This document shows, piece by piece, positions 1 through 64,000 of a DNA stretch of 64,000 nucleotides (within the stretch, counting starts at the first letter, position 1; each line of letters opens with the position of its first letter). A program made the translations under genes and the position numbers. Source of the stretch: Alphaproteobacteria bacterium (GTDB lineage: Bacteria > Pseudomonadota > Alphaproteobacteria > CAAHEQ01 > UBA3637); assembly GCA_015062245.1 (NCBI GenBank), contig SUVA01000001.1:12856-76855 (forward strand). The letters are read 5' to 3'. The notes beneath the pieces are model-generated. The model was not told the origin of the DNA. It ran no database searches and saw only the letters and a list, made by a program, of their open reading frames with translations.

Positions 1-8
1 ATACAGCC

Positions 9-716
9 TTATTTAGTCGGCTCAATAACCTCTGACTTTTGTGCCAGATTCGGATTTTGTTGAGGTTGTTTTCCCGGCTGTTGTAAATTTTGTTGAGCTG
101 GCATTGTCGGCGCCTGAACAAGAGGTTGTTGCATATTCGGCATACCCCCCATTTGATTTTGACCAAAAGCAGGTTGGAAACCACCTACACCTTGCGCTCC
201 ACCACCCAAAGATGTCAGCAACGCCATATTGATATCATCAAATAATTTGGTTTTACGTAAAACAGGATTTTGTTCCATATACCACAAAATATTCCGACCC
301 TTTTCATCTGTTTGAGTTATGTCCACATTTGCTTGTTGTAAAAGTTGAATAATATATTCATTGGGTGCATAATAAGCTGCAAACAAAATTAAAGGCACCT
401 TTTTGGGAGCATCCTCAATCGGAAAATCATCCAAAGAAACAATTTGATTGGCACGTTTTAAATCCTGCGATAATAAAGCCTGTAAAACATCCCAATTACC
501 ACGACGTATCGCCAATTGCATCAATGTACCGCCACAACGGGGCACTTCATCAAAATTGACATTTTTATTGATTAAATCTTGAATCTGAGTTGCATCACGG
601 GCATCCCGAACCAATGTTTGAAGCGGTGAATAGGCACACTCTGACTTTTGTGGCGCAGCCTGAACCGGCGCAGACATTAAAATCCCCAAAGCACATGTCA
701 ATAAAAGTTTTTTCAT
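9..716 (-). CDS. Secreted ankyrin-repeat protein with Q/P/G-rich low-complexity C-terminal tail
   Basis: Sec-type signal peptide (MKKLLLTCALGILMSAPVQA); two to three ankyrin-like repeats (GGTLMQLAIRRGNWDVLQALL, GRNILWYMEQN); C-terminal about 70 aa rich in Q, P and G. Confidence 0.55.
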   Translation of the reverse strand: MKKLLLTCALGILMSAPVQAAPQKSECAYSPLQTLVRDARDATQIQDLINKNVNFDEVPRCGGTLMQLAIRRGNWDVLQALLSQDLKRANQIVSLDDFPIEDAPKKVPLILFAAYYAPNEYIIQLLQQANVDITQTDEKGRNILWYMEQNPVLRKTKLFDDINMALLTSLGGGAQGVGGFQPAFGQNQMGGMPNMQQPLVQAPTMPAQQNLQQPGKQPQQNPNLAQKSEVIEPTK

Positions 717-737
717 CGGATAACCTCCCCCAATTTT

Positions 738-1355
738 TTAATCCTTGTATGGATTATTGAACAAAAAAATCTTTTTGTCAACTAAAATATTTTGTTTTAT
801 ATCAAAAAGTGAAACAGTGGACTTGATTCCCTGAATATCCAAAATATCCCATTGTTTCAATTCCAACGTATCTTTATCAATAATCAATGTCAATTCGCCC
901 AATTCTTTTGCGTCTTTTTTGTGGGCGGTGATATAATATTCATCCAAAACATCCTGAACATCTGTTACCACAAAACCCGCATCATCAAAAACCAACTTAT
1001 CACGCAAAATCCATTCCACCGGCGTTGAATTCAATTCAAAATAATTGACCTCTTCCAAATCTTTATCATGATAGATAAAATAACCCTTTGTGGCCACAAA
1101 TTCCAAAGGCGATCCTTTTTCATATTGAAGGCGCATTTGGCCCGGACGTGAAATATAAATCGTCCCCGTTTGCAAATCGTCCTTCATTTTAGAATTGAAT
1201 TGAGCGAACTTTGCCTGTAAAGTACGCATTTTGTTATAGGCCTTTTCCACTTTATTCAAAATCGCCCGTGTTTCGGGGGTATCTATTTTTTTATCCACCA
1301 CCGCATAGGACGGCATTGAAAAAGCCAAAAGCAAAAGTAGTAAAATTTTTTTCAT
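738..1355 (-). CDS. lolA: Outer-membrane lipoprotein carrier protein LolA
   Basis: 205 aa with signal peptide; LolA-like fold signature; located downstream of ftsK as in many proteobacteria. Confidence 0.7.
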   Translation of the reverse strand: MKKILLLLLLAFSMPSYAVVDKKIDTPETRAILNKVEKAYNKMRTLQAKFAQFNSKMKDDLQTGTIYISRPGQMRLQYEKGSPLEFVATKGYFIYHDKDLEEVNYFELNSTPVEWILRDKLVFDDAGFVVTDVQDVLDEYYITAHKKDAKELGELTLIIDKDTLELKQWDILDIQGIKSTVSLFDIKQNILVDKKIFLFNNPYKD

Positions 1356-1372
1356 TTATTTTCCTTTTTAAT

Positions 1373-2179
1373 TCATAAAAATGTTATTGTCCTCACAACA
1401 AAAGGTTCTTTCATGTCTTTTTTCCCTTTTATTACACATCCTTTATATCCAAATTCACGATTCGGACATTTAGCACATTCCTCTTTTGTTCCCACAGCAT
1501 AGTCTGTATCGCATTCAAACCACTTTACTGCATGATCGTATCTTAAACTTAATGGTTTATTTGGAGGAGATTCTCTAAATTCACAAAAACCATCTTTAAA
1601 AACACGATTAGGACATTTTTGGCAATCTCGTTCCCCTATCAACTCGCTCTCCTCATAACAATCAGAACAAACATGATTATATCCTCCATCATGTCGTTCA
1701 TAAAAAACAGAAATTTGATTGTCTGGACATTTTTTATGACAATAGAACGAATGTTTTCTTTCCCCATTTCTTACATAAGATAAGTATTTATGATATTCCG
1801 CATTCGGGCAAATTGAACAATCTTCTTTTTCTAGAACTATCAATACATTTGAATCTAAATAATCACATGAATAACAGCTACCATAACTTCCTCGTAAAGG
1901 ATTTTCTTTTGGACATTCTTTTAATACACTGTAAATATACTCGCCTTGATCATAAGAAATTCGATTGGAACAAATATCAAAATCTTTTTTATATTTTTTT
2001 TCACCCAACATAAAAAGCGGATAATCGCAACCTACACAATTTCCAAGACCATCCGCAAATGGCTTATCTGCAGGACAACGATCAGAAAAGTAGAATCTTG
2101 GAGTCCAAGAATCACCATAACAATCAGTGGATATAAAAGCGAATAAAACTATTAGAAGTAATTTTCTCATCCTATTCAC
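1373..2179 (-). CDS. Cysteine-rich secreted protein with repeated C-x2-CPN/CPD modules, unknown function
   Basis: Signal peptide; about 30 Cys in 268 aa; recurring CxKCPN/CPDNQ/CPNRxF motifs; lower GC than flanking ftsK and lolA; inserted between ftsK and lolA. Confidence 0.6.
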   Translation of the reverse strand: MNRMRKLLLIVLFAFISTDCYGDSWTPRFYFSDRCPADKPFADGLGNCVGCDYPLFMLGEKKYKKDFDICSNRISYDQGEYIYSVLKECPKENPLRGSYGSCYSCDYLDSNVLIVLEKEDCSICPNAEYHKYLSYVRNGERKHSFYCHKKCPDNQISVFYERHDGGYNHVCSDCYEESELIGERDCQKCPNRVFKDGFCEFRESPPNKPLSLRYDHAVKWFECDTDYAVGTKEECAKCPNREFGYKGCVIKGKKDMKEPFVVRTITFL

Positions 2180-4355
2180 CTTTCAAAATTTCGCGTTTGC
2201 CGGCCACATTCGGGGCGGATATAATGCCTTCTTGTTCCATTTTTTCAATCAAAGTGGCCGCTTTGTTATATCCGATGGAAAGTCGTCTTTGAATATAACT
2301 GGTGGTTGGTTTTTTATCACGCAAGACGATTGCCACCGCTTGGTCATATAAACTGTCCCCGCTGGATGCACCGCCTGAACCACCGGATTCAGCGCCCGCC
2401 ATTTGGGCCGATTCTTCCACAACGGCATCCAAATATTTGGGTTCACCCTGGGCCGTCCAATGTTTCACCACATTGGCCACATCTTCATCCGATACAAAGG
2501 GACCATGCACACGGGTCGGTTTATTACCCGCCGGCATATACAACATATCACCACGACCCAATAATTGTTCGGCACCTTGTTCATCCAAAATGGTGCGAGA
2601 GTCAATTTTGTTTCTGACCTGGAATGAAATACGGGATGGGAAGTTGGATTTAATTGTACCCGTCACCACATCCACCGAAGGACGTTGTGTGGCCAAAATC
2701 AAATGAATCCCCACCGCACGGGCCATTTGAGCCAAACGTTGAATCAACGGATCGGCCTCTTTACCGCATTGGCCCATTAAATCGGCCATTTCATCAATGA
2801 TAAAGACGATATAAGGAAGCGGTGTTAAATCAAAGGCCTGATCTTCCATAATGGGCTGACCCGTGGCCGGATCAAAACCCGTTTGCACACGCCTTTTTAA
2901 GGTTAAATTCTTTTCTTTGGCCTCACGCAGTTTTTCGTTAAAGCCTTCTATATTACGCACACCCAGTTGGCTCATATTCCGATAGCGGTCCTCCATTTCA
3001 TGAACCGCCCACTTTAACGCCATCAACGATTTACCCGGCTCCGTCACCACTGGGGTCAATAAATGTGGAATACCGTTATAAACCGACAATTCCACCATCT
3101 TGGGATCCACCATGATTAAACGACATTGTTCGGGGGTGAAACGATATAATAAGGATAAAATCATCGTATTGATACCCACGGATTTACCCGAACCCGTTGT
3201 ACCGGCCACCAATAAGTGGGGCATCTTGGCCAAATCCGCAAAAACAGGTCGCCCACCGATATTTTTACCCAACACAATCGGCAAAGCACCTTTATGATTT
3301 TTAAAGCCGTCATCTTCTATCATTTCACGGATATAGACCGTTTCACGATTTTGATTGGGCATTTCAATACCAATCACATTACTGCCCGGCACCACCGCCA
3401 TACGCACGGATACCACTTTCATTTCACGGGCCACATCATCAGCCAAAGTAATCACACGGGAAATTTTAATACCGCTGGCCGGTTCAAATTCATATAAAGT
3501 CACCACAGGCCCTGGGCGCGCCCCCACAACTTGCCCCTGCACTTTAAATTGCATTAAAACACTTTCCAAGGAACGGGAAATCTGATTCATCTGATCCTTG
3601 CTTAAATGCACAGCCGAAGATTCTTTCACGGGCGCCAACAAATCCGAAGACGGCAATTGCAAACCAGATGCCGGTTTTGGCACCAAAGTTTGGGGTGTTT
3701 TTTTAACCGCTTTAATTTTGGATTTCGGGGCCGACTTTTTAATTTTTTCAACCTGATGATGAATACGTAATTTTTTAAATAAAACAGAAATTTTCGCCGG
3801 CAATCTGATTCCTGTTTTATGCAATAACCACCAACAACTTTTTCCCGTGGCACGGCTGATTTTTGCAAAAGGAATTTTTAATGCCCAAACAAATAAAGCC
3901 ATATCCAATGCCACCCATAAAATCATCCAATAGCCTTTGGGAATCATCCACCATCTGTTTAAATAACGACCGATAAAACCACCAACGCCGGCCTTGAACC
4001 AAGAACGGGCTGTTTCATATTGAAAATCGCCCAACAGCCACAGCGTCCACACAAAACCCAAACCCACCAAAAACAAACGCAATTTCAACCAAGCAACCTG
4101 ACGCCATAAAAAGAGGGCAAAAATCAAACAGACAATCGGAAAAACAAAAGCCATTACCCCCAACATTTGCAATAAAATATCCGCTGTCCATGCCCCGATT
4201 GGTCCCAAATAATTTTGCATATTATCGCTGGATGTATTCCATGAATTATCATGCGCATGATAACCCGCCAAAGCGATTATCACCAAAGCGGATATCATTA
4301 TCCAAAAAACAGAACGAACTTTCGGATGCGACCAAAAACGTTTAAACATCTTCAT
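2172..4355 (-). CDS. ftsK: DNA translocase FtsK
   Basis: N-terminal multi-TM region, P/S-rich linker, FtsK motor domain with Walker A (GTTGSGKSV) and C-terminal gamma winged-helix domain. Confidence 0.9.
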   Translation of the reverse strand: MKMFKRFWSHPKVRSVFWIMISALVIIALAGYHAHDNSWNTSSDNMQNYLGPIGAWTADILLQMLGVMAFVFPIVCLIFALFLWRQVAWLKLRLFLVGLGFVWTLWLLGDFQYETARSWFKAGVGGFIGRYLNRWWMIPKGYWMILWVALDMALFVWALKIPFAKISRATGKSCWWLLHKTGIRLPAKISVLFKKLRIHHQVEKIKKSAPKSKIKAVKKTPQTLVPKPASGLQLPSSDLLAPVKESSAVHLSKDQMNQISRSLESVLMQFKVQGQVVGARPGPVVTLYEFEPASGIKISRVITLADDVAREMKVVSVRMAVVPGSNVIGIEMPNQNRETVYIREMIEDDGFKNHKGALPIVLGKNIGGRPVFADLAKMPHLLVAGTTGSGKSVGINTMILSLLYRFTPEQCRLIMVDPKMVELSVYNGIPHLLTPVVTEPGKSLMALKWAVHEMEDRYRNMSQLGVRNIEGFNEKLREAKEKNLTLKRRVQTGFDPATGQPIMEDQAFDLTPLPYIVFIIDEMADLMGQCGKEADPLIQRLAQMARAVGIHLILATQRPSVDVVTGTIKSNFPSRISFQVRNKIDSRTILDEQGAEQLLGRGDMLYMPAGNKPTRVHGPFVSDEDVANVVKHWTAQGEPKYLDAVVEESAQMAGAESGGSGGASSGDSLYDQAVAIVLRDKKPTTSYIQRRLSIGYNKAATLIEKMEQEGIISAPNVAGKREILKGE

Positions 4356-4992
4356 CTCCCCTTAATTCTTGAATCACCTGTTTTAGAAACGGTACGGTAA
4401 TTTTACGGCCTGCTTCCAATGACAATTTATCCGCCCGCTCTATCACCTGTTGCAACAACGAAAAAGAACGTGTCAAATGCATGGACAGGTAATCCAACAC
4501 CGTATCATCCACCAAAATATGACGGTCCTTAAAGGCTTTACCGGCCACCGCCCGAATCACACTTTCATCCGGCATCATAATTTCGGCCTTGGAAATCATA
4601 TTTAATCTGGATTGCAAATCCGGTAATGTAAAGTTGGGAATTTCACGGGATGTCAACAATAAATCCCCACCCATTTCCGATACAAAGTTAAATAAGTGCA
4701 ACAGGGCTTCTTCATCATTCAATTCGTGTAAATTTTCAACCACCATCTTTTTTTGAAAAGTCGGTCTGAAATTGGCGTCCAAATCTTTGGCCTGAATCAA
4801 AGTATCACAAAACAAACTGGCCAAATGGGTTTTGCCCGAACCGGCCGGACCATAAATCAACAAAGCATGTGCCGGCCAATTGGGATAACGATCAATCCAG
4901 GTAATCGCCTCTTGATTACAGGGGGCCACCCAAAATTTTTCACGTCCATAAGCTGCCCGATGGGGCAAATCAAATACCAACTGTTCGGTCAT
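4342..4992 (-). CDS. hdaA: DnaA regulatory inactivator HdaA
   Basis: 216-aa DnaA-like AAA+ fragment (GPAGSGKTHL) without DNA-binding domain; overlaps ftsK by 14 nt. Confidence 0.7.
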   Translation of the reverse strand: MTEQLVFDLPHRAAYGREKFWVAPCNQEAITWIDRYPNWPAHALLIYGPAGSGKTHLASLFCDTLIQAKDLDANFRPTFQKKMVVENLHELNDEEALLHLFNFVSEMGGDLLLTSREIPNFTLPDLQSRLNMISKAEIMMPDESVIRAVAGKAFKDRHILVDDTVLDYLSMHLTRSFSLLQQVIERADKLSLEAGRKITVPFLKQVIQELRGDEDV

Positions 4993-6038
4993 TTTTCCCC
5001 TTGATAAAAACGTGTTGTTTTATAAAAGGCATATAAATGGCGCACAACCACTCCGATAACCGCCGCCATCGGCACTGCCACCAATACACCTAAAAATCCG
5101 AATAATGCACCGCCGGCCAATAACGCAAACAAAATCCACAACGGATGTAAACCAACACGGCGACCCACCAAATTCGGGGTTAAAATATACCCTTCCAAAA
5201 TGTTTCCGACAATAAAGACGGCCAACACCCACAACACCAAATTCCACCCCATTGTTTGAACAATGGCCAAAATGACCGAAACAACCAATCCAATTAAAAA
5301 ACCAACGTAAGGAATAAAGGACAAAATACCCGTTGTAATACCGATAACAGCGCCCAAATCCAAACCCAAAATACTTAAAGCCACAGAATAATAAAGCGCC
5401 AACAACAAACACACACAGGCCTGACCACGCAAAAAACCGGACAAGGTTTTATCCAATTCTTTTACAAAAGATTGAATTTTTTCACGATGGGGATTCGGCA
5501 AAGCCTCTTGACATTTCTTTTTCATTTTCGGTAAATCCTTTAATAAATAAAACAAAATAATCGGGCTGATAAACAACAACGCCAACACATTGACAACCGC
5601 TAAACCACCCGAAACAAGCTGATTTAACCCAACGCCCAATGTTTTTAAAACGCTGATCATTGTTTGGGTTGTAATTTCGGACAAGCGGTCAATTTGTTGA
5701 TAAGATATTTCGGGTTTTGCCCACAAAACAAACTTTTTTAAATAGCCGACAAAATTATCCGCCATCAACGGCACACGGCCGATAAAGTTTGAAATCTGGC
5801 TTTGCAAAACAGGTATCAATAAAAACACCAACAAAACGCAAAACACCACCAACAAAGTAATCATTAAACCCGAAGCAAAACTGCGACCGATTCTTTTTCC
5901 CAACCACGTAACAGACGGATTCATTAAATACGCAAAAACAAATGCCAAAACAAACGGCAATAAAACCCCCTGAATCGCATTTAAAAAGCACAATAATGCC
6001 ACAACACCAACTGTGGGTAAAATCCATTTTTTATTCAT
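4989..6038 (-). CDS. AI-2E family (PerM/YdiK-like) transporter
   Basis: 349-aa polytopic membrane protein with UPF0118/AI-2E-type topology; 4-nt overlap with hdaA. Confidence 0.75.
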   Translation of the reverse strand: MNKKWILPTVGVVALLCFLNAIQGVLLPFVLAFVFAYLMNPSVTWLGKRIGRSFASGLMITLLVVFCVLLVFLLIPVLQSQISNFIGRVPLMADNFVGYLKKFVLWAKPEISYQQIDRLSEITTQTMISVLKTLGVGLNQLVSGGLAVVNVLALLFISPIILFYLLKDLPKMKKKCQEALPNPHREKIQSFVKELDKTLSGFLRGQACVCLLLALYYSVALSILGLDLGAVIGITTGILSFIPYVGFLIGLVVSVILAIVQTMGWNLVLWVLAVFIVGNILEGYILTPNLVGRRVGLHPLWILFALLAGGALFGFLGVLVAVPMAAVIGVVVRHLYAFYKTTRFYQGEK

Positions 6039-7092
6039 AATACACCTCTTTTCTGGTTAAAGTTCCACCCGGTCCGGTTAAATCAGATTGCCATGTCCAA
6101 CCGGCTTTATCCCAATTTTCGGATAATTCTTGGGCTGTACCGATAAATGAAAACGAAAGCAAAATCTGATCCTGATAGGCCCCACGAAGCGTTAAATCTT
6201 TCAAAAATTCCAACTGTCTGAATTTTTTTTCATCCCGTGCCCACATGGCCAAAGATGATTCGGATAAACGGGCATAATAGGTATTGTCTTTTAATTCAAC
6301 GCTGTCGGCCTGACGCCAATTTTGTTCCATTTTATCCAACATTTGTTGCCACGCTTCATCCAAAGAAAGCGTGCTGTACCAATCGTCCACATCCACATTT
6401 TGATGGATAATTTTTTCATCCGGCACAACCGTTGTGGTTAAACGCCAATTCGCCTCAGTTTTGGGATTGGCAAAAACAATTAAAAGCCGATCAACCCCAT
6501 AGCGATTGGCCAAAGGCATTAAAGTTTGATATTGACCGCTTTGAAGTGCTTGATGCACCGCAACCATTTCATCCACATCCCCAACGGGCAAGACCATCTG
6601 ATAAAAATCAGACAAAATATCCTTTTGGCGTAAATATTGATAAAAAACATTATCGTCTTCCACGCCCAACATACGATTGCCGGCCATCATCACAGGAATC
6701 ACCAAATACTTGGGCGGTTCTGTTTTTAAAAAATCCTGATTATGGTTGGTTAAAAAATCCTGAACGTTCTTTTCGTTAAAATGCACATTGATTTCGGCCC
6801 AATAACTTTGTGCGGTGTTTTTTTCATTTTGAATGGAAATATCACGCACCTGATTGACAATATCCTGAATGGGCAAATCGGCCACAAAAAAATATTTATC
6901 CTGCCCCAACAACTTACGCATAACTTTTGCAAAGGCCGTTCTTTGACCTTGTTCCAAAGCCATTTGTTTGGCCTGAACCGGATTATCGGCATCAGCCTGA
7001 ACCGCAATATCGGTAGCATAGTACATATCCGCATGCACCGGAAAAGCACAAACTGACATTAAAAATATACCGCTTAAAAATTTTTTTATCAT
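6031..7092 (-). CDS. Secreted hypothetical protein
   Basis: Start placed at the in-frame ATG at 7092 (MIKKFLSGIFLMSVCAFPVHA signal peptide), not at the track start 7233; overlaps the downstream transporter start by 8 nt. Confidence 0.5.
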   Translation of the reverse strand: MIKKFLSGIFLMSVCAFPVHADMYYATDIAVQADADNPVQAKQMALEQGQRTAFAKVMRKLLGQDKYFFVADLPIQDIVNQVRDISIQNEKNTAQSYWAEINVHFNEKNVQDFLTNHNQDFLKTEPPKYLVIPVMMAGNRMLGVEDDNVFYQYLRQKDILSDFYQMVLPVGDVDEMVAVHQALQSGQYQTLMPLANRYGVDRLLIVFANPKTEANWRLTTTVVPDEKIIHQNVDVDDWYSTLSLDEAWQQMLDKMEQNWRQADSVELKDNTYYARLSESSLAMWARDEKKFRQLEFLKDLTLRGAYQDQILLSFSFIGTAQELSENWDKAGWTWQSDLTGPGGTLTRKEVYYE

Positions 7093-7174
7093 TTTTTTGT
7101 TGCCCTTTTTACTGAATATGTGTATTTTAGCATAAAATTTTGTTAAAACGCAACTGAAAAAAGGAGAAAAAATC

Positions 7175-7528
7175 ATGTATGATGCAAATAATGTTTTTGC
7201 CAAAATTTTACGTGGAGAAATTCCATGCAACAAAATCTATGAAGATGAAAAGGTTTTAGCCTTTTACGACATCAATCCAAAGGCCAAAATTCACGCTTTG
7301 GTCATCACCAAAGGAATGTATGCAAATTTTCAGGATTTTTTGGAACATTCATCCGATAAAGAAATCACCGATTTTTTCCGTGCCATTGTGCATGTCGTCA
7401 ATATATTGGGATTAAAAGAAGACGGTTATCGCATTGTGATGAATACGGGCAAAAATTCAGGACAGGAAGTCCCCCACTTGCACGCCCATATTTTGGGTGG
7501 CGAAGTATTGCCGACCGACAGTTTATAA
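7175..7528 (+). CDS. HIT-family (histidine triad) nucleotide-binding protein
   Basis: HxHxHxx motif (PHLHAHILGGE); RBS AAAGGAGAA 7 nt upstream. Confidence 0.85.
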   Translation: MYDANNVFAKILRGEIPCNKIYEDEKVLAFYDINPKAKIHALVITKGMYANFQDFLEHSSDKEITDFFRAIVHVVNILGLKEDGYRIVMNTGKNSGQEVPHLHAHILGGEVLPTDSL

Positions 7529-7543
7529 AAAATTAAATTTAAA

Positions 7544-7573
7544 AAGACGCCCGATTCAAGGCGTCTTTTTTTT
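7544..7573. terminator. Bidirectional rho-independent terminator between HIT gene and nagZ
   Basis: Hairpin AAGACGCC-8 nt loop-GGCGTCTT followed by a T-run and preceded by an A-run. Confidence 0.6.
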
Positions 7574-7612
7574 ATTTGTTTTTGGCCCAATCTTCCATAT
7601 AATCAAGACCTT

Positions 7613-8707
7613 TTATCTGGACTTGATTACCTTGCGCAAATTGGCCCAATTTTCCGTACAATCTGGACCATTTGTTTGGGCTTGATTACTCTGCACTAAA
7701 TCGTTATAACGCCCCGCCAAAAACGATATATCTTTTGCCTGATACGGTTGTTTGATAACCTGAACCACCTTTTGCAAACGCTCATACGTTTTATCCGAAA
7801 TTACAGGACACGCCTTTAAAACCGAAATATTTTCTGCCACCATTTCGGGATTATTTTGATCATGGCCCGAACAATAACAAACAACATCACAACCGGCATC
7901 CAAACTGGCCCGAGCTCTTTCAACCAAAGAACCGGATAAAGCCTTCATTTCAATAGCATCGGTTATCAATAAACCGTCAAAGCCGATTTCGTTTCGGATA
8001 AAATCTATCCCTTTTTTGGATTGCGTTATCGGTTTATCATCAATCATCGGCAACACAACATGGGCCGTCATCCCAAAGGGCACAAAATTGGCCATTTGTT
8101 GAAAGGGTAAAAAATCCCTTTGAATCAAATCCATCGGCGCATCAATAACCGGCAAACCGATATGCGAATCCGTATTGGCCAAACCATGCCCCGGTAAATG
8201 TTTGATGCACGGACAAATACCGTTTTCCATATAAGTTTTAGCCAATAAAGAAGCATATTTTCCCACCACAGATGAATCCGTTGAAAAACAACGTGAAGCA
8301 ATCGCCCCTGTTGTATCGGGATGTAAAGTATCAGACACCGGTGAAAAATTGACATTGATTCCCATAGATTGTAAATCATCAGAAATTAAATCAGCGTGCA
8401 ATTTTATCGCCTCTTGTGCCAAAGGCTCATCCAATAATCCCAATTGTTGTTGACTGACATATTCACGCCAATGGGGCGGACGCATACGACGTACCAATCC
8501 GCCTTCTTGATCAATGGCAATTAAAAAATCGTCCCGTCCAACCGCTGTTTTAATATCATCGGTCAGTTTTTTTAATTGTTGCGGATTATCTATATTGCGT
8601 TTGAACAAAGTCAAACCCATCGGATTGTATGTGCGCAAAAAATCCGCCTCATCTTTTTGTAATTCAAAACCTTTTAAACAAACAAAAGCTGATTTAATCC
8701 CCATCAT
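7613..8707 (-). CDS. nagZ: Beta-N-acetylhexosaminidase NagZ (GH3)
   Basis: GH3 N-terminal domain motifs (IDQEGG, KHLPGHG). Confidence 0.8.
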   Translation of the reverse strand: MMGIKSAFVCLKGFELQKDEADFLRTYNPMGLTLFKRNIDNPQQLKKLTDDIKTAVGRDDFLIAIDQEGGLVRRMRPPHWREYVSQQQLGLLDEPLAQEAIKLHADLISDDLQSMGINVNFSPVSDTLHPDTTGAIASRCFSTDSSVVGKYASLLAKTYMENGICPCIKHLPGHGLANTDSHIGLPVIDAPMDLIQRDFLPFQQMANFVPFGMTAHVVLPMIDDKPITQSKKGIDFIRNEIGFDGLLITDAIEMKALSGSLVERARASLDAGCDVVCYCSGHDQNNPEMVAENISVLKACPVISDKTYERLQKVVQVIKQPYQAKDISFLAGRYNDLVQSNQAQTNGPDCTENWANLRKVIKSR

Positions 8708-8715
8708 AAAACTCC

Positions 8716-10014
8716 TTATCCCAAAAATTGACGAACGATAGCAACCACATCCGATACAGGCACAAACACCTGTTCTTTATTGGTCAGATTTTTAACCATC
8801 ACAACACCTTGATTGAGTTCGTTTTCACCGATATAGACGGCCACCTTTGCCCCACGTTTATCGGCACGGCCCAAAAATTTACCCGGGGCAGATGATTTAA
8901 AATCATAATCCAAGGTATAGGTCGTTTCATCCAAGCCGGCCACCAATTTTAACAATGTTGCATGCGCCTGATCACCAAAACCACCCAGCGCCACATCAAC
9001 GCCTTCGGCCTTTTCGGGGATACCGAATTTATCTTTGTATAATTCTTCCACCACAACATCACCAAAGCCCAAACCAACGGCCGAACAAGCTTTACCCGTC
9101 AAACGTTCAAACAAATGATTATAACGACCGCCACCAAAGATGGCACGGAACTTGCCCTTGGTATCAAAGCATTCAAAGACAATGCCTGTATAATAGGCCA
9201 AACCACGCACAATGGCTGTGTCAATATCCACATAATCGGTTAAATCCAAGGCCTGACAATAATCCCAAAATTGTTTTAAATCCTTCAATCCCTGACAATC
9301 CGCCGGCACAAAAGTTTCAATTGTTTGTAAATCTTTGGACAACATAAAGGCATTTATGCGTTCAATTTGAGCCTCATTGATGCCGATTTCTTTTAACATT
9401 TCGGTAAAAACTTCAGCGGGGACTTTTTCTTTTTTATCCATCACCCCCATCACAGCCAACGCATTTTCGCCCGTAATTTGCAAAGTATTTAAAAAATCAG
9501 CAACCAACACACGGTTGTTCACACGCACACGAAATTCGCCCTTTTCAAAGCCCAATCGTTTCATGGCCAAGACAGCCGTTTGAATCAAATAAGCCTCGCA
9601 AATAACACTGTCTTCCCCGACAATATCTATGTTCCATTGAAAGTGTTCACGCTTGCGTCCCAAAGAGGCACGTTCATAGCGAAAACATTGACCGATGGAA
9701 TAAACTTTACCCGTAGATGGGAAAGCTTCACGATTGCCCGAAACGATACGCACCATAGACGGTGTAATTTCGGGACGCAACGCAATGGCACGACCGGATT
9801 TATCTTCGAAATTGTAAATTTGGTCCGAAATTTCTTCACCGGCTTTACGTTCCAATAACGAAAGCGATTCCACAATCGGTGTTTCATAACGCACAAAGCC
9901 GTTTTGTTCGGCCGTTTCAGACCACACCTGCATCAATTTTTTACGAAAAATCCAATCTTTCGGTAAAAAATCACGCATACCACGCAACGGTTGAGTTTCA
10001 ATACAGTCTTTCAT
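8716..10014 (-). CDS. hisS: Histidine--tRNA ligase
   Basis: Class II aaRS motifs and HisS anticodon-binding domain. Start is probably the ATG at 10014 (MKDCIETQPLRGMRDF), which overlaps the stop of the upstream small ORF as TAATG; the track start is 10047. Confidence 0.9.
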   Translation of the reverse strand: MKDCIETQPLRGMRDFLPKDWIFRKKLMQVWSETAEQNGFVRYETPIVESLSLLERKAGEEISDQIYNFEDKSGRAIALRPEITPSMVRIVSGNREAFPSTGKVYSIGQCFRYERASLGRKREHFQWNIDIVGEDSVICEAYLIQTAVLAMKRLGFEKGEFRVRVNNRVLVADFLNTLQITGENALAVMGVMDKKEKVPAEVFTEMLKEIGINEAQIERINAFMLSKDLQTIETFVPADCQGLKDLKQFWDYCQALDLTDYVDIDTAIVRGLAYYTGIVFECFDTKGKFRAIFGGGRYNHLFERLTGKACSAVGLGFGDVVVEELYKDKFGIPEKAEGVDVALGGFGDQAHATLLKLVAGLDETTYTLDYDFKSSAPGKFLGRADKRGAKVAVYIGENELNQGVVMVKNLTNKEQVFVPVSDVVAIVRQFLG

Positions 10015-10226
10015 TATCTTCCCCTTTCTAGTTGTTCCAAACGCCATTTTATTTCGCTGGTTCTGTTTGATTTTTGTAAATCACTCAAAGAATCATCCGT
10101 ACGAATACATTCCATGCGAAACTTCAAATAAGAAATTCTTTCCTTATTTAATCTTTCAATCAATTCTTCACGGGAAATTTTATCCCCTTTAATCACAATT
10201 CTTTTTCTTTTTTTCATAGTGGGCAT
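10014..10226 (-). CDS. Small coiled-coil protein (possibly DUF465/YdcH-like), translationally coupled to hisS
   Basis: 70-aa ORF whose TAA stop overlaps the hisS ATG; charged helical sequence. Confidence 0.35.
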   Translation of the reverse strand: MPTMKKRKRIVIKGDKISREELIERLNKERISYLKFRMECIRTDDSLSDLQKSNRTSEIKWRLEQLERGR

Positions 10227-10402
10227 TATAGCATAAAAAAATCATTTTTTCAACGGCTTTTTCCAAAGCAAAATATGACTTTTGTATAACCTGAAACGCC
10301 AAAATATACAAAAAACATAAACCAGACGCTTAAAAGCCGATTTTTATCAAGAATATCAACCCGTTATATTAAAATATAACCGTTCCAACAAAGGAGGACA
10401 TT

Positions 10403-11323
10403 ATGAGAAAGCATAAAATTTTAAAAACTTTGGCCGTTATCGGTGCTTTATTTGGCACAACGCCCAAGGCAAAAGCCGCAGGTGCCGAAGATAAACAATT
10501 GGATATCAATGCGGTTGCCGAAGCCACTTTATTCGTCAACGGTGAAAAAACATCCGGTAAAGATGCTTTTGGCGATATAACAGTCCAACCCAAATTTTAT
10601 TTGGAACATGCGGATAATAAAATCGGTTATGAAGGCTCTTTTTATAACGCCAAAACAGAAGGGGTAAAAGCCGGTGATTGGATGACTTTTGTCAGTAAAA
10701 TCAACTTTGAAACAGAAAATTGGGCTGGTTTTATCGGCCGTGACTGTACCCGTTTTAAAACGGCCGGTTATGTAAACTGTCCCAGCACGACGGCTTTTTC
10801 TAATGAGGCACGTTTAAACGGAACCAGCCGTATGATGACCGGTGCCAACCTGACCTATAAACCCTGGGGTTTGGAATTGGGTTACATGGCCAATGACGGT
10901 CGTATGAGCTTTGACCACTGGGATACCGTTATGTTGGGATATAAAAAACAATTTAACGATACTTGGGGCGTTCAGTTCCAGGCCGGCGGCGGCGCCAAAC
11001 CCTTGACCTTCGGTGGTTTAACGGTGGCCTATACCCCCAATAAAGACAATGCCATTGTGGGTGAAGTGATTTACAAAAATCACAAAACAACCGGTGTCTT
11101 AACCGCCAAACACAATTTGACAGACAAATTGGCCCTGTTTGCCGGTATTGAAGTGGGTAAAAAAAGCCATGGTAAAATCGGTGGTATGGCCGAAGCCGGT
11201 ATCCACTATACAATCGGCAAAGGCTTCAGCTTGGTGGGTGCCATCCAACAGGATATCGGTGGCAAACACGCAACCCACGGAGTTATCGGATTACAATACG
11301 TCGGTAACTTTACCACCCGATAA
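10403..11323 (+). CDS. Outer-membrane beta-barrel (porin-like) protein
   Basis: Signal peptide; alternating amphipathic beta-strand pattern rich in G, Y and T; RBS AAAGGAGGA. Confidence 0.55.
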   Translation: MRKHKILKTLAVIGALFGTTPKAKAAGAEDKQLDINAVAEATLFVNGEKTSGKDAFGDITVQPKFYLEHADNKIGYEGSFYNAKTEGVKAGDWMTFVSKINFETENWAGFIGRDCTRFKTAGYVNCPSTTAFSNEARLNGTSRMMTGANLTYKPWGLELGYMANDGRMSFDHWDTVMLGYKKQFNDTWGVQFQAGGGAKPLTFGGLTVAYTPNKDNAIVGEVIYKNHKTTGVLTAKHNLTDKLALFAGIEVGKKSHGKIGGMAEAGIHYTIGKGFSLVGAIQQDIGGKHATHGVIGLQYVGNFTTR

Positions 11324-11439
11324 CCAGCAAAAAAGTTCCCCGTCATTTCGGCGGGGATTTTTTGTTGACAACAAAAAATAATTTGTATATGATGAAACCA
11401 TTATAATGTTTTTAATTTATCAAATTCGGGAGGTATTTT

Positions 11440-12831
11440 ATGAAGCATTTGTCACTATTGACAACATTGTTATTGTCATCATCTATGGTTTATGCGGGAT
11501 GGCTAACCGAAGATTATAAAGGTGATTGCTTGGAAATGATGTGTGATTGTGTGGAAAAAGACGGAATTGGATATTGTTGTCCGTCAGGGACTTCGTTTAA
11601 CGGAAAAGGAGATGCCCATATTGAATATACGCCCTGCAAGTGTTTGGGCGCAAATACATACTATAACACGACCAGCCAAAAGTGTTTATCAAAACCCACA
11701 TGCAATCCATGTCAAAAATTGAATGTAGCCACCGGTACTTGTGTGCCGGATACCTCCAAGAACAATCTGGCAGTCGGCACATGTGGAAAGTGCAACAATG
11801 GTTCGGTTATTACAGATATGACAAAGGTAACCCCCTGTAAGACCTGTAATACCACAAACTGGACATTGACAAATAGAGCCAATGGTCAGGCAGTCGGCAC
11901 ATGTGGAAAGTGCAACAATGGTTCGGTTATTACAGATATGACAAAGGTAACCCCCTGTAAGACCTGTGATACTACAAACTGGACATTGACAAATAGAGCC
12001 AACGAAACACAGGTTCAGGATGTTTGTCATATGTGCAAAGACGGCAATGTTGTATTGAAGGATTCAACAAAACAATTTATTTCCAATAATACTTGTGTTG
12101 AATGTTTGGCTGATTATGGAACAGGTAAATCCGGTGCCTGTACAACTGAAGCAAAGCCATTGTGTCAAAATAATGTATGTCAAGCATGCCCGGCCGGACA
12201 AATTTGGAATGGAACCTCTTGCGCAACACCAAGAATTTGTACTATTTTGTATAAACAAAAAAATAAAGTTGGAAATTCTAGTTACATATCTGGCGAATGT
12301 TGTAGCCCTGATCAAAAACTTGTATCAAGTACAGGTAATACACTTTTTAATGGTTATGATTTAAATAAGACAAAATACGGATGTTGTTCTGCCGATAAAG
12401 CTTATGGAGATAGCAAATGTTGCTCTTCAAGTCAAGAACCAACAAATGATGGTTGTTGTTCTTCAAGTAAAGTGTATACCAAAAACGGCATTAAAAAATG
12501 CTGTGATGGAACGGTGTCTAATAATAAAACAGTGTGTTGTACGAATAAAATAATTACTGTTGATTTTCAGGAAAGTTACACTTTTAAGTTTGATGGAAAA
12601 GTCCATGTTAAAACATATTCTGTTGGTGGAAAACATCACAGCGGTTATTGTCGTGTTTATTTAAATGGAAAACAGATAAATAAACTAGACACAGGTGGAC
12701 ACCAAGAAACAACGATAAATAAAGAAGCAGATATAACTGTCAAAAACGGCGATCGTATTTCTGTCGATGGTCATCGTGGCAGAGGCTGGCAAGAATACAT
12801 AAAAATCACATATCCCGTTTGCGACGGATAA
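11440..12831 (+). CDS. Cysteine-rich secreted protein with CC doublets, an internal 40-aa tandem repeat and a Cys-poor C-terminal beta-rich domain
   Basis: Signal peptide (MKHLSLLTTLLLSSSMVYA); many CxxC and CC motifs (CCSSSQEPTNDGCCSSSK); C-terminal about 100 aa lacks Cys. Confidence 0.65.
   Translation: MKHLSLLTTLLLSSSMVYAGWLTEDYKGDCLEMMCDCVEKDGIGYCCPSGTSFNGKGDAHIEYTPCKCLGANTYYNTTSQKCLSKPTCNPCQKLNVATGTCVPDTSKNNLAVGTCGKCNNGSVITDMTKVTPCKTCNTTNWTLTNRANGQAVGTCGKCNNGSVITDMTKVTPCKTCDTTNWTLTNRANETQVQDVCHMCKDGNVVLKDSTKQFISNNTCVECLADYGTGKSGACTTEAKPLCQNNVCQACPAGQIWNGTSCATPRICTILYKQKNKVGNSSYISGECCSPDQKLVSSTGNTLFNGYDLNKTKYGCCSADKAYGDSKCCSSSQEPTNDGCCSSSKVYTKNGIKKCCDGTVSNNKTVCCTNKIITVDFQESYTFKFDGKVHVKTYSVGGKHHSGYCRVYLNGKQINKLDTGGHQETTINKEADITVKNGDRISVDGHRGRGWQEYIKITYPVCDG
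11769..12002 (+). repeat. Near-perfect 120-bp tandem duplication (2 copies, 2 mismatches) inside the Cys-rich gene
   Basis: ggcagtcggcacatgtggaaagtgcaacaatggttcggttattacagatatgacaaaggtaaccccctgtaagacctgt... recurs at 11769 and 11889; encodes AVGTCGKCNNGSVITDMTKVTPCKTC(N/D)TTNWTLTNRAN. Confidence 0.9.
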
Positions 12832-12870
12832 ATCCATCAGGTCTATTTTGTATGATAGATGTTCTGGTGA

Positions 12871-12897
12871 AACACAAAAAACGGACGCTTTTGACGG
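12871..12897. terminator. Bidirectional rho-independent terminator
   Basis: ACGGACGC-loop-GCGTCCGT hairpin flanked by an A-run and a T-run. Confidence 0.6.
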
Positions 12898-12925
12898 CGT
12901 CCGTTTTGATTTATCCGACGGGTTA

Positions 12926-13510
12926 TTAAAAATAATAACGGGCGGATAACAACACATCATGCGAACGGATATTGTCCTTGACGTGTTCGCCTGTTGCCTT
13001 TAATTTGGAACGGCCTTCGCCCAAATCAACATAGCGATAGCCTAAATCCAAGCTCCAACAATCATTTAAGCGGTAATCAAAACCGGCACCCAAAGTCCAA
13101 GCAAATTCCATTTTGTCATCACCTTTGGTATGTGAATTGCTGTCGGTTTTGTTATAGCTCATACCCAAACCGCCCATCGCATACATTCCCATTTTTTGCC
13201 ATGGAATATTGACATACACATTGGCCAAAGCCGGAATAGACCATGTATCGGCTTCGTGTCCGTCCTGTTTAATTTTACCCCATCCACGCATACCAACGGT
13301 AATATCACCACGCAAATACGGATTCATATGGTAACCGCCACCAACGGCAAACACGCCGGATTCTTTATAATCTTTATGACCAAAGCCAAAACCGGCCTGC
13401 ATAACGGCATAACCATGATGCATACCCATTTTATAATCTTCGGCCTGGGCCCCAAAAGACGTACCAATTAAGCCCACAACAGCCAAACTTGATAATAATA
13501 ATTTCTTCAT
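12926..13510 (-). CDS. Small outer-membrane beta-barrel protein (OmpW/OmpA-N-like)
   Basis: Start at 13510 (MKKLLLSSLAVVGLIGTSFGAQA) with RBS GAAAGGAGAA; C-terminal ...SARYYF ends in aromatic F as in OMPs. Confidence 0.6.
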   Translation of the reverse strand: MKKLLLSSLAVVGLIGTSFGAQAEDYKMGMHHGYAVMQAGFGFGHKDYKESGVFAVGGGYHMNPYLRGDITVGMRGWGKIKQDGHEADTWSIPALANVYVNIPWQKMGMYAMGGLGMSYNKTDSNSHTKGDDKMEFAWTLGAGFDYRLNDCWSLDLGYRYVDLGEGRSKLKATGEHVKDNIRSHDVLLSARYYF

Positions 13511-13715
13511 TTGATTTCTCCTTTCGTTTTTTATCAGTTGAAGCAAGATTACACTGGGGTGCCAAACAAATAAATTCCAGCCTTTTGTTCCATTTTTTTT
13601 AAAAAAAATATCCTTTTATGTCAGATACATATACATGTATTGGCTTTGATAAAAAATAGTTCTTGATTTTTAAGATAAATATATTTAAACTGACAAAAGA
13701 ACAAAAGGATATAAA

Positions 13716-15187
<1,472 letters not shown>

Positions 15188-15249
15188 TTAAAAGTCAATC
15201 TTTGTCTTTTGGCTTGCAATTTTGTTTAAATTTCTTTACCCTAAAACAG

Positions 15250-16377
15250 ATGGAAAAAATTATTTGTAAAAACTGCGGGGCGACCGAATTTAAAAAAAAC
15301 GGATTTGTTTTTGGGGTTCAACGGTACCAATGCAAAAAATGTGGCTTACAGTTCACCAAAACAACGCCCCACGGCAAAGACGCCCGTGATAAAGCCACCG
15401 CTTTGGCACTGTGTCAATTGGGTGTTTCGCAAAATCAAACGGCTCAGATTTTATCTTTAACCCCCACCACTATTGCCCGATGGGTAAAGGATTTTCCAAA
15501 AAACATCCCCTACTCTTTTAACAATAATTCCAAAACAAAAGAAACGGATGAAACCACTTTGCGTGCCTATATCCGCCAGCTGTATATTGAAAACAGGGAT
15601 AGTTTCTGGGTATCTCAAAACAACTTTGCCAACGGCTATGAAGTGGATATCTTGATAAAAAACAGAAGGGTTGACCCACAAAAGAAAAAACAAACGCTTA
15701 CTTTATGCGGTTTTGGCGATTCCATTTTACAGGGTATCATTCATGATGCCCAAACAAATCAATATAAGATATTAAAAGACAGCTTTGTGAACATATCCAA
15801 AGAAAAGCTGAATATCGTTTGGCGGAATTTTGCCCGACACGGCTCAACTGTTATAGAAGGCGAAAAAGCCTTTTTATCCCACCAAATGCATGTTAAAGAA
15901 TGTGATTATGTTGTTTTTTCGTTTGGTTCCAACGAATGCAACCACGATTGGGATAAGGTTTCACAAAACCCCAATTTACCCCATCGGCCACGTCTGTCTT
16001 TGGATGAATTTCACGAAAAATATATCCACCTGATTCATTTGGCGCAAAAAAAGGGGAAAGTGCCTTTGTTGTTGTCATTACCCCCGATTGATCCGGAACG
16101 CTTTTTTAACGGCATTGTGCAAGGACGCAACAAAGAAAACCTGTTAAAAGCCATGAACGGTCAAATCAATAAAATCTATACCTGGCACAGCATGTATAAT
16201 TTGGAAGTTTTCAAAATCGCATCCGAAGCCAACGTCCCCATTATTGATATCACCACTTACTTTTTAAAACAGACCGATTATCGGGACTTTTTGTGTGATG
16301 ACGGCACCCATCCCAACCACCAAGGACACATGCTGATTGCGAGGGCTTTGAGTGATTTTTACAAAAAGTATGTATAA
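15250..16377 (+). CDS. Fusion of a transposase-derived zinc-ribbon/HTH domain (IS1 InsA / IS1595 Zn_Tnp-like) with an SGNH/GDSL hydrolase domain
   Basis: N-terminus CKNCGATEFKKNGFVFGVQRYQCKKCGLQF then HTH (GVSQNQTAQILSLTPTTIARWVK); C-terminal half has GDS(I/L) block (CGFGDSILQG) and DxxH block (DDGTHPNHQGH). Start placed at the ATG at 15250. Confidence 0.6.
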   Translation: MEKIICKNCGATEFKKNGFVFGVQRYQCKKCGLQFTKTTPHGKDARDKATALALCQLGVSQNQTAQILSLTPTTIARWVKDFPKNIPYSFNNNSKTKETDETTLRAYIRQLYIENRDSFWVSQNNFANGYEVDILIKNRRVDPQKKKQTLTLCGFGDSILQGIIHDAQTNQYKILKDSFVNISKEKLNIVWRNFARHGSTVIEGEKAFLSHQMHVKECDYVVFSFGSNECNHDWDKVSQNPNLPHRPRLSLDEFHEKYIHLIHLAQKKGKVPLLLSLPPIDPERFFNGIVQGRNKENLLKAMNGQINKIYTWHSMYNLEVFKIASEANVPIIDITTYFLKQTDYRDFLCDDGTHPNHQGHMLIARALSDFYKKYV

Positions 16378-16506
16378 TGCTTTCATAAAACGATATACGA
16401 AATGCCCATATAAACAAAACAAAAGACCAGCATTAAAAAAGTTAAATGTGATATGCATACAATTGCATTATCCTGAATATGTTTTTTAATAACCAAGGAG
16501 AAAAAC

Positions 16507-17730
16507 ATGAAAAAACTTTTTGCTGTTTCAGCGCTTTTATTAACATCAACTTTGGCCCAAGCCGGTGGCTATCAATTACAGGAATATTCCACCGCTAATA
16601 TGGGCCGCGCCTTTGCCGGTGCCGGTATTGTCGGTGATGACTATTCGGCCATTGCCTTTAACCCCGCTGGTATGGAATTGAAAAATGATGGTTTGCAAAT
16701 GGGCGTCAATTTGATTAAAATTCACTCGGTTTTAACCGGTTCTTTGAGCACAGGTAAAAGCGGTCAAGGAGAAATCCGCACACACAAAGCATTACCGCAC
16801 TTTTTTGGTCAAAAACGCATCAACGACCGTTGGACAGTCGGTGCCGGTTTTTATACCCCGTTTGGCATGGGCACATATTACACCAACAAACAATGGTTTG
16901 CAGCCAATCACGCCATCAATTCAGAAATCACAACCATGGATTTGGCCTTGGCCTCATCATATAAATTGACCGATACTTTAACCGTTGGTGGCAGCGTTTT
17001 TGCCGAATATATGGAAGCCCGTTTAACCAGTCGTGCTTTAAACGGCATGGATAACGATTTGAACGCAAACGACAATACTGCCCCCGGTTATACTTTGGGT
17101 TTAATGTATCGTCCGACACAAGATACACGCTTTGGTATCACTTATCGCAGCAAAACAACACATAAAATCCGTGGACCGCATTATATTGACAACCATCCGC
17201 TTTTAGGTTCTATTTATGGTATGGTTGGCACAAAATTGGTCATGCCTGAACATGTATTATTGTCCGCCCATCAAAAAGTGGGTAAATTCGGCTTATCCGC
17301 CAGTGCCCGTTGGACACGTTGGAGCCGTTTTGACAAATTAGATATGGATTCTTCCGCTTATTACAAAGCAACAGGCAGTGCAACATCCAAAATTCCAACT
17401 GTCAATGAAGATTGGAAAAATGCATGGATGATTGGCGTTGGTGTGGATTATTATCATAATGAAAACTGGACATTCCGTGCGGGTGTGGCCCATGATGAAG
17501 GCGCCGTCAAACGCCCTGTCACCAGAACGGCCCGTATTCCTGATTCCAATCGTTGGTTGACCACCATTGGTGCCAGCTATAAATCAGGCAATTGGCAATT
17601 GGATTTGTCCTATGGACACATGTTCTGGAAAAAAGGACGCATGAGCAATGAAGCCAGCGGAACCACATTGAACGGCGAGTTCAAAACAGGTTTGGATTTG
17701 GCCGGTGTATCCTTACAGTATAATTTCTAA
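16507..17730 (+). CDS. FadL/OmpP1-family outer-membrane hydrophobic-compound transporter
   Basis: Signal peptide; conserved N-terminal hatch motif (ANMGRAFAGAGIVGDDYSAIAFNPAG); terminal ...LQYNF. Confidence 0.75.
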   Translation: MKKLFAVSALLLTSTLAQAGGYQLQEYSTANMGRAFAGAGIVGDDYSAIAFNPAGMELKNDGLQMGVNLIKIHSVLTGSLSTGKSGQGEIRTHKALPHFFGQKRINDRWTVGAGFYTPFGMGTYYTNKQWFAANHAINSEITTMDLALASSYKLTDTLTVGGSVFAEYMEARLTSRALNGMDNDLNANDNTAPGYTLGLMYRPTQDTRFGITYRSKTTHKIRGPHYIDNHPLLGSIYGMVGTKLVMPEHVLLSAHQKVGKFGLSASARWTRWSRFDKLDMDSSAYYKATGSATSKIPTVNEDWKNAWMIGVGVDYYHNENWTFRAGVAHDEGAVKRPVTRTARIPDSNRWLTTIGASYKSGNWQLDLSYGHMFWKKGRMSNEASGTTLNGEFKTGLDLAGVSLQYNF

Positions 17731-17750
17731 TTCATACTGTCAATACGAAA

Positions 17751-17778
17751 AGAGGCTCGTTCAGGGCCTCTTTTTTTT
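17751..17778 (+). terminator. Rho-independent terminator after the FadL-like gene
   Basis: AGAGGC-loop-GCCTCT hairpin plus T8. Confidence 0.55.
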
Positions 17779-17840
17779 ATAAAAATCACTTGCATAAACC
17801 GACATAATCTGATACAACAAATAATTATAAGGAGGCAAAA

Positions 17841-18632
17841 ATGACCGAAAAGTATAACGTTATCTGTATTAAATGGGGCTCAGGTTATCCGTCCGAAGAT
17901 GCCAATAAATTATGCTCCATGATTAAACGCAATACATCATTTGATATTGATTTTTATTGTTTTACGGACAACCCCGAAGGTTTAAGTCCGGATATTATCG
18001 TAAAACCTCTGCCCGTTATGCATGTCGCACCCGAAGACAACAAATACGCCTATCGCAAAGAGGCGGGCTTATGTGATGATAATCTGGGCGGACTGACCGG
18101 TCAACGTGTCTTTTTCTTTGATTTGGATTCACTGATTGTCGGCAATCTGGATGAATTTTTCCGCTATCCCGAAGGCGATAAATTTTATATCATCAATGAT
18201 TGGAATACACGGGGCAACCACGTGGGACAGGCCAGTTGCTATTCTTTTGTGGTCGGCACTTTGGGATATGTAAAAGAATACTTTGAAGCTCACCCCAAAG
18301 AAGTGGTGGATAAATTTTATACAGCATCCCAAGAATATTTATCATCCAAAGTGATTGAAAAATACGGTCCTTTGAATTTTTGGCCGGACAATTGGTTTTG
18401 TTCTTTCAGATTCCACTGTATCCCCAAATGGCCGTTGCGCTTTTTTATGGAACCCAAAATCCCAAAACAAGAAGGGTTAAAGATGATTGCGTTCCACGGA
18501 TTGCCCGGTTTGGATGAAGCATCAAAAGGCATTTGGTGTATGAACAAAAACGATCGAAAATATCCAAGGGGTGTAAAAAAATTATACAAATATGTTCGCC
18601 CCACCACATGGGTAGATAAATATTGGAAATAA
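17841..18632 (+). CDS. Putative glycosyltransferase-like protein (nucleotide-sugar transferase fold with DxD motif), no signal peptide
   Basis: FFFDLDSLIVGNLDEFF contains a DxD-type motif; RBS AAGGAGG; cytoplasmic by sequence. Confidence 0.35.
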   Translation: MTEKYNVICIKWGSGYPSEDANKLCSMIKRNTSFDIDFYCFTDNPEGLSPDIIVKPLPVMHVAPEDNKYAYRKEAGLCDDNLGGLTGQRVFFFDLDSLIVGNLDEFFRYPEGDKFYIINDWNTRGNHVGQASCYSFVVGTLGYVKEYFEAHPKEVVDKFYTASQEYLSSKVIEKYGPLNFWPDNWFCSFRFHCIPKWPLRFFMEPKIPKQEGLKMIAFHGLPGLDEASKGIWCMNKNDRKYPRGVKKLYKYVRPTTWVDKYWK

Positions 18633-18699
18633 GGTCTTGACATTTAAAAAACAGACGTTAAAATAAAACATATTATTTTATGTTTAACGGAGTTTTGCT

Positions 18700-19359
18700 A
18701 TGTTTTTAAGCGTTCAGGAAAAAGAAATTTTTCTCACATTAACACGTTGGTTGGCATATTTGCTTATCACAATATCGGCCAGTTTTTCTTTATGGGGATT
18801 CGGTCATATTTTTCATGATACTGCCTTTGCCGAACACGGGTTGGTGGAAAATCTGCAACTGACCACTTTAAGCGCCACAATACTTTCGTTTTTACTTATG
18901 GCCGGCCGTAAAACACCCTATCGTGCCTTATGCATTTTATTTGGAACATTGTGTTTAACGGCCTTTTGTCGTGAATTGGATGCTTGGTTTGACAATCTGT
19001 GGGTGTTGGGGTGGCAATTTGCCCTGTTGTTTCCCGTTATCGCAATATTTTATATTGCCCGACATTTGACCGATTTTCGTAAAACAGTTATTGTATTTTG
19101 TCAATCTCCCGCCTTCTTTTTAATGTATTGCGCCACAATTGTATTCGGACCGATTGCCCAATGTATCGGGCATCGTGATTTTTTTGTGGATGTTTTGGGT
19201 GTTGAAACCGACAACCGATTGGTGCGCCGTTTATTGGAAGAATCCGTTGAATATATCGGCTATATTCTGTTATTGCTGTCGGCCTTTGAATTTTATTGGA
19301 TATTCATCCGTTCAAAGGGGACTTTAAACAAACAAAAACGTAAAATTAAAAGAAAATAA
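18700..19359 (+). CDS. Hypothetical polytopic membrane protein with K/R-rich C-terminus
   Basis: Five to six hydrophobic segments; lysine-rich tail KQKRKIKRK. Confidence 0.45.
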   Translation: MFLSVQEKEIFLTLTRWLAYLLITISASFSLWGFGHIFHDTAFAEHGLVENLQLTTLSATILSFLLMAGRKTPYRALCILFGTLCLTAFCRELDAWFDNLWVLGWQFALLFPVIAIFYIARHLTDFRKTVIVFCQSPAFFLMYCATIVFGPIAQCIGHRDFFVDVLGVETDNRLVRRLLEESVEYIGYILLLLSAFEFYWIFIRSKGTLNKQKRKIKRK

Positions 19360-19368
19360 AAAAAAGAC

Positions 19369-19397
19369 TTGCTTTTTAATAAAAAAAGGTGTATAAT
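19369..19397 (+). promoter_or_regulatory. Sigma70-like promoter for rpmE
   Basis: TTGCTT-17 nt-TATAAT about 35 nt upstream of the rpmE ATG. Confidence 0.5.
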
Positions 19398-19430
19398 CCG
19401 CCCAAACAATTTTAACAACTGGAGCTAACA

Positions 19431-19658
19431 ATGAAAAAAAATATACACCCTGATTATCACGAAATCACCGTTACAATGACAGACGGAACTCAATTCAAAA
19501 CACGTTCCACAATGGGTAAAGCCGGTGATACAGTGCGTTTGGATATTGATCCATTATCACATCCCGCCTGGACCGGTGTGTATCGCTTGATTGATACAGG
19601 TGGTCAGTTGGCCAAATTTAATAAACGTTTTGCGACTTTCAAAAAGAAAAGCGCCTAA
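19431..19658 (+). CDS. rpmE: 50S ribosomal protein L31 (non-zinc type)
   Basis: [27 protein letters not shown]...FNKRF; lacks the Cys zinc ligands. Confidence 0.85.
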
Positions 19659-19673
19659 TTAAAAAAGAATCAG

Positions 19674-19708
19674 AAAAAAGCGGTTTTAAAACCGCTTTTT
19701 TTATTTAC
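19674..19708. terminator. Bidirectional rho-independent terminator (rpmE / tolC-like gene)
   Basis: AAAAGCGGTTTT/AAAACCGCTTTT palindrome with flanking A- and T-runs. Confidence 0.6.
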
Positions 19709-19719
19709 GAAAAACTTGA

Positions 19720-21063
19720 TTAAAACTGACCGATAGCACGGTAAAGCTTTGCTTTGGCGGTTAAAACACCGTAAAAAGAAACAGCCAATCCTTGTCGGGC
19801 ATCTGCCAATTGTGCCTGAGCCGTCAGCAAGTTTAAGATACTTTCTTTGCCCGCCTGATAAGATACAAATGTTACACGTTCACTTTCTTTGGCCGATTTC
19901 AAAACTTCACGATTGACTTTATATGAAGAAACGGCTGTTGTATAATCTTGATAGGCCGAAAAAACCTCTTTTTGAATATTTTCTTTGATATCCTGAACAC
20001 TAGCTTCGGCTTTTTGGTATTGGAAGCGTGCCTTTTGAACACCATAGGTTGTTTTAAAGCCGTCAAAAATCGGCACATTTAAAGACAGACCGGCATTGGC
20101 CGACATTTGATAGGGACGACTATCCTGCCATGAATCATTATAGCCGGCCGAACCTTTGGCCGAAATAGTAGGATAATGGCCGGATTTGGCAATGTCTATA
20201 CCATAACGGGCGGCTTGCTGTGAAGCAAGAGCGCTTTTCATTTCAGGGCGCAATTGAACGGCTGTTTCCATCATCTGCTGAATAGTCATATCGGTTTGCA
20301 ATTTTGTAATATCGTCATCTTTATCCCTTTGGGGCAAAACCAAATTAAACTTGGTATCGGCCGGCAAATTCAACAATGTGGCCAAAGTCGCCGCCGATTT
20401 TTCAATAGCATTTTGCGCCTGTAAAACAGCCAACTCTGATTTTTGATAGGTTGTTTGCGCCAACAATTTATCGCTTAAAGAAACCATCCCCAATTGATAA
20501 CGCTTGGACGTTTCTTCATATGATTTTTTATAGGATTTAACCGATTCTTGGGCCGATTTTAAAACTTCCTGATTGGACAGCAAATCAAAATAAGCCTGAT
20601 TGACATTTAAAACCAATTCCTGCAAAGAGGCATTATAGGTAAAAGATTCCGATTCCAAATAAGCACGCATTTGATCGGTGGTGGCCCCACGGCGACCAAA
20701 ATCATAAATCAACCAACCGATACCGACATTGGCCGAATAAGGGTTAGATTTTTCCGTTTTATCGTCATCTTGATTTTTATTAAAGTTTTTTTCGGCACCG
20801 GCCGAAGCACTGACAGTGGGCAGATATTCCGATTTTGTGGCGCCTAAATCGGCCTCACGTGATTTAACCGACATAAAATCACGATTCAACGCCGGATTAT
20901 TACAAATGGCAATTTGAATTAAATTGGCCAAATCCACTTCTTTATTCATATCCAAATCGGATACACAGCCTTCGGGGGCATTTTGCGAATACACGGAAAA
21001 CGGATCCATCGCAAAGGCCGAAGCGGACAACATCAAAGAAAAAATTAAAATTTTAAACCGCAT
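19720..21063 (-). CDS. TolC-family outer-membrane efflux channel
   Basis: 447 aa with signal peptide; two OEP-repeat halves with coiled-coil segments. Confidence 0.8.
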   Translation of the reverse strand: MRFKILIFSLMLSASAFAMDPFSVYSQNAPEGCVSDLDMNKEVDLANLIQIAICNNPALNRDFMSVKSREADLGATKSEYLPTVSASAGAEKNFNKNQDDDKTEKSNPYSANVGIGWLIYDFGRRGATTDQMRAYLESESFTYNASLQELVLNVNQAYFDLLSNQEVLKSAQESVKSYKKSYEETSKRYQLGMVSLSDKLLAQTTYQKSELAVLQAQNAIEKSAATLATLLNLPADTKFNLVLPQRDKDDDITKLQTDMTIQQMMETAVQLRPEMKSALASQQAARYGIDIAKSGHYPTISAKGSAGYNDSWQDSRPYQMSANAGLSLNVPIFDGFKTTYGVQKARFQYQKAEASVQDIKENIQKEVFSAYQDYTTAVSSYKVNREVLKSAKESERVTFVSYQAGKESILNLLTAQAQLADARQGLAVSFYGVLTAKAKLYRAIGQF

Positions 21064-21199
21064 TTTCCCCTCTTTTTTTTACCAGTTTAGATAAAAATAA
21101 ATTTTTTTTCAACAATAAAATACCATACTTTCCGACAATTGAAAAATTATTTTTTAAAAGCCAGATAAAAAGTGTTACATAAAAAAGGGGGATAAATCC

Positions 21200-21376
21200 A
21201 TGAAAGATAAAAGCAAAGAACAAATCATACGGGAAACAGCCTATTATATGTGGCTGGATGCCGGCAAACCCATGGGGCAACCGGATGCGTTTTGGTATCA
21301 GGCCATTGTCAAAGTCAATGACAAACCCAAAAAGAATATGAAAGCATTAAAACAAAGACGTAGCCGTTCCCGATAG
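21200..21376 (+). CDS. DUF2934-family small protein (58 aa; not in the ORF track because it is under 60 aa)
   Basis: In-frame ORF MKDKSKEQIIRETAYYMWLDAGKPMGQPDAFWYQAIVKV...; RBS AAGGGGGA 8 nt upstream; matches the DUF2934 core (I-R-E-x-AY-x-W-x-x-G-x-P-x-G). Confidence 0.5.
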   Translation: MKDKSKEQIIRETAYYMWLDAGKPMGQPDAFWYQAIVKVNDKPKKNMKALKQRRSRSR

Positions 21377-21391
21377 TTTTTATTCATTTTA

Positions 21392-21418
21392 AAAGCCCCG
21401 AAAATCGGGGCTTTTTGT
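21392..21418. terminator. Bidirectional terminator (DUF2934 gene / rne)
   Basis: AGCCCCG-AAAAT-CGGGGCT hairpin plus T-run. Confidence 0.6.
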
Positions 21419-23350
21419 TTATCCCATCAAACGGTTCCACCATCCGCCTTTTTTGGGGGCTTCGGGTTGTTTTTCCTCTTTAACCTCAACTTTGACCTCA
21501 GCAGGTTTATTCTGCTTGACGGATTTTTCTTTTGGCGATTTTTCTTCATTCAAATTGGCACTTTCAACCACTTTGAATTTTTCTTCGCCTTTGTTGTTTT
21601 GGTTATTGCCACGATGACGATGGCGTTTATGATGATTTTGATTGTTTTGTTCTTCTTTGGGTTGTTCGGGCAACACCACCGGTTCAATTTTGAATTTCGG
21701 CATAGGGGCCGGTTGGACAATAACTTTCACACCGTCCGCACGCAAATATTCCATTTTAGAATCATCCAAACGAATCATTGTGGCATCGGCCAAAACATGA
21801 ACTTCTATACCATATTGGGCTTCCACCGCTGTCAAATAAGAACGTTTTTGATTCAAAATATAAGACGCCACCTCGGGATTGACCGTTAAAAACAAGCTTG
21901 TTTTTCCCAAACGGGCCCCGGCTTCTTCCATCAAACGAATACAGTGCGTCGCACACGATTCCACCGAACGTATAACACCTTTACCACGACAACAAGGACA
22001 CGGATGATAGCTGGATTCCAAAAAGCTGGAATGCAAACGTTGGCGTGACATTTCAATCAAACCAAAACCGGACATACGGCCCACTTGAATACGGGCACGG
22101 TCTTTACGCAAAACCTCCTTTAACCGGCGTTCCACAGCGGCATTGTTTTTGGGTTCATCCATATCAATAAAATCAATCACAATCAAACCGGCCATATCAC
22201 GCAAACGCAACTGACGAGCCAATTCATCACAGGTTTCCAAATTGGTGCGCAAGGCGGTTTCTTCTATGTTGTGTTCACGTGTGGAACGCCCTGAGTTCAC
22301 ATCCACAGCCACCAAAGCTTCCGTTTGATCAATCACCAAATAACCGCCCGAAGGTAATTGGGCAATGTTATTGTGAATGGATTCCAATTGAGCTTCCACC
22401 TGATATTCTTGGAACAAAGTTTTTTTGCCTTTATATTGTTTGACTTTTTTCACATGGGTCGGCATCAACAATTTTACAAAATCACGGGCGGATTTAAAAA
22501 CATTGTTTCCGTCAATTAAAATTTCATCAATATCCGGTGTAAAAACATCACGCAAAGAACGTTTGATGATATCGCCTTCTTGATGAATCAATTTCGGGGC
22601 AATGGATTTTAATGTCAATTCACGGATATTGTTCCATGTTTTCATTAAATAATCCACGTCACGTTTGATTTCCGTTTTTGTTTTACCCAAACCGGCCGTG
22701 CGGATAATCACACTCATCCCTTCGGGAATGTTTAACTTATCCAAAATGGCACGCAATGCTTTGCGATCTTTTTGATTGGAAATTTTGCGTGAAATACCCG
22801 AGCCATGATGATTGTTGGGCATTAAAACCGAACAACGACCCGCCAAAGAAATATAAGTTGTCATGGCGGCCCCTTTGTTGCCACGTTCTTCTTTAACCAC
22901 TTGCAACAACATCACTTGACCGGCATGAATAACTTCCTGAATTTTATATTTTTTCAGCATGTGGGGACGCAGGCGTAAATTTTCTTCCGCTTCATGCACC
23001 ACTTCCACATCCGAAGCGCTTTCCTTTTGCGGTTGGACAACTTCATTTTCATCCGACTTGTTGGCCTCTAACATTTGCTTTTTCAATTCTTCACGATCGG
23101 CCACAGGAATTTGGTAATAATCCGGATTGATTTCGCCAAAGGCCAAAAAGCCATGACGGTTTCCGCCATATTCCACAAAGCAAGCCTGCAAAGACGGTTC
23201 AACCCGCACAACCTTTGCCAGATAGATATTTCCTTTTATTTGTTTTTTGTTTTGAGTATCAACGTCCAGTTCTTCTACACGTCCATTCTCCAACACGACG
23301 ACGCGTGTTTCTTCGGGATGCACTGCATCGATAAGCATTTTTTTTGACAT
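21419..23350 (-). CDS. rne: Ribonuclease E (short alphaproteobacterial type)
   Basis: N-terminal S1 domain with a roughly 100-aa insertion, as in alphaproteobacterial RNase E; DNase I-like and Zn-link (CPCCRGKG) regions; basic K/E-rich C-terminal tail; 228-bp 5' leader. Confidence 0.85.
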   Translation of the reverse strand: MSKKMLIDAVHPEETRVVVLENGRVEELDVDTQNKKQIKGNIYLAKVVRVEPSLQACFVEYGGNRHGFLAFGEINPDYYQIPVADREELKKQMLEANKSDENEVVQPQKESASDVEVVHEAEENLRLRPHMLKKYKIQEVIHAGQVMLLQVVKEERGNKGAAMTTYISLAGRCSVLMPNNHHGSGISRKISNQKDRKALRAILDKLNIPEGMSVIIRTAGLGKTKTEIKRDVDYLMKTWNNIRELTLKSIAPKLIHQEGDIIKRSLRDVFTPDIDEILIDGNNVFKSARDFVKLLMPTHVKKVKQYKGKKTLFQEYQVEAQLESIHNNIAQLPSGGYLVIDQTEALVAVDVNSGRSTREHNIEETALRTNLETCDELARQLRLRDMAGLIVIDFIDMDEPKNNAAVERRLKEVLRKDRARIQVGRMSGFGLIEMSRQRLHSSFLESSYHPCPCCRGKGVIRSVESCATHCIRLMEEAGARLGKTSLFLTVNPEVASYILNQKRSYLTAVEAQYGIEVHVLADATMIRLDDSKMEYLRADGVKVIVQPAPMPKFKIEPVVLPEQPKEEQNNQNHHKRHRHRGNNQNNKGEEKFKVVESANLNEEKSPKEKSVKQNKPAEVKVEVKEEKQPEAPKKGGWWNRLMG

Positions 23351-23578
23351 AAATAATTCTCCAATTTATAAGGCTTGAACACCTTTCTTTGTTTAACCAT
23401 CAATGAACACAGGCCAAGCATGGTCAGCCCCATAAGAACATAAAAATAATTACAATCAAAGTTCATTTTATACATTCCTGTTCATTAAAAAAATTTTTTT
23501 GGGCAATTTTTTAATTGCACTTTTTATTATAACAGGTTATAAATAAATAAGCAAGAAAATTTTACAGGGGAATTTTAA

Positions 23579-24706
23579 ATGCGACTTTTGAAATATCTGT
23601 TATTCATATGTTTTTTTATGATAAACAGTATTTGTTTTGCCCAAACGATCCAAGATATTCGTTTGGCCACCACCCCCAATGACGGGGTACGCTTTGTGGC
23701 TGAATTGGATAAACAGGCCGATGTATCTGTTTCCAAGTTATCCAATCCGCCCCGTTTGGTTTTGGATTTCAAAAAAGCGCAATTTGATGCTCAGGTATTG
23801 CAAAAAAAATGGCCAACGGTCGGTTTTGTCAACGCCTGTCGCACAGGAAACCCTTCCAATCAATTGTCCAGAATCGTTTTGGATTTTCCCGACAACTGCC
23901 AATGGGAAGAAAAACATTTTTCATTGGAACCCCAAAGCGCCAAAAACTGGCGTTTCGTGGTGGATTTAAAACAAACAAATTCTTCAAAAACACAAACAAA
24001 GACCTCAACAAACACTCAAACAGTTAAAAAGAAAAAAATCATTGTATTGGATCCCGGTCATGGCGGGCGGGACCCCGGTGCTATATCCAGATCGGGAAAA
24101 TACGAAAAAGATTTGGTGTTAAAAATGGCCAAAGAAACAAAAGAGTTTTTGGAAAAAGCCGGTTATAAAGTTGTTTTAACACGCAGTAAAGATGTTTTTA
24201 TCTCTTTACGGGGGCGCATTAAAAAAGCCCATGAAGCCAACGGTGATTTATTCATATCCATTCATGCGGACAGCGCCAAAAATTCATCAGCAAAAGGATT
24301 ATCTATTTACACTATTTCTGAAAAAGCATCCGACAAAGAGGCAGAGGCTTTGGCCGAGCGGGAAAACAAAGCCGATATTTTATACGGCATGGATTTGGGT
24401 GATTATCAACAAGAAGTCAGCGATATCTTAATTGATTTGGCCAAAACGGATACCATGAATAAATCTTCCCAATATGCCGATAATGTTGTCAAAGAAATGA
24501 AAAAGAAAATTCAATTATTACCTAATGCGCATCGTTTTGCCGGCTTTGTGGTTTTAAAATCCCCCAACATTCCGTCTGTTTTATTGGAAATGGGTTATTT
24601 ATCCAATCGGGGCGAAGAAAAATTGATGTGGCAAAAATCATATCGCAACAAACTGTCCAAAGCATTGGTGGATGCTGTTGATAAATATTTTAAAGATAAT
24701 CCTTAA
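23579..24706 (+). CDS. amiC: N-acetylmuramoyl-L-alanine amidase (AmiC-like: AMIN domain + Amidase_3)
   Basis: Signal peptide; N-terminal AMIN-like domain; catalytic IVLDPGHGGRDPGA ... E ... H motifs. Confidence 0.8.
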   Translation: MRLLKYLLFICFFMINSICFAQTIQDIRLATTPNDGVRFVAELDKQADVSVSKLSNPPRLVLDFKKAQFDAQVLQKKWPTVGFVNACRTGNPSNQLSRIVLDFPDNCQWEEKHFSLEPQSAKNWRFVVDLKQTNSSKTQTKTSTNTQTVKKKKIIVLDPGHGGRDPGAISRSGKYEKDLVLKMAKETKEFLEKAGYKVVLTRSKDVFISLRGRIKKAHEANGDLFISIHADSAKNSSAKGLSIYTISEKASDKEAEALAERENKADILYGMDLGDYQQEVSDILIDLAKTDTMNKSSQYADNVVKEMKKKIQLLPNAHRFAGFVVLKSPNIPSVLLEMGYLSNRGEEKLMWQKSYRNKLSKALVDAVDKYFKDNP

Positions 24707-24966
24707 CGGCCCATTGCATGGGTTAAAATTTCCAAAGCCATTTTTTCATTGACATCACTTTCACCTTGGTGATTTTCATCTTCCGTTAAAATTTTAATAC
24801 CCTCACCGGCCATAGATTTGCCCATTTTTTTCACAATACCGGAGGTAACAGCTTGACCCGCCACCGGCATCAAGGTATTTAAAGCCACACCCATCATCGC
24901 CCCTTGAACAGAGGCGATTTCCAATCGGTCTGTCATCGTTTCTTTGGATTGTTTTTTATGTTCCAT
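24703..24966 (-). CDS. Small hypothetical protein (87 aa)
   Basis: Start at 24966 with strong RBS TAAGGAGG; Gly/Ala/Met-rich central segment. Confidence 0.4.
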   Translation of the reverse strand: MEHKKQSKETMTDRLEIASVQGAMMGVALNTLMPVAGQAVTSGIVKKMGKSMAGEGIKILTEDENHQGESDVNEKMALEILTHAMGR

Positions 24967-25059
24967 GTTCGCCTCCTTACATATATTATACCACAATTTT
25001 GAAATTTGTCATAAAAAACTTTCTTTTTGGCAAAAAATATGATAAAATAAGACTGTTAT

Positions 25060-25365
25060 CTGATGATAACTATGATACTAAACGGCAAGTGGAATAGATG
25101 TTGTGGACTCGGGGGCAGTACCCGACGCCTCCACCAAAAAAATTATGGGGGCGACACAGATTCGACACGCATAGTAAAGATTTGACCTTGTATCCGGTAT
25201 GGTAGCACCGTTATCGCGCTGAAAAAAATAGATGCAAACGATAATTTTGCACCTGTTGCAATGGCCGCCTAATTTAGGCGTCTGATGTGACGAATGATTC
25301 TGAAACTATTTGTACGTTTCAGTGGGGTTTGGGGTGAACCTAGCAACAGAATCACCCCACTTTTA
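25060..25365 (+). ncRNA. ssrA: tmRNA (ssrA), two-piece circularly permuted form
   Basis: Acceptor piece ends ...TCGGG-GGCAGTA-CCCGA-CGCCTCC-A-CCA at about 25136. Ten nt later the coding piece begins GGGGGCG (pairs with CGCCUCC), then ACACAGATTCGACA. Tag reading frame GCA AAC GAT AAT TTT GCA CCT GTT GCA ATG GCC GCC TAA (ANDNFAPVAMAA*) at 25234..25272; terminal hairpin GTGGGGT...ACCCCAC plus TTTT at about 25322..25364. Ends approximate. Confidence 0.75.
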
Positions 25366-25523
25366 TGTTTAAAATCAACAAGTTATAAAAAAAATAAAAA
25401 AAACTTGCACGTTGCACCGTTTTATGCTAGACTACATATCGTTCGTTCCCAAAACGGGAACCTGTTAAATTAAACAAACCGCCTTTAATTGAAAGGTTCA
25501 AGGCGATTAAGAAAGGAAGTAAA

Positions 25524-25763
25524 ATGACAGACAACAATGTAGCTGAACGTGTAAAAAAGATTATCGTTGAACATTTGGGTGTGGAAGCTGACAAAGTCCA
25601 AGATGGCGCCAGCTTTATCGATGATCTGGGTGCTGACAGCTTGGATACAGTTGAACTCGTAATGGCTTTTGAAGAAGAGTTCGGTTGTTCCATTCCAGAT
25701 GATGCAGCGGAAAAAATTCGCACGGTAAAAGATGCAGTTGACTTTATTGCAAAGCAAGTTTAA
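25524..25763 (+). CDS. acpP: Acyl carrier protein
   Basis: [20 protein letters not shown] phosphopantetheine attachment motif. Confidence 0.9.
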
Positions 25764-25784
25764 TTGACAACTTTTTCATTTCAT

Positions 25785-25834
25785 AAAGCGTTTTTGGCTC
25801 TTTGCATTTCATAAGAACCTTAAACGCTTTTTTT
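25785..25834 (+). terminator. acpP-fabF intergenic hairpin / partial terminator
   Basis: AAAGCGTTT ... AAACGCTTT arms followed by T7. Confidence 0.4.
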
Positions 25835-25849
25835 ATCAGGAGTTTTAAT

Positions 25850-27091
25850 ATGCGACGGGTTGTTATAACTGGTTTGGGGTGTGTATCCCCTTTGGGATGC
25901 GGAATTGAAAAAAACTTATCGGCCTTGAAAAACGGTGTTTCGGGCATCCGAAAGATTGACCGTTTTGATACATCGGATTTATCCGTTAAAATTGCCGGTC
26001 AAATTCCCATGGGAAAAAATGACGGAGATTTGGATTTAGATACCGTTGCTTCCCCTAAAGAACAACGCCATTATGACAATGTCGCTTTGTATGCTTTTGC
26101 CGCCGCCAAACAGGCCATGGATGATTGCGGATTCATCCCACAAACCGAGGACGAAAAAAATGCCTTTGGCGTTTATTTTGGTTCAGGACAAGGCGGTGTT
26201 AAAAGTTTTTGCGATGGTATCATCACGGTTGAACAACGTGGTCCATCACGTATTTCGCCCTTTTTTATCCCATCCATTATGATCAATCAGGCCGCCGGAT
26301 TGTTATCCATTAAATACGGATTACAAGGCCCAAATATCGCCGTTTCCACCGCCTGCGCCACAGGAACGCATGCCGTTGGTGAAGCTTATCGTTTAATTAA
26401 AGAGGGCCGTGCTGATATGATGTTGGCCGGCAGCAGTGAAGCCCCGATTTTAAAACCGGCGGTGGCCGGCTTTGGCCAATTAAGAGCTCTGTCCACCCGT
26501 GCTGATGAGCCGGAAAAAGCCTCACGCCCATGGGATAAAAACCGTGACGGTTTTGTTATGTCCGAAGGGGCCGGCGCTTTGATTTTGGAAGAATATAATC
26601 ATGCCGTGGCCAGAGGTGCCAAAATTTATGCCGAAGTAGCCGGCTATGGTATCACAGGCGATGCCTATCACATTACAGCCCCCGGCGGAACAGGCGCTTT
26701 GCGTGCCATGAAAATGGCTTTAAAAGATGCCGATATGCAACCCAAAGACATTGACTATATCAATGCCCACGGCACATCAACCCCAACGGGCGATATTATG
26801 GAATTAAAAGCGGTTAAAGAATTGTTTGATACGGATATTGCCATGTCGTCCACAAAATCCATGACAGGTCATATGCTGGGGGCTTCCGGTTCGGTGGAGG
26901 CTGTATTCAGCGTCTTAGCCATTCAAAACAATTTTATTCCGCCCACCATCAACTTGGAAAATCCGGAAGATGAAGCCGAAGGTATGAATTTAGTGCCCAA
27001 TGTGGCCCAAGAAAAACAAGTCAATGCCGTTTTAAGCAACTCTTTCGGTTTTGGCGGAACAAACGCTTGTTTAATTTTTAAAAAGGTATAA
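25850..27091 (+). CDS. fabF: 3-oxoacyl-[ACP] synthase II
   Basis: Start at 25850 (MRRVVITGLGCVSPLG) with RBS CAGGAG; active-site Cys (VSTACATG) and His motifs. Confidence 0.9.
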   Translation: MRRVVITGLGCVSPLGCGIEKNLSALKNGVSGIRKIDRFDTSDLSVKIAGQIPMGKNDGDLDLDTVASPKEQRHYDNVALYAFAAAKQAMDDCGFIPQTEDEKNAFGVYFGSGQGGVKSFCDGIITVEQRGPSRISPFFIPSIMINQAAGLLSIKYGLQGPNIAVSTACATGTHAVGEAYRLIKEGRADMMLAGSSEAPILKPAVAGFGQLRALSTRADEPEKASRPWDKNRDGFVMSEGAGALILEEYNHAVARGAKIYAEVAGYGITGDAYHITAPGGTGALRAMKMALKDADMQPKDIDYINAHGTSTPTGDIMELKAVKELFDTDIAMSSTKSMTGHMLGASGSVEAVFSVLAIQNNFIPPTINLENPEDEAEGMNLVPNVAQEKQVNAVLSNSFGFGGTNACLIFKKV

Positions 27092-27092
27092 A

Positions 27093-28091
27093 ATGCGTCA
27101 TCGTGTTTTTGTATATTTTTTATTGATTTTTGTGGCTGTTTCCTTGGTGGGGGGCAGTGTTTTATCCACCTATAATCAATTTATTTCAGAAGGACCGCTG
27201 ACCGAACAGCGTGAAATTTTAATTCAATCCGGTGAACCTTTGCGCAAAATTGCCCATCGCCTGCACCAAGAAGGCGTTATCGCCAGCCCGACTGTCTTTG
27301 AATTGGGCGTGCGTGCCATGGGCCATGGAACGGATATCAAAGTGGGCGAATACGCCATTCCCCGCCATGCCAGCATGAAATTGGTGGCCACTTTATTGAC
27401 CAGCGGGCAAACCTATGTGCGCCGTTTGGTGATTCCCGAAGGTTTAACATCATCTCAGGTGGTGGATTCAATGGAAAATATGAAAGGCCTAATGGGACAG
27501 GTTGTTCAAGTCCCAAAGAACGGAACACTATTGCCCGATACCTATCATTATTCCTATGGCGACACAAAAGAAGGGATGTTGCAACGCATGAAAAACGCCA
27601 TGACAACCACTTTGGATGAATTGTGGGCCGGCCGTGATACTTCCATTTCCATAAAAGACAAAAAGCAGGCTTTGGTGATGGCCTCTATCATTGAAAAAGA
27701 AACATCCAAAGACAGCGAACGGGCGCATATTGCATCCGTTTTTTATAATCGGATGAAGCAAGGAATCCGCCTGCAATCCGATCCAACTGTGATTTATGCC
27801 ATTACCAACGGTCAGGTGGAAAACAAAAAGCGTGTGTTTTATGAAGATTTAAAATTCCAAAGCCCTTATAATACTTATGTGATTTACGGATTGCCCCCTT
27901 CACCGATTGCCAATCCGGGGCGGGCATCCATTTATGCCGTTTTACACCCCATGAAAACGGATGATTTATATTTTGTGGCCGATGGCACAGGCGGACATGT
28001 GTTTGCCAAAACATACAAAGAACACCAAAAAAATGTTCAAAAATGGCGCCAGATTATGAAAGCCAACAAAACAAAGCCAATTACTAAATAA
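27093..28091 (+). CDS. mltG: Endolytic murein transglycosylase MltG (YceG-like)
   Basis: N-terminal TM anchor plus YceG-like domain; conserved acpP-fabF-mltG order. Confidence 0.85.
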   Translation: MRHRVFVYFLLIFVAVSLVGGSVLSTYNQFISEGPLTEQREILIQSGEPLRKIAHRLHQEGVIASPTVFELGVRAMGHGTDIKVGEYAIPRHASMKLVATLLTSGQTYVRRLVIPEGLTSSQVVDSMENMKGLMGQVVQVPKNGTLLPDTYHYSYGDTKEGMLQRMKNAMTTTLDELWAGRDTSISIKDKKQALVMASIIEKETSKDSERAHIASVFYNRMKQGIRLQSDPTVIYAITNGQVENKKRVFYEDLKFQSPYNTYVIYGLPPSPIANPGRASIYAVLHPMKTDDLYFVADGTGGHVFAKTYKEHQKNVQKWRQIMKANKTKPITK

Positions 28092-28152
28092 GGGCTCCAC
28101 TCAGATATAGAAATCCGATAATCAATGATGAAACGTTGAAGTATGAATAAAA

Positions 28153-28177
28153 AATCCCCCACACAAGGCGGGGGATT
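28153..28177 (-). terminator. Rho-independent terminator of the hydCBA operon
   Basis: AATCCCCC-loop-GGGGGATT hairpin followed on the minus strand by TTTTTT. Confidence 0.55.
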
Positions 28178-28184
28178 GTCTGTT

Positions 28185-29942
28185 TTACTTCTTATATAAC
28201 GGACGGGGTTGATAACTTGTATGCAACAAGTGGTGCGACCGTTCGGACAAAGGCTTACCCAAAAATTCGTCATATAATTTCTTTACATCCGGATTTTGGT
28301 GTGAGCAACGTTGTTTTGACCCACGATCATCCTGCATCAAACCGGCCATACGGGCCTGACGGATTTCGTCTGTCACACCCAAAGGCTGACCGCCACCACC
28401 GACACAACCGCCATCACAGGCCATCACCTCAATAAAGTGATAGGGCGGTTCTTCGCCTTTTTGTTCGGCTTCACGGACTTTTTCCAACAACGCCTGAACA
28501 TGGCCGATACCATGGGCAACGGCAATGCGGACTTCTTTACCCGCTAAATTCAAGGTCATTTCTTTAATACCTTTATCCAAGCCCAAAATCGGTTTGATTT
28601 CCAAAGCGTCTTCGGGCATTTCTTCACCCGTCACAACGGCATGAACGGTACGCAAAGCAGCCTCCATCACGCCACCTGTGAAACCAAAGACCGTGGCAGC
28701 CCCCGTATAAGAACCCAAGGGGCTGTCGGCCTGTTCTTCGGGCAGATTGACAAAGTCAATGCCGGCCTGTTTAATCATGCGGGCCAATTCTCGGGTGGTC
28801 AAAGACACATCCACATCTTGAAAGCCCGAGGAGAACATTTCTTCCGAACGCAGGATTTCAAATTTCTTCGCCGTACAGGGCATAATTGAAATCACACGCA
28901 TATTTTTGGCTTCCACACCGATTTTATCGGCATAGTAGGTCTTGCTTAAAGCACCCACAATTTCGTGCGGGGATTTGCAAGATGAAAAGTGCGGAATCAT
29001 ATCGCTATAGTATTTTTCCATATAATCCACCCATGCCGGACAGCAGGATGTAATCATCGGTAAAACACCTTTACCATTTACAAAGCGTTCAATAAATTCC
29101 GTGCCTTCTTCCATAATAGTGACATCTGCCCCAAAGTTGGTATCAAACACGGCATTAAAGCCCAAACGGCGCAAGGCGGCATATAACTTACCCGTTGTGA
29201 TTTCCCCCGGTTTATAGCCAAAGGCTTCACCGATAGCCACACGAACGGCTGGTGCAATTTGAACCACACAGTATTTGTCTTTATCCTGCAACATATTCCA
29301 CACATATTGTGTGTCATCACGTTCGGTTAAAGCCCCAGTCGGACAGTGGGCTGTACATTGACCGCACTTGATACAGGGGCTATTGCCCAATTTTTCATCC
29401 GCCGCCGGTGAAATATGTGTATTGATACCACGTTTTAACATGGACAAAGCCCACACATTTTGGGTGTTTTGACAAACTTCCACACAGCGACCGCAAAGGA
29501 TACATTTGCGCGGATCCAACACGATACTTTTGGTGGAATCATCCACGGGCAATTCTTCCTTGGTGGGTGTAATATCGGCAAATTCCGTATCACGAATACC
29601 AAAGTCGGCCGATAATTTTCTCAATTCGCAGGTATCGTTTTTCAAACAGGTCAAACATTCGTTCGGATGTTTGCTGAGTGTCAGTTTCAATACTGTGCGA
29701 CGAGCCTCAATAATATCGGGATCACGGGTAATGACTTCCATCCCTTCGGCAACCGGCGTACAACAAGAACGCACCATACGGCCATTGGATTTGACAATAC
29801 AAATACCACAGGCAGCAGTCGGAGGTAAATCCGGATGATGACACAGTGTCGGGATTTTAATTTGAACGGATTTGGCTGCATCCAAAATGGTTGTACCGGC
29901 CGGCACTTCCACGGTTTGAGAATCAATTGTTAATTTTACCAT
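28185..29942 (-). CDS. hydA: [FeFe]-hydrogenase catalytic subunit HydA (M3-type with N-terminal 2Fe-2S and three 4Fe-4S accessory clusters)
   Basis: H-cluster signatures L1 ITSCCPAWV, L2 MPCTAKKFE, L3 EVMACDGGCVGGGGQP; N-terminal CxxxxxxxxxxCxxC 2Fe-2S, H/C-ligated cluster (HPNECLTCLKNDTC), CILCGRCVEVC and CIKCGQCTAHCP ferredoxin motifs. Confidence 0.85.
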   Translation of the reverse strand: MVKLTIDSQTVEVPAGTTILDAAKSVQIKIPTLCHHPDLPPTAACGICIVKSNGRMVRSCCTPVAEGMEVITRDPDIIEARRTVLKLTLSKHPNECLTCLKNDTCELRKLSADFGIRDTEFADITPTKEELPVDDSTKSIVLDPRKCILCGRCVEVCQNTQNVWALSMLKRGINTHISPAADEKLGNSPCIKCGQCTAHCPTGALTERDDTQYVWNMLQDKDKYCVVQIAPAVRVAIGEAFGYKPGEITTGKLYAALRRLGFNAVFDTNFGADVTIMEEGTEFIERFVNGKGVLPMITSCCPAWVDYMEKYYSDMIPHFSSCKSPHEIVGALSKTYYADKIGVEAKNMRVISIMPCTAKKFEILRSEEMFSSGFQDVDVSLTTRELARMIKQAGIDFVNLPEEQADSPLGSYTGAATVFGFTGGVMEAALRTVHAVVTGEEMPEDALEIKPILGLDKGIKEMTLNLAGKEVRIAVAHGIGHVQALLEKVREAEQKGEEPPYHFIEVMACDGGCVGGGGQPLGVTDEIRQARMAGLMQDDRGSKQRCSHQNPDVKKLYDEFLGKPLSERSHHLLHTSYQPRPLYKK

Positions 29943-29954
29943 CGTTTTATTTCC

Positions 29955-31715
29955 TTATCTTTTTGTGTTGATATTACAGGCATTGATTTCTTTTTCGGTT
30001 TCAACCGCATCCGGTTCATTCCCGTCAATCAATAACGCATCATATTCTTCTTTAAAGAACTTCATGGTTGACAAAACCGGATTGGGGGCTGTTTGGCCTA
30101 AACCACACAAAGAAGCCTTTTGCATGGCGTTTCCGATTTCCTTGATTTTGGCCACATCCGCTTTGGTGCCTTTGCCATCGGCAATTTTGTTCATTAATTG
30201 CAACATTTGATATCCACCAATACGGCATGGCGCACACTTACCACAGGATTCATCCACCGTAAAGCCCAAATAGAACTTGGCAATTTCAACCATACTGTCG
30301 TCTTCATCCATGATAATCATACCGCCTGAGCCCATCATAGAACCGATTTTTTTCAATTCTTCATAGCATAACGGCATATGCAGTTCGCTGGCCGGTATCA
30401 CACCACCGGAAGGACCGCCCGTTTGAACGGCCTTAAAGGGCTTACCGGAACTGGTCCCGCCACCGACGTCGTTCACCATTTCACCAACGGTTGTTCCCAT
30501 CGGCACTTCCACAAGACCTGAATGTTTCACTTTACCGGTGATGGCAAAAACTTTTGTGCCTTTGGACGTTTCGGTGCCAACTTCGCTGAACCATTCGGGA
30601 CCGTTGACCATAATCGGTGCAATATTGGCCAAAGTTTCCACGTTGTTGATGGCCGTCGGCTTATCAAACAATCCTTTTTGTGTCGGGAATGGTGGACGGG
30701 GACGTGGTGTACCGCGCTTACCTTCCACAGACGACATCAGGGCTGTTTCTTCACCACACACAAAGGCCCCAGCCCCATAACGGATATCCGCCATAAAGTT
30801 AAAGTCTGTGCCAAAAATGTTGCGGCCCAAAATACCATAGCGTTTGGCCTGTTTAATTGCCAATTCCATCCGCTGAATCGCCAAAGGATATTCGGCACGG
30901 ATATAGAACCATCCGTTGGTGGCCCCTGTCGCATAGGCACCAATCATCATCCCTTCCAATACGGCATGGGAACCACCACCTAAAATACACGAATCCATAT
31001 AGGCGCCCGGATCGCCTTCATCACCGTTACAAATCATAAACTTTTCACCGTCAACCAAGGGCGATTTGGCCAGCATTTCCCACTTGACACCTGTGGGGAA
31101 TCCGCCACCGCCACGACCACGCAAGCCGGACTTTTTAATCACTTCCAACACTTCTTCGGGTTTCATGGTCAAAGCCTTCATCAACCCCTGATAACCACCG
31201 TTGGCAATATATTCGCCCAAATCTTCGGGATCCGAATGGCCCAACAAACGCAATACGATTTTACGTTGTTTTTGGAAAAACGGCAAATCCAAAGAAAGTT
31301 CTTGTTGTTTCAAATAATCCGAAGTATTGATTTCGCCTTCTGATTTCAACGCCGGTGCCACATGCTCGGCCACAATCAATCGGGCCATATCGGGCGTTAC
31401 ATGTTGATATAATACAGGCTTTTGACCTTTAATTTCCACACGGGCCAAAGGACCGGAGGCACACAACCCCATACAACCGGTGCAAACCATACGCACATCG
31501 GCTTCTATACCGGCCGATTTTAAAGCTTCTTTAAAAGTATCAATCACACTGGATGCACCACCTGAATGACAGCTGGTGGCATTACAGGTGTAAATGGACG
31601 CCTTAAAATGGGCCACACGTTCTTTAAATTCATCACCCAATTTTAACAATGTTTCTTTTTGGGTGCGCCCCAAAGCTTTTAATTTTTCAACTTGTTCTTG
31701 TGACAATTCTACCAT
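29955..31715 (-). CDS. hydB: NuoF-like flavoprotein subunit HydB (FMN/NAD(P)H-binding, 2Fe-2S + 4Fe-4S clusters)
   Basis: GRGGGGFPTG FMN motif; N-terminal thioredoxin-like 2Fe-2S domain (CTGCMGLCASGP); C-terminal CGKCAPCR-type ferredoxin motifs; 586 aa as in trimeric bifurcating hydrogenases. Confidence 0.8.
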   Translation of the reverse strand: MVELSQEQVEKLKALGRTQKETLLKLGDEFKERVAHFKASIYTCNATSCHSGGASSVIDTFKEALKSAGIEADVRMVCTGCMGLCASGPLARVEIKGQKPVLYQHVTPDMARLIVAEHVAPALKSEGEINTSDYLKQQELSLDLPFFQKQRKIVLRLLGHSDPEDLGEYIANGGYQGLMKALTMKPEEVLEVIKKSGLRGRGGGGFPTGVKWEMLAKSPLVDGEKFMICNGDEGDPGAYMDSCILGGGSHAVLEGMMIGAYATGATNGWFYIRAEYPLAIQRMELAIKQAKRYGILGRNIFGTDFNFMADIRYGAGAFVCGEETALMSSVEGKRGTPRPRPPFPTQKGLFDKPTAINNVETLANIAPIMVNGPEWFSEVGTETSKGTKVFAITGKVKHSGLVEVPMGTTVGEMVNDVGGGTSSGKPFKAVQTGGPSGGVIPASELHMPLCYEELKKIGSMMGSGGMIIMDEDDSMVEIAKFYLGFTVDESCGKCAPCRIGGYQMLQLMNKIADGKGTKADVAKIKEIGNAMQKASLCGLGQTAPNPVLSTMKFFKEEYDALLIDGNEPDAVETEKEINACNINTKR

Positions 31716-31732
31716 CTTTTATCTCCTTACGC

Positions 31733-32218
31733 TTACATTGCCATTGTTTCACGCCATTCGGCAATAATTTTCGGCACTTCCAACGGGGTTACACGGCCGT
31801 ATGTTTTGCCATTGACAACCACAACGGGGGCCAAACCGCAACACCCTAAACAACGCACCACCTGAATATAAAACAAACCGTCATCTGTTGTAATACCGGC
31901 CTTCACACCCAATTCGGATTCAAATGCATCAATAACGGATTGGCTTCCCTTAATATGACAGGCTGTACCATCACAAATAGAAATAACAACTTTTCCCGGC
32001 GGATTTAATTTAAAGTGATTATAAAACGTTAAAACGGAATAAATTTGAGCCATCGGAATCTTTAATTCTTCGGCCACCACTTCCATGGAACACCACGGCA
32101 CATAACCAAATGCCCCTTGGATTTCGTGCAAAGCCATGATTAAAGAACCACGTTTGCTTTTCCACTTGACCATCATTTTTTTGGTCTCTTCTTGTATTTT
32201 TGCTTTATCTTCGGACAT
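31733..32218 (-). CDS. hydC: NuoE-like thioredoxin-fold 2Fe-2S subunit HydC
   Basis: CDGTACHIKG ... VRCLGCCGLAP motif; start at 32218 (MSEDKAKIQ) with RBS AAGGAGAA. Confidence 0.75.
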   Translation of the reverse strand: MSEDKAKIQEETKKMMVKWKSKRGSLIMALHEIQGAFGYVPWCSMEVVAEELKIPMAQIYSVLTFYNHFKLNPPGKVVISICDGTACHIKGSQSVIDAFESELGVKAGITTDDGLFYIQVVRCLGCCGLAPVVVVNGKTYGRVTPLEVPKIIAEWRETMAM

Positions 32219-32252
32219 TATATTCTCCTTTTTTGTTTTAAAGATATTTTCG

Positions 32253-32280
32253 TTATAACATATATTAAAATAATACGCAA
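32253..32280 (-). promoter_or_regulatory. Candidate sigma70-like promoter for hydCBA
   Basis: On the minus strand, TTGCGT-16 nt-TATAAC about 30 nt upstream of the hydC RBS. Confidence 0.4.
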
Positions 32281-32300
32281 GAATTTTTGAACAAATAAAA

Positions 32301-32325
32301 ACCACCGTTTTATCGGTGGTTTTTA
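32301..32325. terminator. Bidirectional terminator downstream of tyrS
   Basis: ACCACCG-TTTTAT-CGGTGGT hairpin with flanking A5 and T5. Confidence 0.55.
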
Positions 32326-32329
32326 ATGT

Positions 32330-33589
32330 TTATTTTAAAATCAACCTTAGGAAATTCTTTTTGCCTTTTTGTAACAAAATGGCACCATCTTGAACATCAT
32401 CCAAAGTGATTTGTTGTTCAACAACGGATACTTTTTTCCCATTCACGGATAAACCGGATTGTTGAATCAAACGGCGGGCTTCGCCTTTGGAAGCAATAAA
32501 GCCGACAGATGTGACCAAATCCAAAATACCGATACCGTTTTGCAAATCGGATTGATTAAATTCTTGGGTCGGAACATCGGCCATATTGGTGCCTTTTTCA
32601 AACAAAGCTTTGGCGGCTTCAATGGCTTTATTGGCCTCTTCTTCACCATGCACCAACTTTGTGACTTCAAAGGCCATACGCTTTTTGGCGGCAACAATAT
32701 CGGATTTACACAAAGCATCAATTTCGGATGTTGGAATATCCGTGAACAATTTCAACAACATTTCGGTGTTTTCATCGGCGATATTGTAAAAGTATTGATA
32801 AAAGGCAAACGGCGTGGTGCGATCACGGGCCACCCACAAAGTGCCACTTTCTGTTTTGCCCATTTTTTTACCTTCTTTGGTCATTAAAAGCGGACATGTC
32901 AAACCAAAAGTATCCGGGCGGTCTTCATGTGATTTTCCTTCATCATGGATATTCATTTTGCGACTGAGTTCCGTTCCCGCTACAATATTTCCCCATTGGT
33001 CAGACCCCCCAATTTCCAAAGTACATCCATATTTGCGATTTAAGTACACAAAATCATAAGCCTGCATCAACATATAGCCCATTTCCAAAAAGGTAAGACC
33101 ACCACTTGCCATACGTGATGAATAGGCTTCACTTGCTAACATCTTATTCACGTTAAAGTGTATTCCCACCATACGCAAAAAGTCCACATAGGTATGGGCA
33201 TTAATCCATTCAGAATTATCCAAAATAATGGCCGGATTTTCACCATCTGTTTTAACAAAGCGCTTGGCCAACTCTTTGACTTCGGCAACATTATGGGTCA
33301 CGGTTTCTTTGGTCATCATTTTACGCATATCGGATTTGCCGGTCGGATCCCCCACCAAAGCCGTGGCGCCCCCAATCACCAAGATACCTTTATGACCTTG
33401 GCGTTGCAAAAGACGAAACATCATCAATGCAAAAAAGTGCCCGATATGCAAACTGTCGGCTGTCGGATCAATCCCCAAATAAAAGGTTATCGGTTTATCC
33501 CCATCAATGTTTTTACGAACCTGTTCTTCATTTGTGACCTGATACACATAGCCACGTTCTTTTAAATAATCAAAAAAACTGTTTTGCAT
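32330..33589 (-). CDS. tyrS: Tyrosine--tRNA ligase
   Basis: HIGH (SLHIGHF) and KMSKS-like (KMGKT) motifs; C-terminal S4 domain; start at 33589. Confidence 0.9.
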   Translation of the reverse strand: MQNSFFDYLKERGYVYQVTNEEQVRKNIDGDKPITFYLGIDPTADSLHIGHFFALMMFRLLQRQGHKGILVIGGATALVGDPTGKSDMRKMMTKETVTHNVAEVKELAKRFVKTDGENPAIILDNSEWINAHTYVDFLRMVGIHFNVNKMLASEAYSSRMASGGLTFLEMGYMLMQAYDFVYLNRKYGCTLEIGGSDQWGNIVAGTELSRKMNIHDEGKSHEDRPDTFGLTCPLLMTKEGKKMGKTESGTLWVARDRTTPFAFYQYFYNIADENTEMLLKLFTDIPTSEIDALCKSDIVAAKKRMAFEVTKLVHGEEEANKAIEAAKALFEKGTNMADVPTQEFNQSDLQNGIGILDLVTSVGFIASKGEARRLIQQSGLSVNGKKVSVVEQQITLDDVQDGAILLQKGKKNFLRLILK

Positions 33590-33689
33590 TTTATACCTTT
33601 CATTTATACGGTGGATTTTAATACAAAACAATTAAAAAATCAAGATTTTTCTGATAGAAAACCTGAAAGTGTTTTTTTTATTTTTTCCT

Positions 33690-33718
33690 TGCATATGTTT
33701 TCAAAGTTTATTAAAATA
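33690..33718 (+). promoter_or_regulatory. Candidate promoter about 220 nt upstream of the ParB-like gene (long structured leader)
   Basis: TTGCAT-17 nt-TAAAAT; leader contains hairpin CCAAC-TGTTCGAATCG-GTTGG. Confidence 0.35.
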
Positions 33719-33935
33719 TCCGTGCATACAGTGATTCTGTGTGTAGGCCTAGAAAACCTATGCGTTTGGCGTCTTGATTATCAAGATGATATTTTCCAAC
33801 TGTTCGAATCGGTTGGAAGGTTGTAAAATAAGGGAATAAATCCCAAATATACAACACTATTCCAAACGATAGTTTTCTAGCTTCCAACCGCCTCTCATCA
33901 AGGCGATATTTTAATTTTGAAAGGAAATCTAGAAA

Positions 33936-34493
33936 ATGAATTTTATAAAATTAAAAAAGAAAAAAGATCGGTTTGAATTTTATTTGTTTGGACATAAAAT
34001 TGTTTTTTACCGATATCTTCGTATTCTCAGGGAAATTTTTTTAATGGTTCACTATAACCAACTTAAAGAAACCCTGAAAACAAAATTTAACATCACACTG
34101 CCCAAAGAAGCCTATCATCATTTATCCGGAAATGTGGAAATTGTAAAACTTGCCTTAAAAGATTTACATGTCCCATGCGGACACAGAAAAACATGCCCCA
34201 TTGATGAAACACAAACCTATAAATATTTAAAGAATAAGAGCGCTAATTACACCTATCGCAACAAAGATTTTTATTGTGAAGCCGATGTATTTTTACCGGT
34301 TGATGAAAGTGACACTGCTAAAAGAATGTTAGAGCTGGTTAAATCATTAACACAAAAAGACGAATATGATCCATCAAAATGTGTGATTGTTGTTCGCAAA
34401 AACAATGCCATTATAGACGGCCAACATCGTGCCGCTGTTTTATATCATAAATACGGACCAAACCACAAAGTTTTGGTTGTTCGTGAAAGATAA
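33936..34493 (+). CDS. ParB/Srx-like N-terminal domain protein
   Basis: C-terminal VVRKNNAIIDGQHRAAVL resembles the ParB-type catalytic/CTP-binding motif; RBS GAAAGGAAA. Confidence 0.45.
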   Translation: MNFIKLKKKKDRFEFYLFGHKIVFYRYLRILREIFLMVHYNQLKETLKTKFNITLPKEAYHHLSGNVEIVKLALKDLHVPCGHRKTCPIDETQTYKYLKNKSANYTYRNKDFYCEADVFLPVDESDTAKRMLELVKSLTQKDEYDPSKCVIVVRKNNAIIDGQHRAAVLYHKYGPNHKVLVVRER

Positions 34494-34535
34494 AAAAATC
34501 CCCTTGTTTTCACAAGGGGGGATTTTAAAATTTAC

Positions 34536-35018
34536 TTATTTTTTTATTTTTAATTCGCTGGTACAATTGGGGCAACGGGTTGCCTTAACGGAAATCTGGG
34601 TACAGCAATAAGGACAAGTTTTTTCCGTTTTTGGGGCCGGCGCAGCCGCTTCGGCTTTATCCATTTTTTCACGCAAAGTGTTGATGGCTTTTACCAACAA
34701 AAACACCGCAAACGCCACAATTGTAAAGCTGATTAAAGCATTTAAAAATAAACCGTAATTGATGGTAACGGCACCGGCTTTTTGGGCGGCATCCAAGCTG
34801 GCATACGGACCGGCCACAGAACCATCCATCAATTTGATGTACAGATTGGTAAAATCCACTTTACCCAACAACAATCCCAACGGTGGCATCAAAATATCTT
34901 TGACCAAAGAATCAACGATTTTACCGAAACTGGCACCGATGATAATACCGATAGCCATATCCAGCACATTACCACGCAAAGCAAATTTTTTAAATTCACC
35001 AATAACATTTTTAAACAT
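34536..35018 (-). CDS. mscL: Large-conductance mechanosensitive channel MscL with C-terminal zinc-ribbon extension
   Basis: MscL TM1 signature ([35 protein letters not shown]); extra C-terminus CPYCC...CPNC. Confidence 0.85.
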
Positions 35019-35038
35019 TTTATTTTCCTTTCATTTTA

Positions 35039-35893
35039 TTATAAATCAAATAAATCGGCATACTTTAATTGCAAGCCAACCATCAAGTTTGTCCCCACTT
35101 TATCAGTACCTCTGGCCTGTCCACGGCGATAACTGACATAAGGGGCAAAAGCCAAAGTATCCGTCAAGGCGACTTCCATTTTGGCGGTTAAATCCAAATC
35201 ATATCTTAAATCTGTCGGCACAAATTCGCTGAAATGGACATAGTCGGTGTACTTGGCCGAACCCGATAACTTCACACCTTCACGAATGGGATATTCAGCA
35301 CGCAACCCGATTTCCCAACCGTGCTTCATTGTCTTTTTATCGGAATAGGTAAAATCATATTCTTGCATAGCGGCCAAATATAAATCTTTTACAAACTTAC
35401 CTTCAAATAATTTCAAACCTTCACGACCCGAAAAAGCTTTATAACGGGGCGAATCCTGATTGGCGGTAAATTCCGTTTGAAAAGCCAACTGAGCAAAAGG
35501 CCCGATATCGGCATCTTTATACTTCCACAATTTTAACGCATAGTCTGTGGATAACCAGATTTTATCGGCACTTTCGCTGGTTTCTTCCTCTTCATCCACG
35601 GGCTTGATTTTTAATTTACCATAGTTTAGCATCAAATTATTTGACCAAAAACTTTTTTCATCACTGCGGTTCAAAAAAGCATCCAATTTGCCAACGATAT
35701 TGTATTGGCTGTCCGCACTGTATGCTGAAATGGGTGAATCACTGTATTCACGGGCATTACCAACGGTTGTGTTGGAATAGCTGAGAGATATTTCACGCAC
35801 ATCCAACTGCCATGTTGGGGCTGTTTCTTCGGCCAAAGCCAACGCCGGCACAAAAGCCACACCCAATAATAAAGATTTAAAAAGTGTTTTCAT
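35039..35893 (-). CDS. Outer-membrane beta-barrel protein, family unclear (MipA/DUF481-like?)
   Basis: Signal peptide MKTLFKSLLLGVAFVPALALA; alternating beta-strand pattern rich in Y and G. Confidence 0.5.
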   Translation of the reverse strand: MKTLFKSLLLGVAFVPALALAEETAPTWQLDVREISLSYSNTTVGNAREYSDSPISAYSADSQYNIVGKLDAFLNRSDEKSFWSNNLMLNYGKLKIKPVDEEEETSESADKIWLSTDYALKLWKYKDADIGPFAQLAFQTEFTANQDSPRYKAFSGREGLKLFEGKFVKDLYLAAMQEYDFTYSDKKTMKHGWEIGLRAEYPIREGVKLSGSAKYTDYVHFSEFVPTDLRYDLDLTAKMEVALTDTLAFAPYVSYRRGQARGTDKVGTNLMVGLQLKYADLFDL

Positions 35894-36018
35894 ATTTTCT
35901 CCTTACATAAAACCTTATGTAGGATAAACAAGTTGATACAAAAAAGCAAGGAAAAATTTTATACTGGACAAACATACAAAATAATGCTATCTTCTGTCTG
36001 ATTTTAAGGAGATTCTTT

Positions 36019-36603
36019 ATGCGTTTTTTCACTTTTGTTTCGGGATTATTTATCGCCCTACCCCTTTGGGCAAATGATTTGATGAATTTAAGAAGTTACG
36101 GCAATGATTCGCCCAACAAACTATATTTATTTTCGTCATTGGCCTGTCCGCACTGTGCCCACTTTCATCAGGATGTTTTACCTGAAATTGAAAAAAACTA
36201 TGTAAAACCCGGCAAAGCAAAAATCGTGATGGTAGATATGGTTATGAACAATGCCAGCTTATTGGGTGCCATATTGTTGCGTTGCGCCCCAAAAGAAAAA
36301 CAACACGAAATTGAAAAAGAATTATACCAAGAACAAAAACAGTGGGCCTTTGATGAAAAAAAAGCCAAAATATTTTTGGCTGATATTGCCCATAAATACG
36401 GAATTTCCGCCGGTGAATTTGAAACGTGCATTCAAAATAAAGATTTACAAAAAACAATTATTACCGACCAAAAAAAATTATCCGCTACTTATGGCATCAC
36501 CCATATGCCAACCCTTATGTTTCGCAAAAATGAACAGGTGTTTTTATGGAAAGGAAGCGAAAAAGACGAAATTATGACAGGCCTTTCCCAAGCTTTTGAA
36601 TAA
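36019..36603 (+). CDS. dsbA: DsbA-family thiol:disulfide oxidoreductase
   Basis: Signal peptide; thioredoxin-fold CxxC active site (LACPHCAHF). Confidence 0.7.
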   Translation: MRFFTFVSGLFIALPLWANDLMNLRSYGNDSPNKLYLFSSLACPHCAHFHQDVLPEIEKNYVKPGKAKIVMVDMVMNNASLLGAILLRCAPKEKQHEIEKELYQEQKQWAFDEKKAKIFLADIAHKYGISAGEFETCIQNKDLQKTIITDQKKLSATYGITHMPTLMFRKNEQVFLWKGSEKDEIMTGLSQAFE

Positions 36604-36620
36604 AATTCGTTATAAAAGAC

Positions 36621-36649
36621 TTGCATTTTTTTAAAAAATTGGATATACT
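36621..36649 (+). promoter_or_regulatory. Promoter of tRNA-Ser
   Basis: TTGCAT-17 nt-TATACT ending 9 nt before the tRNA 5' end. Confidence 0.55.
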
Positions 36650-36658
36650 TACAATCAA

Positions 36659-36748
36659 GGATAGGTGGCCGAGTGGTTGAAGGCGCACGCCTGGAAAGTG
36701 TGTTTAGGGGCAACTCTAACGGAGGTTCGAATCCTCTCCTATCCGCCA
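36659..36748 (+). tRNA. tRNA-Ser (anticodon GGA), CCA encoded
   Basis: GGATAGG acceptor stem, long variable arm, anticodon loop CUGGAAA, T-arm GGAGGTTCGAATCCTCT, 3' CCTATCC-G-CCA. Confidence 0.9.
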
Positions 36749-36754
36749 GTTTTA

Positions 36755-36778
36755 GCACCCTGCGGGGTGTTTTTTTTT
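36755..36778 (+). terminator. tRNA-Ser terminator
   Basis: CACCC-TGCG-GGGTG hairpin plus T9. Confidence 0.6.
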
Positions 36779-36794
36779 ATGAGAGGATGAGAAC

Positions 36795-36937
36795 CGACAA
36801 GGAGGTTCGTTTGCGAATAAAATGAGCAGACGCCGTCAGGCGGTCCGAGTTTACGAGGACGAGGGCTTGCCCCGAGCAATCCTCTCCTATCCGCCAGTTT
36901 TAACACCCTTTTGGGTGTTTTTTTATGAGAGGATGAA
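36795..36937 (+). repeat. Partial duplicate of the tRNA-Ser 3' end plus its terminator, interrupted by about 65 bp (att-like scar or tRNA pseudogene fragment)
   Basis: GGAGGTTCG at 36801, a 65-nt insertion, then AATCCTCTCCTATCCGCCAGTTTTAACACCCTTTTGGGTGTTTTTTTATGAGAGGATGA, which repeats 36729..36793 almost exactly. Each copy is flanked by the inverted pair ATCCTCTC / GAGAGGAT. Confidence 0.6.
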
Positions 36938-37068
36938 ATTTCAAACGACTTCTGTTACTTTCTTCAACCTTTAAGCGTGCTTTAAATAATATTTAATATT
37001 TTTAGTTGTAATATGTATGAAATATATCTATAAGTATAAAACAAACAATTTAAAAAAAAGGAGAAAAA

Positions 37069-37350
37069 ATGTTAGTTTGTAAAAATGTTATTGTCAATGG
37101 GCGCAGAACCAGTATGCGCTTGGATCGTGAAACGTGGATATCTTTATCGGATATTTGCCAAAGGGAGGGGATCACAATCCACGAATTGTGTTCTAAAATT
37201 GATGCGACAAAGGGGGTGTCGGGTTTGTCATCGGCCACACGCTTGTTTGTGCTAACTTATTTTCGGTTTTTATTGAATCAATATGAACACCATAATATCA
37301 TGCAAAATAAAACCTTTAATCCCGAAGCGGTGTTAAAGCAAACGGTATAA
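37069..37350 (+). CDS. Ribbon-helix-helix DNA-binding protein (RHH_4-like)
   Basis: NVIVNGRRTSMRLDRETWISLSDICQREG matches the alphaproteobacterial RHH family; RBS AAGGAGAAAAAATG. Confidence 0.6.
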   Translation: MLVCKNVIVNGRRTSMRLDRETWISLSDICQREGITIHELCSKIDATKGVSGLSSATRLFVLTYFRFLLNQYEHHNIMQNKTFNPEAVLKQTV

Positions 37351-37411
37351 AGATGGATATCAATATAAAAATCCCCCCTGTAACAAACAGGAGGGATAAT
37401 ACACAAGAAAA

Positions 37412-38605
37412 TTACTTACATAACACACTGCTCAGCGTGAAATCCCATCCATCACGACCTTGTTGAGAACCTGTTCCGTTCATATACATCGGATAATTAC
37501 AATCCGAATATATAGTATTTATGCAAGAAACCCAACCATGCGCAGCTATTGAACAGGATCCAAATAATTCTGCACAACCCAATTCTTCGGGTTTGACCAT
37601 TTTCTCTTTTCCACCACATATGGCCACGCCATCACTGAAAGAAACTCCTCCGGAAATATTAACTTGAGTTCCTATCCGATTCCCTTCAGAATCTTTTATT
37701 TCTGTACAAGAAGATGGATTTTCAGCACAATAATCCTCATATTTTGGAAGCTCTTTGTTCGGATTTAAACAAATACATTTTTCCAAACTATTATCACAAA
37801 CTGCATACGCACCAGCACGCATTTCTTCCGCTGTGCATTCTGCGCAATCATACACACCACATGCAACAGCATTGCTGGATACAGCACAAGACCAACTACC
37901 ATTTACTGATTGATACCAATATCCCTTTAAAGCATTACAGCATTCTTCACCTGTACAGTCTTTTGTTCCAAATTCACATTTGCCATTCGAACAAGTGGTT
38001 GTTTTACCATCGGCGGTGGTGCAAGAATCTGTTGATGAAATATCACCTGTTTCAGAATCACAACATTGAGAGTCATATCCCACACAACAATCTTTTTTAC
38101 ATTCACCGCCACACCATTTATAGCCGGCAGCTTCGCACTTTCCACCTGTTGCGTCATCGTTATAATCAGCGGCGACTTTGTCGCTGGATAAATTATTATT
38201 ATAGGTTAAGGTCAATGTTGTTTCATTACATTCGGCTTTGCGAACCATGCCGCCTGACATCTTTTCCATTTGCTCACATACGGCCGAATCCATACCGGTG
38301 ATTTCCATTTTAAATTGTTCGTCATTGACTTTTTCCGGTGTGCCAAATGTTCCATATTTACCATTGCCAAAATCTTGAACATTTAGGGGTTTATCGGTTA
38401 GAATTTGGGAGGATATGGTGGTGGCAAGCATACTGGCCTGATGTAATAATTCATTCGCTTTGTGTTTTTTCATGGCGACACCATAACCATATACACCACC
38501 CACGGACAAGACACCCACGATGGCCAGTACGCCCAGCATTTCAACCATACTGCGCCCCTTTTGGCTTCTTTTATAGTTTTTGTTTGTTTTATTTTTTACT
38601 GACAT
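37412..38605 (-). CDS. Type IVb prepilin-like protein with large cysteine-rich C-terminal domain (candidate minor pilin / tip adhesin)
   Basis: Start at 38605 with RBS GAAAGGAGTC. 17-aa basic leader ending in Gly (MSVKNKTNKNYKRSQKG), then RSMVEMLGVLAIVGVLSVGG with Glu at +5, resembling TcpA/CofA N-terminal helices. About 380-aa mature part has some 40 Cys including CC doublets. Confidence 0.6.
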   Translation of the reverse strand: MSVKNKTNKNYKRSQKGRSMVEMLGVLAIVGVLSVGGVYGYGVAMKKHKANELLHQASMLATTISSQILTDKPLNVQDFGNGKYGTFGTPEKVNDEQFKMEITGMDSAVCEQMEKMSGGMVRKAECNETTLTLTYNNNLSSDKVAADYNDDATGGKCEAAGYKWCGGECKKDCCVGYDSQCCDSETGDISSTDSCTTADGKTTTCSNGKCEFGTKDCTGEECCNALKGYWYQSVNGSWSCAVSSNAVACGVYDCAECTAEEMRAGAYAVCDNSLEKCICLNPNKELPKYEDYCAENPSSCTEIKDSEGNRIGTQVNISGGVSFSDGVAICGGKEKMVKPEELGCAELFGSCSIAAHGWVSCINTIYSDCNYPMYMNGTGSQQGRDGWDFTLSSVLCK

Positions 38606-38650
38606 TTTTTGACTCCTTTCTTTTATTTGTTCAGACAGTAAATACCTTTT

Positions 38651-38740
38651 GTCATTCCCCACTTGATGGGGCATCCATAAGGATTTAATTCTATGGATCT
38701 TCGTGTCAAGCACGAAGATGACAGTGATGGGGTGGAATGA
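38651..38740. repeat. MITE-like element of about 90 bp with terminal inverted repeats (GTCATTCCCCAC ... GGGGTGGAATGAC), copy 1
   Basis: The 5' 27 nt GTCATTCCCCACTTGATGGGGCATCCA and the terminal GGAATGAC recur at 63489..63575; internal hairpin CTTCGTG-tcaag-CACGAAG. Confidence 0.45.
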
Positions 38741-38754
38741 CAAATACAGTTTAA

Positions 38755-38797
38755 CCCACTGTAATCATACAGTGGGTCGGTTGTGCGTTCGCACAAC
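38755..38797. promoter_or_regulatory. Two adjacent perfect 8-bp-stem hairpins upstream of the pilin-like gene
   Basis: CCCACTGT-aatcat-ACAGTGGG and GTTGTGCG-tt-CGCACAAC. Confidence 0.4.
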
Positions 38798-38815
38798 TTA
38801 ATATTCAAAATTAAA

Positions 38816-38832
38816 TGTGTGTGTGTGTGTGT
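38816..38832. repeat. (TG)8 dinucleotide tract about 210 nt upstream of the pilin-like gene start
   Basis: atgtgtgtgtgtgtgtgtgtac seen directly; a candidate slipped-strand site. Confidence 0.9.
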
Positions 38833-39002
38833 ACAAAGTACATCTATTTTCCCCTTTACCGTGGTTTAAACACATTTTAAATAGCCTCCTATTTCCTTTA
38901 CCTATCCCCACACTAGCATAAATCACCACCCTTGTCAAGCAGATTATTCGGATTTAAAAAATCCCCCGCACGGCACGGGAGATAATAGGAGACATTTTTA
39001 AA

Positions 39003-39079
<77 letters not shown>

Positions 39080-39120
39080 ACAGCTATATTATACGCTATT
39101 TTAATCTCTTGGTCAAGTGT

Positions 39121-41064
39121 TTATTCTGATAAAGTTTCAATCTCTATGCGATTTTTATGGATATAAATAAAATAAATCTTATTTCCTTGGGGGATTAGTT
39201 TATCAATTCGGCAATGCCCACTTTGAATCGGTAAAACGGCAAAATCGGCATTTGCGCAATAATCCGGTGATAAAGCAATCCGTTTACTTTTTATTTCAAC
39301 TATATTATCCTTTATTTTTTCCGACCGATAAAAGCCCAGTTTGTTTTGCCATAAAGTTTGTATCCAATCTTGACCATTTTCATTCGCATAGAAACGGCCA
39401 TTTTGAATATAAGCGATACTTTGGCCTTTATCCGCCACCATCATTATGGGATAATCTGAGTTAAATGCCGTCAATGTGCCCATTAAAATAAGAATGACAC
39501 CCATGATTTTACCCCAGTATTGCCAAAGACAAATAAAGATAATGCCAAAAATGATAAGGCTTAAACCGACCACGCTGAATGAAGGAAGGCTGATTTCGGC
39601 AAAGGGTAATTTTGAAATCCAATCTGCCATCTGTTCAATCCATTCAATAACTGTTCCCGCCCATTGAAAAAGGGCTGAATCCATTTCAAAGGGCATCAAC
39701 AAACATCCGATAAACAATAACGGCATAATAATCAGGGAAAATAAAAAGCTGAACGCAAGATTGCCCAAAATACCATAAGGTGTTATTTGATTAAAGTGCC
39801 ATATAATCAATGGTGTCAATCCCAATGAAATAGCCACACCCAAGGCGCAAAATTCACAAAAATGACGGATATATTTATTTTGGTTGGGCATAAATTGTTT
39901 GAATTTTTCATGAACGCTGACTAAAATTAAAACCGATAAAAAGGAAAGTTGAAAGCTGATAGACATTAAATTTTCCGGCCTGAATATCAACATACAAAAA
40001 CCGGCCAAAATAATTGTTCTGACAGAAAACGTTTTGCGATTGACCAATATCCCCAAAAACACCAAAGCAATCATTAAATAAGAACGAACGGCCGGAATTT
40101 GAAAGCCTGACAACGCCAAATAAAAGCCTGTGCCAATCAATGCAAAAACAGCGGCAATCTTTTTGGTATTCACATACAATGTTAAACGACCACACACAAC
40201 ACCCAATCCCCGAATCAAGAAAAACAAAAATCCCGCCAACAAAGCCATATGAAAGCCGGAAACAGATAAGACATGGACAATCCCTGAACGGCGATAAATT
40301 TGATATAATTCAGGGCTGACCAATCTTTGTTCACCGGTAATCAAAGGTGTGATGATACGGGCCTGATTTTCGGGTAGTATTTGAAAGACATGTTCGGTAA
40401 TTTGATGGCGCAAGCGTTGAAAAATGGTTGGCTTTGCATTTATATCCCGAATATCCAAAACCTGAACAACTTTGCCGATAGCACCGATTTTTTCAAAATA
40501 TAATCTTTTGGCCTGAGAGGTATGAAAGGGTGCTTTAATGCTTACGGGTGGCACCAAATTGACCTTTAATTTGACCCGTTGACCAACCTTTAACAACGGT
40601 TCCAAATTATCGTAATGCAGACGAATTTTATCGGGTTGCTTGATAACGCCCATCGGATAAGAGATGTTATTTAAAATCAAAATCTGTTTATCGGGTAAAA
40701 CAGTATTATCCGTAATTGTGGCTACAATAATTGTATTGGAAAGTTTTTGATTTAAAACTGGATGTGCCACCATCTGATAACGCAAATGACATATTGAACA
40801 ACCCAGCATCACAAATGTTATAAAAAGCATAAAACAAAAGACAAAATCTTTCTTATAAAATAAAATCAATCCCAGCACGGCCAAAGGTAAAATAATTATA
40901 CTTAAAATCGTGGGGAAGTGATAAAAGTATAACAATATCCCCGTCATAAATGCCAAGAAAGACCATATCAGGTGTTCCTGAAACATAGATTTAATTTCTG
41001 CTTTTAACTGTTTAATTTTGGGATGATACAGGGACAACATGGGGGATATTATTTTGAATTTCAT
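39121..41064 (-). CDS. comEC: DNA internalization competence protein ComEC/Rec2 (no C-terminal metallo-beta-lactamase domain)
   Basis: Polytopic membrane protein with Competence domain motif (ITGEQRL ... HVLSVSGFHMALLAG). True start may be an internal Met (e.g. 40986), since the track start overlaps the upstream lipoprotein gene. Confidence 0.8.
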   Translation of the reverse strand: MKFKIISPMLSLYHPKIKQLKAEIKSMFQEHLIWSFLAFMTGILLYFYHFPTILSIIILPLAVLGLILFYKKDFVFCFMLFITFVMLGCSICHLRYQMVAHPVLNQKLSNTIIVATITDNTVLPDKQILILNNISYPMGVIKQPDKIRLHYDNLEPLLKVGQRVKLKVNLVPPVSIKAPFHTSQAKRLYFEKIGAIGKVVQVLDIRDINAKPTIFQRLRHQITEHVFQILPENQARIITPLITGEQRLVSPELYQIYRRSGIVHVLSVSGFHMALLAGFLFFLIRGLGVVCGRLTLYVNTKKIAAVFALIGTGFYLALSGFQIPAVRSYLMIALVFLGILVNRKTFSVRTIILAGFCMLIFRPENLMSISFQLSFLSVLILVSVHEKFKQFMPNQNKYIRHFCEFCALGVAISLGLTPLIIWHFNQITPYGILGNLAFSFLFSLIIMPLLFIGCLLMPFEMDSALFQWAGTVIEWIEQMADWISKLPFAEISLPSFSVVGLSLIIFGIIFICLWQYWGKIMGVILILMGTLTAFNSDYPIMMVADKGQSIAYIQNGRFYANENGQDWIQTLWQNKLGFYRSEKIKDNIVEIKSKRIALSPDYCANADFAVLPIQSGHCRIDKLIPQGNKIYFIYIHKNRIEIETLSE

Positions 41065-41575
41065 TTTCCAAATGCTTTAACATTTGATTGTATAATTTGG
41101 CGTATTCTTTTTCCTTTTGCGCCAAAGATGTTTTTTTGTTCATTTTTACATAATGTTTACCACCCACTTTTAACCGATAAGGCGAAGCACCATTTTTGCG
41201 TTGCACCAATTCAATTTCATAATTTAAAGTATCCTGAATCATATCGGGTTGCCACCAATGTTGGGCAGGTAATTCTTGACGGATAATTTCTGTTTTATGC
41301 AAGATAATATATAAATCTGAATCAAGGTTTTGGGTAATAAAAGTATTATCTATCCAATTTTGCACAATTTGAACAGGTGATAAAGAAAGCCTGTTTTCAA
41401 TGTGGTGGGTTGAATCAAACTTTTTTAAATTGGATATCAACGTTATTTTTTGAACGGGAACCTGATATTGATTTTCCATCTTAAAAAACGAAGCAAAATG
41501 ATTGACAGGCGCAATCATACAAGCGCTTAAAAACAATAAAAAAGAAATTTTTTGTAATTGATTTTTTATACTCAT
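41012..41575 (-). CDS. Hypothetical lipoprotein
   Basis: Start at 41575 (MSIKNQLQKISFLLFLSAC, lipobox LSAC). Confidence 0.5.
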   Translation of the reverse strand: MSIKNQLQKISFLLFLSACMIAPVNHFASFFKMENQYQVPVQKITLISNLKKFDSTHHIENRLSLSPVQIVQNWIDNTFITQNLDSDLYIILHKTEIIRQELPAQHWWQPDMIQDTLNYEIELVQRKNGASPYRLKVGGKHYVKMNKKTSLAQKEKEYAKLYNQMLKHLENEIQNNIPHVVPVSSQN

Positions 41576-41603
41576 TGATATATTATGATTGAAATAAAGG
41601 ATT

Positions 41604-42092
41604 TTGTCAATCATGAAAAAGATAACACCGCAAAGATTAAAAAATATGGCCATTTATTATTTGCAACGTTATGATGCCGGTTCCCATAAACTGCGCACGG
41701 TTTTAATCCGAAAAATCAAAAAAGCACAAATGGAAATGCCTGTTTCAAATGAAGCTTTTATCTGGGTTGAACAGGTGATTGAACAAATGCAAAATTTGGG
41801 CTATATAAATGATGAACGTTATGGCGAAAATGTGGTCAGGCGATTATCTCAATCGGGAAAATCAACAGCCTTTATCAAAAACAAATTGAAAACGGAAGGC
41901 TTTTCACAAGGGCAAATTGATTCTTTGATTTCGGATACGGATGAATTGGCTCAGGCACGGTTATTTGTTCGCAAAAAACGTTTGGGACAGGATTTAAAAA
42001 AAGATTTGGGTAAATTGGCCCGTGCCGGATTTTCCTATGAAATTGCACGCCAAGCCCTGAATCAACCGGAATCAGATGAATTTTTTGATTGA
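41604..42092 (+). CDS. recX: RecA regulator RecX
   Basis: 162 aa; repeated three-helix modules typical of RecX. Confidence 0.6.
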   Translation: MSIMKKITPQRLKNMAIYYLQRYDAGSHKLRTVLIRKIKKAQMEMPVSNEAFIWVEQVIEQMQNLGYINDERYGENVVRRLSQSGKSTAFIKNKLKTEGFSQGQIDSLISDTDELAQARLFVRKKRLGQDLKKDLGKLARAGFSYEIARQALNQPESDEFFD

Positions 42093-42714
42093 AAAAAATG
42101 ATAAAAAAAGGTATAAAGAAAATATGTTTGAAGAATTAGAAAAAATTAAATCAGAATGTCAAAATTGTATGCGTTGCCCTTTGGGGAAAACACGCACAAA
42201 TGTTGTTTTTTCGGCCGGTGTCCCCAATTCGGATATCGTTTTAATCGGTGAAGCGCCCGGCTATAACGAAGATATGACAGGTGAACCTTTTGTGGGGCGT
42301 GCCGGTCAGTTGCTGGATAAGATTTTGGAATCGGTCGGTTTTTCACGCAAAGAAAACATTTATATTTGCAACACAATTAAATGTCGTCCGCCCGATAACC
42401 GTGATCCTTTGCCCGAAGAAAAATCGGCCTGCCGTGAATATTTAAACAGGCAGTTGGATTGTTTGAAGCCCAAAATTATCTTATTGTGCGGTCGGGTGGC
42501 TTTAACATCATTTATTGAAACAAAGCAGGGTATTTCAAAAATACGGGGCCATTGGTTTGACGGGCCCAACGGCGCCAAGATGATGCCGATTTTTCATCCG
42601 TCCTATTTGCTCAGAAATCCGTCCCATAAAGAAGGTTCGCCCAAATGGTTGATGTGGCAGGATATGAAAGAAATCCGCCGTGTTTATGATGAACTTAAAA
42701 CAGGTTTGGCATAA
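42076..42714 (+). CDS. Family 4 uracil-DNA glycosylase (4Fe-4S type)
   Basis: GEAPGYNEDMTGEPFVGRAGQLLD motif; Cys ligands (CQNCMRCPL ... CNTIKCRPP); HPSYLLRNP near C-terminus. Confidence 0.8.
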   Translation: MNFLIEKNDKKRYKENMFEELEKIKSECQNCMRCPLGKTRTNVVFSAGVPNSDIVLIGEAPGYNEDMTGEPFVGRAGQLLDKILESVGFSRKENIYICNTIKCRPPDNRDPLPEEKSACREYLNRQLDCLKPKIILLCGRVALTSFIETKQGISKIRGHWFDGPNGAKMMPIFHPSYLLRNPSHKEGSPKWLMWQDMKEIRRVYDELKTGLA

Positions 42715-43130
42715 AAATGCAAAACATCCGTCAATCGTGGTAATTTAATAATCACATCAAAGGTATATCTGTCCACAATATGATATTCTTTTAAATCAGA
42801 ACGATATAAAATCAATTCTTCACAAAACCGACCGACAATTAAAGCCTTTGCAAATAATTGTTTTAATGAATATTCCATTTGATAGGCCAACAAAGTCGGT
42901 TGGCCAAAAACAGAATCCCGTCTTTCGTGTTCATGGATGGAAAACAACTCCAATCCGTTCCACGATAAACCGTCTGTAATATGTAAAAATTGAATGTAAT
43001 CTGATGGTATTTGAATCCAACCTTTTTTAACCAAAGAAATAGAGGTTCGTTGAATGTCCATCATTTGCGCCGGCGAAAAAAATTGAGCGTAATTTTGATA
43101 AAGGGTATTCAAGATGGTGTTGATGCTCAT
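42684..43130 (-). CDS. Hypothetical protein, last gene of the T4CP operon
   Basis: 148 aa; start ATG overlaps the upstream stop as TAATG; no recognisable motif. Confidence 0.45.
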   Translation of the reverse strand: MSINTILNTLYQNYAQFFSPAQMMDIQRTSISLVKKGWIQIPSDYIQFLHITDGLSWNGLELFSIHEHERRDSVFGQPTLLAYQMEYSLKQLFAKALIVGRFCEELILYRSDLKEYHIVDRYTFDVIIKLPRLTDVLHFYAKPVLSSS

Positions 43131-43807
43131 TATCGTCCCCCTGTTTTGACGGCAATTTGTTGCAAATTGGCACTGCTTAAACCGGCCTGAGTGGAACGGT
43201 CTGATTTTTTCTTGCCCCCTGAACCTGTCATTTCACCGTTGGGAATGTAAATTTTACCCAAAGGCACAGGAATGTATAAAGTTTGCGGATGGCCCACACC
43301 GGCCGAAGTTAAAATTTGTTGATTGATATATTTGTGAATCAATTCATGAAAGGGGTGAATGGGAATCAAAACCAAATTATCCATATCCAAATTGCCCCCA
43401 TATAACAACGGATATTTTAAATGCACCGTCCAATTGGTGGGTAAAATCCCCTTGGACATATAAAAGATACTTTCTTCGGATATATCAGCACTGCGTAAAT
43501 CGTTCACATATTGGGCGACTAAATCTTTTAAAAAAAAGTGTTTAAGTTTTTCCAGTTTTTGATGAAATTCAGCTTCATTTATCGTATGCGGATAATAATT
43601 GGCCGACATCAATTCCATGCCAGCAAAATTTTCCTGTTGAAATAAATCCACCCAATAATCTTGATTTTTTATATCCGAATCCAACCCCTCCATCAAACCA
43701 TCCAAACCAATGGAATCCGTTTGTGTTTTGGGTGCCGAATTATCCATCAACTGGTCCCAGTTGTCATAAATTTCATTGCCGTCCAATTCTGTCAGATTTT
43801 CATCCAT
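43130..43807 (-). CDS. Acidic hypothetical protein co-operonic with the T4CP (candidate adaptor/chaperone)
   Basis: 225 aa; D/E-rich N-terminal half; Cys-free; overlaps the T4CP stop by 8 nt. Confidence 0.45.
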   Translation of the reverse strand: MDENLTELDGNEIYDNWDQLMDNSAPKTQTDSIGLDGLMEGLDSDIKNQDYWVDLFQQENFAGMELMSANYYPHTINEAEFHQKLEKLKHFFLKDLVAQYVNDLRSADISEESIFYMSKGILPTNWTVHLKYPLLYGGNLDMDNLVLIPIHPFHELIHKYINQQILTSAGVGHPQTLYIPVPLGKIYIPNGEMTGSGGKKKSDRSTQAGLSSANLQQIAVKTGGR

Positions 43808-46088
43808 TTAAATCATCCTTGGGTAGTGGTGGTTGAAAAGTCGGTGCTGAGGTCGGTGGTGCAAAAACCCCCTGACCCTGAGGCGGTAAAATTGCCTGAA
43901 CGGGTTGCGCATTATTTTGAAGTTGAATTTGTTGTTCTGTACTTTCTTGCGGTTGAGGTTCTTCCGATTTTTGTTGTTGGTTTTCCGGCGCCCGTCTGTC
44001 CACAATCCATTGGGGAATATATGGGGCGGTCGGAATCTGAGTCTTTTTCAAAAAGCCTTTATCCAAATAATACCGTGGTGCATCGGCCAAAATCGGATGC
44101 GATAAGAACCCTTGGAACAAAACATACTGTTTTAACATATCCAAACTTAAAATATCCGAAGCACTGACCACATCTGATTTTTGCAATTGACGGGATACGT
44201 TTTGCGAAAAGTCAAACATTTTTTGTCCTCCGCCTTCTTGTTTGGATGTGCTTTTAACTTCAATCGTTTTGGAACCAATCATTTTTACAAAACGTTCGGC
44301 TGTTTGTTCGTTGTTTTGGGATAAAATAACTTTTGCCGCCGTTGTTGAAATAATTGTTTCCAAATCGTCTTTACCGTATTGGCCGGAAATTTGGCCTAAA
44401 TCCTGCCCGATTAACAAATAGGCCACCTTTTGTCCACGACCAACAGCCGGACCGTTTTTCACACAATCCAGTTTTGGCATTTGCGGGAATTCGTCCAACA
44501 CGAACAAAACAGGACAAGGCCCACATTTTTTGCCGTCATTACCCACATACCCCGGCGGATTAGCAATTAAAAATGAACTGACCAATTCCACAAAGATACC
44601 CGTAATCACGTTCAAAGCACGGGCATCCACTTGGTTAATGGACAAATAAACGGAAATCGGTTTGATTTTGCCGTCCGCCGGATCCACCATACCACGCAAA
44701 TCACGGAAAGTAAAATCACTGAATTTGGTTCGTTCTTTTACAGCCGCATTTTTAAAAATACTGATACCTGACAAAGCGGTTGATAAAATTGACCCACGTT
44801 CTTTATCGGGCGTACTGGATAACTGATTTAATTCGGCAATAGCCCGACGGGCATAAGCAAAGCGATTACTTTCATTCACGGCCGCATCCAACACGTCCTT
44901 CATGGGATCGGCCATCATGGCCATTTGATCGCCTTCATCGGAACGGCGTTTAATATCGGCGGCGATTTTCATCTGCATATCGGTCAGCCATTCCAAAATC
45001 ATGGCAATACACGGTTCATGCCCGTGCCAGATTTCAGGCAAACCTTCCCACGTACCGACAGGCGCATAGTTATTTAAATTCAGCTGTCCTTTTTTCAAAG
45101 CATCCAAAGCAATCAAGGCACTGTTATCGGACATATCGGCATAATAGGTGGCCAAAACATTGGCGTCTTCTTGATCAAAAGAACCTTCGGATAACTTGTT
45201 GATAAAATAATCGTTGGCACGGGCCCGTTCGCATTTGCTGGCAATAAAGTGCAAAAAACCACTCATGGCATTACGACCTGTTTTACACCAGTGCGGATCT
45301 GCTCCCCCTTTGGGTTCTTCCACCAACACGGCCACCATAGAGTCAATATACATATCTCGGGCCGGTCCCAACGGGGGCAATGCCGTGGGCGATAAAGGAT
45401 TCCAGCTGGGATAAAAGACACCGTTTTGCGGTTCGTCTTGGGCGCCCCAGTTGATGATAAAAACAGGGCCTATTTTATTACGATAACCTGATGTTTGATA
45501 GCATAATTCGGGTTTCACGTCATTGACAATAATACTTAAAGAATCAGATTCAAAAATCGTGGGAATAACCACGCCGGCGGTTTTACCCGTTCCCGGCGGT
45601 GCCACCACCAAGGCGGATAAAGTGTTGGGCATTTTTAACAAACGCCCCTTAAAACGCCCCAAAACGCAACAGAATCCATCAAACAGCCCCATCTTTTTAA
45701 TATCCTGATAGGAGGCCAAACGGCCACTGCCAAAAACGGTGGACAGATTGGAATATGGGTTCGTATACAATCCGACAAAAATAATAATAGGAATAACGGC
45801 AATCGGAATAAACGGCAAAAACATTGCCACAGGCACAGGGGAAATTTCACGAAATTGTTTTATCCAATTGGCATAGGTAATAATAATTTTGCTGGGATGT
45901 AAAAATGCCTTTGACCAAAAATCCCAAGCAATGCCAACCAACGAAATATCCCCCGATAACAACCAATGTGTGATTGGTAAAATCAACAAAGACAATATCC
46001 ACGAACAAAACAATGCAAAAAGAACAGAAAGTATAACATGAGAAATATACTTATTTTTTTCTTTATATTGATCGTCTGCCATTTTCAT
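43800..46088 (-). CDS. Type IV secretion coupling protein (VirD4/TraG/DotL family ATPase)
   Basis: Two N-terminal TM helices, then FGSGRLASYQDIKKMGLF. Walker A VVAPPGTGKTAGVVIPT (compare VirD4/TraG APTRSGKGVGxVIPT) and Walker B VLFVLDEFPQMPKL. About 60-aa Q/P-rich disordered C-terminal tail. Confidence 0.8.
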   Translation of the reverse strand: MKMADDQYKEKNKYISHVILSVLFALFCSWILSLLILPITHWLLSGDISLVGIAWDFWSKAFLHPSKIIITYANWIKQFREISPVPVAMFLPFIPIAVIPIIIFVGLYTNPYSNLSTVFGSGRLASYQDIKKMGLFDGFCCVLGRFKGRLLKMPNTLSALVVAPPGTGKTAGVVIPTIFESDSLSIIVNDVKPELCYQTSGYRNKIGPVFIINWGAQDEPQNGVFYPSWNPLSPTALPPLGPARDMYIDSMVAVLVEEPKGGADPHWCKTGRNAMSGFLHFIASKCERARANDYFINKLSEGSFDQEDANVLATYYADMSDNSALIALDALKKGQLNLNNYAPVGTWEGLPEIWHGHEPCIAMILEWLTDMQMKIAADIKRRSDEGDQMAMMADPMKDVLDAAVNESNRFAYARRAIAELNQLSSTPDKERGSILSTALSGISIFKNAAVKERTKFSDFTFRDLRGMVDPADGKIKPISVYLSINQVDARALNVITGIFVELVSSFLIANPPGYVGNDGKKCGPCPVLFVLDEFPQMPKLDCVKNGPAVGRGQKVAYLLIGQDLGQISGQYGKDDLETIISTTAAKVILSQNNEQTAERFVKMIGSKTIEVKSTSKQEGGGQKMFDFSQNVSRQLQKSDVVSASDILSLDMLKQYVLFQGFLSHPILADAPRYYLDKGFLKKTQIPTAPYIPQWIVDRRAPENQQQKSEEPQPQESTEQQIQLQNNAQPVQAILPPQGQGVFAPPTSAPTFQPPLPKDDLNG

Positions 46089-46094
46089 CTCCCC

Positions 46095-47237
46095 TTATGA
46101 TAAAATTTGTTTTATTTGTTGAATGGTATCTTCCGGCAACGGTTCATATTGTTTGTTTAAAATCTCACCCAGTGTTTTTAATTCCACCGGTCCGCCAATA
46201 TCCGTTCGGCATACAATAACCCCTAAATCATTCCAAGTTCTGAGCATATCTTCGGCATTTATCAGATTCCCTTTGCGTTCAATCAACATCGGTTGAACCT
46301 TTAAATCAAAACCGGCTGAGGTCAGTTTTTGGCCAACGGCCTTCGTTTGTTGAATCAATTCAAAAACAGGCGATACCCGATGATCCGTTTCCGAAAACCA
46401 CAAAGGATCTTCGTCATTAAACGCTTCTTCATCGGCCAACCAATCCCCCTCAATATCGTCATAAATTGCCCACAACATTTGCCCCTGACAAACGGCCACC
46501 AAATCAGGCTTTTTATTGCCCAAATCAATATCCGATAAAATGGTCCACCCTGTATTTATTAAAAGTTCATGGGCGTTTTCTTCAACCGCCTGATGTGTGG
46601 GTAATTGAATTTCATCCAACGGCATATCGGCCATTTGTTTCAAATCGGGTTCAATCGGATTCCACACATTATCCGGCATAGACGGCGTTGGCGAAAAATC
46701 TTGATGATTTGTTGCGGGCGCATTTGCATAAGATGGCATTTCAGTCGACATCGGATTGGATTGCGCAAAACTTTGTTGTTGAACGGGTTGCGCACGCATT
46801 GTGGGGCCCATTGTCGGCATCGGCATCGGGCGTTGCGCCGAAATCGGTGGCGCCTTAACCGTTTTATGTGATGAATGCGACCGATTTTTGTGTTCAGAAT
46901 GTTTTGAGGCAGGGGTTATTTTTTTCTTGATATGTTGGATATGCTTTTGGGGCAACGTTCCCACCTTTTTTGCCGAAGAACGCCACTGTATCTTATTGGC
47001 CCAATACCAAATTCCCAAATACATGGGAATAACCAAAATAAAGGAAATTAAAAAAATCCAATCCCCAACGCTGGATACACGCCATCCGGCGTTTATTTCC
47101 TGAAACAAAAAACGCCACGATTCACTTGAAAAAAGGTTAAAATTCCAATTGATTTGCAAAAAACCACGGAACCACCACCCAAAAAACAGCAGTGCCACAA
47201 CAAAACCAATCAATAAAGTCCTTTTCGGATTTTGCAT
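46095..47237 (-). CDS. Two-TM inner-membrane protein with large cytoplasmic domain, first gene of the T4CP operon (DotM/IcmP-like by size and architecture?)
   Basis: Start at 47237 (MQNPKRTLLIGFVVALLFFGWWF) with RBS AAAGGAAATAAA, giving 380 aa. Two TM segments, a P/Q/M-rich linker and an acidic C-terminal domain. Ends 6 nt before the T4CP start. Confidence 0.5.
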   Translation of the reverse strand: MQNPKRTLLIGFVVALLFFGWWFRGFLQINWNFNLFSSESWRFLFQEINAGWRVSSVGDWIFLISFILVIPMYLGIWYWANKIQWRSSAKKVGTLPQKHIQHIKKKITPASKHSEHKNRSHSSHKTVKAPPISAQRPMPMPTMGPTMRAQPVQQQSFAQSNPMSTEMPSYANAPATNHQDFSPTPSMPDNVWNPIEPDLKQMADMPLDEIQLPTHQAVEENAHELLINTGWTILSDIDLGNKKPDLVAVCQGQMLWAIYDDIEGDWLADEEAFNDEDPLWFSETDHRVSPVFELIQQTKAVGQKLTSAGFDLKVQPMLIERKGNLINAEDMLRTWNDLGVIVCRTDIGGPVELKTLGEILNKQYEPLPEDTIQQIKQILS

Positions 47238-47325
47238 TTTATTTCCTTTTTCTGATGTTATTATACACAAAACAAAAGCATTTGACCAGCAAAAAATGCG
47301 ATAATTAAAAAAAATAGGAACAGAC

Positions 47326-47354
47326 TTGTAAAACAAACAAAAATAAGGTATAAT
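47326..47354 (+). promoter_or_regulatory. Sigma70-like promoter of the J-domain gene (divergent from the T4CP operon)
   Basis: TTGTAA-17 nt-TATAAT. Confidence 0.45.
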
Positions 47355-47378
47355 TTAACTTTAATTCGGAATGAAAAA

Positions 47379-47912
47379 ATGAGACGCAAAACAGAACCCA
47401 AAAAACGATTACATGATTGCGACTTCCCCGGCTGTCCCGAGGCAGGTGAATACCGTGCCCCAAAGGACAGAACGTTGCGTTCACATTATTGGTTTTGCCA
47501 AAAGCATGTGGCTGAATATAATAAAAAATGGGATTTTTTAAAAGGTCTTTCCCCCGAAGAAATAGAAGAACAATTGCGTAATGATACAACATGGCAACGC
47601 CCCCGTTGGAAGTTGGGGTCAAATATCGGCGGTATGCCCCGATTTAAAGATTCCATGAATGTTTTTTCGGAAGAACGGTTGGGGATGGACGGCGGTTATA
47701 ATCCCCCAACACAATCTTTAAAATATCCGCCCAAAGTGCAACGGGCGATTGCCTTTATGGATTTAAATGTTCCCCTTCAATTATCGGATATAAAAAAGCA
47801 ATATAAGGTCTTGGCCAAAAAGTATCATCCGGATGTCAGCAAAGCGGATGCCTCACTTTTTCAACGCCTGACCCAAGCATACGAAACTTTATTGGATTAT
47901 CTGAAAGGATAA
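47379..47912 (+). CDS. J-domain protein with N-terminal Cys/His cluster
   Basis: C-terminal J domain (KKQYKVLAKKYHPD); N-terminal CDFPGCPEAGEY ... FCQKH. Confidence 0.7.
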   Translation: MRRKTEPKKRLHDCDFPGCPEAGEYRAPKDRTLRSHYWFCQKHVAEYNKKWDFLKGLSPEEIEEQLRNDTTWQRPRWKLGSNIGGMPRFKDSMNVFSEERLGMDGGYNPPTQSLKYPPKVQRAIAFMDLNVPLQLSDIKKQYKVLAKKYHPDVSKADASLFQRLTQAYETLLDYLKG

Positions 47913-47915
47913 AAA

Positions 47916-49163
47916 ATGTCCATTTTGTTAAAAAATGTTACTTTAAATAATCAAAAAACGGATATTTTAATCAAAAATAATTACTTTGAAAAAATCACCC
48001 CTGATATCAATCAACCCGCCGACAAAGTTCTGGATTGTCAAAATTTGGCGATTTTGCCGGCTTTTTACAATTGTCATTCCCATGCACCGATGAGTATCTT
48101 TCGTGGTATCAGTGATGATAAAAATCTGTTTGATTGGTTAAACAATGATATATGGCCACGGGAAGCCAAACTGACCGAAGATATGATTTACACCGCCACC
48201 AAATTTTCCATTTTGGAAATGATTAAAACAGGTACTGTCTTTTTTTCGGATATGTACTTTGGCATGTCCGCCATGATACAGGCAGTGGCCGATATGGGGA
48301 TTCGCTCGGCTCTTTCCTGTGGTGCATTAGATTTATTTGACTCACAAAAACGGCAAAACGAAATCAAACAAATTCGTGATTTTTTTGAAATGCCCAATCC
48401 AAACCCTGATTTAATTCAAAAAACACTTTCAATCCATGCTGTTTATTCTGTTTCAAAAGAATTGATTCGCTATAATGTGGATATGGCCAAAGAACATCAA
48501 ACATATTTACATATTCATGCCTGCGAAACAAAAAAAGAAGTGGATGATTGTTGGCGTGATAATGGTTGCAGTCCGATTCAATATCTGGATATGTTAGGGG
48601 CGCTAAGCGATAAAACAATTTTGGCCCACAGTGTTTGGTTGGATGATAAAGATATTGACATTTTGGCCGAAAAGGGCGTATGGCTTTGCACCAATCCTTC
48701 ATCCAATTATAAACTCAATTCAGGCGTCTTTATGCTTCAAAAATTACTGGATAAAGGTTGCAAAATAACACTGGGAACAGACGGCGCCGCCTCAAATAAT
48801 TCATTAAATATGATGACTGAGATGAAATTATGCGCTTTATCGGCCAAAATTCAAGCCGATAATCCGACCGCCGGCAACGCCCAAGATGTATTTAAAATAG
48901 CCACCCAAAACGGGGCCAAAGCCTTTGGTTTAAACGCCGGTGAAATTGCCGAAGGAAAATTGGCCGATTGCATCTTGGTTGATTTAAAGAATCACTTTTT
49001 GACACCCAATTATAATTTGATTTCAAATATGGTCTATTCAGCCGATAGTTCCTGCATTGATACAGTTATTTGCAACGGTCAGATTTTAATGCAAAACCAT
49101 TTTATTGATGGCGAAGAAGACTTGATTGACCAGATACAACAATTCAGCCGAAAAATGATTTAA
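47916..49163 (+). CDS. Amidohydrolase-family deaminase (MtaD/SsnA/guanine deaminase-like)
   Basis: N-terminal metal ligands (NCHSHAPMS); family-typical internal H and HxH and C-terminal Asp. Confidence 0.7.
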   Translation: MSILLKNVTLNNQKTDILIKNNYFEKITPDINQPADKVLDCQNLAILPAFYNCHSHAPMSIFRGISDDKNLFDWLNNDIWPREAKLTEDMIYTATKFSILEMIKTGTVFFSDMYFGMSAMIQAVADMGIRSALSCGALDLFDSQKRQNEIKQIRDFFEMPNPNPDLIQKTLSIHAVYSVSKELIRYNVDMAKEHQTYLHIHACETKKEVDDCWRDNGCSPIQYLDMLGALSDKTILAHSVWLDDKDIDILAEKGVWLCTNPSSNYKLNSGVFMLQKLLDKGCKITLGTDGAASNNSLNMMTEMKLCALSAKIQADNPTAGNAQDVFKIATQNGAKAFGLNAGEIAEGKLADCILVDLKNHFLTPNYNLISNMVYSADSSCIDTVICNGQILMQNHFIDGEEDLIDQIQQFSRKMI

Positions 49164-49166
49164 AAA

Positions 49167-49736
49167 CTATTTTTGTATCAAGTGTTTGGCAATATCCTGA
49201 CTCAGCTTTTCCCATAATTTTGAATAACCGATAACCAAATCATCATAGGTTTTTGCGATTTCAATTTTATCGGAAAATTTTTGGCGGATAATCGTTTTGC
49301 CGTCTTTATTTTTTATTGTGTACCATGCTGTCAATTCGGCCTGATTGCCCAAAATGCCGTCCATTTGAATCACCTGAACCCAAACACGACGGTCAAATTT
49401 TTCACTGCCTATCGTGCGAATTTTGGCTTCGGATTTTGGTAATAAATTATTTAAGTTTTGCGTCAAAATACGTGTACATAAAACAGACGGCGATTCAATC
49501 CAACGATTGTATTCGGATATAAAAACTTCCGTATCATTTTTGTTTTGGGTTACAATTTGGGCCCTGTCCATATATTTGGGTAAATCAACTTTGTCCACAC
49601 CAATAAACAAATCGGCCGATTGTGAAACGCTTTTTGATTCAATAGGAGTTAAAGAATAAAACTTGGAAGTTTGAGAAACACCAAAAACACAGCCCGATAA
49701 AAGCAAACACCAAAAAGCATATTTGATTTTTTTCAT
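49167..49736 (-). CDS. PqiC/YmbA-like ABC-transport auxiliary lipoprotein
   Basis: Lipobox LLSGC; DUF330-like; last gene of an MCE-type ABC operon. Confidence 0.6.
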   Translation of the reverse strand: MKKIKYAFWCLLLSGCVFGVSQTSKFYSLTPIESKSVSQSADLFIGVDKVDLPKYMDRAQIVTQNKNDTEVFISEYNRWIESPSVLCTRILTQNLNNLLPKSEAKIRTIGSEKFDRRVWVQVIQMDGILGNQAELTAWYTIKNKDGKTIIRQKFSDKIEIAKTYDDLVIGYSKLWEKLSQDIAKHLIQK

Positions 49737-49737
49737 T

Positions 49738-50532
49738 TTATTCTCCTTTTTTGCCTTTGATTAAAGATTCCGGATGACGTTCCAAATAATCGGCCAAATT
49801 TTGCACCGATCGGGCCGCATCGGAAATATCCGTCAGGGCTTTATTGGCGTTAAAAATCACTTCATCGGTATTATCGGCTATTTTTTCCAAGGCCTTATTC
49901 AGGGTTTGGCTTGTATGCGTCAATGAAGGCAATAAAACCGGCAATTGAGTATTTAAAACATGAACAATATGATCAAATTGTTCCACCGTTTTTTGTAATT
50001 TTAAATTATCAATTCCCTGTGTTAAAGCTTCCGTCTTTGACAAAACGGTTGGGATTTGGACAAATTGGGAAAAGCCTTCTTCGGCAACGGTTTTTATTTC
50101 ACTTTCGGGCAACATAACCAACTCAATCATCAATTGTCCCGTCAAATAACTTTGGGTGGCCAAGCGCGCCCTTAACCCCCGTTGGATTAAACCTTCCAAT
50201 ACATTTTTTCGGCTCCATAAATTAGTCCATGAACTGTCGTCTTTTAACAATCCCATCGGTTTAATGCGCACATAAACCGGCACTTGAAAGGTCATATCTT
50301 GGGTATCGGCCACTAATTTTATATTGATGACCTTGCCGATTTCAACCCCACGAAAAACAATCGGCGCACCCACGGAAAGACCTTTGATGGACTCATCAAA
50401 GTACATCACAAAGACATTTTTCTTATCCTGCACAACCTTATGCCAAACGGATTGTCCGATTAAAACGAACAAGACAAGAAAACCAAGCATCAAAAACAAA
50501 CCGATGGCTTTTTTATTGGGTTCTTTTTTCAT
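49738..50532 (-). CDS. MCE-domain (MlaD/PqiB-like) periplasmic substrate-binding protein
   Basis: N-terminal TM anchor plus MCE domain. Confidence 0.75.
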   Translation of the reverse strand: MKKEPNKKAIGLFLMLGFLVLFVLIGQSVWHKVVQDKKNVFVMYFDESIKGLSVGAPIVFRGVEIGKVINIKLVADTQDMTFQVPVYVRIKPMGLLKDDSSWTNLWSRKNVLEGLIQRGLRARLATQSYLTGQLMIELVMLPESEIKTVAEEGFSQFVQIPTVLSKTEALTQGIDNLKLQKTVEQFDHIVHVLNTQLPVLLPSLTHTSQTLNKALEKIADNTDEVIFNANKALTDISDAARSVQNLADYLERHPESLIKGKKGE

Positions 50533-51286
50533 GAAAAACTCCTCTGGTTAAAAATTCATAAACACGTTCATTGGGCGGATTTTTTAATAACTCTTTCGGG
50601 TTACCTTTGGCCGAAATCGTTTGAATGGTATTATCCAAAAAGACGGCATTCTTACCAATGGCAAAAATAGATGCCAATTCATGGGTAACAATCACTATTG
50701 TTGTTTTGAATGTTTCATTGATTTGCAAAATTAAATCGTCCAAATTTTTGGAACTGACCGGATCCAATCCCGCCGATGGTTCATCAAAGTACACTATTTC
50801 TGGATTTAGCGCCAAGGCCCGTGCCAAACCAGCCCGCTTTCGCATACCGCCACTGATTTGACTGGGATAATAATCTTCAAAGCCTGCCAATCCCACCAAA
50901 GCCAATTTAAAAGCCACAATATCCTTTATTTGTTGGGCGGTATTTTGAGTATATAGTTGTAAAGGTAAAGCGATATTTTCCGCCAAAGTCATTGAGCTGA
51001 ACAAAGCCCCACTTTGATATAAAATCCCCGAATGTTTCATAAGCTCTTTTTTCTGTGATTCTGTGGCTTTTTTTAAATTGATATCCTGAATAAAGACATC
51101 GCCTTTTTGGATGGGAATCAAACCGGTCAAAGTGCGCAATAATGTACTTTTACCACAACCCGAACCACCCATAATGACAAAAATATCGCCCTTTTGAATT
51201 TCAAAATTTAAATCCTTCATAACGGTATTATCATCATAACCGATACTTAAATTTTTGGCCTGAATAATGGGCATATTTTTCATCAA
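50513..51286 (-). CDS. ABC transporter ATP-binding protein (MlaF-like)
   Basis: Walker A GGSGCGKST, signature LSGGMRKRAGLARAL, Walker B VYFDEP. Confidence 0.85.
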   Translation of the reverse strand: MMKNMPIIQAKNLSIGYDDNTVMKDLNFEIQKGDIFVIMGGSGCGKSTLLRTLTGLIPIQKGDVFIQDINLKKATESQKKELMKHSGILYQSGALFSSMTLAENIALPLQLYTQNTAQQIKDIVAFKLALVGLAGFEDYYPSQISGGMRKRAGLARALALNPEIVYFDEPSAGLDPVSSKNLDDLILQINETFKTTIVIVTHELASIFAIGKNAVFLDNTIQTISAKGNPKELLKNPPNERVYEFLTRGVFHEKRTQ

Positions 51287-52365
51287 ACACCCAACCCTTC
51301 ACAGGCCAAAGTAATCAAGCCTGTCATCACAATCATCCACACAATGGCATAAACAACGGCGTTGGTGGTTGATTTACCGACACTGTCGGCATTACGACCG
51401 CAAGTTAAACCGAAATAACATCCGCACAGCGCTATTACAACAGCAAAAACAACACCATGAAACAACCCCACCAAAAAATTGGTTATATCAAAGGAAGATG
51501 TTGTGTATTTAATGTATTCGGATAAAGGCACATCCCAAAACAAAACACAAACAAAGCAACCGCCCAAAATGCCCATAATATCCGAAATCAAAACCAAAAT
51601 CGGCATAGACAACAACAGGGCATTTATTCGTGGCAAAACCAAAAAGTCCGTCCGTGAAACGCCCATGGTTTTCAAGGCATCCAATTCTTCATTGACCTGC
51701 ATGGTGCCGATAGTGGCCGCATAAGAAGAACCCGTGCGACCGGCCATAATAATCCCCGTCATAATGGCCCCCATAATGCGTGTCATCCCGATGGTTACCA
51801 AGCTGGCCACATAAATTTGAGCCCCAAAAGTTTTTAATTGTAGCGCCCCCACAAAGGCCAAAATCAATCCCACCATAAAGCTGATTAAAGAGACGATTAA
51901 AATGGCCTTTGGTCCGCAATCACCCAAAGCGGTCCAAAAATCTTTTGACCGATACACGGCTTTGCCCGTTATTTGTCGCCCCCATCCCGATACAGATTTA
52001 ATAACAAAGTTTAATCCTTTTTGAAAACGCTCCCTGATATATAACGCTTTACCGCCCAAACGTTCCAATAAGTTTTCTTTCTTTTCCTGTTCAGCCAAAA
52101 CTTTATTTTGGGTTTGAAAGGCCAATTTAATCAACTTATCCATGTCCTTTGGTAAATGATGGGTTGAAATACTTTGTTTCGGGATATGCTTTAATCGGGC
52201 GTATAAAAAAGCAACAAAATTCATATCCCATTTTTCAATGCCGTCATTTTGAATTTGAATTTTTTTATTTTCACCACTGATATCTTTAAAGGTTGAATTT
52301 TTGGTTAAATCCCCTTTTAATAAAATCTGAATCACATGGTTGTTTTGTTTTATTTGAATCATCAT
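51283..52365 (-). CDS. MlaE-family ABC permease with roughly 100-aa N-terminal STAS-like extension
   Basis: C-terminal about 260 aa is the MlaE permease; N-terminal soluble domain. Confidence 0.75.
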   Translation of the reverse strand: MMIQIKQNNHVIQILLKGDLTKNSTFKDISGENKKIQIQNDGIEKWDMNFVAFLYARLKHIPKQSISTHHLPKDMDKLIKLAFQTQNKVLAEQEKKENLLERLGGKALYIRERFQKGLNFVIKSVSGWGRQITGKAVYRSKDFWTALGDCGPKAILIVSLISFMVGLILAFVGALQLKTFGAQIYVASLVTIGMTRIMGAIMTGIIMAGRTGSSYAATIGTMQVNEELDALKTMGVSRTDFLVLPRINALLLSMPILVLISDIMGILGGCFVCVLFWDVPLSEYIKYTTSSFDITNFLVGLFHGVVFAVVIALCGCYFGLTCGRNADSVGKSTTNAVVYAIVWMIVMTGLITLACEGLGV

Positions 52366-52495
52366 CCCACCTTATTTTGAACTGTAATATCTTTGGGATA
52401 AAAAGTCAAGCATTTTTCCAGTTTAAAACCTGATTTTTTTCTTGCATTTTTATGCATTCTTGATTAAACTGAAAACAATTATCCAAGGAGTTTTC

Positions 52496-53281
52496 ATGCA
52501 ACAATTTTTAACTTTTTTAAATACATTGGGCGGTGTAATGACCCGATTTTTTTATGCCACCGGTGAATTGGCCATTTTTACAGGTAAAGTTATCGGGGCC
52601 TGCGTAAAAAGACCTTTTTATTTTAAAGAATTGATACGCCAGTTGGTTGAAATCGGCTTTTATTCTTTACCTGTTGTGGCATTGACCACGTTGTTTTCGG
52701 GGATGGTGATTGCGATTCAAACATATGAAGCCGTATCAAAATTTTCGGCCGAAGGGGCTGTATCTATGGTGGTATTGGTGGCGGTTACACGTGAGCTGGC
52801 CCCTGTGATGGCGGCCTTGATGGTGGCCGGACGTATCGGGGCGGCAATGGCGGCCGAAATCGGCACCATGCAGGTAACCGAACAAATTGATGCCCTGACA
52901 ACATTGAACACAAATCCTTTTAAATATCTGATAGCACCACGGGTTTTGGCCGGTGTTTTGATGATGCCTGTTTTGGTTTTAATCGGGGATGTCTTGGGCG
53001 TTTGTGGCGGTTATATGGTCGGTGTGTATAAAATGGACTTTAATGCGACCACTTATTTGGTCAATACATGGAATTATTTAAGACCCATGGATATTATTTC
53101 AGGCATGACAAAAGCAGCCGTCTTCGGGTTTATTATTGCTTTGATGGGATGTTATAATGGTTTTAAATCAAAAGGTGGGGCCCAAGGCGTGGGGCAAGCC
53201 ACAACAAACGCCGTTGTGTCGGCCAGCATTTTAATTTTAATCTTCAACTATTTGCTGACAGAAGCATTCTTTAATATGTGA
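52496..53281 (+). CDS. mlaE: MlaE-family ABC permease
   Basis: Start at 52496 (MQQFLTF) with RBS AAGGAG; five to six TM segments. Confidence 0.8.
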   Translation: MQQFLTFLNTLGGVMTRFFYATGELAIFTGKVIGACVKRPFYFKELIRQLVEIGFYSLPVVALTTLFSGMVIAIQTYEAVSKFSAEGAVSMVVLVAVTRELAPVMAALMVAGRIGAAMAAEIGTMQVTEQIDALTTLNTNPFKYLIAPRVLAGVLMMPVLVLIGDVLGVCGGYMVGVYKMDFNATTYLVNTWNYLRPMDIISGMTKAAVFGFIIALMGCYNGFKSKGGAQGVGQATTNAVVSASILILIFNYLLTEAFFNM

Positions 53282-53288
53282 GGTCAAA

Positions 53289-54020
53289 ATGAAATCAGTT
53301 CAAATTGAATTAAAAAATGTACATAAAGCTTTTGGAAAAAAGGTTGTTTTGGACGGTGTGGATTTAACGGTTCACAAAGGTGAATCGGTTGTGATTATCG
53401 GGGGCTCCGGAACAGGTAAATCGGTTACATTGAAATGCATTTTGGGATTGTTAAAACCGGATAAAGGTTCGGTCAAATTTAACGGCAATCAAATTGGTAT
53501 GTTGTTCCAAGGGGCGGCTTTATTTGACAGTTTATCCGTTTGGGAAAATGTGGCTTTTGCCGTTTTGCAACAATCGGGGATGACACGTGAAAAGGCCAAA
53601 AAAATTGCCATTCAAAACTTGGCCGAAGTCGGATTAAAACCGGAGGTCGCTGATGTTTATCCGGCCGATTTATCGGGCGGTATGAAAAAACGGGTGGGAT
53701 TGGCCCGTGCCATTGCCACAAAACCCGATACATTGTTCTTTGACGAACCGACCACAGGGTTGGATCCCATTATGTCAGATGTCATCAACGATTTAATCGT
53801 GAATTCCGTGAAAAAATTGGGGGCAACAGCACTGACCATTACACATGATATGCAAAGTGCCAAAAAAATTGCCGATCGGATTGCCATGTTGTATGAAGGC
53901 AAAATTATTTGGATGGGTACAGTTAAAGAATTGGAAAAAACAAAAAATCCTTATGTGCGTCAATTTGTGGCGGGGTCTTCCAAAGGCCCCATCCAAATGC
54001 AAGTAAAGGCAGATGAATGA
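53289..54020 (+). CDS. mlaF: ABC transporter ATP-binding protein MlaF
   Basis: GGSGTGKSV, LSGGMKKRVGLARAI, FFDEPTTGLDP. Confidence 0.85.
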   Translation: MKSVQIELKNVHKAFGKKVVLDGVDLTVHKGESVVIIGGSGTGKSVTLKCILGLLKPDKGSVKFNGNQIGMLFQGAALFDSLSVWENVAFAVLQQSGMTREKAKKIAIQNLAEVGLKPEVADVYPADLSGGMKKRVGLARAIATKPDTLFFDEPTTGLDPIMSDVINDLIVNSVKKLGATALTITHDMQSAKKIADRIAMLYEGKIIWMGTVKELEKTKNPYVRQFVAGSSKGPIQMQVKADE

Positions 54021-54637
54021 TAATTAAAATTTTAGTCTTTTTATGGATTTTTATTCTTCCTATATTGTCTTTTTTATGGGAAGTTTTTTATGGAAAAACA
54101 AACCCTGTTCCCGTTTTAAATTCAAAAGGAAAAAAAGAATTTCAAAAATATTTTGGTATTTCTTTTATTGTTTCAATATTTATTTTCGTAACCGCTTATG
54201 GGTTGATATACACAAATTCAATTTCCGAATTTATAGAAAAAATAATCATTTTTTTTAAACAGCCTCTGTGGGTATTATGTGTTGTTGAAATTATGTATAT
54301 AGATACGTTTATTGCTGTGACATTTGAATTTTTGATGGGAAGGCACAAAGAAAAAAAATATTTTAATTGGAAATGGATAAAAAATAATTGGCCAATGATA
54401 AAGGCTTCTTTACCCAATATGCGGATTTTATGGTATATCCATCTTTTGGTTGTTTTCTTATCGGTTCGTAATATTTCAGATCAAGAAAGTATCTTTATAT
54501 TGTTGGTTTATCCGATAACATCGTATCTTTATGCTAAAAACGTTTATGCTTATTATATTTTTAAAAACAAAGGTTTTTGCGACTTAAACAGCGAAGAAAC
54601 CCAAAGTGAACAGAAATTCTTTTTAAAAGGCAGATAA
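54017..54637 (+). CDS. Hypothetical polytopic membrane protein (very AT-rich)
   Basis: 206 aa rich in F, I, K and Y; start overlaps the mlaF stop (ATGA); GC clearly below flanking genes. Confidence 0.4.
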   Translation: MIIKILVFLWIFILPILSFLWEVFYGKTNPVPVLNSKGKKEFQKYFGISFIVSIFIFVTAYGLIYTNSISEFIEKIIIFFKQPLWVLCVVEIMYIDTFIAVTFEFLMGRHKEKKYFNWKWIKNNWPMIKASLPNMRILWYIHLLVVFLSVRNISDQESIFILLVYPITSYLYAKNVYAYYIFKNKGFCDLNSEETQSEQKFFLKGR

Positions 54638-54967
54638 ATGATTAAATTTAATCTGATTTTACTTACAATTAAAAGGATTATTTTTGAGACAAAACAATTG
54701 CGTGAAATCTGTCCCAAATATAAAAAACATGTTTATTTTTATTTTATAGCTCTGTGGGTATTGGCATTCTCTACACCTTTTATTCCATTTCAATATGTCT
54801 TTTTATATTTGGTTTCACTTGTTGTAATTATTTTATTTTGGATGTGTTGTGAAAAAGAAACCAGAATAAAAGTATTTAGATTTATAGTAAGATTATTGCT
54901 GGCTCTTATATTATTAAGTATATTATTTATCTTTTTAGGACAATGGTTTTCTGGAGGGAAATTTTAA
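54638..54967 (+). CDS. Hypothetical small membrane protein (very AT-rich)
   Basis: 109 aa; begins at the TAAATG junction with the preceding ORF; three hydrophobic segments. Confidence 0.35.
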   Translation: MIKFNLILLTIKRIIFETKQLREICPKYKKHVYFYFIALWVLAFSTPFIPFQYVFLYLVSLVVIILFWMCCEKETRIKVFRFIVRLLLALILLSILFIFLGQWFSGGKF

Positions 54968-56346
54968 TGAAAAAAACAACGCACTTTGTTTGTCAAAATT
55001 GTGGGGCGGTTTATGGCCGATGGGCCGGTCAATGTTCGGCCTGTCATGAATGGAACACTATTCAGGAAGAAGAAATTCAAAAGCCCGACAGCCCGACAGC
55101 CACAGGCGGGCAAAACGGACGCAAAATTGAATTTTTGGATTTAAGGGGATCGCCCGAAACTTTGTTTCGTTTAAAATCCAACATTGGCGAATTGGATCGG
55201 GTGGCTGGCGGTGGCTTGGTCCCCGGTTCTGTGATTTTGGTGGGCGGGGACCCCGGTATTGGTAAATCCACACTTTTATTGCAAACGGTTTCAGCTCTGA
55301 CCAAAGGTGTGAACAAAGACGGTCGTCCCACACGTTGCGTTTATATTTCGGGCGAAGAATCGGTGGATCAGGTGCGTTTACGTGCCATGCGCTTGTCTTT
55401 GGCTGACAATCCTGTGGAATTGGCATCTGAAACACGCATGCGTGATATTGTGGCCACCTTGGATGACGACAAAGCCCCCGATATTGTGGTAATAGATTCC
55501 ATTCAAACTATGTATTCCGATATGATAGAATCGGCCCCCGGTACAGTGGGACAGGTGCGGGCCTGCGGTCATGAATTGATACGTTTGGCCAAAAAGCGGG
55601 GTTTTGTTTTATTTTTGGTGGGACACGTAACCAAAGAGGGAACTTTAGCCGGCCCCAGAGTTTTGGAACATATGGTGGATACCGTTTTATATTTTGAAGG
55701 TGACAGAGGCCATCACTTCCGAATTTTGCGTTCGGTTAAAAACCGTTTTGGTGCGACCGATGAAATCGGTGTATTTGAAATGACGGATAAAGGTTTAATG
55801 GAAGTGCCAAACCCCTCGGCTTTGTTTTTGGCCGATCGTCAAGGAAATGTATCGGGCAGTTGTGTTTTTGCCGGTATTGAAGGCACCCGTCCCATGTTGG
55901 TGGAAATTCAATCTTTGGTGGCCCCGATGGCGGGGACTAATCCACGGCGTTCTGTGGTGGGATGGGATAATAACCGATTAAATATGTTGTTGGCGGTATT
56001 AGAGGCTAGATGTGGTGTTTCTTTGGCCAATAAAGACATCTTTGTCAATGTAGCCGGTGGTATGCGATTAAGCGAACCGGCGGTGGATTTAGCGGTTGTA
56101 ATGGCTATTTTATCCTGTGCTTTTAATCATCCGTTGCCGGCCGATATGGTCTTTTTTGGCGAAATCGGTTTATCAGGGGAAATCCGTAATGTGCCTCAAT
56201 CGGATTTACGGTTAAAAGAAGCCGGTAAGTTGGGCTTTAAAAAAGCCCTGGTTCCGCCCAACAAAAACAAAAAAACAACTTTTAAAACCATGGATATCGG
56301 TAATTTAAAAACATTATTGACTTTTTTTAATAAAGGCGATAATTAA
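54967..56346 (+). CDS. radA: DNA repair protein RadA/Sms
   Basis: Start at 54967 (MKKTTHFVCQNCG) with RBS GGAGGG; C4 zinc finger; RecA-like Walker A GGDPGIGKST; KNRFG motif; Lon-protease-like C-terminal domain. Confidence 0.9.
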   Translation: MKKTTHFVCQNCGAVYGRWAGQCSACHEWNTIQEEEIQKPDSPTATGGQNGRKIEFLDLRGSPETLFRLKSNIGELDRVAGGGLVPGSVILVGGDPGIGKSTLLLQTVSALTKGVNKDGRPTRCVYISGEESVDQVRLRAMRLSLADNPVELASETRMRDIVATLDDDKAPDIVVIDSIQTMYSDMIESAPGTVGQVRACGHELIRLAKKRGFVLFLVGHVTKEGTLAGPRVLEHMVDTVLYFEGDRGHHFRILRSVKNRFGATDEIGVFEMTDKGLMEVPNPSALFLADRQGNVSGSCVFAGIEGTRPMLVEIQSLVAPMAGTNPRRSVVGWDNNRLNMLLAVLEARCGVSLANKDIFVNVAGGMRLSEPAVDLAVVMAILSCAFNHPLPADMVFFGEIGLSGEIRNVPQSDLRLKEAGKLGFKKALVPPNKNKKTTFKTMDIGNLKTLLTFFNKGDN

Positions 56347-56402
56347 AAATTATTGGACAGAAGTAAAAAAAGTTGTTATGATAATTTAAAAAGGAGAAAC
56401 AA

Positions 56403-57005
56403 ATGGGATTGGTTGATATTATCGTTTTGGCAACAATAATCGTTTCGGTATTATTTGCATTATATCGTGGATTATTGCGTGAATTATTGGGAATTACCAG
56501 TTGGATTTTTGCCGCTGCCACAGCATTGTATTCCTATCAACCGGTCAACGGTTTGTTGGTAGGACAGGTGGAAAATGTTAAAATGTGGACTTTGATTATC
56601 ACGGGATTGTTGGCCTTGGTTGTTTTAATTGTTATGACCATTGTCAATGCCCGTATTACCCACAGTTTACGCAAAAGTTCTTTATCCGGATTGGACAGAA
56701 CACTTGGCCTTGCCTTTGGTGTATTTCGGGCGGTGTTGTTGATTGTCTTGGTATGGTTGTTTGCCCGTCAAATAGCGTGGGGTCCCAAACAGGTAGAACG
56801 TATGCAGGAAAATAACTTCACCGTAAAGTATATTCAAAAATCGGCTGATTGGGCGGAAAAATTGTTGCCCGAAGGTGTACAAAAGGATATGCAACGACCT
56901 GAAAGAAAAGAAATGCCCAAATTACCCGAAGTGGAATATAAAGACGTGGACAGAGAAGCTTTGGATGAAATGATTGAAGACATTGTGGATATTGAGGAGT
57001 TTTAA
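56403..57005 (+). CDS. cvpA: Colicin V production protein CvpA
   Basis: N-terminal four-TM CvpA region; RBS AAAGGAGAAA. Confidence 0.8.
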   Translation: MGLVDIIVLATIIVSVLFALYRGLLRELLGITSWIFAAATALYSYQPVNGLLVGQVENVKMWTLIITGLLALVVLIVMTIVNARITHSLRKSSLSGLDRTLGLAFGVFRAVLLIVLVWLFARQIAWGPKQVERMQENNFTVKYIQKSADWAEKLLPEGVQKDMQRPERKEMPKLPEVEYKDVDREALDEMIEDIVDIEEF

Positions 57006-57416
57006 ATGACAAAAATCACAACCCAAAATTTGGTGGATATGGCCAAAGATTTGATTGAGGCCAGATATCAAAAAGAAGGTCATCATTCGGTGGTGGCGGC
57101 CACCCTTTTAACAAAATCAGGTCATGTTTATCAGGCATTAAATACCGGCACTAATCAACCGTCTGTGGCAACTTGTGCCGAAATTATCGCCATTGGTATG
57201 GCCCATACGGCCGAAAAAGATATGCAAATTGATACCATTGTGGCGGTGCGTGATGTACCCAGCTATGTGATATCCCCTTGTGGTAAATGCCGTGAATATA
57301 TTTCCGATTACGGCCCCAAGGCCAAAGTTGTTTTGCCGGCCAAAAACAAATGGGGATGGACAATTGGCAATATCGGTGATTTATTGCCGTGTAAATATGA
57401 AAAGAAAATAAAATGA
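57006..57416 (+). CDS. cdd: Cytidine deaminase (tetrameric type)
   Basis: Zinc ligands CAEIIAI and PCGKCREYI. Confidence 0.75.
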   Translation: MTKITTQNLVDMAKDLIEARYQKEGHHSVVAATLLTKSGHVYQALNTGTNQPSVATCAEIIAIGMAHTAEKDMQIDTIVAVRDVPSYVISPCGKCREYISDYGPKAKVVLPAKNKWGWTIGNIGDLLPCKYEKKIK

Positions 57417-57868
57417 TTCAAATTCGTTGTATCGGTAAATTAAAGCTTTCAGACCCTGAATCAAAATTGATTGAGGGATATTTAAAAAAAACACGTGAAA
57501 AAATAGAAATACGTGAATATGTTGAAAAAAAGAATTTGCCTGATGCTGATTTAAAAGAGGCCGAAGCCAAACTGTTGTTATCGGATTTACCCAATAACGC
57601 CTATGTAGTGGCATTGGATGAACATGGTCAGACGCTTTCTTCACGTGAATTTGCCGACCAATTAAAGCTTGCCAAAGATAAAGCTAACCCTATTGTTTTA
57701 ATGATCGGCGGTGCCAACGGACACGGTAAAAGCGTTTTAAATCGGGCTAATTTAAAGTTATCCTTTGGCCGAATGACTTTACCCCATTTTTTGATAAGGG
57801 TTGTCTTGGCCGAACAACTTTATCGTGCCACAACCATTTGGAATAATCACCCTTATCACAGGGATTAA
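57413..57868 (+). CDS. rlmH: 23S rRNA (pseudouridine1915-N3)-methyltransferase RlmH
   Basis: SPOUT fold; 151 aa; ...LMIGGANGHG ... LPHFLIRVVLAEQLYRA. Confidence 0.8.
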   Translation: MIQIRCIGKLKLSDPESKLIEGYLKKTREKIEIREYVEKKNLPDADLKEAEAKLLLSDLPNNAYVVALDEHGQTLSSREFADQLKLAKDKANPIVLMIGGANGHGKSVLNRANLKLSFGRMTLPHFLIRVVLAEQLYRATTIWNNHPYHRD

Positions 57869-57871
57869 ATT

Positions 57872-58537
57872 TTAATCGTCCATATATTGACGGCCGGATT
57901 TCCAATAATCATAACCGGTCATAATTGTCAAAATGGCTGCCCCCCAAAAGAAAATGGTCCCCAAGAATGTGAAGAAACCATTGGCAATACCGGCTTCGTT
58001 TGAAATCATCAACATCGGCAAAGCCATCATTTGACAGGCTGTTTTCCATTTGGCCAAACGGGTAACAGGACAACCGACTTTGATTTCGGCCAAAAATTCA
58101 CGCAAACCCGAAACCAAAATTTCACGACATAAAATAATAACAGCCGGAATCACCATAATGCCCTGCAAGCGATCTTCCCACGCCAACATCACCAAAATTG
58201 AACCGACCAACAATTTGTCGGCAATCGGATCCAACACACGGCCAAAACGGCTGAGTTGATTCCAATGGCGGGCCAAATAACCGTCCAAATAATCGGTAAT
58301 GCCGGCAATAATAAACAACACAACGCCAACCCAAGCCCACATAACAGAACTTTCCGGTGACATTTCCTTAAAGAAAAACGTTAAAACAATCAAAGGAATC
58401 GCCCACATACGCACCATTGTCAATAAATTGGGAATGTTGACTTTTTTTTCGGCTTTTTTCAAAACAGGCGCCACCTTTTTTTGAATTACAGGTGCCACTT
58501 TTGCCTTTAAGCTTTTCTTTGATTTTGTTTTTTTCAT
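57872..58537 (-). CDS. pgsA: CDP-diacylglycerol--glycerol-3-phosphate 3-phosphatidyltransferase
   Basis: CDP-alcohol phosphatidyltransferase motif DYLDGYLAR ... GRVLDPIADK; K-rich N-terminal extension; conserved uvrC-pgsA order. Confidence 0.8.
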   Translation of the reverse strand: MKKTKSKKSLKAKVAPVIQKKVAPVLKKAEKKVNIPNLLTMVRMWAIPLIVLTFFFKEMSPESSVMWAWVGVVLFIIAGITDYLDGYLARHWNQLSRFGRVLDPIADKLLVGSILVMLAWEDRLQGIMVIPAVIILCREILVSGLREFLAEIKVGCPVTRLAKWKTACQMMALPMLMISNEAGIANGFFTFLGTIFFWGAAILTIMTGYDYWKSGRQYMDD

Positions 58538-58558
58538 AAAAAACCCCTTTCGTTTTTT

Positions 58559-60367
58559 CTATGTTATAGCACTATTATGGAAAAAAGTATAGACTTTTTT
58601 TGCAATTTTTTCATTAAATCCGGGAATATTTTTAATTTGTTCCACGGAAGCCCCTGAAATGGCCCGCACGGACCCAAAGTGCAACATCAACATTTTGCGC
58701 CTTTTGGGGCCGATATCTTCAATGTCTTGCAATCGTTCATGGAAGTTTCCTTTTTCACGCTTTGCCCGATGTGAACCAATCACAAAGCGATGTGCTTCAT
58801 CACGCAAACGTTGCAACAAATGCATTAAATCGCCTTTTAAATCCAAATGAATGGGGGTATTTGGATCCGAGTTTAAATAAAAAATTTCCAAGCCTTTATC
58901 GTGTTGCCCTGCCCCTTTGGCCATCGCCAAAACTTTCATTTGAATTTGCAATTCATCCAACACCTGCATTACCGAAGACAATTGCCCCTTACCACCATCC
59001 AACAACAAAGCATCCGGCAGGCATCCGTCATTTTTGCCACGTATTAAACGCCGTTTTAACACATACCGCATCATACCAAAATCATCGCCGGCCAATTCTT
59101 GGGGAACATTATAACGGCGGTATCTGTTTTTTAAAAATCCGTCGGGACCAGCCGATACAACCGCCCCAACGGCATTTGTGCCCTGTAAATGACTGTTATC
59201 AAAAATATCCACAATTTTTAAATCACTCACACCCAATAAATCCGCAAAAGCCTGCCATGTTTTTTGTTTGTTTTCCTTGGTATTCAAGGCCCGTTCGGCC
59301 GATTGAAGCGCCTGAACCATCCAATCTTTTTTAATCTGTTTGAAGGGGGGATGATTTATTCTGATACGTTTTTGGGCAATTTCGCTGACAGCATTTGATA
59401 AAACATCATCTGTTTTCCACGAAAGACAAATCACATCCGGCGGTGGCACTTGGGTGTAAAGTTGCAAAATCAAACTGGCCAAAGTTTCATCCAATTCGTT
59501 TTCATCCACATGATTTAGGATATATTCTTGATGTCCCGTTAAACGGTCTGTTCTGTGGAAAAAGACCTGTAACGACAAAGTGTTGTTTGCATAGGCATAG
59601 GCAATTGTATCCGTATCATGATTGGGCAAAGCCTGACTGGTGCCTTGAATCCGATTGAGTGCGGCAATTTTATCACGCAAAACGGCGGCTTTTTCGTATT
59701 CCTGATTGGCGGACAGTTGCATCATTTGGGCCTGTAAATTTTCCTGAATGGTATAAGATTTTTGTGTTAGAAAATCCCTTGCCTGAGCCACTGATTTTTG
59801 ATAATCAAAAGGTGATATTTTTTGGCAACACGGTGCCGAACAACGTTTAATCTGATACATTAAACAAGGACGTGTGCGATTATTAAAATAGCTGTCTTTA
59901 CACGAACGCAACCCAAACAGTTTTTGTAATTCTATCAATGTGTGATTGACACTTTCGCCCGAATCAAAAGGCCCAAAATAATCCACGCCTTTTTGGCGTT
60001 TGCCCCGATATTTAAACAAACGGGGAAATTCATCTTTTGATAAAGCAATATACGGATAACTTTTATCGTCTTTTAATAAAATATTATAATAAGGGCGATA
60101 TTGTTTGATCAGTTCGTTTTCCAACAAAAAAGCCTCAGTTTCACCGGCTGTTTCAATCACCACAACATCTTTGACATGGGCCACCATTTCCCGAATGCGA
60201 AAAGACAATTTTTCGGGGCGTGTATAGTTGGTTAAACGATGAACTAAATCTTTGGCTTTGCCGACATATAAAACTTTGCCGTCTTCATCCAACATCCGAT
60301 AAACACCGGCTTTGTGTGAAAAAGTTTTAATTTTTTCTTTGATGATTTCGTGGCCCTGTTTCGTCAT
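58559..60367 (-). CDS. uvrC: Excinuclease ABC subunit C
   Basis: N-terminal GIY-YIG (GVYRMLDEDGKVLYVGKAKDL), UvrBC domain, RNase H-like and C-terminal HhH2 domains. Confidence 0.9.
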   Translation of the reverse strand: MTKQGHEIIKEKIKTFSHKAGVYRMLDEDGKVLYVGKAKDLVHRLTNYTRPEKLSFRIREMVAHVKDVVVIETAGETEAFLLENELIKQYRPYYNILLKDDKSYPYIALSKDEFPRLFKYRGKRQKGVDYFGPFDSGESVNHTLIELQKLFGLRSCKDSYFNNRTRPCLMYQIKRCSAPCCQKISPFDYQKSVAQARDFLTQKSYTIQENLQAQMMQLSANQEYEKAAVLRDKIAALNRIQGTSQALPNHDTDTIAYAYANNTLSLQVFFHRTDRLTGHQEYILNHVDENELDETLASLILQLYTQVPPPDVICLSWKTDDVLSNAVSEIAQKRIRINHPPFKQIKKDWMVQALQSAERALNTKENKQKTWQAFADLLGVSDLKIVDIFDNSHLQGTNAVGAVVSAGPDGFLKNRYRRYNVPQELAGDDFGMMRYVLKRRLIRGKNDGCLPDALLLDGGKGQLSSVMQVLDELQIQMKVLAMAKGAGQHDKGLEIFYLNSDPNTPIHLDLKGDLMHLLQRLRDEAHRFVIGSHRAKREKGNFHERLQDIEDIGPKRRKMLMLHFGSVRAISGASVEQIKNIPGFNEKIAKKVYTFFHNSAIT

Positions 60368-60425
60368 ACTTTATAGAATAGCCCGAAACCCGCCAAAAGT
60401 CAATTTTAAATTTTTTCCAATAATT

Positions 60426-61529
60426 TTAAAAGCGTGGGCTTAATGTTAAATTGTCCGCATAAATCCTGAACGTTTTGATATGATTTTTTTTGCCCTTTTT
60501 AACGGCACGAATCAAAACATTTTTGGCCGTATGTTCCATGGGAATAAACTCCATCACCTGAACACTGTATCCTTGGGCTTCCAATAAATTCGCCCGAACG
60601 GCATCCGTTAAAAGGGCCGAAAAACGTTCTTTAATCAAACCGTATTTTGTCATTATCGGCCAAGCATTTTTGATTTGAGAATTGATTTCATGCTGACAGC
60701 ACGGCACCGATAAAATAATCGGCACATCCCAACAAATAGCATTAAACAAAGCGTAATCCGTGGCGGTATCACAGGCATGTAAAGATACAATCATATCTAT
60801 TTGCTTTGTCGGTTTAAATCCATTGATATCACCAATTTGAAATGATAAATTTTGATAACCGTATTTTTCGGCCACAATATTGCATTTTTCAATAACTTCC
60901 GATTTTAAATCCAGTCCGATAACCGTCGCATTTAATTTTTTGATTTCGGTTAAATAATAGTATAACACAAAAGTCAAATACGATTTTCCGCAACCAAAGT
61001 CAATAACCGTGATATCAGCTTTGGACCAATTCTTTAAAGTGTCATCCACCATTTCCAAAAACTTATTTATTTGACGGAATTTATCCATTTGTGAGGCAAT
61101 AATTTTGCCCTCTTTTGTCATAACACCAATATCAATTAAAGGCGGAATTTTTTCATTTTCAGGCAACAAATAATTTTTAAGCCGGTTATGAGTTTGAATT
61201 TTTTCGTTTCTTTGTTCATGGTGATGGGTTGAAACAATCATTTTTCCTTTTTTGCTGACTTTGATTTCAATATCTTCATGCGTGGCAAAAAAATTCAATT
61301 GTTTATATTTAACATTAAATAATTCTTGGATACGATTATTTAAATCAGAAATTGTTTTGATGTTTTCCTGAAAAGCCTGTTTATCCGTATAAAGGGTCAT
61401 TTGCCACATAGATTTATTTTTAATTAAAATGGGCACAATAACCGCCTTATTATAGGCAAAAGATTTATCCTTTTTATTACTTAAAACAATTTTTGAAAAA
61501 GGCTGTTTTAAAAGTTCGTTTATTTGCAT
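60426..61529 (-). CDS. Class I SAM-dependent methyltransferase (Methyltransf_32-like) with about 150-aa N-terminal domain of unknown function
   Basis: Motif I VIDFGCGKSYL; downstream VSLHACDTATD motif. Confidence 0.65.
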   Translation of the reverse strand: MQINELLKQPFSKIVLSNKKDKSFAYNKAVIVPILIKNKSMWQMTLYTDKQAFQENIKTISDLNNRIQELFNVKYKQLNFFATHEDIEIKVSKKGKMIVSTHHHEQRNEKIQTHNRLKNYLLPENEKIPPLIDIGVMTKEGKIIASQMDKFRQINKFLEMVDDTLKNWSKADITVIDFGCGKSYLTFVLYYYLTEIKKLNATVIGLDLKSEVIEKCNIVAEKYGYQNLSFQIGDINGFKPTKQIDMIVSLHACDTATDYALFNAICWDVPIILSVPCCQHEINSQIKNAWPIMTKYGLIKERFSALLTDAVRANLLEAQGYSVQVMEFIPMEHTAKNVLIRAVKKGKKNHIKTFRIYADNLTLSPRF

Positions 61530-61624
61530 TTTTGATTGGGGCCAATTTTAAATTTGATTTGTTGTGTGTTTTGTTTTTCTGTGAATTTTAACAAAAGCCC
61601 CATGAAATGTCAAGCATTATAAAA

Positions 61625-61706
61625 AAGTCGCCCAAACGGACGACTTATCTGAACTGGTAGAGAACGTCTTGCCCCGCACGGACTGAAAAAGACAAAAAAA
61701 TAACCT
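61625..61706 (-). repeat. Conserved 3'-UTR/terminator module of the MORN-like cassette, degraded copy 1
   Basis: Shares CACGGACTGAAAAA and the terminal hairpin plus T-run with copies at 62543..62660 and 63585..63694; the first hairpin AACCTCTACC is half-lost here. Confidence 0.6.
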
Positions 61707-62324
61707 CTATCGAGCTTTTAAATCTTTTAATTTTTTCTGTCTCGCCATACGTTCGACTTTTCTTTCTGCTTTCTCCTGTTCTGTCTTTGGAAAAACTTCT
61801 CTATAGTCACGCACAAGTTCTTTTTTACGCCCTTTGCTACAAGAACTGTCCAAAAGTTTTGTCAGTGTTCTTCTTTTTCGAATGTGTCTAAATCCAAAAA
61901 TAGGGATAGAAACCCCTTTATCTATAACTTTTCCATCTCGATATCGAACAAAAGCCCCTTCAGGGCGTATACCTATACCATCATAACGCCCAACGTACTT
62001 ACATTTTATATCCTTCCCATTTGAAGCGTATATTTCTCTTAAAATTTTACCATCTGAACGAGAACTCTCCTTTGCCCAAACTTTTCCACCATCATAATAC
62101 TCTGTATAAAGCCACTTTCCATCCTTATGTACAAATTTAGACTCTATTTCACCACTTTCATCAAAATTCAAACTCTCCCCATCAAGAAGGCCATTTTTGT
62201 CTACAATACGAATTCCTTCAATCCTCCCCTTCCCCAAAAGAACATCCCAAAAACTTCTGGGGGAATAATATTCTATTTTTTGAATATGACCATCCTTTAA
62301 CTTTTTTCTAACTGTTTCACGCAT
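61707..62324 (-). CDS. MORN/YwqK-like repeat protein, paralog A
   Basis: Start at 62324 (MRETVRKKLKDGHIQ) with RBS GAAAGGAAAT. Shares N-terminal box, G-periodic repeats (YxxxG, DGK) and the C-terminal REYREVFPKTEQEKAERK...KxLKA box with 62678..63319. Confidence 0.55.
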   Translation of the reverse strand: MRETVRKKLKDGHIQKIEYYSPRSFWDVLLGKGRIEGIRIVDKNGLLDGESLNFDESGEIESKFVHKDGKWLYTEYYDGGKVWAKESSRSDGKILREIYASNGKDIKCKYVGRYDGIGIRPEGAFVRYRDGKVIDKGVSIPIFGFRHIRKRRTLTKLLDSSCSKGRKKELVRDYREVFPKTEQEKAERKVERMARQKKLKDLKAR

Positions 62325-62542
62325 TCTATTTCCTTTCAATTGAATTAAGTCATATCTCAATTAAAACAAATTTTCCCCATAAAGTCAACAGTTTTTCGAA
62401 TTAAAATTTCTGAGAGAAATTTTAGCTATCCAGATGATAAGATATTGATAAATAAGGATATTTCTTAATTACTGGTCCGTGTAAGCATCATTTTTGGCCT
62501 TCTTTGATACAACCTCACACGGACTTGTATAACTTATTGATT

Positions 62543-62660
62543 TTAAAAGAAAAAAGCGCCTTCATCAGGCGCTATCCAAGAACTGGTGGAGGAGGTCTTG
62601 CAGGACACGGACTGAAAAATCACAAAGAACAACCTCTACCATCACGCAGGTAGAGGTTAA
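62543..62660 (-). repeat. 3'-UTR module copy 2: stem-loop AACCTCTACC/GGTAGAGGTT, then 60-nt spacer, then rho-independent terminator
   Basis: Read on the minus strand after the gene B stop: AACCTCTACC-tgcgtga-TGGTAGAGGTT ... CAGTCCGTG ... AGCGCCTGATGAAGGCGCT-TTTTTT. Confidence 0.65.
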
Positions 62661-62677
62661 AATTTGAAATAATTTTT

Positions 62678-63319
62678 TTATTTTCCTTGAGCTTTTAACT
62701 CTTTTATTTTTTTCTGTCTTGCCACACGTTCGGCTTTTCTTTCTGCTTTTTCCTGTTCTGTTTTGGGAAAAACCTCTCTGTATTCCCTAACCGTGTGTTT
62801 TTTATTTCCTTTGCTAGTCACACTATCTAGAAACTCAGTCAGTCCTTTTCTATCCTTAATGGTTTTTCCATTTGTACGAACACCTTTATCCACTACCTGT
62901 TCATTCTGATCATATTCAACAAAATGTCCATCGGGTATCCATGTTGTTCTAATTGAATCCTCAAAATGCGGATCATATGAATATTTTTGATATCCTGTAA
63001 ATTCTTCTTCTTTTGTTCCGTCTGGTCTATATATATACGTTGTTCTTGCATGGTCGGATTTTTTACTGTGAAGCTTTCCTTTTGTATCATAATTTTCATC
63101 GGATATTAATAGGTTTTTCTTATACACACATCTACTAGAAATACTCCCGTCTTTTCTATAGCTAATACATTCTCCATCTTTTTTACCGTTTTTATCAAAG
63201 ATCATAATATCTTCAATTTGTCCTCTTCCCAAAAGAACATCCCAAAAACTTCTTGGATGATAATAATATGTCACCTGTATATGACCATCTTTTAACTTTT
63301 TTCTAACTGTTTCACGCAT
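62678..63319 (-). CDS. MORN/YwqK-like repeat protein, paralog B
   Basis: 213 aa; RBS GAAAGGAATATTAAATG; same N- and C-terminal boxes as paralog A with a divergent middle. Confidence 0.55.
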   Translation of the reverse strand: MRETVRKKLKDGHIQVTYYYHPRSFWDVLLGRGQIEDIMIFDKNGKKDGECISYRKDGSISSRCVYKKNLLISDENYDTKGKLHSKKSDHARTTYIYRPDGTKEEEFTGYQKYSYDPHFEDSIRTTWIPDGHFVEYDQNEQVVDKGVRTNGKTIKDRKGLTEFLDSVTSKGNKKHTVREYREVFPKTEQEKAERKAERVARQKKIKELKAQGK

Positions 63320-63488
63320 TTAATATTCCTTTCGGTTTAATCGATCTAGGTTTTTATTAAAACAAAAGTTCACCTTATAGTCAACAGTTTTTTGAAATAT
63401 ATGGGATAAATTTTTGATTTCCCGAAGCTCGGATATTGATTTCAAAGGATTTTTACACACTTGCACACGGACTTGTCCATTTTTATCT

Positions 63489-63575
63489 GTCATGCCCCAC
63501 TTGATAGGGCATCCAGTGGCTATATATTCCTTATTGTGTACTTACGCATTTGATTCCCGATCAGGTCGGGAATGA
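63489..63575. repeat. MITE-like element copy 2 (GTCATGCCCCACTTGATAGGGCATCCA ... GGGAATGAC)
   Basis: Same 27-nt 5' end and GGAATGAC terminus as 38651..38740; internal hairpin TTCCCGA-tcaggt-CGGGAA; sits about 170 nt upstream of the paralog B start. Confidence 0.45.
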
Positions 63576-63584
63576 CTCTAAGTA

Positions 63585-63694
63585 AAAAAAGCGCCGTTTT
63601 CAGGCGCTATCCAAGAACTGGTGGAGGAAGTCTTGCATAGCACGAACTAAATTTCATAAAAAATAACCTCTACCATCGCGTAGGTAGAGGTTGA
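63585..63694 (-). repeat. 3'-UTR module copy 3
   Basis: AACCTCTACC-atcgcgt-AGGTAGAGGTT hairpin, then terminator AAAGCGCC-gttttc-AGGCGCT. Confidence 0.6.
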
Positions 63695-63697
63695 AAT

Positions 63698-64000
63698 TTA
63701 TACACGCCCCTGCTTCACAGTACTTTGAATACGCATTTTTTCGGCACGGTCTTTATCAATTATTTTTTGCATTTCTTCTGCACTTATATTTTTGACTTTT
63801 TGTCTTACTCCTTTATTTATTTCAACCATCTTTCCTCCAACCATTTCAATTGTATCTGGAGAAGTAAATTGGTAAACAGGTGTTGCTTCCATAGTTGTAG
63901 AGTATACCGCATAGGAATCTAGCCCCAACAGGGAACCTTCAATCCATTCAAAAGGTTTGTTTCCCTTTTCTCTAAAAACTACTTTTCTTTCATGTTCAAT
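63698..64000 (-). CDS. Third paralog of the cassette family, 3' part only (gene runs past the window end)
   Basis: C-terminal KDRAEKMRIQSTVKQGRV* resembles the K/R/E-rich tails of paralogs A and B and is followed by the same 3' module; the reading frame stays open upstream of the track's first Met. Confidence 0.3.
   Translation of the reverse strand: MEHERKVVFREKGNKPFEWIEGSLLGLDSYAVYSTTMEATPVYQFTSPDTIEMVGGKMVEINKGVRQKVKNISAEEMQKIIDKDRAEKMRIQSTVKQGRV

Follow-up and report, generated by a model that had tools for sequence, protein, structure and literature searches.

How might a short dinucleotide repeat influence a pilin-like gene that begins well beyond the repeat, behind a ribosome-binding site of its own? 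The question is raised by a segment of the 64,000-nucleotide stretch of DNA analysed here (the window), in which a preliminary description had noted a TG tract, a MITE-like element and two perfect hairpins between the start of a Cys-rich, pilin-like gene and a tRNA-Arg gene, and had proposed that expression may be phase-variable through a promoter tract or subject to a regulator bound at the palindromes. All four features are present, with small corrections of coordinates, and so are their boundaries, the tRNA lying at 39003-39079 on the minus strand and the gene opening with the ATG at 38605 behind AAGGAG. Repeat-dependent switching of expression is supported by the comparisons below; the promoter and operator mechanisms are not. 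Judged from its sequence, the region is a conserved leader: a very short reading frame ahead of the pilin-like gene encloses a CA/TG repeat, and two RNA hairpins come after it. With slightly better than even confidence, we favour a phase-variation cassette that would act through the frame of this leader ORF, in an attenuation-like manner resembling S. gallolyticus pil1, and not through the promoter.

Architecture of the leader

The anatomy of the leader, its conservation, the polymorphism of its tract and the behaviour of its three frames can be read directly from the DNA and from comparison with related loci. On the gene strand a promoter-like site is followed by an SD and ATG that open a leader ORF containing the tract, then by a stop codon, hairpin 1, hairpin 2, the MITE-like element and finally the ribosome-binding site of the pilin-like gene itself. 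The tRNA-Arg(TCT) gene (39003..39079, minus strand; ARAGORN, and Rfam tRNA at 68.9 bits) is the upstream neighbour and lies outside the switch. A consensus scan assigns it a promoter-like site, TTGACC-17-TATAAT (39088..39116, minus strand; 11/12 matches), and a scan places an intrinsic-terminator-like hairpin with a T-run at the end of its transcript (38951..38983, minus strand), consisting of a 10-pair stem at 38983..38961 and then TTTTTAAATC. Given this terminator-like hairpin, the pilin-like gene needs a promoter of its own. The putative promoter is a site shared by the family (38903..38938, minus strand), with a -35 TTGACA at 38938-38933, a 17-nt spacer and a -10 TAGTGT at 38915-38910, followed by GGGGATA; TTGACA and GCTAnTnTGGGGATA are invariant in 8/8 aligned cassettes from different loci, and the same motif stands directly 5' of the SD in L016, a paralogue without the cassette. 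The simple promoter scan does not list the site because its -10 matches the consensus at only 3/6 positions. An Rfam E-value search of 38300-39300 returned the tRNA and sub-threshold noise only, and a gathering-threshold search of ten related loci returned tRNAs only. The tRNA promoter-like site and terminator, the conserved promoter, the SD-led 25-codon leader ORF and the recurrence of the cassette before paralogues had all gone unnoticed in the preliminary description.

The leader ORF (38798..38890, minus strand) has its SD, AGGAGG, at 38890-38885, an ATG at 38875-38873 after a spacing of 9 nt, and a stop TAA at 38800-38798; its 25 codons would yield MCLNHGKGENRCTLYTHTHTFNFEY. Within it lies the variable element, a tract at 38816..38832 (minus strand) that is (CA)8.5 on the gene strand and (TG)8.5 on the plus strand, 17 nt long and 100% pure as originally described, specifying Thr-His repeats. 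It is the sole dinucleotide array called by Tandem Repeats Finder in the 64-kb window.

The tract is not in the promoter, where it had first been placed, as it starts 78 nt 3' of the conserved -10, inside the leader ORF, and the pilin-like ORF begins a further 210 nt downstream. That earlier model would instead require a second, internal promoter, with the tract as its spacer and tract length setting its strength: a -35 CTTTGT or TTGTAC, the 17-nt tract, and a -10 TTTAAT directly after it. Seventeen nucleotides is the optimal spacer, and in the alignment all cassettes carry a -10-like TTTAAT, TGTAAT or TTTAGT directly 3' of the tract. However, the 6 nt before the tract (CTTTGT/CCTTGT) match TTGACA at 1-3/6 positions, the consensus scan finds no promoter in the hexamers that flank the tract, and the conserved -10-like hexamer doubles as a conserved stop (TAA/TAG) of the third reading frame. 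Tracts of 13 nt (on 13 contigs) and of 43 nt, moreover, would be non-functional spacers. An internal promoter also leaves unexplained the invariant SD and ATG upstream, the frame that stays open as far as the pilin SD, and the tract that lies in the pilin frame itself in the paralogue L045. We regard this explanation as quite improbable.

Recurrence of the cassette and variation of the tract

The same order of promoter, SD and ATG, CA tract, two stops and two hairpins recurs before different paralogues at different loci. In an alignment of 8 cassettes the SD, the ATG, both short-frame stops and both hairpin stems are invariant; indels in the 210-nt conserved core are confined to the tract and the hairpin-2 loop, and the leader ORF is free of them outside the tract. 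A distant relative, the MAG locus L019, carries a (CA)21.5 tract of 43 nt in an SD-led ORF upstream of a pilin paralogue; there a canonical terminator (12-bp stem, T-run) lies beyond the stops of two frames, and the remaining frame reads through it to a stop 15 nt before the pilin ATG. In L045 a 17-nt tract sits within the pilin's own leader-peptide coding region and leaves it out of frame as assembled; the gain of one CA or the loss of two restores the full prepilin. Protein-guided scans of genome and metagenome contigs returned mostly distant paralogues without a tract, which confines the cassette to a narrow clade plus L019.

The tract itself behaves as expected of the slipped-strand switch envisaged in the preliminary description, with CA tracts of 13, 15, 17 and 19 nt in alleles or near-identical cassettes from independent metagenome assemblies, differing by a 2-nt unit that is not a multiple of 3. 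Comparison across strains, the check that it had proposed, finds three lengths for the same gene: 17 nt in the window, L001 and L002; 19 nt in L005, whose coding bases are identical (1194/1194) beneath a different leader; and 15 nt in L066, with 11 coding differences. The window locus has 17 nt in 5/7 informative contigs, and a paralogue adjacent to htpG has 13 nt in 13 contigs, a set retrieved by the long leader product itself. The window locus is present in the JGI metagenomes 3300032167, 3300024303, 3300018493, 3300022753 and 3300024272 and in ENA ERZ27248370, ERZ27248306 and ERZ27316928. Assembled tract states look stable. Alleles that differ in tract length differ also by nearby substitutions or recombination patches, and among the assembled alleles no population held two tract lengths between identical flanks.

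These patterns bear on the proposal that the cassette is a neutral passenger, kept by gene conversion among paralogues, the tract being a tolerated 5' UTR microsatellite without regulatory effect and the hairpins mRNA-stabilising or REP-like. The leaders are indeed mosaic and recombining, as L005 illustrates; the leader peptide is poorly conserved, its codons 4-13 being hypervariable in the 8-cassette alignment; tract lengths look stable across many samples; and the shuffle tests given below are individually weak. Against this, chance would not be expected to produce a pure (CA)8.5 in a genome of 38% GC, the 64 kb hold no other such tract, and a CA tract in a leader ORF recurs before the pilin paralogue of a distant species whose sequence is very different (L019). 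Neutrality likewise does not account for an invariant SD, ATG and pair of stops in two frames alongside a third frame that stays open across unrelated insertions, nor for L045, in which the tract serves as a direct in-frame switch. We consider a neutral passenger rather unlikely.

Three reading frames and their stops

Poor conservation of the leader peptide means that the case for its translation comes from the SD, the ATG, the stops and the conservation of frame. With a tract of 17 nt, as in the window, the leader ends at a TAA 1 nt before hairpin 1. At 15 or 21 nt the stop used is the third-frame TAA at 38811..38813 (minus strand), directly 3' of the tract and 14 nt before hairpin 1; all cassettes have TAA or TAG at this place, and the 15-nt allele L066 terminates there, after ...THTHI. 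At 13 or 19 nt the frame is open through both hairpins and the inserted element, and its TAA in the window (38623..38625, minus strand) lies 129 nt beyond hairpin 2, 5 nt before the pilin SD, ending 17 nt before the ATG. This long frame is the assembled state in L005 (98 codons) and in the paralogues L054-L064. Stops fall before or beyond the hairpins in the same frame-dependent pattern in L005, L007, L009, L054, L064 and L019, and one and the same frame has no stop between the tract and a point 15-33 nt ahead of the pilin ATG in the window, L005, L007, L009, L054 and L064, whether the intervening DNA holds no MITE, a MITE of 93 nt, a MITE with 42 additional nt, or another element of 40 nt.

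How surprising this openness is depends on how it is asked. When shuffled sequences were required to be open in any frame, single cassettes gave probabilities of 0.05-0.53, which are weak alone. For the specific frame the probabilities were 0.25 for the shared part, 0.04-0.06 for the window/L005 type, 0.19 for the L009 type, 0.13 for L019 and 0.55 for L007; their rough product is ~1e-4, from cassettes that are related to one another. Among the shuffle tests only this combined, frame-specific comparison is persuasive.

Hairpins of the leader RNA

Hairpin 1, GTTGTGC-GAAC-GCACAAC (38780..38797, minus strand), starts 1 nt past the leader stop and has 8-nt arms at 38780-38787/38790-38797; its stem is invariant across cassettes, with a 4-nt loop of GAAC, CTTG or GCAT. 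Hairpin 2, ACCCACTGTA-TGAT-TACAGTGGGT (38754..38777, minus strand), has 10-bp arms at 38754-38763/38768-38777 and is a candidate attenuator or terminator stem; its stem too is invariant, the loop measures 3-5 nt, and paired insertions account for the variation in loop and stem top. Both hairpins are thus as perfect as first described. Folded as gene-strand RNA, the pair reaches -27.8 kcal/mol vs -13.2 +/- 2.5 for 200 dinucleotide shuffles (z = -5.8), and 0/200 shuffles fold as well. Neither hairpin of the window was flagged by the terminator scan; the T-run of hairpin 2 is degraded, the hairpin being followed by UUAAACUGUAUUUG instead of a clean U-run. Hairpin 2 scores as terminator-like in L007, the paralogue without a MITE, and L019, from a distant species, has a canonical terminator in the corresponding position. 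A reading of the hairpin-1 differences as compensatory was discarded: the alignment contains invariant stems and loop changes only, and gives no real evidence of covariation. A search of the JGI metagenome contig collection for the exact hairpin-1 pattern gave 0 matches, the samples that bear the cassette evidently lying outside that collection.

The palindromes had initially been read as possible sites for a regulator. They would then bind a dimeric protein, for instance the ribbon-helix-helix protein encoded at 37069-37350 (Pfam RHH_4), whose gene adjoins the pilin-like gene both in the window and in L066, and the tract would be incidental. Perfect inverted repeats suit such an operator. Several features are nevertheless those of RNA hairpins: stems are invariant while loops vary in sequence and length, and the half-sites of hairpin 2 are spaced by 3, 4 or 5 nt with pairing kept or extended, which fits a hairpin and not a dimer site. 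The palindromes also lie 110-160 nt downstream of the conserved promoter, paralogues with the same hairpins have no ribbon-helix-helix neighbour, and an unrelated canonical terminator takes the functionally equivalent position in L019. An operator is accordingly a very remote prospect. Integron-attC or shufflon-like recombination sites were likewise considered and set aside on reading the sequence, the hairpins being short, perfect and 5' of genes; no recombinase gene adjoins the inspected loci.

An untranslated, cis-acting RNA element is a further alternative, in which the length of the tract would alter leader folding or RNase processing directly, as in the hmw1A 5' UTR. In one example AAAUGUGU at the start of the leader would pair with ACACAUUU at the end of the tract, an 8-nt perfect complementarity (38870-38877 / 38813-38820) that is predicted in several cassettes, and a transcribed simple sequence repeat that acts through 5'-UTR structure and RNase III provides a precedent (PMC12721329). 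The pairing is absent, however, from L009 (ATGGCT), no Rfam family matches, and the conserved stops and the frame open to the pilin SD are unaccounted for. We judge this explanation improbable in about the same measure as an internal promoter.

The inserted element

Between hairpin 2 and the pilin ribosome-binding site lies a MITE-like palindromic element (38648..38744, minus strand). It is real, as reported, but its extent is not 38651..38740: perfect 11-nt terminal inverted repeats, TTTGTCATTCC/GGAATGACAAA at 38648-38658 and 38734-38744, enclose a span of 97 bp with two internal hairpins. A match to the element's first 22 nt, with 2 mismatches, lies at 63488-63509 (0 matches are expected by chance) and identifies a repeated element; the second, diverged copy elsewhere in the window (63488..63577, plus strand) has stops in all six frames. 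The resident copy is open in the read-through frame, and in 2/3 frames overall.

Its presence differs among cassettes: L007 lacks it, L009 and L054 have another element, 40 nt long, in its place, and in L005 and L064 it is longer by 42 nt. Elements of the related GTCATTC...GAATGAC kind were also seen in L015, L018 and L035, and copies lie in frame within coding regions in L018, P0028 and P0117. The element thus has the terminal inverted repeats, small size, lack of coding capacity, multiple copies and presence/absence variation by which MITEs are defined, and inspection of its flanks gave no clearly visible target-site duplication. Rickettsia palindromic elements and other bacterial MITEs are short repeated elements with terminal inverted repeats. 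The present element resembles them in its size range of ~40-130 bp, its GTCATTC...GAATGAC-type ends, its internal hairpins, its many diverged copies and the in-frame position of some copies within coding regions. It has no sequence match to a described family, and an Rfam search gave nothing.

Comparison with known switches

The Neisseria opa CTCTT repeats and the Helicobacter pylori CT repeats lie in signal-peptide coding regions and are in-ORF translational switches of surface-protein genes. The cassette shares with them slippage near the 5' end that changes frame, and a multigene family with one switch per paralogue; L045 has exactly their layout, its CA tract lying where the prepilin leader is encoded and putting the gene out of frame as assembled. 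In the window, by contrast, the tract is outside the structural gene, and since that gene has its own SD and ATG 210 nt past the tract, a change of frame cannot directly truncate its protein. Haemophilus influenzae hifA/hifB has (TA)n between -35 and -10, a promoter-spacer switch. Both systems have a length-polymorphic dinucleotide repeat ahead of a gene for pili or fimbriae, but here TTGACA-17-TAGTGT (38938-38910) is wholly upstream of the tract and the hexamers flanking the tract are poor.

The nearest likeness is to S. gallolyticus pil1/pil3, where a leader peptide gene contains GCAGA repeats that determine whether a terminator is reached by ribosomes (Danne et al. 2014, PMC3894217). There the pentamer is repeated 13-26 times, the pili are sortase pili, and expression is high when the leader product is long enough to extend to or past the stem-loop (PMC3894217). 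Both systems place a repeat with a unit length indivisible by 3 in an SD-led leader ORF between promoter and pilus gene, both let repeat number set the position of the leader stop relative to a downstream stem-loop, and both comprise several pilus loci per genome, each with its own switch. The differences are considerable: the cassette repeats a dinucleotide, (CA)6.5-9.5; it belongs to an alphaproteobacterium that is Gram-negative and uncultured, and to type IV-pilin-like genes; two tandem hairpins take the place of the stem-loop, without a clean U-run in the window; and the long frame runs 60-110 codons through the MITE to the SD of the gene, making translational coupling possible. In the literature searched, S. 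gallolyticus pili are the only experimentally worked case of phase variation that links a repeat-bearing leader peptide to attenuation of transcription.

In H. influenzae hmw1A a heptamer repeat in the 5' UTR exerts its effect by way of an RNA hairpin and RNase III (PMC12721329). Both systems have a simple sequence repeat that is transcribed as part of an adhesin gene's 5' leader, and a leader RNA whose structure matters; in hmw1A, however, the repeat itself supplies an arm of the hairpin, expression varies by degrees with repeat length and no leader ORF exists, whereas in the cassette repeat and hairpins are distinct and the proposed signal is the reading frame. Similarly, in E. coli trp-type attenuation the position of the ribosome on a short leader decides RNA folding (PMC3894217). 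The cassette also has a short leader followed by stem-loops, but its proposed input would be a heritable frameshift and not tRNA charging, and no alternative antiterminator pairing was identified.

A proposed frame-encoded switch

Translation of the leader ORF, attenuation by the hairpins and the identity of the ON state are what we infer from this anatomy. Transcription would start at TTGACA-17-TAGTGT (predicted start about 38903-38908), just downstream of the tRNA-Arg terminator, and ribosomes would load at AGGAGG/ATG to translate the short ORF with its (CA)n, slipped-strand gain or loss of 2-nt units shifting them among the three frames. At 15 nt (or 21, etc.) translation would end at the TAA directly after the tract, and at 17 nt, the state of the window, at the TAA 1 nt before hairpin 1; at 13 or 19 nt ribosomes would cross both hairpins and the MITE and end 5 nt before the pilin SD. 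Only these read-through ribosomes would keep the hairpins melted, preventing premature termination, polarity or occlusion, and they would be delivered to the pilin start. Tracts of 13 and 19 nt would then be ON, and those of 15 and 17 nt OFF or low. The 17-nt state is ambiguous, for a stop that abuts hairpin 1 could itself open a hairpin, as the S. gallolyticus precedent would have it, and the assignment of ON and OFF is to that extent uncertain.

With each paralogue carrying its own tract, a cell could express a changing subset of Cys-rich, pilin-like surface proteins. A more elaborate form of the frame-dependent reading, in which each paralogue has its own (CA)n switch feeding a three-state, frame-encoded attenuator that combines anti-termination with translational coupling and generates combinatorial surface variation, is attractive but tentative, and we would sooner bet against it than for it. 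Were it true, no earlier such system would be known outside S. gallolyticus, nor any built on a dinucleotide repeat, and selection would be seen keeping a 'meaningless' frame of 60-130 codons open. More broadly, an independent version of leader-based switching in a different phylum, unlike it in repeat and pilus type and serving a whole multigene family, would suggest a recurrent solution and not a curiosity.

The pilin-like family and its annotation

The gene under this leader (37412..38618, minus strand; 397 codons) has its SD, AAGGAG, at 38618-38613 and encodes a Cys-rich protein with the pilin-like N-terminus KG|RSMVEMLGVLAIVGVL. By eye, KG|RSMVE-MLGVLAIVGVL has the G at -1 and the E at +5, with an unusual Arg at +1; profile scores are sub-threshold (N_methyl 15.7, cut-off 21.2; TIGR02532 12.9, cut-off 16.3), and homologues are named type II secretion (T2SS) protein or PulG pseudopilin in their sources. 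An AF2 model has a helix at residues 36-68 and then strands at 84-135 with pLDDT 80-90, the mean pLDDT being 62.7. Foldseek against the PDB gave no match with E < 0.1, C. difficile PilW appearing weakly, and phmmer against PDB sequences gave no match. The proteins form a large, mosaic and variable family, Cys-rich and pilin-like, from uncultured Alphaproteobacteria of gut and rumen. The family is unannotated, and its likely role would be in surface or adhesive structures that vary under pressure from hosts or phages. Two proteins starting MVEML... (L048, L049) had been candidates for out-of-frame alleles and proved to be contig-end artefacts.

Gene callers have already recorded leader products of 53-134 residues where the tract has 13 or 19 nt, one of them on 13 contigs. 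Annotators should therefore be warned that 'hypothetical proteins' of 60-130 residues called upstream of such genes are probably leader ORFs in the read-through state.

Organization of the leader region

The interval at 38606-39002, between tRNA-Arg(TCT) (39003-39079) and a 397-codon ORF, both on the minus strand, on which the leader elements below are also read, contains every element listed in the preliminary description: the TG tract, two hairpins, and a MITE-like element. The tRNA gene has its own promoter-like site (TTGACC-17-TATAAT, 39116-39088) and a terminator-like hairpin with a T-run (38983-38951), and the pilin-like gene therefore requires a promoter of its own. The candidate comprises a -35 element TTGACA (38938-38933) and, after a 17-nt spacer, a -10 element TAGTGT (38915-38910) followed by GGGGATA. 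Downstream lie a Shine-Dalgarno site AGGAGG (38890-38885) and an ATG (38875) that opens a leader ORF of 25 codons, with the product MCLNHGKGENRCTLYTHTHTFNFEY* and a TAA stop at 38800-38798, which we infer from its conservation to be translated. Within it a (CA)8.5 tract (38832-38816) encodes Thr-His repeats in the leader frame; as a pure (TG)8.5 on the plus strand, it is the sole dinucleotide array in the 64-kb window. Hairpin 1 (38797-38780) begins 1 nt past the leader stop and is adjacent to hairpin 2 (38777-38754); both are perfect, and the pair folds at -27.8 kcal/mol versus -13.2 +/- 2.5 kcal/mol for shuffled sequence (z = -5.8). The MITE-like element follows (38744-38648; 97 bp, perfect 11-nt terminal inverted repeats, two internal hairpins), its first 22 nt matched with two mismatches at a second site, 63488, where chance predicts no match. 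A TAA belonging to another leader frame (38625-38623), the pilin Shine-Dalgarno site AAGGAG (38618-38613), and the pilin ATG (38605), which opens the 397-codon ORF, complete the arrangement.

The tract had initially been placed in the promoter. It sits inside a small ORF, 78 nt past the -10 element, and is thus not a promoter spacer. An internal promoter, CTTTGT-17-TTTAAT, would restore that role to the tract and draws on a conserved -10-like hexamer after it; with a poor -35, with tracts of 13 and 43 nt that could not function as spacers, and with the conserved Shine-Dalgarno site, ATG, stops, and the layout of paralogue L045 left unaccounted for, it is improbable.

What the tract does set is the reading frame of the leader. 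At 17 nt the ORF stops 1 nt before hairpin 1; at 15 or 21 nt it stops at a TAA directly after the tract; at 13 or 19 nt it remains open through both hairpins and the MITE, with a stop that ends 17 nt short of the pilin ATG and 5 nt short of the Shine-Dalgarno site of that gene. This read-through frame is likewise open in every distinct cassette despite differing inserts, with stops 15-33 nt before the ATG. In dinucleotide shuffles the probability of such openness was 0.25 over the hairpin part that the cassettes share, 0.059 over the segment following the hairpins in the window, 0.040 for L005, 0.19 for L009, 0.55 for L007, and 0.13 for L019, or roughly 1e-4 combined, each value being weak singly and the cassettes not fully independent. 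The window MITE copy has two of three frames open on the gene strand, and every one of the six frames of the unrelated copy at 63488 contains stops.

Conservation of the cassette

Exact-protein look-ups retrieved the same gene from independent metagenome contigs (L001-L006, L066), together with paralogues at different genomic locations: L007 (kinase gene, pilin, ffh), L054-L063 (carboxypeptidase gene, pilin, htpG), L064 (clpX, pilin, htpG), and L009 at another site. The order of elements is identical in all retrieved same-gene and paralogue cassettes. An alignment of eight of these (A2, 210-nt core) is invariant in the -35, most of the -10 with GGGGATA, the Shine-Dalgarno site, the ATG, the stop used in the 17-nt state (TAA), and the stems of both hairpins; the 15-nt-state stop is kept as TAA or TAG. 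The only indels fall in the CA tract (13, 15, 17, or 19 nt) and in the hairpin-2 loop (3-5 nt, with the stem lengthened by paired bases). Between near-invariant leader flanks, leader codons 4-13 (38836-38866, the 30 nt just upstream of the tract) are hypervariable and indel-free, even among alleles with identical or near-identical pilin coding sequences. Downstream of hairpin 2, up to the pilin Shine-Dalgarno site, L007 carries no extra sequence, the window a 93-nt MITE core, L005 and L064 a window-type MITE plus a further 42-nt hairpin module, and L009 and L054 an unrelated 40-nt MITE. In L016, a paralogue from another species, the same promoter motif stands directly before the Shine-Dalgarno site without the cassette, which supports TTGACA-17-TAGTGT as the family promoter and, on sequence comparison, identifies the cassette as an inserted module.

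The leader start (38870-38877, AAAUGUGU) and the 3' end of the tract (38813-38820, ACACAUUU) form an inverted repeat (I19) of perfect 8-nt complementarity. This pairing, predicted in several cassettes, could occlude the leader start codon; that it constitutes an untranslated structural RNA switch is doubtful, given its absence from L009.

Tract polymorphism and independent architectures

Comparative support exists for the phase variation originally proposed. Taking assembly consensus values, one per contig, the tract is 17 nt in the window and in L001, L002, L003, and L004, which carry the window allele of the pilin gene; 19 nt in L005, whose coding sequence equals that of the window; and 15 nt in L066, with 11 clustered coding differences and a different genomic context. 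Among paralogues it is 17 nt in L007 and L009, and 13 nt in L064 and in the htpG-adjacent paralogue (13 contigs). Used as a query against the protein database, the long leader product from L005 retrieved six different called "proteins", 53-134 residues in length, in which THTH(TH) precedes the read-through frame, corresponding to 13- or 19-nt tracts. Alleles of unequal tract length are also distinguished by substitutions close by, since the leaders are mosaic and have probably undergone gene conversion. The contigs of L003 and L004, which are independent assemblies, start 2-4 nt from the 5' edge of the tract (~38834-38836), and these breaks may reflect within-sample heterogeneity at or beside it.

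A neutral microsatellite carried in a gene-converted leader is an unlikely account of this variation, explaining neither the conserved frame architecture nor the recurrence of the tract in L019. In this locus, from a distant MAG, a promoter-like site and Shine-Dalgarno site precede the ORF MKMCTWWRRAKVIKKGGIYKKSACNLCGKGI(TH)n with (CA)21.5, followed by a canonical terminator (12-bp stem and T-run, flagged by the terminator scan) and then the pilin Shine-Dalgarno site; two frames stop 17-31 nt ahead of the terminator, and the third crosses it to stop 15 nt before the pilin ATG. The presence of this unrelated terminator in place of the palindromes, together with variable half-site spacing and a position far downstream of the promoter, also counts against the suggestion that the palindromes are operators bound by a regulator, which we regard as very improbable. 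A second arrangement is found in L045, a paralogue sharing an 89-kb contig with L009, where the family promoter, Shine-Dalgarno site, ATG, and a 17-nt tract occur without hairpins. Here the tract is part of the sequence coding for the prepilin leader and, in the assembled state, is out of frame; gain of one CA unit or loss of two would restore MRLNNDKGQNTATLYTHTHTQVIPEKTRATEGG|RSMVEML.... This layout is that of a classical in-ORF switch and, at the level of sequence, shows the tract in use as a frame switch in the pilin-like family.

Proposed mechanism and precedent

The best reading of the region, held with moderate confidence, is an attenuation switch in which a repeat controls a leader ORF, located in front of one gene of a variable pilin-like multigene family; as such it would be a new form of a switch type that is known but rare. 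The layout matches that of pil1 and pil3 in S. gallolyticus, the sole experimentally worked-out case found in the literature, where GCAGA repeats in a leader-peptide gene shift the frame, pilus transcription rises when the leader peptide ends inside or beside a downstream terminator, which the ribosomes can then melt, and expression is locked low by mutating either the leader ATG or its Shine-Dalgarno site or by introducing stops in all frames (PMC3894217). By analogy, a 13- or 19-nt tract would be ON, with ribosomes crossing both hairpins and terminating at the pilin Shine-Dalgarno site, their passage causing anti-termination or anti-polarity, with reinitiation possible; a 15- or 17-nt tract would be OFF or low. 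Hairpin 2 of the window has no clean U-run and is unflagged by the terminator scan, which does flag its counterpart in L007, where the MITE is absent. As the 17-nt-state stop abuts hairpin 1, and a leader stop at a comparable position already gave high expression in S. gallolyticus (PMC3894217), expression may instead be graded over three states, or the ON state may be another one.

The pilin-like gene and its family

The encoded protein has a pilin-like N-terminal region, KG|RSMVEMLGVLAIVGVL, in which Gly occupies -1 and Glu +5, and scores under the cut-off with both the N_methyl and TIGR02532 profiles. Its AlphaFold model (mean pLDDT 62.7; 80-90 over residues 40-210) has a long helix followed by a sheet, and a PDB search with it gave no significant match; the label "pilin-like" is thus reasonable but unproven. 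The 416 relatives found at E <= 1e-3 have near-invariant first 60-140 residues and mosaic Cys-rich C-terminal parts; some of them, from uncultured Alphaproteobacteria MAGs, bear the source names "type II secretion system protein" or "PulG", and one contig can hold several paralogues. The coding sequence at 37412-38605 is identical to that of L005 (1194/1194 nt) while the leaders differ at many positions, and the differences of L066 are confined to a patch at nt 77-116, which suggests frequent gene conversion among paralogous 5' regions.

MITE-like GTCATTC...GAATGAC elements also occur in frame within the signal-leader coding region of other family members (L018 1441-1497, L017 ~1480, and proteins P0028 and P0117), adding ~20-35 residues ahead of the G|RSMVE site, and are reminiscent of the Rickettsia palindromic elements inside coding genes. 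Paralogues free of the CA cassette (L010 2700-3000, L013 1290-1490, L046 9760-10000, L050-L053 ~1200-1500) have long leaders, structured by eye, with a terminator-like hairpin and T-run directly before the Shine-Dalgarno site (e.g., CATCCGTCCACTTTT..AAGTGGATTTTTT). An Rfam search of these leaders gave no family at threshold, and they may represent riboswitch-like or attenuator leaders of a kind not yet described.

Other observations in the window

A 463-residue Cys-rich protein (11440-12831), with an N-terminal signal peptide by eye and no match in Pfam or NCBIfam, bears no sequence relation to the pilin-like family; its gene contains a 120-bp tandem duplication (11769-12002; two copies, 98% identity). 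At 25044-25363 lies a permuted (two-piece) tmRNA gene with the tag ANDNFAPVAMAA, which, like the MAG names of the homologues, fits an alphaproteobacterial origin. The 3' end and terminator-like tail (36730-36783) of tRNA-Ser(GGA) (36659-36748) are duplicated 148 nt downstream (36878-36931; 87% identity over 54 nt), in what looks like an attL/attR-type footprint of integration at a tRNA gene. Just beyond this duplication lies an RHH-plus-pilin module, which has another context in L066 (GAPDH, RHH, pilin); taken together, the duplication and the differing context suggest that the module may be mobile.

Follow-up and report, generated by a model that had tools for sequence, protein, structure and literature searches.

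Two intergenic repeat units of an uncultured alphaproteobacterium are probably inward-facing pairs of NTS/SRM-class DNA hairpin modules

Introduction

The Neisseria Transformation Sequence (NTS), CGTCATTCCCGCGMAVGCGGGAATCYRG, extends the classical dRS3 repeat, and a wider class of "Ssn-related motifs" (SRM) was defined in the same study (Chenal et al. 2025, PMC11893778). SsnA is a single-domain GIY-YIG protein of 94 aa (cd10448). It binds the NTS hairpin only as ssDNA and not as RNA, in a single orientation, and its cut falls a few nucleotides upstream (PMC11893778). Of the flanking bases, the GTC triplet that precedes the palindrome is important for cutting and the C that follows it for binding; changing the stem sequence of the hairpin with the hairpin itself kept abolishes the activity of the Neisseria SsnA (PMC11893778). 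As a rule the motif lies on either side of an ssn gene, and in N. meningitidis the NTS/SsnA system lowers transformation by NTS-flanked DNA (PMC11893778). Rickettsia and Wolbachia are rich in SRM (PMC11893778).

In Neisseria, pairs of dRS3 repeats flank "RS" spacers of 19-214 bp to form NIMEs (Bentley et al. 2007, PMC1797815). Isolated dRS3-RS-dRS3 units exist, the arrays vary between strains, and they are found at surface-protein and pilS loci; in 2007 NIMEs were thought to be confined to Neisseria (PMC1797815). A comparable scheme is proposed for REP/BIME repeats, in which a small dedicated enzyme, encoded by a gene that the repeats flank, would bind them as ssDNA hairpins; the enzyme there is an HUH Y1 transposase (RAYT), whereas Ssn is a GIY-YIG hydrolase. 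The head of the REP repeat is GTAG-type.

Here we describe two repeat units in a 64,000-nt stretch of alphaproteobacterial DNA (the window) and compare them with these systems.

Results

The first-pass annotation of the window had reported a MITE-like element of 87-90 bp with terminal inverted repeats in at least two copies, and had offered a REP-like element or a structured regulatory RNA or DNA site as other readings. The shared 27-nt 5' end on which it relied, GTCAT[T/G]CCCCACTTGAT[G/A]GGGCATCCA, is present exactly at 38651-38677 and 63489-63515 (25/27 positions identical, 2 differences). A search for this 27-mer with up to 3 mismatches gave 2 matches in the window versus 0.00 expected from 100 dinucleotide shuffles, and a relaxed module pattern gave 3 matches versus 0.01 expected; these counts exclude a chance origin of the repeat. 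Both stretches terminate in GGAATGAC (38734-38741 and 63569-63576), an 8-mer that by itself is not significant (4 matches in the window versus 2.2 expected). Since the 8-mer reaches 38741 and 63576, the ends first given to the two copies were short by one base.

A hairpin scan of the window, using GTC(A/T)(C/T) followed by a hairpin, recovered four GTCAT modules, all with a CYTGA loop, which form two pairs that face inward. The true repeated unit is thus a 27-29-nt oriented hairpin module and not an 87-90-bp MITE. Each module reads, in order, YGTC, one arm of an AT-closed 8-9-bp stem, a CYTGA loop, the complementary arm, and then ATC. The modules, the units that they form and the features next to them are as follows.

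37412-38605, minus strand: gene for a Cys-rich protein of 397 aa with a prepilin-like N-terminus (KGRSMVEMLGVLAIVGVLSV); its start codon lies 45 nt from M1.
38651-38722 (72 nt): unit 1, consisting of M1 (plus), a 16-nt spacer and the inverted M3 (minus).
38651-38677, plus strand: M1, GTC-ATTCCCCA-CTTGA-TGGGGCAT-CCA, the left end of unit 1, with one stem mismatch (T.C).
38678-38693, no strand: spacer of unit 1, AT-rich, TAAGGATTTAATTCTA.
38694-38722, minus strand: M3, GTC-ATCTTCGTG-CTTGA-CACGAAGAT-CCA, the inverted partner of M1, with a perfect 9-bp stem.
38723-38741 (19 nt), minus strand: module remnant, reverse complement GTCATTCCACCCCATCACT, with no hairpin and containing GGAATGAC.
63489-63576 (88 nt): unit 2, consisting of M2 (plus), a 34-nt spacer and the inverted M4 (minus).
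63489-63515, plus strand: M2, GTC-ATGCCCCA-CTTGA-TAGGGCAT-CCA, the left end of unit 2, with one stem mismatch (C.A).
63516-63549, no strand: spacer of unit 2, AT-rich and unrelated to the spacer of unit 1.
63550-63576, minus strand: M4, GTC-ATTCCCGA-CCTGA-TCGGGAAT-CAA, the inverted partner of M2, with a perfect 8-bp stem.
63590-63692, minus strand: two terminator-like hairpins of the upstream paralogous gene; 13 nt separate the T-run of the second from unit 2.

We confirmed both the internal hairpins and the differing internal sequences that the first-pass annotation had recognized in its two copies. Its further statement that each copy ends in an inverted copy of its 5' end applies to the second copy, where a complete inverted hairpin module is found: the reverse complement of 63552-63576 is GTCATTCCCGACCTGATCGGGAATC, whose differences from the 5' copy preserve complementarity. 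It does not apply to the first copy, where the terminal GGAATGAC is a mere fragment and the true partner is internal (38694-38722). That partner, M3, has the reverse complement GTCATCTTCGTGCTTGACACGAAGATCCA and shares its loop (CTTGA) and flanks (GTC...ATCCA) with M1, while its stem is completely different. The gaps between the palindromes are 22 nt in unit 1 and 40 nt in unit 2, and in unit 1 the spacer and the ATCCA tails of M1 and M3 pair into a hairpin at the centre of the unit (ATCCATA/TATGGAT). When folded as ssDNA, M3 (z -6.3) and M4 (z -3.2) scored well and M1 (z -1.2) and M2 (z -1.9) weakly; the whole units folded well (z -4.6 for unit 1 and -3.4 for unit 2). The density of modules is low, with 4 per about 80 kb.

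In order to assess covariation we aligned seven modules from one organism, namely M1-M4 of the window and the variant M1, M3 and an additional M5 of a sister strain (L223). Across these seven modules the 9-pair stem is 96.6% paired and 5/9 pairs are changed on both sides. None of 500 shuffles reached the covariation score, and sliding the partner by 1-3 columns reduced pairing to 20-53%. Stems therefore vary between modules with compensatory changes, while the loop and the flanks are fixed. An unbiased pairing test was made on the four free N positions of the search pattern used for other genomes (below), at which complementarity was not required. Among the 137 public-genome matches listed, columns 6:22 are Watson-Crick in 135, with four pair types represented (T-A, C-G, G-C and A-T), and columns 10:18 are Watson-Crick in 135 as well. 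The pairing of the hairpin is thus kept by selection, and the structural covariation that had been proposed as a check on the element is strong among its modules.

Both units are intergenic. Unit 1 lies downstream of a tRNA-Arg and ComEC and 45 nt from the minus-strand ATG at 38605, and it is probably inside the 5' leader of the pilin-like gene. A strain-variable (TG)n tract was also seen in the region of this gene. Unit 2 lies 170 nt from the minus-strand ATG at 63319, within an array of tandem paralogues, between the terminator-like hairpins of one member and a promoter-like TTGACT-N17 box of the next; this box was read by eye in the aligned spacers and was unflagged by a scan. Because it follows two terminator-like hairpins and precedes a promoter-like box, unit 2 is probably left out of the transcripts of both genes. 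Housekeeping genes surround the units, and no transposase, integrase, recombinase or RAYT (Y1_Tnp-type) was seen among the Pfam assignments for the window and its surroundings, where the adjoining sequence reached about 10 kb to the left and about 6 kb to the right. No database record matched the ComEC and VirD4-like proteins. The window has a G+C content of 40% and a two-piece alpha-type tmRNA. Its L31 gene shares 75% DNA identity with the L31 gene of a MAG labelled Alphaproteobacteria, and a synteny comparison with that related MAG locus (L023) found nothing that matches except the L31 gene. Identical genes were found on contigs of several metagenome samples, from JGI, ENA and Logan.

Comparison of strains showed that modules are gained or lost as whole units at unit 1. 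In strain L223 the downstream protein and the flanks are identical to those of the window, and the locus carries the extra module M5 (GTCATTCTCGGACTTGATCCGAGAATCCA), giving the order fragment, M5, 10-nt linker, M3, spacer and M1'. The difference from the window is a 39-nt indel that corresponds to exactly one module plus linker and is bounded by TGTCAT. Unlike M1 of the window, M1' of this strain has a perfect stem. Another strain (L224) differs again, upstream of M3. Unit 2 with 20 nt of flank per side is identical in 12/12 contigs from at least 10 different samples. The paralogous spacers between the tandem genes next to it lack this unit, and the segment from terminator to anchor (ACAAGTCCGTGTG, a shared 13-mer) is 87 nt longer where the 88-nt unit 2 is present, in a comparison with the empty site that is not clean, as the flanks are about 45% identical and a second indel of ~42 nt lies nearby.

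We found no target-site duplication at unit 1 or unit 2. Among 69 non-redundant inward-facing units of other genomes, flanking direct repeats had the same lengths as those between randomly re-paired left and right flanks, and the sole flank preference in these units was a Y at -1, mirrored by an R at +1.

Relatives of the module were collected by scanning with the pattern GTCATNCCCNAYYTGATNGGGNATC a collection that holds one genome per species. At least 120 stretches carry the module, versus about one expected by chance as estimated from the size of the collection. The element is thus found well beyond the window, and the outcome that would have counted against it, two copies only and no covariation, was not observed. 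Record titles among the matches listed include Patescibacteria groups (Uhrbacteria, Magasanikbacteria, Peribacteria and Saccharibacteria), Bacteroidales, Pedobacter, Alpha- and Gammaproteobacteria, Sulfuricurvum, Sulfurimonas, Nitrospirales, Chloroflexota/Dehalococcoidia, Planctomycetia, Armatimonadota and others. A 25-mer of M4 is identical in many of the matched genomes, which are labelled as several phyla. A metagenome scan for the window's own variant gave 88 loci, most of them at 45-55% GC; none is from the host organism, so that these loci provide no genome-wide copy number for the host. In addition, 34 stretches of viral contigs carry the module, and no Ssn-like gene was found beside it in these 34 stretches.

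The arrangement of neighbouring modules was scored across 208 loci among the matches listed. The inward-facing arrangement (plus then minus) was the commonest with 73 cases, followed by the outward-facing arrangement (minus then plus, 53) and by tandem neighbours on the plus (40) and minus (28) strands; modules elsewhere also occur singly, in tandem and back to back. Among the loci listed, inward-facing pairs have gaps mostly of 6-44 nt, a range that includes the 22 and 40 nt of the window. A common architecture elsewhere, as in the window, is a forward CYTGA-loop module, a short variable spacer and an inverted module. In 13 inward-facing pairs of the loci listed the partner is the exact published NTS core, GTCATTCCCGCG(A/C)A(A/C/G)GCGGGAATC(C/T)(A/G)G, and in 23 further pairs the partner is a different module whose loop has 4 nt. 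Elsewhere, the canonical Neisseria NTS (GTCATTCCCGCGAAAGCGGGAATCCAG) is often the partner of a CYTGA module.

To look for nucleases we built a profile from GIY-YIG ORFs adjoining the motif and applied it to the 208 loci listed. The profile detected 15 Ssn-like single-domain GIY-YIG ORFs in 14/208 loci, 6 of them among the 120 genome loci listed and 8 among the 88 metagenome loci. Twelve of the 15 ORFs lie between inward-pointing modules or have such modules overlapping their ends, and these module-flanked cases include contigs with the CCCCACTTGATGGGG stem that is also present in the window. In two representatives (about 95-106 aa) the Pfam GIY-YIG domain covers the whole length (E 3e-13 and 5e-17). 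A PDB search gave only a weak match, to the UPF0213 protein EF2693, and no SsnA structure. The same profile found no Ssn-like ORF in the window and adjoining contigs (~90 kb), where the only match was a marginal one to UvrC.

The published SRM search sequence, HGTCWYN(0-2)YYVSBRHN(0-5)WNVSBRGN(0-2)RNCYNB, has 0 matches in the window. Our implementation of this expression was checked, and the canonical NTS and NTSvar pass. M1-M4 all fail, each at one position near the loop, whereas M5 of strain L223 and 58/296 CYTGA-loop modules at other loci listed match; the CYTGA class therefore straddles the published definition of SRM. All four window modules and M5 keep YGTC-AT...AT-C, with GTC 5' and C 3' of the palindrome.

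Discussion

The window modules resemble NTS/SRM in being oriented hairpins with GTC 5' of an AT-closed palindrome and a C 3' of it, in being intergenic and in flanking a segment as inverted pairs. Elsewhere the likeness goes further, as the CYTGA module shares units with the exact NTS core and flanks GIY-YIG genes. They differ in the loop, which is CYTGA (5 nt) where that of the NTS is GMAV, in stems that vary freely within one organism, and in lying just outside the published search sequence. The segment enclosed is a 16-34-nt spacer where an NTS/SRM cassette encloses a gene, and no ssn lies within ~90 kb.

The layout of the units is that of Neisseria NIMEs. In both cases GC-richer palindromes surround AT-richer, arbitrary and mutually unrelated spacers, isolated units exist, the number of repeats varies between strains, and the neighbours are genes of surface-protein or pilin type. 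dRS3 is strictly ATTCCC-N8-GGGAAT (20 bp), whereas M4 is ATTCCC-N9-GGGAAT and M1, M2 and M3 differ in their arms. There are also no long arrays in the window, and the host is an alphaproteobacterium. The ComEC and pilin-like neighbours echo the Neisseria story, an association that two loci cannot test. Among Alphaproteobacteria, the palindromic elements of Rickettsia and Wolbachia (RPEs) are about 100-150 bp long and are often inserted in frame in genes; like the modules they are palindromic repeats of host-associated members of this class.

We propose that both loci are inward-facing pairs of NTS/SRM-class DNA hairpin modules, that is, of recognition sites of Ssn-type nucleases, and consider this probable. 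Their modular anatomy, covariation, occurrence in genomes labelled as many phyla, pairing with the NTS, adjacency to GIY-YIG genes elsewhere, lack of target-site duplications and turnover between strains are all observed. The best-supported description of the units is a NIME-like dRS3-RS-dRS3 layout, in which they would be gene-less counterparts of module-ssn-module cassettes. When DNA is single-stranded during replication, transformation or conjugation, a module would fold, and a small single-domain GIY-YIG Ssn nuclease would bind the folded module in one orientation and cut a few nucleotides 5' of GTC. Given the inverted orientation of the modules within a unit, the cuts are predicted to fall just outside the unit and on opposite strands. 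Modules would come and go as whole units, as selfish or domesticated sites of genome dynamics and not as transcripts, and they probably act, or once acted, at the level of ssDNA. We infer an Ssn enzyme in the host organism that would act on the four sites, and the modules may influence recombination, transformation or expression. The four sites could equally be relics, because 2/4 stems carry a mismatch.

If the units were cis-regulatory RNA or DNA structures of the adjoining genes, such as a 5'-UTR element acting on translation or stability of the pilin-like mRNA, or a 3' stabiliser or terminator of the upstream gene, the position of unit 1, 45 nt upstream of the pilin-like start codon and probably in its 5' leader, would fit, as would RNA folds of both strands that beat shuffles (z -2.8 to -3.6). 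REP-type repeats are moreover known as co-opted mRNA stabilisers. We consider this improbable nonetheless, because unit 2, placed between terminator-like hairpins and an apparent promoter, is probably untranscribed with either gene, no T-runs follow the hairpins, and no Rfam match was obtained even at E<=1. The module also occurs in both orientations, in all neighbour arrangements and in many phyla and gene contexts, and the substrate of the characterised binding protein of this class of repeats is ssDNA, not RNA (PMC11893778). The structured regulatory RNA suggested by the first-pass annotation is thus not borne out. A "SD-hairpin-ATG" arrangement, with the hairpin between a Shine-Dalgarno site and a start codon, was also considered for the metagenome contigs, given TCCTT after the motif and CAT often before it, and was rejected because only 1/75 contexts opens an ORF of at least 60 aa.

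The suggestion of a REP-like element in the first-pass annotation was right in spirit, in that we find a palindromic unit that is structured, recurs between genes and shows signs of having been gained and lost. Like REP/BIME repeats, the modules are oriented palindromic intergenic units that occur head to head, tail to tail or in tandem. The hairpins could accordingly be served by another hairpin-binding enzyme, either a RAYT (Y1 transposase) or an IS110/Piv-type recombinase. BIME-like mosaic arrays of oriented palindromes lacking target-site duplications agree with this, as does the fact that no Ssn gene was seen near the window copies; dRS3 is in addition a known phage integration target (PMC1797815), and an IS110/Piv-type recombinase targets the Neisseria dRS3. 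The head of the module, GTC(A/T), nevertheless differs from that of REP, and its conserved 5' flank is GTC. That flank is not the GTAG-type head. No RAYT gene was seen in the annotated context and the Pfam assignments in and around the window contain no transposase or recombinase family, while it is a small GIY-YIG gene that recurs beside modules elsewhere, at loci that were screened with an Ssn-type profile only. We therefore give such an enzyme as little credence as the regulatory reading. Classical MITEs, that is, non-autonomous derivatives of DDE-transposase IS elements moving by cut and paste, are less probable still. Correia elements and other MITEs are small, have inverted ends and lie upstream of genes, as do the 72-88-bp units with their TGTCAT...ATGACA ends, and unit 2 looks inserted relative to the paralogous spacers. 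MITEs, however, have a conserved body and target-site duplications (TA in Correia elements). Only the hairpin module is common to the two window units, which share no internal sequence, and the duplication check proposed in the first-pass annotation was negative at both of them and at the 69 homologous units. The supposed inverted repeats are self-contained, autonomous hairpin modules, which are found alone and in tandem as well. In and around the window we saw neither a related IS nor a transposase, and the gene associated with the modules elsewhere encodes a GIY-YIG nuclease and not a transposase. The MITE reading is thus largely refuted. Integron attC sites, oriT and CRISPR were also considered and set aside from the sequence itself, as GTTRRRY cores, an integrase and regular spacing are all absent.

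With the loci read as pairs of NTS/SRM-class modules, an anonymous "MITE" is placed in a system described only in 2025, and the window would be annotated with non-coding repeat units, not with genes, riboswitches or transposon ends. As the CYTGA-loop class falls partly outside the published motif, published genome counts of SRM may be underestimates. NIME-like units, once regarded as Neisseria-specific, are present in an uncultured alphaproteobacterium and, judging from locus titles, in many other phyla. Free covariation of the stem in one organism and turnover of whole modules beside a pilin-like gene within one species are further, modest extensions of the system.

A further idea, which we offer tentatively and regard as rather unlikely, is that CYTGA-loop modules form a distinct specificity class of Ssn in which the enzyme would read the loop and the GTC/C flanks and leave the stem free. 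It draws on the five different stems of one organism and on the M4 25-mer that is identical across several labelled phyla. Since the activity of SsnA depends on the stem, one enzyme for five different stems would need another mode of recognition. The gene-less inward pairs would then be non-autonomous elements that a GIY-YIG ssDNA nuclease propagates in trans, in a hydrolytic counterpart of REP/RAYT, and would be remodelling the leader or promoter region of the pilin-like gene. If it is true that one enzyme tolerates any stem, it would be of practical interest for programmable cutting of ssDNA.

Module arrays and viral contigs

In other genomes the module, a 27-29-nt oriented DNA hairpin with a CYTGA loop, is repeated in tandem, all copies pointing one way, at periods of 34, 49 and 37 nt. 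The array loci are:

L204, 1862-1954
L209
L143, 1914-2184
L121, 1968-2180
L048, 2523-3041

The L048 array is built from a 124-nt composite unit in four to five tandem copies, each combining the CYTGA module with an exact Neisseria Transformation Sequence (NTS). In the loci from the metagenome scan, TCCTT follows the module in 51 of 75 contexts. The module is also present in 34 viral-contig stretches from IMG/VR (L237-L270), 11 of which have one module context in common (…gtaacgtaacaacgGTCATTCCCGACCTGATCGGGAATCcaggaatttgacc…), and at none of the 34 was a gene like Ssn, the small single-domain GIY-YIG ssDNA nuclease family, found next to the module.

Upstream region of the pilin-like gene

Two features lie upstream of the minus-strand pilin-like gene (37412-38605), beyond unit 1, the paired module copies at 38651-38722:

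38747-38797, two further hairpins, GTTGTGCGAACGCACAAC and CCCACTGTATGATTACAGTGGG (gene strand), with unit 1 on one side and the (TG)n tract on the other
38816-38831, (TG)8 dinucleotide tract, ~210 nt upstream of the gene

Within these two hairpins, sister strain L223 departs from the window in the loops alone, and the stems are thus conserved. The (TG)n tract comprises 8 units in the window versus 9 in L223 and, read on the gene strand, is flanked by TTGTAC and TAATTT hexamers. Because it lies between these hexamers, the tract could be a phase-variable promoter spacer.

We also note that three DNA-uptake or transfer-related genes fall inside 9 kb, with housekeeping genes around them:

37412-38605, minus strand, Cys-rich protein of 397 aa whose N-terminus is of prepilin type, without family assignment
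39121-41064, ComEC (Competence/DUF4131)
43800-46088, VirD4/TraG-type coupling protein

Tandem paralogues around unit 2

At least four tandem paralogous genes are found at 61650-64000 of the window and 4900-8700 of locus L001. They encode proteins of 205-265 aa, one with a weak match to MORN_2, and recur with a period of ~1 kb in units that are 73-84% identical in DNA, each gene being followed by two terminator-like hairpins. The motif AGTCCGTGT is repeated in their spacers in direct and inverted orientation, and these spacers hold five of its eight matches in the window.

Other repeats in the window

The 3' end of tRNA-Ser(GGA) with its trailing hairpin (36730-36783) is duplicated 148 nt downstream at 36878-36931 with 87% identity. 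This duplication resembles a scar left when an element inserted itself at the tRNA. Finally, a 117-nt unit occurs at 11766-12002 as two head-to-tail copies, 97% identical and spaced 120 nt, within an ORF (11440-12831, 463 aa) that has no Pfam family.

Follow-up and report, generated by a model that had tools for sequence, protein, structure and literature searches.

The locus raises the question of what a type IV coupling protein (T4CP) does in an operon with three partner proteins, in a stretch of DNA that encodes no VirB component. That stretch, referred to here as the window, comprises 64,000 nucleotides.

A conserved four-gene operon

The operon and its promoter-like site are arranged as follows:

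47260 to 47288, minus strand: promoter-like site TGGTCA-17-TATAAT from a consensus scan, lying 23 nt ahead of the start codon of p380
46095 to 47237, minus strand: p380 gene, first of the operon, 380 aa from an ATG
43800 to 46088, minus strand: gene of a VirD4/TraG-type T4CP, 762 aa (PF02534, PF12696, and PF10412)
43130 to 43807, minus strand: p225 gene, 225 aa, with an acidic disordered N-terminus, an HNH (His-Me finger) toxin-type domain, and a basic disordered C-tail of 35 aa
42684 to 43130, minus strand: p148 gene, last of the operon, 148 aa, an immunity-protein homologue of the YrhA/SUKH family

The four genes are translationally coupled. The p380 and T4CP genes are separated by a 6-nt gap with a GGGGAG ribosome-binding site (read from the sequence), the T4CP and p225 genes overlap by 8 nt (ATGGATGA), and the p225 and p148 genes overlap by a single nucleotide (TAATG). 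The overlapping or near-abutting ends that an earlier sequence-only reading had described are therefore borne out by the open reading frames as well as the junctions. A TTG extension of the p380 frame would reach position 47336 and is considered spurious because homologues begin at the same Met. The promoter-like site falls in the 141-nt divergent intergenic region and is a candidate only, as such sites in this region do not exceed shuffled expectation. At its other end, the operon converges on udg, the end of which is overlapped by the p148 gene.

The p380 family is present in 381 species-level genomes of gut and rumen Alphaproteobacteria. When 80 loci, each from a different species, were compared, the order p380-T4CP-p225-p148 was found in 66, so that the arrangement lies far beyond chance; most of the other 14 are interrupted by a contig end. 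Four loci keep p380 and the T4CP without the p225/p148 pair. The linkage of a T4CP to a p225 of the H-[LI] type and then to a gene of ~145 aa persists even in very distant relatives. In related loci the module is surrounded by housekeeping genes, and the flanks differ from locus to locus. Since the same order recurs among housekeeping genes, this is a vertically inherited core module and not the remnant of a mobile element; the system is shared as a core trait by a large clade of anaerobic Alphaproteobacteria of the gut and rumen that have not been cultured.

The coupling protein and its membrane-anchored partner

The following features of the T4CP and p380 are referred to below:

45558 to 45608, minus strand: Walker A region of the T4CP, VVAPPGTGKTAGVVIPT, residues 161-177
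44484 to 44510, minus strand: Walker B region of the T4CP, VLFVLDEFP, residues 527-535
43803 to 43988, minus strand: subclade-specific, Q/P-rich C-terminal tail of the T4CP, residues 701-762
46992 to 47228, minus strand: membrane domain of p380, residues 4-82 (TM1, periplasmic loop NWxFxLFSxxSWxFLxxEFxxGW, TM2)
46098 to 46625, minus strand: C-terminal nuclease-fold domain of p380, residues ~205-380, with the invariant acidic/aromatic segment GDWLADEE..EDPLWFSE..HR.SP.

The 762-aa protein is, by its profile matches, a VirD4/TraG-type T4CP with intact Walker motifs. Three T4CP domains were found in Pfam (T4SS-DNA_transf, E=1.6e-54; TraG-D_C, 8.5e-23; TrwB_AAD_bind, 7.3e-19), in agreement with the earlier impression that the ATPase is more VirD4/TraG-like. 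The NCBIfam matches are likewise to VirD4/TraG families, all below the equivalog cut-offs (e.g., 142 versus 728 bits), and a phmmer search against the PDB gave no match. The motifs first quoted for this protein (FGSGRLASYQDIKK, the Walker A stretch, and VLFVLDEFP) are all present in the translation, and both Walker blocks have a conservation of 0.91. The T4CP evolves very slowly, with 55-92% identity across the clade and a column consensus of 70-99% over residues 120-700 (71 sequences). It has the same domain set and Walker A/B motifs as A. tumefaciens VirD4, R388 TrwB, and IncP TraG, and it probably has an N-terminal transmembrane hairpin like theirs, read from the sequence as hydrophobic stretches at residues ~17-44 and 85-106. 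The nearest plasmid T4CPs terminate virB...virB11-virD4 operons, and relatives of the window gene are likewise located downstream of virB11. The window gene differs from those of VirD4, TrwB, and TraG in its chromosomal location, its vertical inheritance, and its unusually high conservation; the three proteins encoded on the same transcript are not known from other type IV secretion systems (T4SSs). The T4CP looks like an active, hexameric ATPase with an inner-membrane anchor and is made together with these three clade-specific proteins.

In the AF2 model of p380, three helices (residues 4-31, 38-49, and 57-82; pLDDT 86-96), of which 4-31 and 57-82 are the two long N-terminal ones, are followed by a disordered linker (~110-195) and a folded C-terminal domain. 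The periplasmic loop is Trp-rich and conserved; W31, F33, and W85 are invariant, and further positions are nearly so. Because a basic stretch follows TM2, the C-terminus is presumably cytoplasmic according to the positive-inside rule. The cytoplasmic domain has a restriction-endonuclease-like alpha/beta fold of the PD-(D/E)XK (NERD-like) type, with a Pfam NERD score (13.4 bits) below the cut-off of 22.1. It differs from the NERD domain proteins (PF08378) of the PD-(D/E)XK superfamily by a large invariant acidic/aromatic insertion, a variable PD aspartate, and the loss of the (D/E)xK lysine: a search for the catalytic D...(D/E)xK motif in 95 sequences revealed no conserved Lys, and D245 and E220 are kept in 61 and 66 of them, respectively. 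With its catalytic motif degenerate, the domain is probably a binding platform rather than a nuclease, though it could still be catalytic via non-canonical residues. The membrane and periplasmic part of p380 most likely packs against the putative transmembrane hairpin of the T4CP.

The operon had initially been compared with the DotM-DotL arrangement. The layout is superficially alike, as in the Legionella Dot/Icm system (DotL-DotM-DotN-IcmS/W-LvgA) a two-TM protein of ~380 aa is also encoded upstream of the T4CP and small partners downstream, but the likeness ends there. The cytoplasmic domain of p380 does not have the DotM fold, and p225 and p148 have neither the IcmS/IcmW nor the DotN fold, resembling instead the HNH toxin domains and the YrhA/SUKH family, respectively. 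A DotL-like tail for adaptor docking was rejected as well since the T4CP tail is not conserved. The Q/P-rich stretch, given earlier as 60 aa, comprises 62 aa with 26 Q/P residues. Past residue 700 the column consensus is 0-0.41, and length and composition vary by subclade; past residue 720 it is 0, with 65-84% gaps. The tails of other clades are short, or long and poly-acidic. The DotL/DotM analogy, tempting but wrong, is hereby removed; by analogy with Dot/Icm, a multi-subunit coupling complex is nevertheless conceivable here.

A pair probably derived from a toxin and its immunity protein

The catalytic region of p225 is found at the following position:

43334 to 43435, minus strand: degenerate HNH motif, N125-W-T-V-H129-L130-K-Y-P...G137G138...N144...P-F-H154-E-L-I-H158

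As initially noted, p225 is acidic (pI 4.9; 16 acidic and 2 basic residues among the first 60), and both of its termini are disordered. Its core aligns with residues 301-383 of E. coli YhhZ (BLASTP E=1e-11), and profile searches matched LXG, PT-HINT, PT-TG, and MuF proteins with E down to ~1e-16; plasmid annotations agree with this homology. Judged by these alignments, p225 is a descendant of an HNH-DNase polymorphic toxin. The C-terminal toxin domains of E. coli YhhZ-YrhA, T6SS pairs of the Hcp-ET1 type, and LXG/PT-HINT/MuF toxins are homologous to the p225 core, whereas p225 carries no known trafficking domain such as Hcp, LXG, or PT-HINT. All 33 members of the p148 family match NCBIfam NF038335 (best E=1.9e-20), the window copy scoring 47.8 bits against a cut-off of 55, and sub-threshold Pfam matches were obtained to SUKH-1 (24 of 33) and SUKH_6 (21 of 33). 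Pairwise, p148 matches E. coli YrhA at E=5e-6. The yrhA gene lies directly downstream of yhhZ, just as p148 directly follows p225 in 66 loci, in the same toxin-immunity order with overlapping ends. By sequence kinship p148 is probably a descendant of a SUKH (YrhA) immunity protein. Unlike YhhZ-type pairs, p225-p148 accompanies a T4CP, occurs as a single copy, and shows no polymorphism.

In ColE9, the second His of the HH motif (His103) is the general base (PMC2816704). None of the metal-ligand histidines of p225 (H129, H154, and H158) varies, and most sequences also keep N144, which is substituted in some. Position 130, however, is L/I/V/Q and never His in 66/66 module loci (Leu130 in the window), where toxin relatives have HH: the HH pair occurs in 89 of the 148 aligned representatives from the profile search and in 0 of 66 module copies. 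Relative to YhhZ-type toxins, HH has thus become H-[L/I/V], and a colicin-like H-x3-H has been gained. Because the general-base histidine is replaced, the classical DNase chemistry is lost or altered, and because the replacing residue itself varies (L/I/V/M/Q), position 130 is not under catalytic selection.

Bacteria-killing T4SSs with VirD4-recognised effector/immunity pairs are known. In that of the Xanthomonadales, X-Tfe/X-Tfi effector/immunity pairs are recognised by VirD4 through the XVIPCD (~120 aa); this, too, is a VirB/D4 system with toxin-type and immunity-type pairs beside vir genes. p225 may similarly still be a DNase or DNA-damaging toxin that is injected into rival gut bacteria by VirB/D4, with p148 as its true immunity protein. 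In line with this, the immunity gene is retained with every p225 copy, and p225 aligns with YhhZ and is homologous to HNH effectors of the Hcp-ET1 class, which are experimentally toxic (PMC6730261). Furthermore, HpyAV H295A retains ~1% activity, and the invariant Tyr136 and near-invariant Tyr132, both in the omega-loop, could stand in for the His base as a Tyr does in PacI (PMC5714182). An active toxin is still improbable because a deep clade lacks the general base altogether and because a single conserved, vertically inherited pair, free of polymorphism and with neither multiple toxin/immunity cassettes nor orphan immunity genes, is unlike polymorphic toxin loci. In contrast to X-Tfe proteins, p225 lacks the catalytic base, its C-tail of only 35 aa is, judged by length, too short for an XVIPCD-type domain, and lineage and niche differ.

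In Agrobacterium, VirE2 is an exported DNA-binding effector and a VirD4 client with a basic C-terminal signal, which is kept inert by the small co-operonic chaperone VirE1. A comparable logic is tentatively proposed for p225-p148 as cargo and chaperone, with somewhat less than even confidence in this mechanism; no sequence or fold relationship exists, and the comparison is one of analogy only. p225 would be a dedicated client of the T4CP, recognised via its conserved N-terminal motif (ELDGxEIFxNWDQL) and/or its basic disordered C-tail, and would then be passed to a VirB channel whose genes lie elsewhere. p148, originally an immunity protein, would serve as the chaperone that holds on to p225 within the producer cell. 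As no other gene of the loci carries the N-terminal motif, it is not a shared secretion signal. The disordered termini, the length-conserved C-tail (36-37 aa, always of net positive charge), and the absence of the pair from four loci that keep the T4CP look like traits of cargo. On the other hand, it is not obvious how cargo that lacks the catalytic base would affect a target, and the conservation of p225 (mean column identity 57%), its single copy, and its translational coupling to the T4CP point more to a stoichiometric subunit of a complex than to an effector.

The latter traits fit a domesticated adaptor pair, in which a p225-p148 heterodimer is no longer exported and forms, with p380, a fixed subunit of the coupling complex that recruits or gates other VirD4 substrates. 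Such a pair would be analogous in function, not homologous, to IcmSW/DotN/LvgA on DotL. The catalytic base is gone in 66/66 copies, yet the putative fold, metal ligands, and partner gene are strictly kept; p225 is highly conserved next to a very slowly evolving T4CP, to which the 8-nt overlap couples it, and its N-terminal motif is found in no other gene of the loci. The adaptor pair is nonetheless rather unlikely, as conservation is lacking in the T4CP C-tail, where adaptors usually dock, and the pair is missing from four lineages that retain p380 and the T4CP. In addition, p225 has a basic, disordered C-tail and an N-terminal extension of variable length (up to ~290 aa), both of which resemble cargo features. 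A test of charge co-variation gave no informative signal. More far-fetched than either alternative, p225 might be an HNH-derived 'pilot' without the His base that binds DNA or nicks it in a Tyr-dependent manner (Tyr136, Tyr132) and, with the p380 domain, presents chromosomal or foreign DNA to VirD4, with p148 as the off-switch, in a relaxase-independent DNA export/import branch of the core T4SS.

Neighbourhood and the probable link to a VirB system

Two further genes of the window recur near the module in related genomes:

47379 to 47912, plus strand: divergently transcribed gene of a J-domain protein, Cys-rich motif at its N-terminus (Pfam DnaJ, E=9.7e-10)
37069 to 37344, plus strand: RHH_4-type small protein (tblastn, 84% identity to the copy in locus L011; Pfam RHH_4 in L003 and L004)

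The neighbours recX, udg, and the J-domain gene were identified correctly at the outset. The window further encodes ComEC, an amidohydrolase, Mla-type ABC transporters, RadA, UvrC, an [FeFe]-hydrogenase, TyrRS, and MscL; it also encodes its own FtsK. It had been stated that no VirB4, VirB11, or relaxase lies within 15 kb, and indeed no VirB, relaxase, or other conjugation gene was found on either side; tblastn with VirB2-B11 over the whole 64-kb window yielded nothing. Related genomes, in contrast, carry VirB3, B4, B8, B9, B10, and B11 next to or near the module across five loci. VirB3/VirB4 are found near it in L011 (PDB TrwK, E=1.4e-36), and L062 and L068 encode two VirB8 copies with VirB9 and VirB10 (virB8-B8'-B9-B10). 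In L026 the order is virB9-B10-B11, J-domain gene, RHH gene, p380, virD4, with a giant VirB10. These VirB genes support the earlier suggestion of a dispersed coupling module of a scattered T4SS. Because they are absent from the 64-kb window, we infer the T4SS of the window's organism from its relatives.

The locus therefore very probably represents the VirD4 module of a dispersed T4SS, with one NERD-like partner and two that derive from a toxin/immunity pair. As a whole, it is best explained as the virD4 operon of a scattered chromosomal VirB/VirD4 (type IVA) T4SS with p225 as client and p148 as chaperone, a reading held with modest confidence.

A module independent of any T4SS, for example a membrane-bound DNA-translocase/nuclease device for defence or DNA handling, or a decaying conjugative remnant, would account for the missing VirB genes in the window and for two nuclease-fold partners flanking a DNA-translocase-like ATPase, and the T4CP has a weak PADLOC match to mad8 (E=0.008). 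Its probability is nevertheless minimal: in L026 the VirB genes directly adjoin the module, and four further loci have VirB genes close by; the nuclease motifs of both proteins are degenerate; PADLOC gave no match for any of the three partner proteins; and a separate FtsK is encoded in the window. Moreover, the synteny of the module, its vertical inheritance, and the strong purifying selection on it set it apart from defence islands and remnants. A remnant of a conjugative or mobilisable element (ICE/IME) in particular, as the sequence-only reading had allowed, is contradicted by clade-wide synteny, the lack of a relaxase or integrase within 15 kb, and MobA tblastn searches that were negative in all loci.

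Among known systems with scattered genes, the rvh T4SS of the Rickettsiales is characterised by scattered vir loci, duplicated VirB4, B6, B8, and B9, and the lack of VirB5. It is likewise alphaproteobacterial, chromosomal, and core, and VirB8 is duplicated in L062 and L068 as well. In rvh, virD4 directly follows virB11, whereas here virD4 is either wholly separate or set off from virB11 by p380, often together with the J-domain and RHH genes. The hosts differ too, being anaerobic gut bacteria with an [FeFe]-hydrogenase, a metabolism that argues against Rickettsiales.

Gut and rumen Alphaproteobacteria are widespread and uncultured, and a search for literature on their secretion systems found nothing. 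The present data imply that a VirB/VirD4 system that is core and inherited vertically is common to hundreds of their species. Its slowly evolving coupling protein is always made with proteins that no characterised T4SS is known to contain, namely a membrane-anchored NERD-like protein and a toxin/immunity-derived pair whose nuclease has lost its catalytic base. Should the pair be a VirD4 client or adaptor, it would plainly exemplify how a polymorphic-toxin cassette can be domesticated as part of a secretion machine, and the three small proteins would offer a new handle on substrate recognition by T4CPs. If p225 is still toxic, bacteria-killing T4SSs would extend to the mammalian gut microbiota.

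The J-domain gene adjoins the module in 33-35 of 80 loci and is a syntenic neighbour that may also belong to it functionally. In 33 related loci an RHH_4 homologue immediately precedes p380, and in the window it has moved ~10 kb away; the protein is a possible regulator.

Operon layout and distribution

The four genes called from the sequence alone are present as open reading frames in translation, with the junctions as described there:

46095-47237, minus strand: p380, a two-TM membrane protein with a NERD-like nuclease-fold domain
43800-46088, minus strand: T4CP, a VirD4/TraG-type coupling ATPase of 762 aa
43130-43807, minus strand: p225, an HNH toxin-derived protein
42684-43130, minus strand: p148, a YrhA/SUKH immunity-family protein

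As read from the sequence, p380 and T4CP are separated by a 6-nt gap with GGGGAG inside, T4CP and p225 overlap by 8 nt (ATGGATGA), and p225 and p148 share a TAATG overlap, which implies translational coupling of the four genes. A TTG-extended, 413-aa form of p380 is not used because the homologues compared begin at the same Met. A consensus scan located a promoter-like hexamer pair 23 nt 5' of the p380 start codon, but as such matches upstream of p380 are not more frequent than in shuffled sequence, the site is a candidate only.

The p380 family comprises 290 database homologues and was found in 381 genomes in a scan of species-representative genomes, the hosts being almost all uncultured Alphaproteobacteria of gut origin (human, ruminant, rabbit, and others). 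The order p380-T4CP-p225-p148 occurs in 66 of the 80 fetched loci, and most of the others are truncated contigs. The flanking genes are housekeeping genes that differ between genomes; the module (the four genes together) is therefore chromosomal and vertically inherited. The T4CP stands out by its strong conservation, with 55-92% identity across the clade (median 66%), against 27-79% for p380 (median 34%) and medians of 46% for p225 and 38% for p148. In a recurrent-neighbour screen, for which all ORFs of the 80 loci were clustered, only the four module genes and a J-domain gene recur.

Divergent lineages have a longer operon (X, Y, a short p380 paralogue, p380, T4CP, p225, p148); L096, one of the related loci from other genomes, is an example and is set among housekeeping genes. 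X (about 300 aa, 20 loci) and Y (about 330-730 aa, fast-evolving, low-complexity) are encoded on the same strand as p380 and could be further T4CP partners or substrates. In some genomes, a membrane protein of about 150 aa, similar to the T4CP's N-terminal TM region, is encoded between p380 and T4CP. No domains were detected by Pfam scan in X, Y, or these small insert proteins, which are located as follows:

L096:2857-5947, and in L073, L083, L078, L074, L071, L065, and L060, 5' of p380: X/Y operon genes
L008:11131-11595, L044:4764-5201, and L047:11249-11686: T4CP-N-terminus-like insert

Four loci (L073, L074, L078, and L083) keep p380 and T4CP and lack the p225/p148 pair. A DNA methyltransferase-like gene with a DPPY motif lies 3' of T4CP in lineages without the pair (L074:10036-10830, L078:14306-15100).

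The coupling protein and VirB genes in related loci

The T4CP motifs quoted in the sequence-only reading and the Q/P-rich tail were found in the translation. Residues 120-700, including both Walker motifs, show 70-99% column consensus. The tail after residue 700 is not conserved: its Q/P richness is confined to the window's subclade, most other subclades have a short acidic tail, and some have a long poly-acidic one. Charge compensation between this tail and the p225 termini was considered and discarded, since the co-variation is phylogenetically confounded and runs in the wrong direction for compensation. By Pfam and NCBIfam, the T4CP falls in the VirD4/TraG family, yet far below every equivalog cut-off. 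Its closest plasmid-borne relatives (32-35% identity, alphaproteobacterial megaplasmids) end canonical virB4...virB8-virB9-virB10-virB11-virD4 operons. When the T4CP was searched against a protein database, all sequences obtained were in-clade (at least 61% identity), with no outgroups, and phmmer found no match for it in the PDB. PADLOC gave a marginal mad8 match for the T4CP (E=0.008) and nothing for p380, p225, or p148; a role as a defence system was rejected on distribution grounds.

The VirB proteins of the megaplasmid operons named above were searched by tblastn in the window plus 92 loci (1.51 Mb). This direct search found VirB genes that neighbour clustering had missed because each occurs in fewer than six loci. 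L011 carries VirB3 and VirB4 7 kb upstream of the module, the VirB4 being 34% identical to the plasmid query over 774 aa and matching TrwK in the PDB (E=1.4e-36). L080 carries VirB8, and L062 and L068 carry two adjacent VirB8 paralogues, a VirB7-like peptide, VirB9, and VirB10. The paralogues, which are about 27% identical to each other, adjoin VirB9 and VirB10 on the minus strand (L062:3588-5272, L068:3640-5330), and the pairing recalls the duplicated genes of the Rickettsiales rvh system.

L026 encodes VirB9, a giant VirB10 of 2,282 aa, and a VirB11 that shares 41% identity with its plasmid counterpart and can be aligned along its entire length with Brucella VirB11. These virB9-10-11 genes lie immediately upstream of a J-domain gene, an RHH gene, p380, and T4CP, an arrangement that reads as the canonical virB9-10-11-D4 order with insertions and argues that the T4CP is the VirD4 of a chromosomal VirB/D4 system. 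The giant VirB10 homologue (L026:879-7727) also occurs at the 5' ends of L062 and L068. Only its C-terminal 250 aa or so align with ordinary VirB10, and its N-terminal extension is internally repetitive, as seen from multiple offset tblastn alignments. In most lineages, the window's included, the VirB/D4 genes are scattered; judging from its relatives, the window's own organism probably encodes VirB channel genes as well.

We regard it as very probable that gut Alphaproteobacteria have a core, scattered VirB/D4 T4SS whose virD4 operon is this module, and that the operon includes a NERD-like membrane protein and a pair derived from a toxin and its immunity protein. That the module is instead a T4SS-independent device or a decaying remnant appears highly improbable. 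Of the initial proposal, the VirD4-like assignment and the alternative of a scattered T4SS stand, and the homology to DotM, DotL, and their adaptors does not. None of the partner proteins is related to a known T4SS component, but their linkage to the T4CP in hundreds of genomes argues that they belong to its function. The machine is a VirB/D4 T4SS, of a known kind, and what is new is the composition of the coupling-protein operon, for which no described counterpart was found in Pfam, NCBIfam, PADLOC, the PDB, or the searched literature. What sets the operon apart is its NERD-like membrane protein and a pair of HNH/SUKH descent that lacks the catalytic His. A literature search combining secretion systems with RF32, Rs-D84, or CAG-239, taxon names that are a guess for the clade, returned nothing relevant.

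Ancestry and active site of the p225/p148 pair

The p225 family profile matched 503 proteins; in many of them, the match falls at the very C-terminal end of a classic polymorphic toxin (LXG, PT-HINT, PT-TG/WXG100, MuF, or Mu-portal-fused proteins). A weak Pfam HNH match covers the same C-terminal region in most toxin relatives checked, and plasmid homologues of p225 are annotated as LXG toxins, pre-toxin TG proteins, and HNH endonucleases. E. coli K-12 YhhZ, an Hcp fused to HNH and annotated as a putative endonuclease, is 36% identical to p225 residues 106-189 (E=1e-11), and yrhA lies immediately downstream of yhhZ in E. coli. Hcp-fused HNH-DNases of YhhZ-like architecture mediate T6SS-dependent killing of bacteria (PMC6730261). 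All 33 p148 family members tested matched the YrhA family (best E=1.9e-20), the window's p148 scoring 47.8 bits against a cut-off of 55, and weak SUKH matches were obtained too. Taken together, these matches make p225/p148 homologous to an HNH toxin/SUKH immunity pair. Profile searches of PDB sequences with the p380, p225, and p148 families gave no meaningful match, and a Foldseek comparison of p225 with the PDB was not significant.

All toxin relatives share W-x-V-H-H-K-x-P...GG...N-L-V-L-I...P-Y-H, where p225 reads W-T-V-H-L-K-Y-P...GG...N-L-V-L-I-P-x-H-P-F-H-E-L-I-H. None of the 66 module-linked copies has H at the position of the second His, which is taken by L in 48, I in 10, V in 7, and Q in 1. 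Among the 148 best matches of the p225 profile search, aligned by HMM, the 25 top-scoring sequences are non-HH and presumably belong to the module-linked family, and 89 of the more distant ones have HH. Much more distant p225 relatives with H-[L/I] (P0329, P0353, P0383, and P0305) are encoded directly 3' of a T4CP and 5' of a gene for about 141-148 aa, so the His change goes with T4CP linkage; for P0337, the contig shows only the downstream gene of about 148 aa.

Colicin E9 uses its second His (His103) as the general base, its metal being bound by His102 and His127 (PMC2816704). His-Me finger families without the second His (Smad MH1, the ENPP nuclease-like domain) are inactive and still able to bind DNA or ligand, and in PacI a loop Tyr takes the place of the general-base His (PMC5714182). 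In p225, the putative metal ligands H129, H154, and H158 are invariant, and the loop has gained an invariant Tyr136 and a near-invariant Tyr132. The loss of the second His, with the putative ligands kept and loop Tyr residues gained, suggests that classical DNase chemistry has been lost or rewired. That p225 is nevertheless an active toxin is improbable and would require an alternative base.

A domesticated, non-exported adaptor or regulatory role of the pair, the main rival reading, is possible if somewhat doubtful; it accords with the conservation of p225/p148, the translational coupling of p225 to the T4CP, and the lost catalytic base. Tentatively, we prefer the reading that p225 would be a client of VirD4, held by p148, because toxin domains are cargo by ancestry, because the p225 termini are disordered, with a basic, length-conserved C-tail, and because some lineages do without the pair. 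The N-terminus ranges in length from 27 to about 290 residues, and the C-tail has 36-37 aa and is always net positive. The N-terminal p225 motif ELDGxEIFxNWDQL, sought as a shared secretion signal, was found on no other protein in the sequences examined.

Surroundings within the window

No match to VirB2-B11 or the MobA relaxase was found by tblastn in the whole 64-kb window, so that the earlier observation of no T4SS genes within 15 kb holds and is valid for the entire window. Between 28 and 62 kb, a Pfam search of every sizeable ORF detected only housekeeping and metabolic genes ([FeFe]-hydrogenase with NuoE/F-like subunits, TyrRS, MscL, a DsbA-like protein, ComEC, RecX, UDG, a J-domain protein, an amidohydrolase, two Mla-type transporters, RadA, CvpA, RlmH, PgsA, and UvrC); beyond lie FtsK, Hda, HisRS, LolA, and an ankyrin-repeat protein. 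FtsK replacement was rejected as a reading, since a complete FtsK is encoded in the window. The alphaproteobacterial character of the window was confirmed by a two-piece (permuted) alpha-tmRNA gene. The hydrogenase, with NuoF-like and NuoE-like partners, is of the electron-bifurcating type and indicates an anaerobic fermentative alphaproteobacterium. Among the T4SS effectors of host-associated bacteria, ankyrin proteins are common. These side features are placed as follows:

9-716, minus strand: ankyrin-repeat protein
25016-25361, plus strand: permuted tmRNA, tag peptide ANDNFAPVAMAA
28185-32305, minus strand: [FeFe]-hydrogenase large subunit with its partners
37069-37344, plus strand: RHH_4-type small gene
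47379-47912, plus strand: J-domain protein with an N-terminal Cys-rich motif, CDFPGCPEAGEYRAPKDR...HYWFCQKH
61707-62360, minus strand: weakly MORN-repeat-like protein

The J-domain gene divergently adjoins the module in 33-35 of the 80 loci, and in L026 it is found between the module and virB11; its product could conceivably be linked to the T4CP as a chaperone. In one genome, the J-domain gene next to the module borders directly on T7-like prophage genes (capsid, scaffold, portal, S24 repressor-like peptidase; L003:1-8746). The RHH gene is 84% identical to a gene directly 5' of p380 elsewhere; it directly precedes p380 in 33 other loci and lies about 10 kb away in the window, a displacement that implies local rearrangement in the window's subclade.
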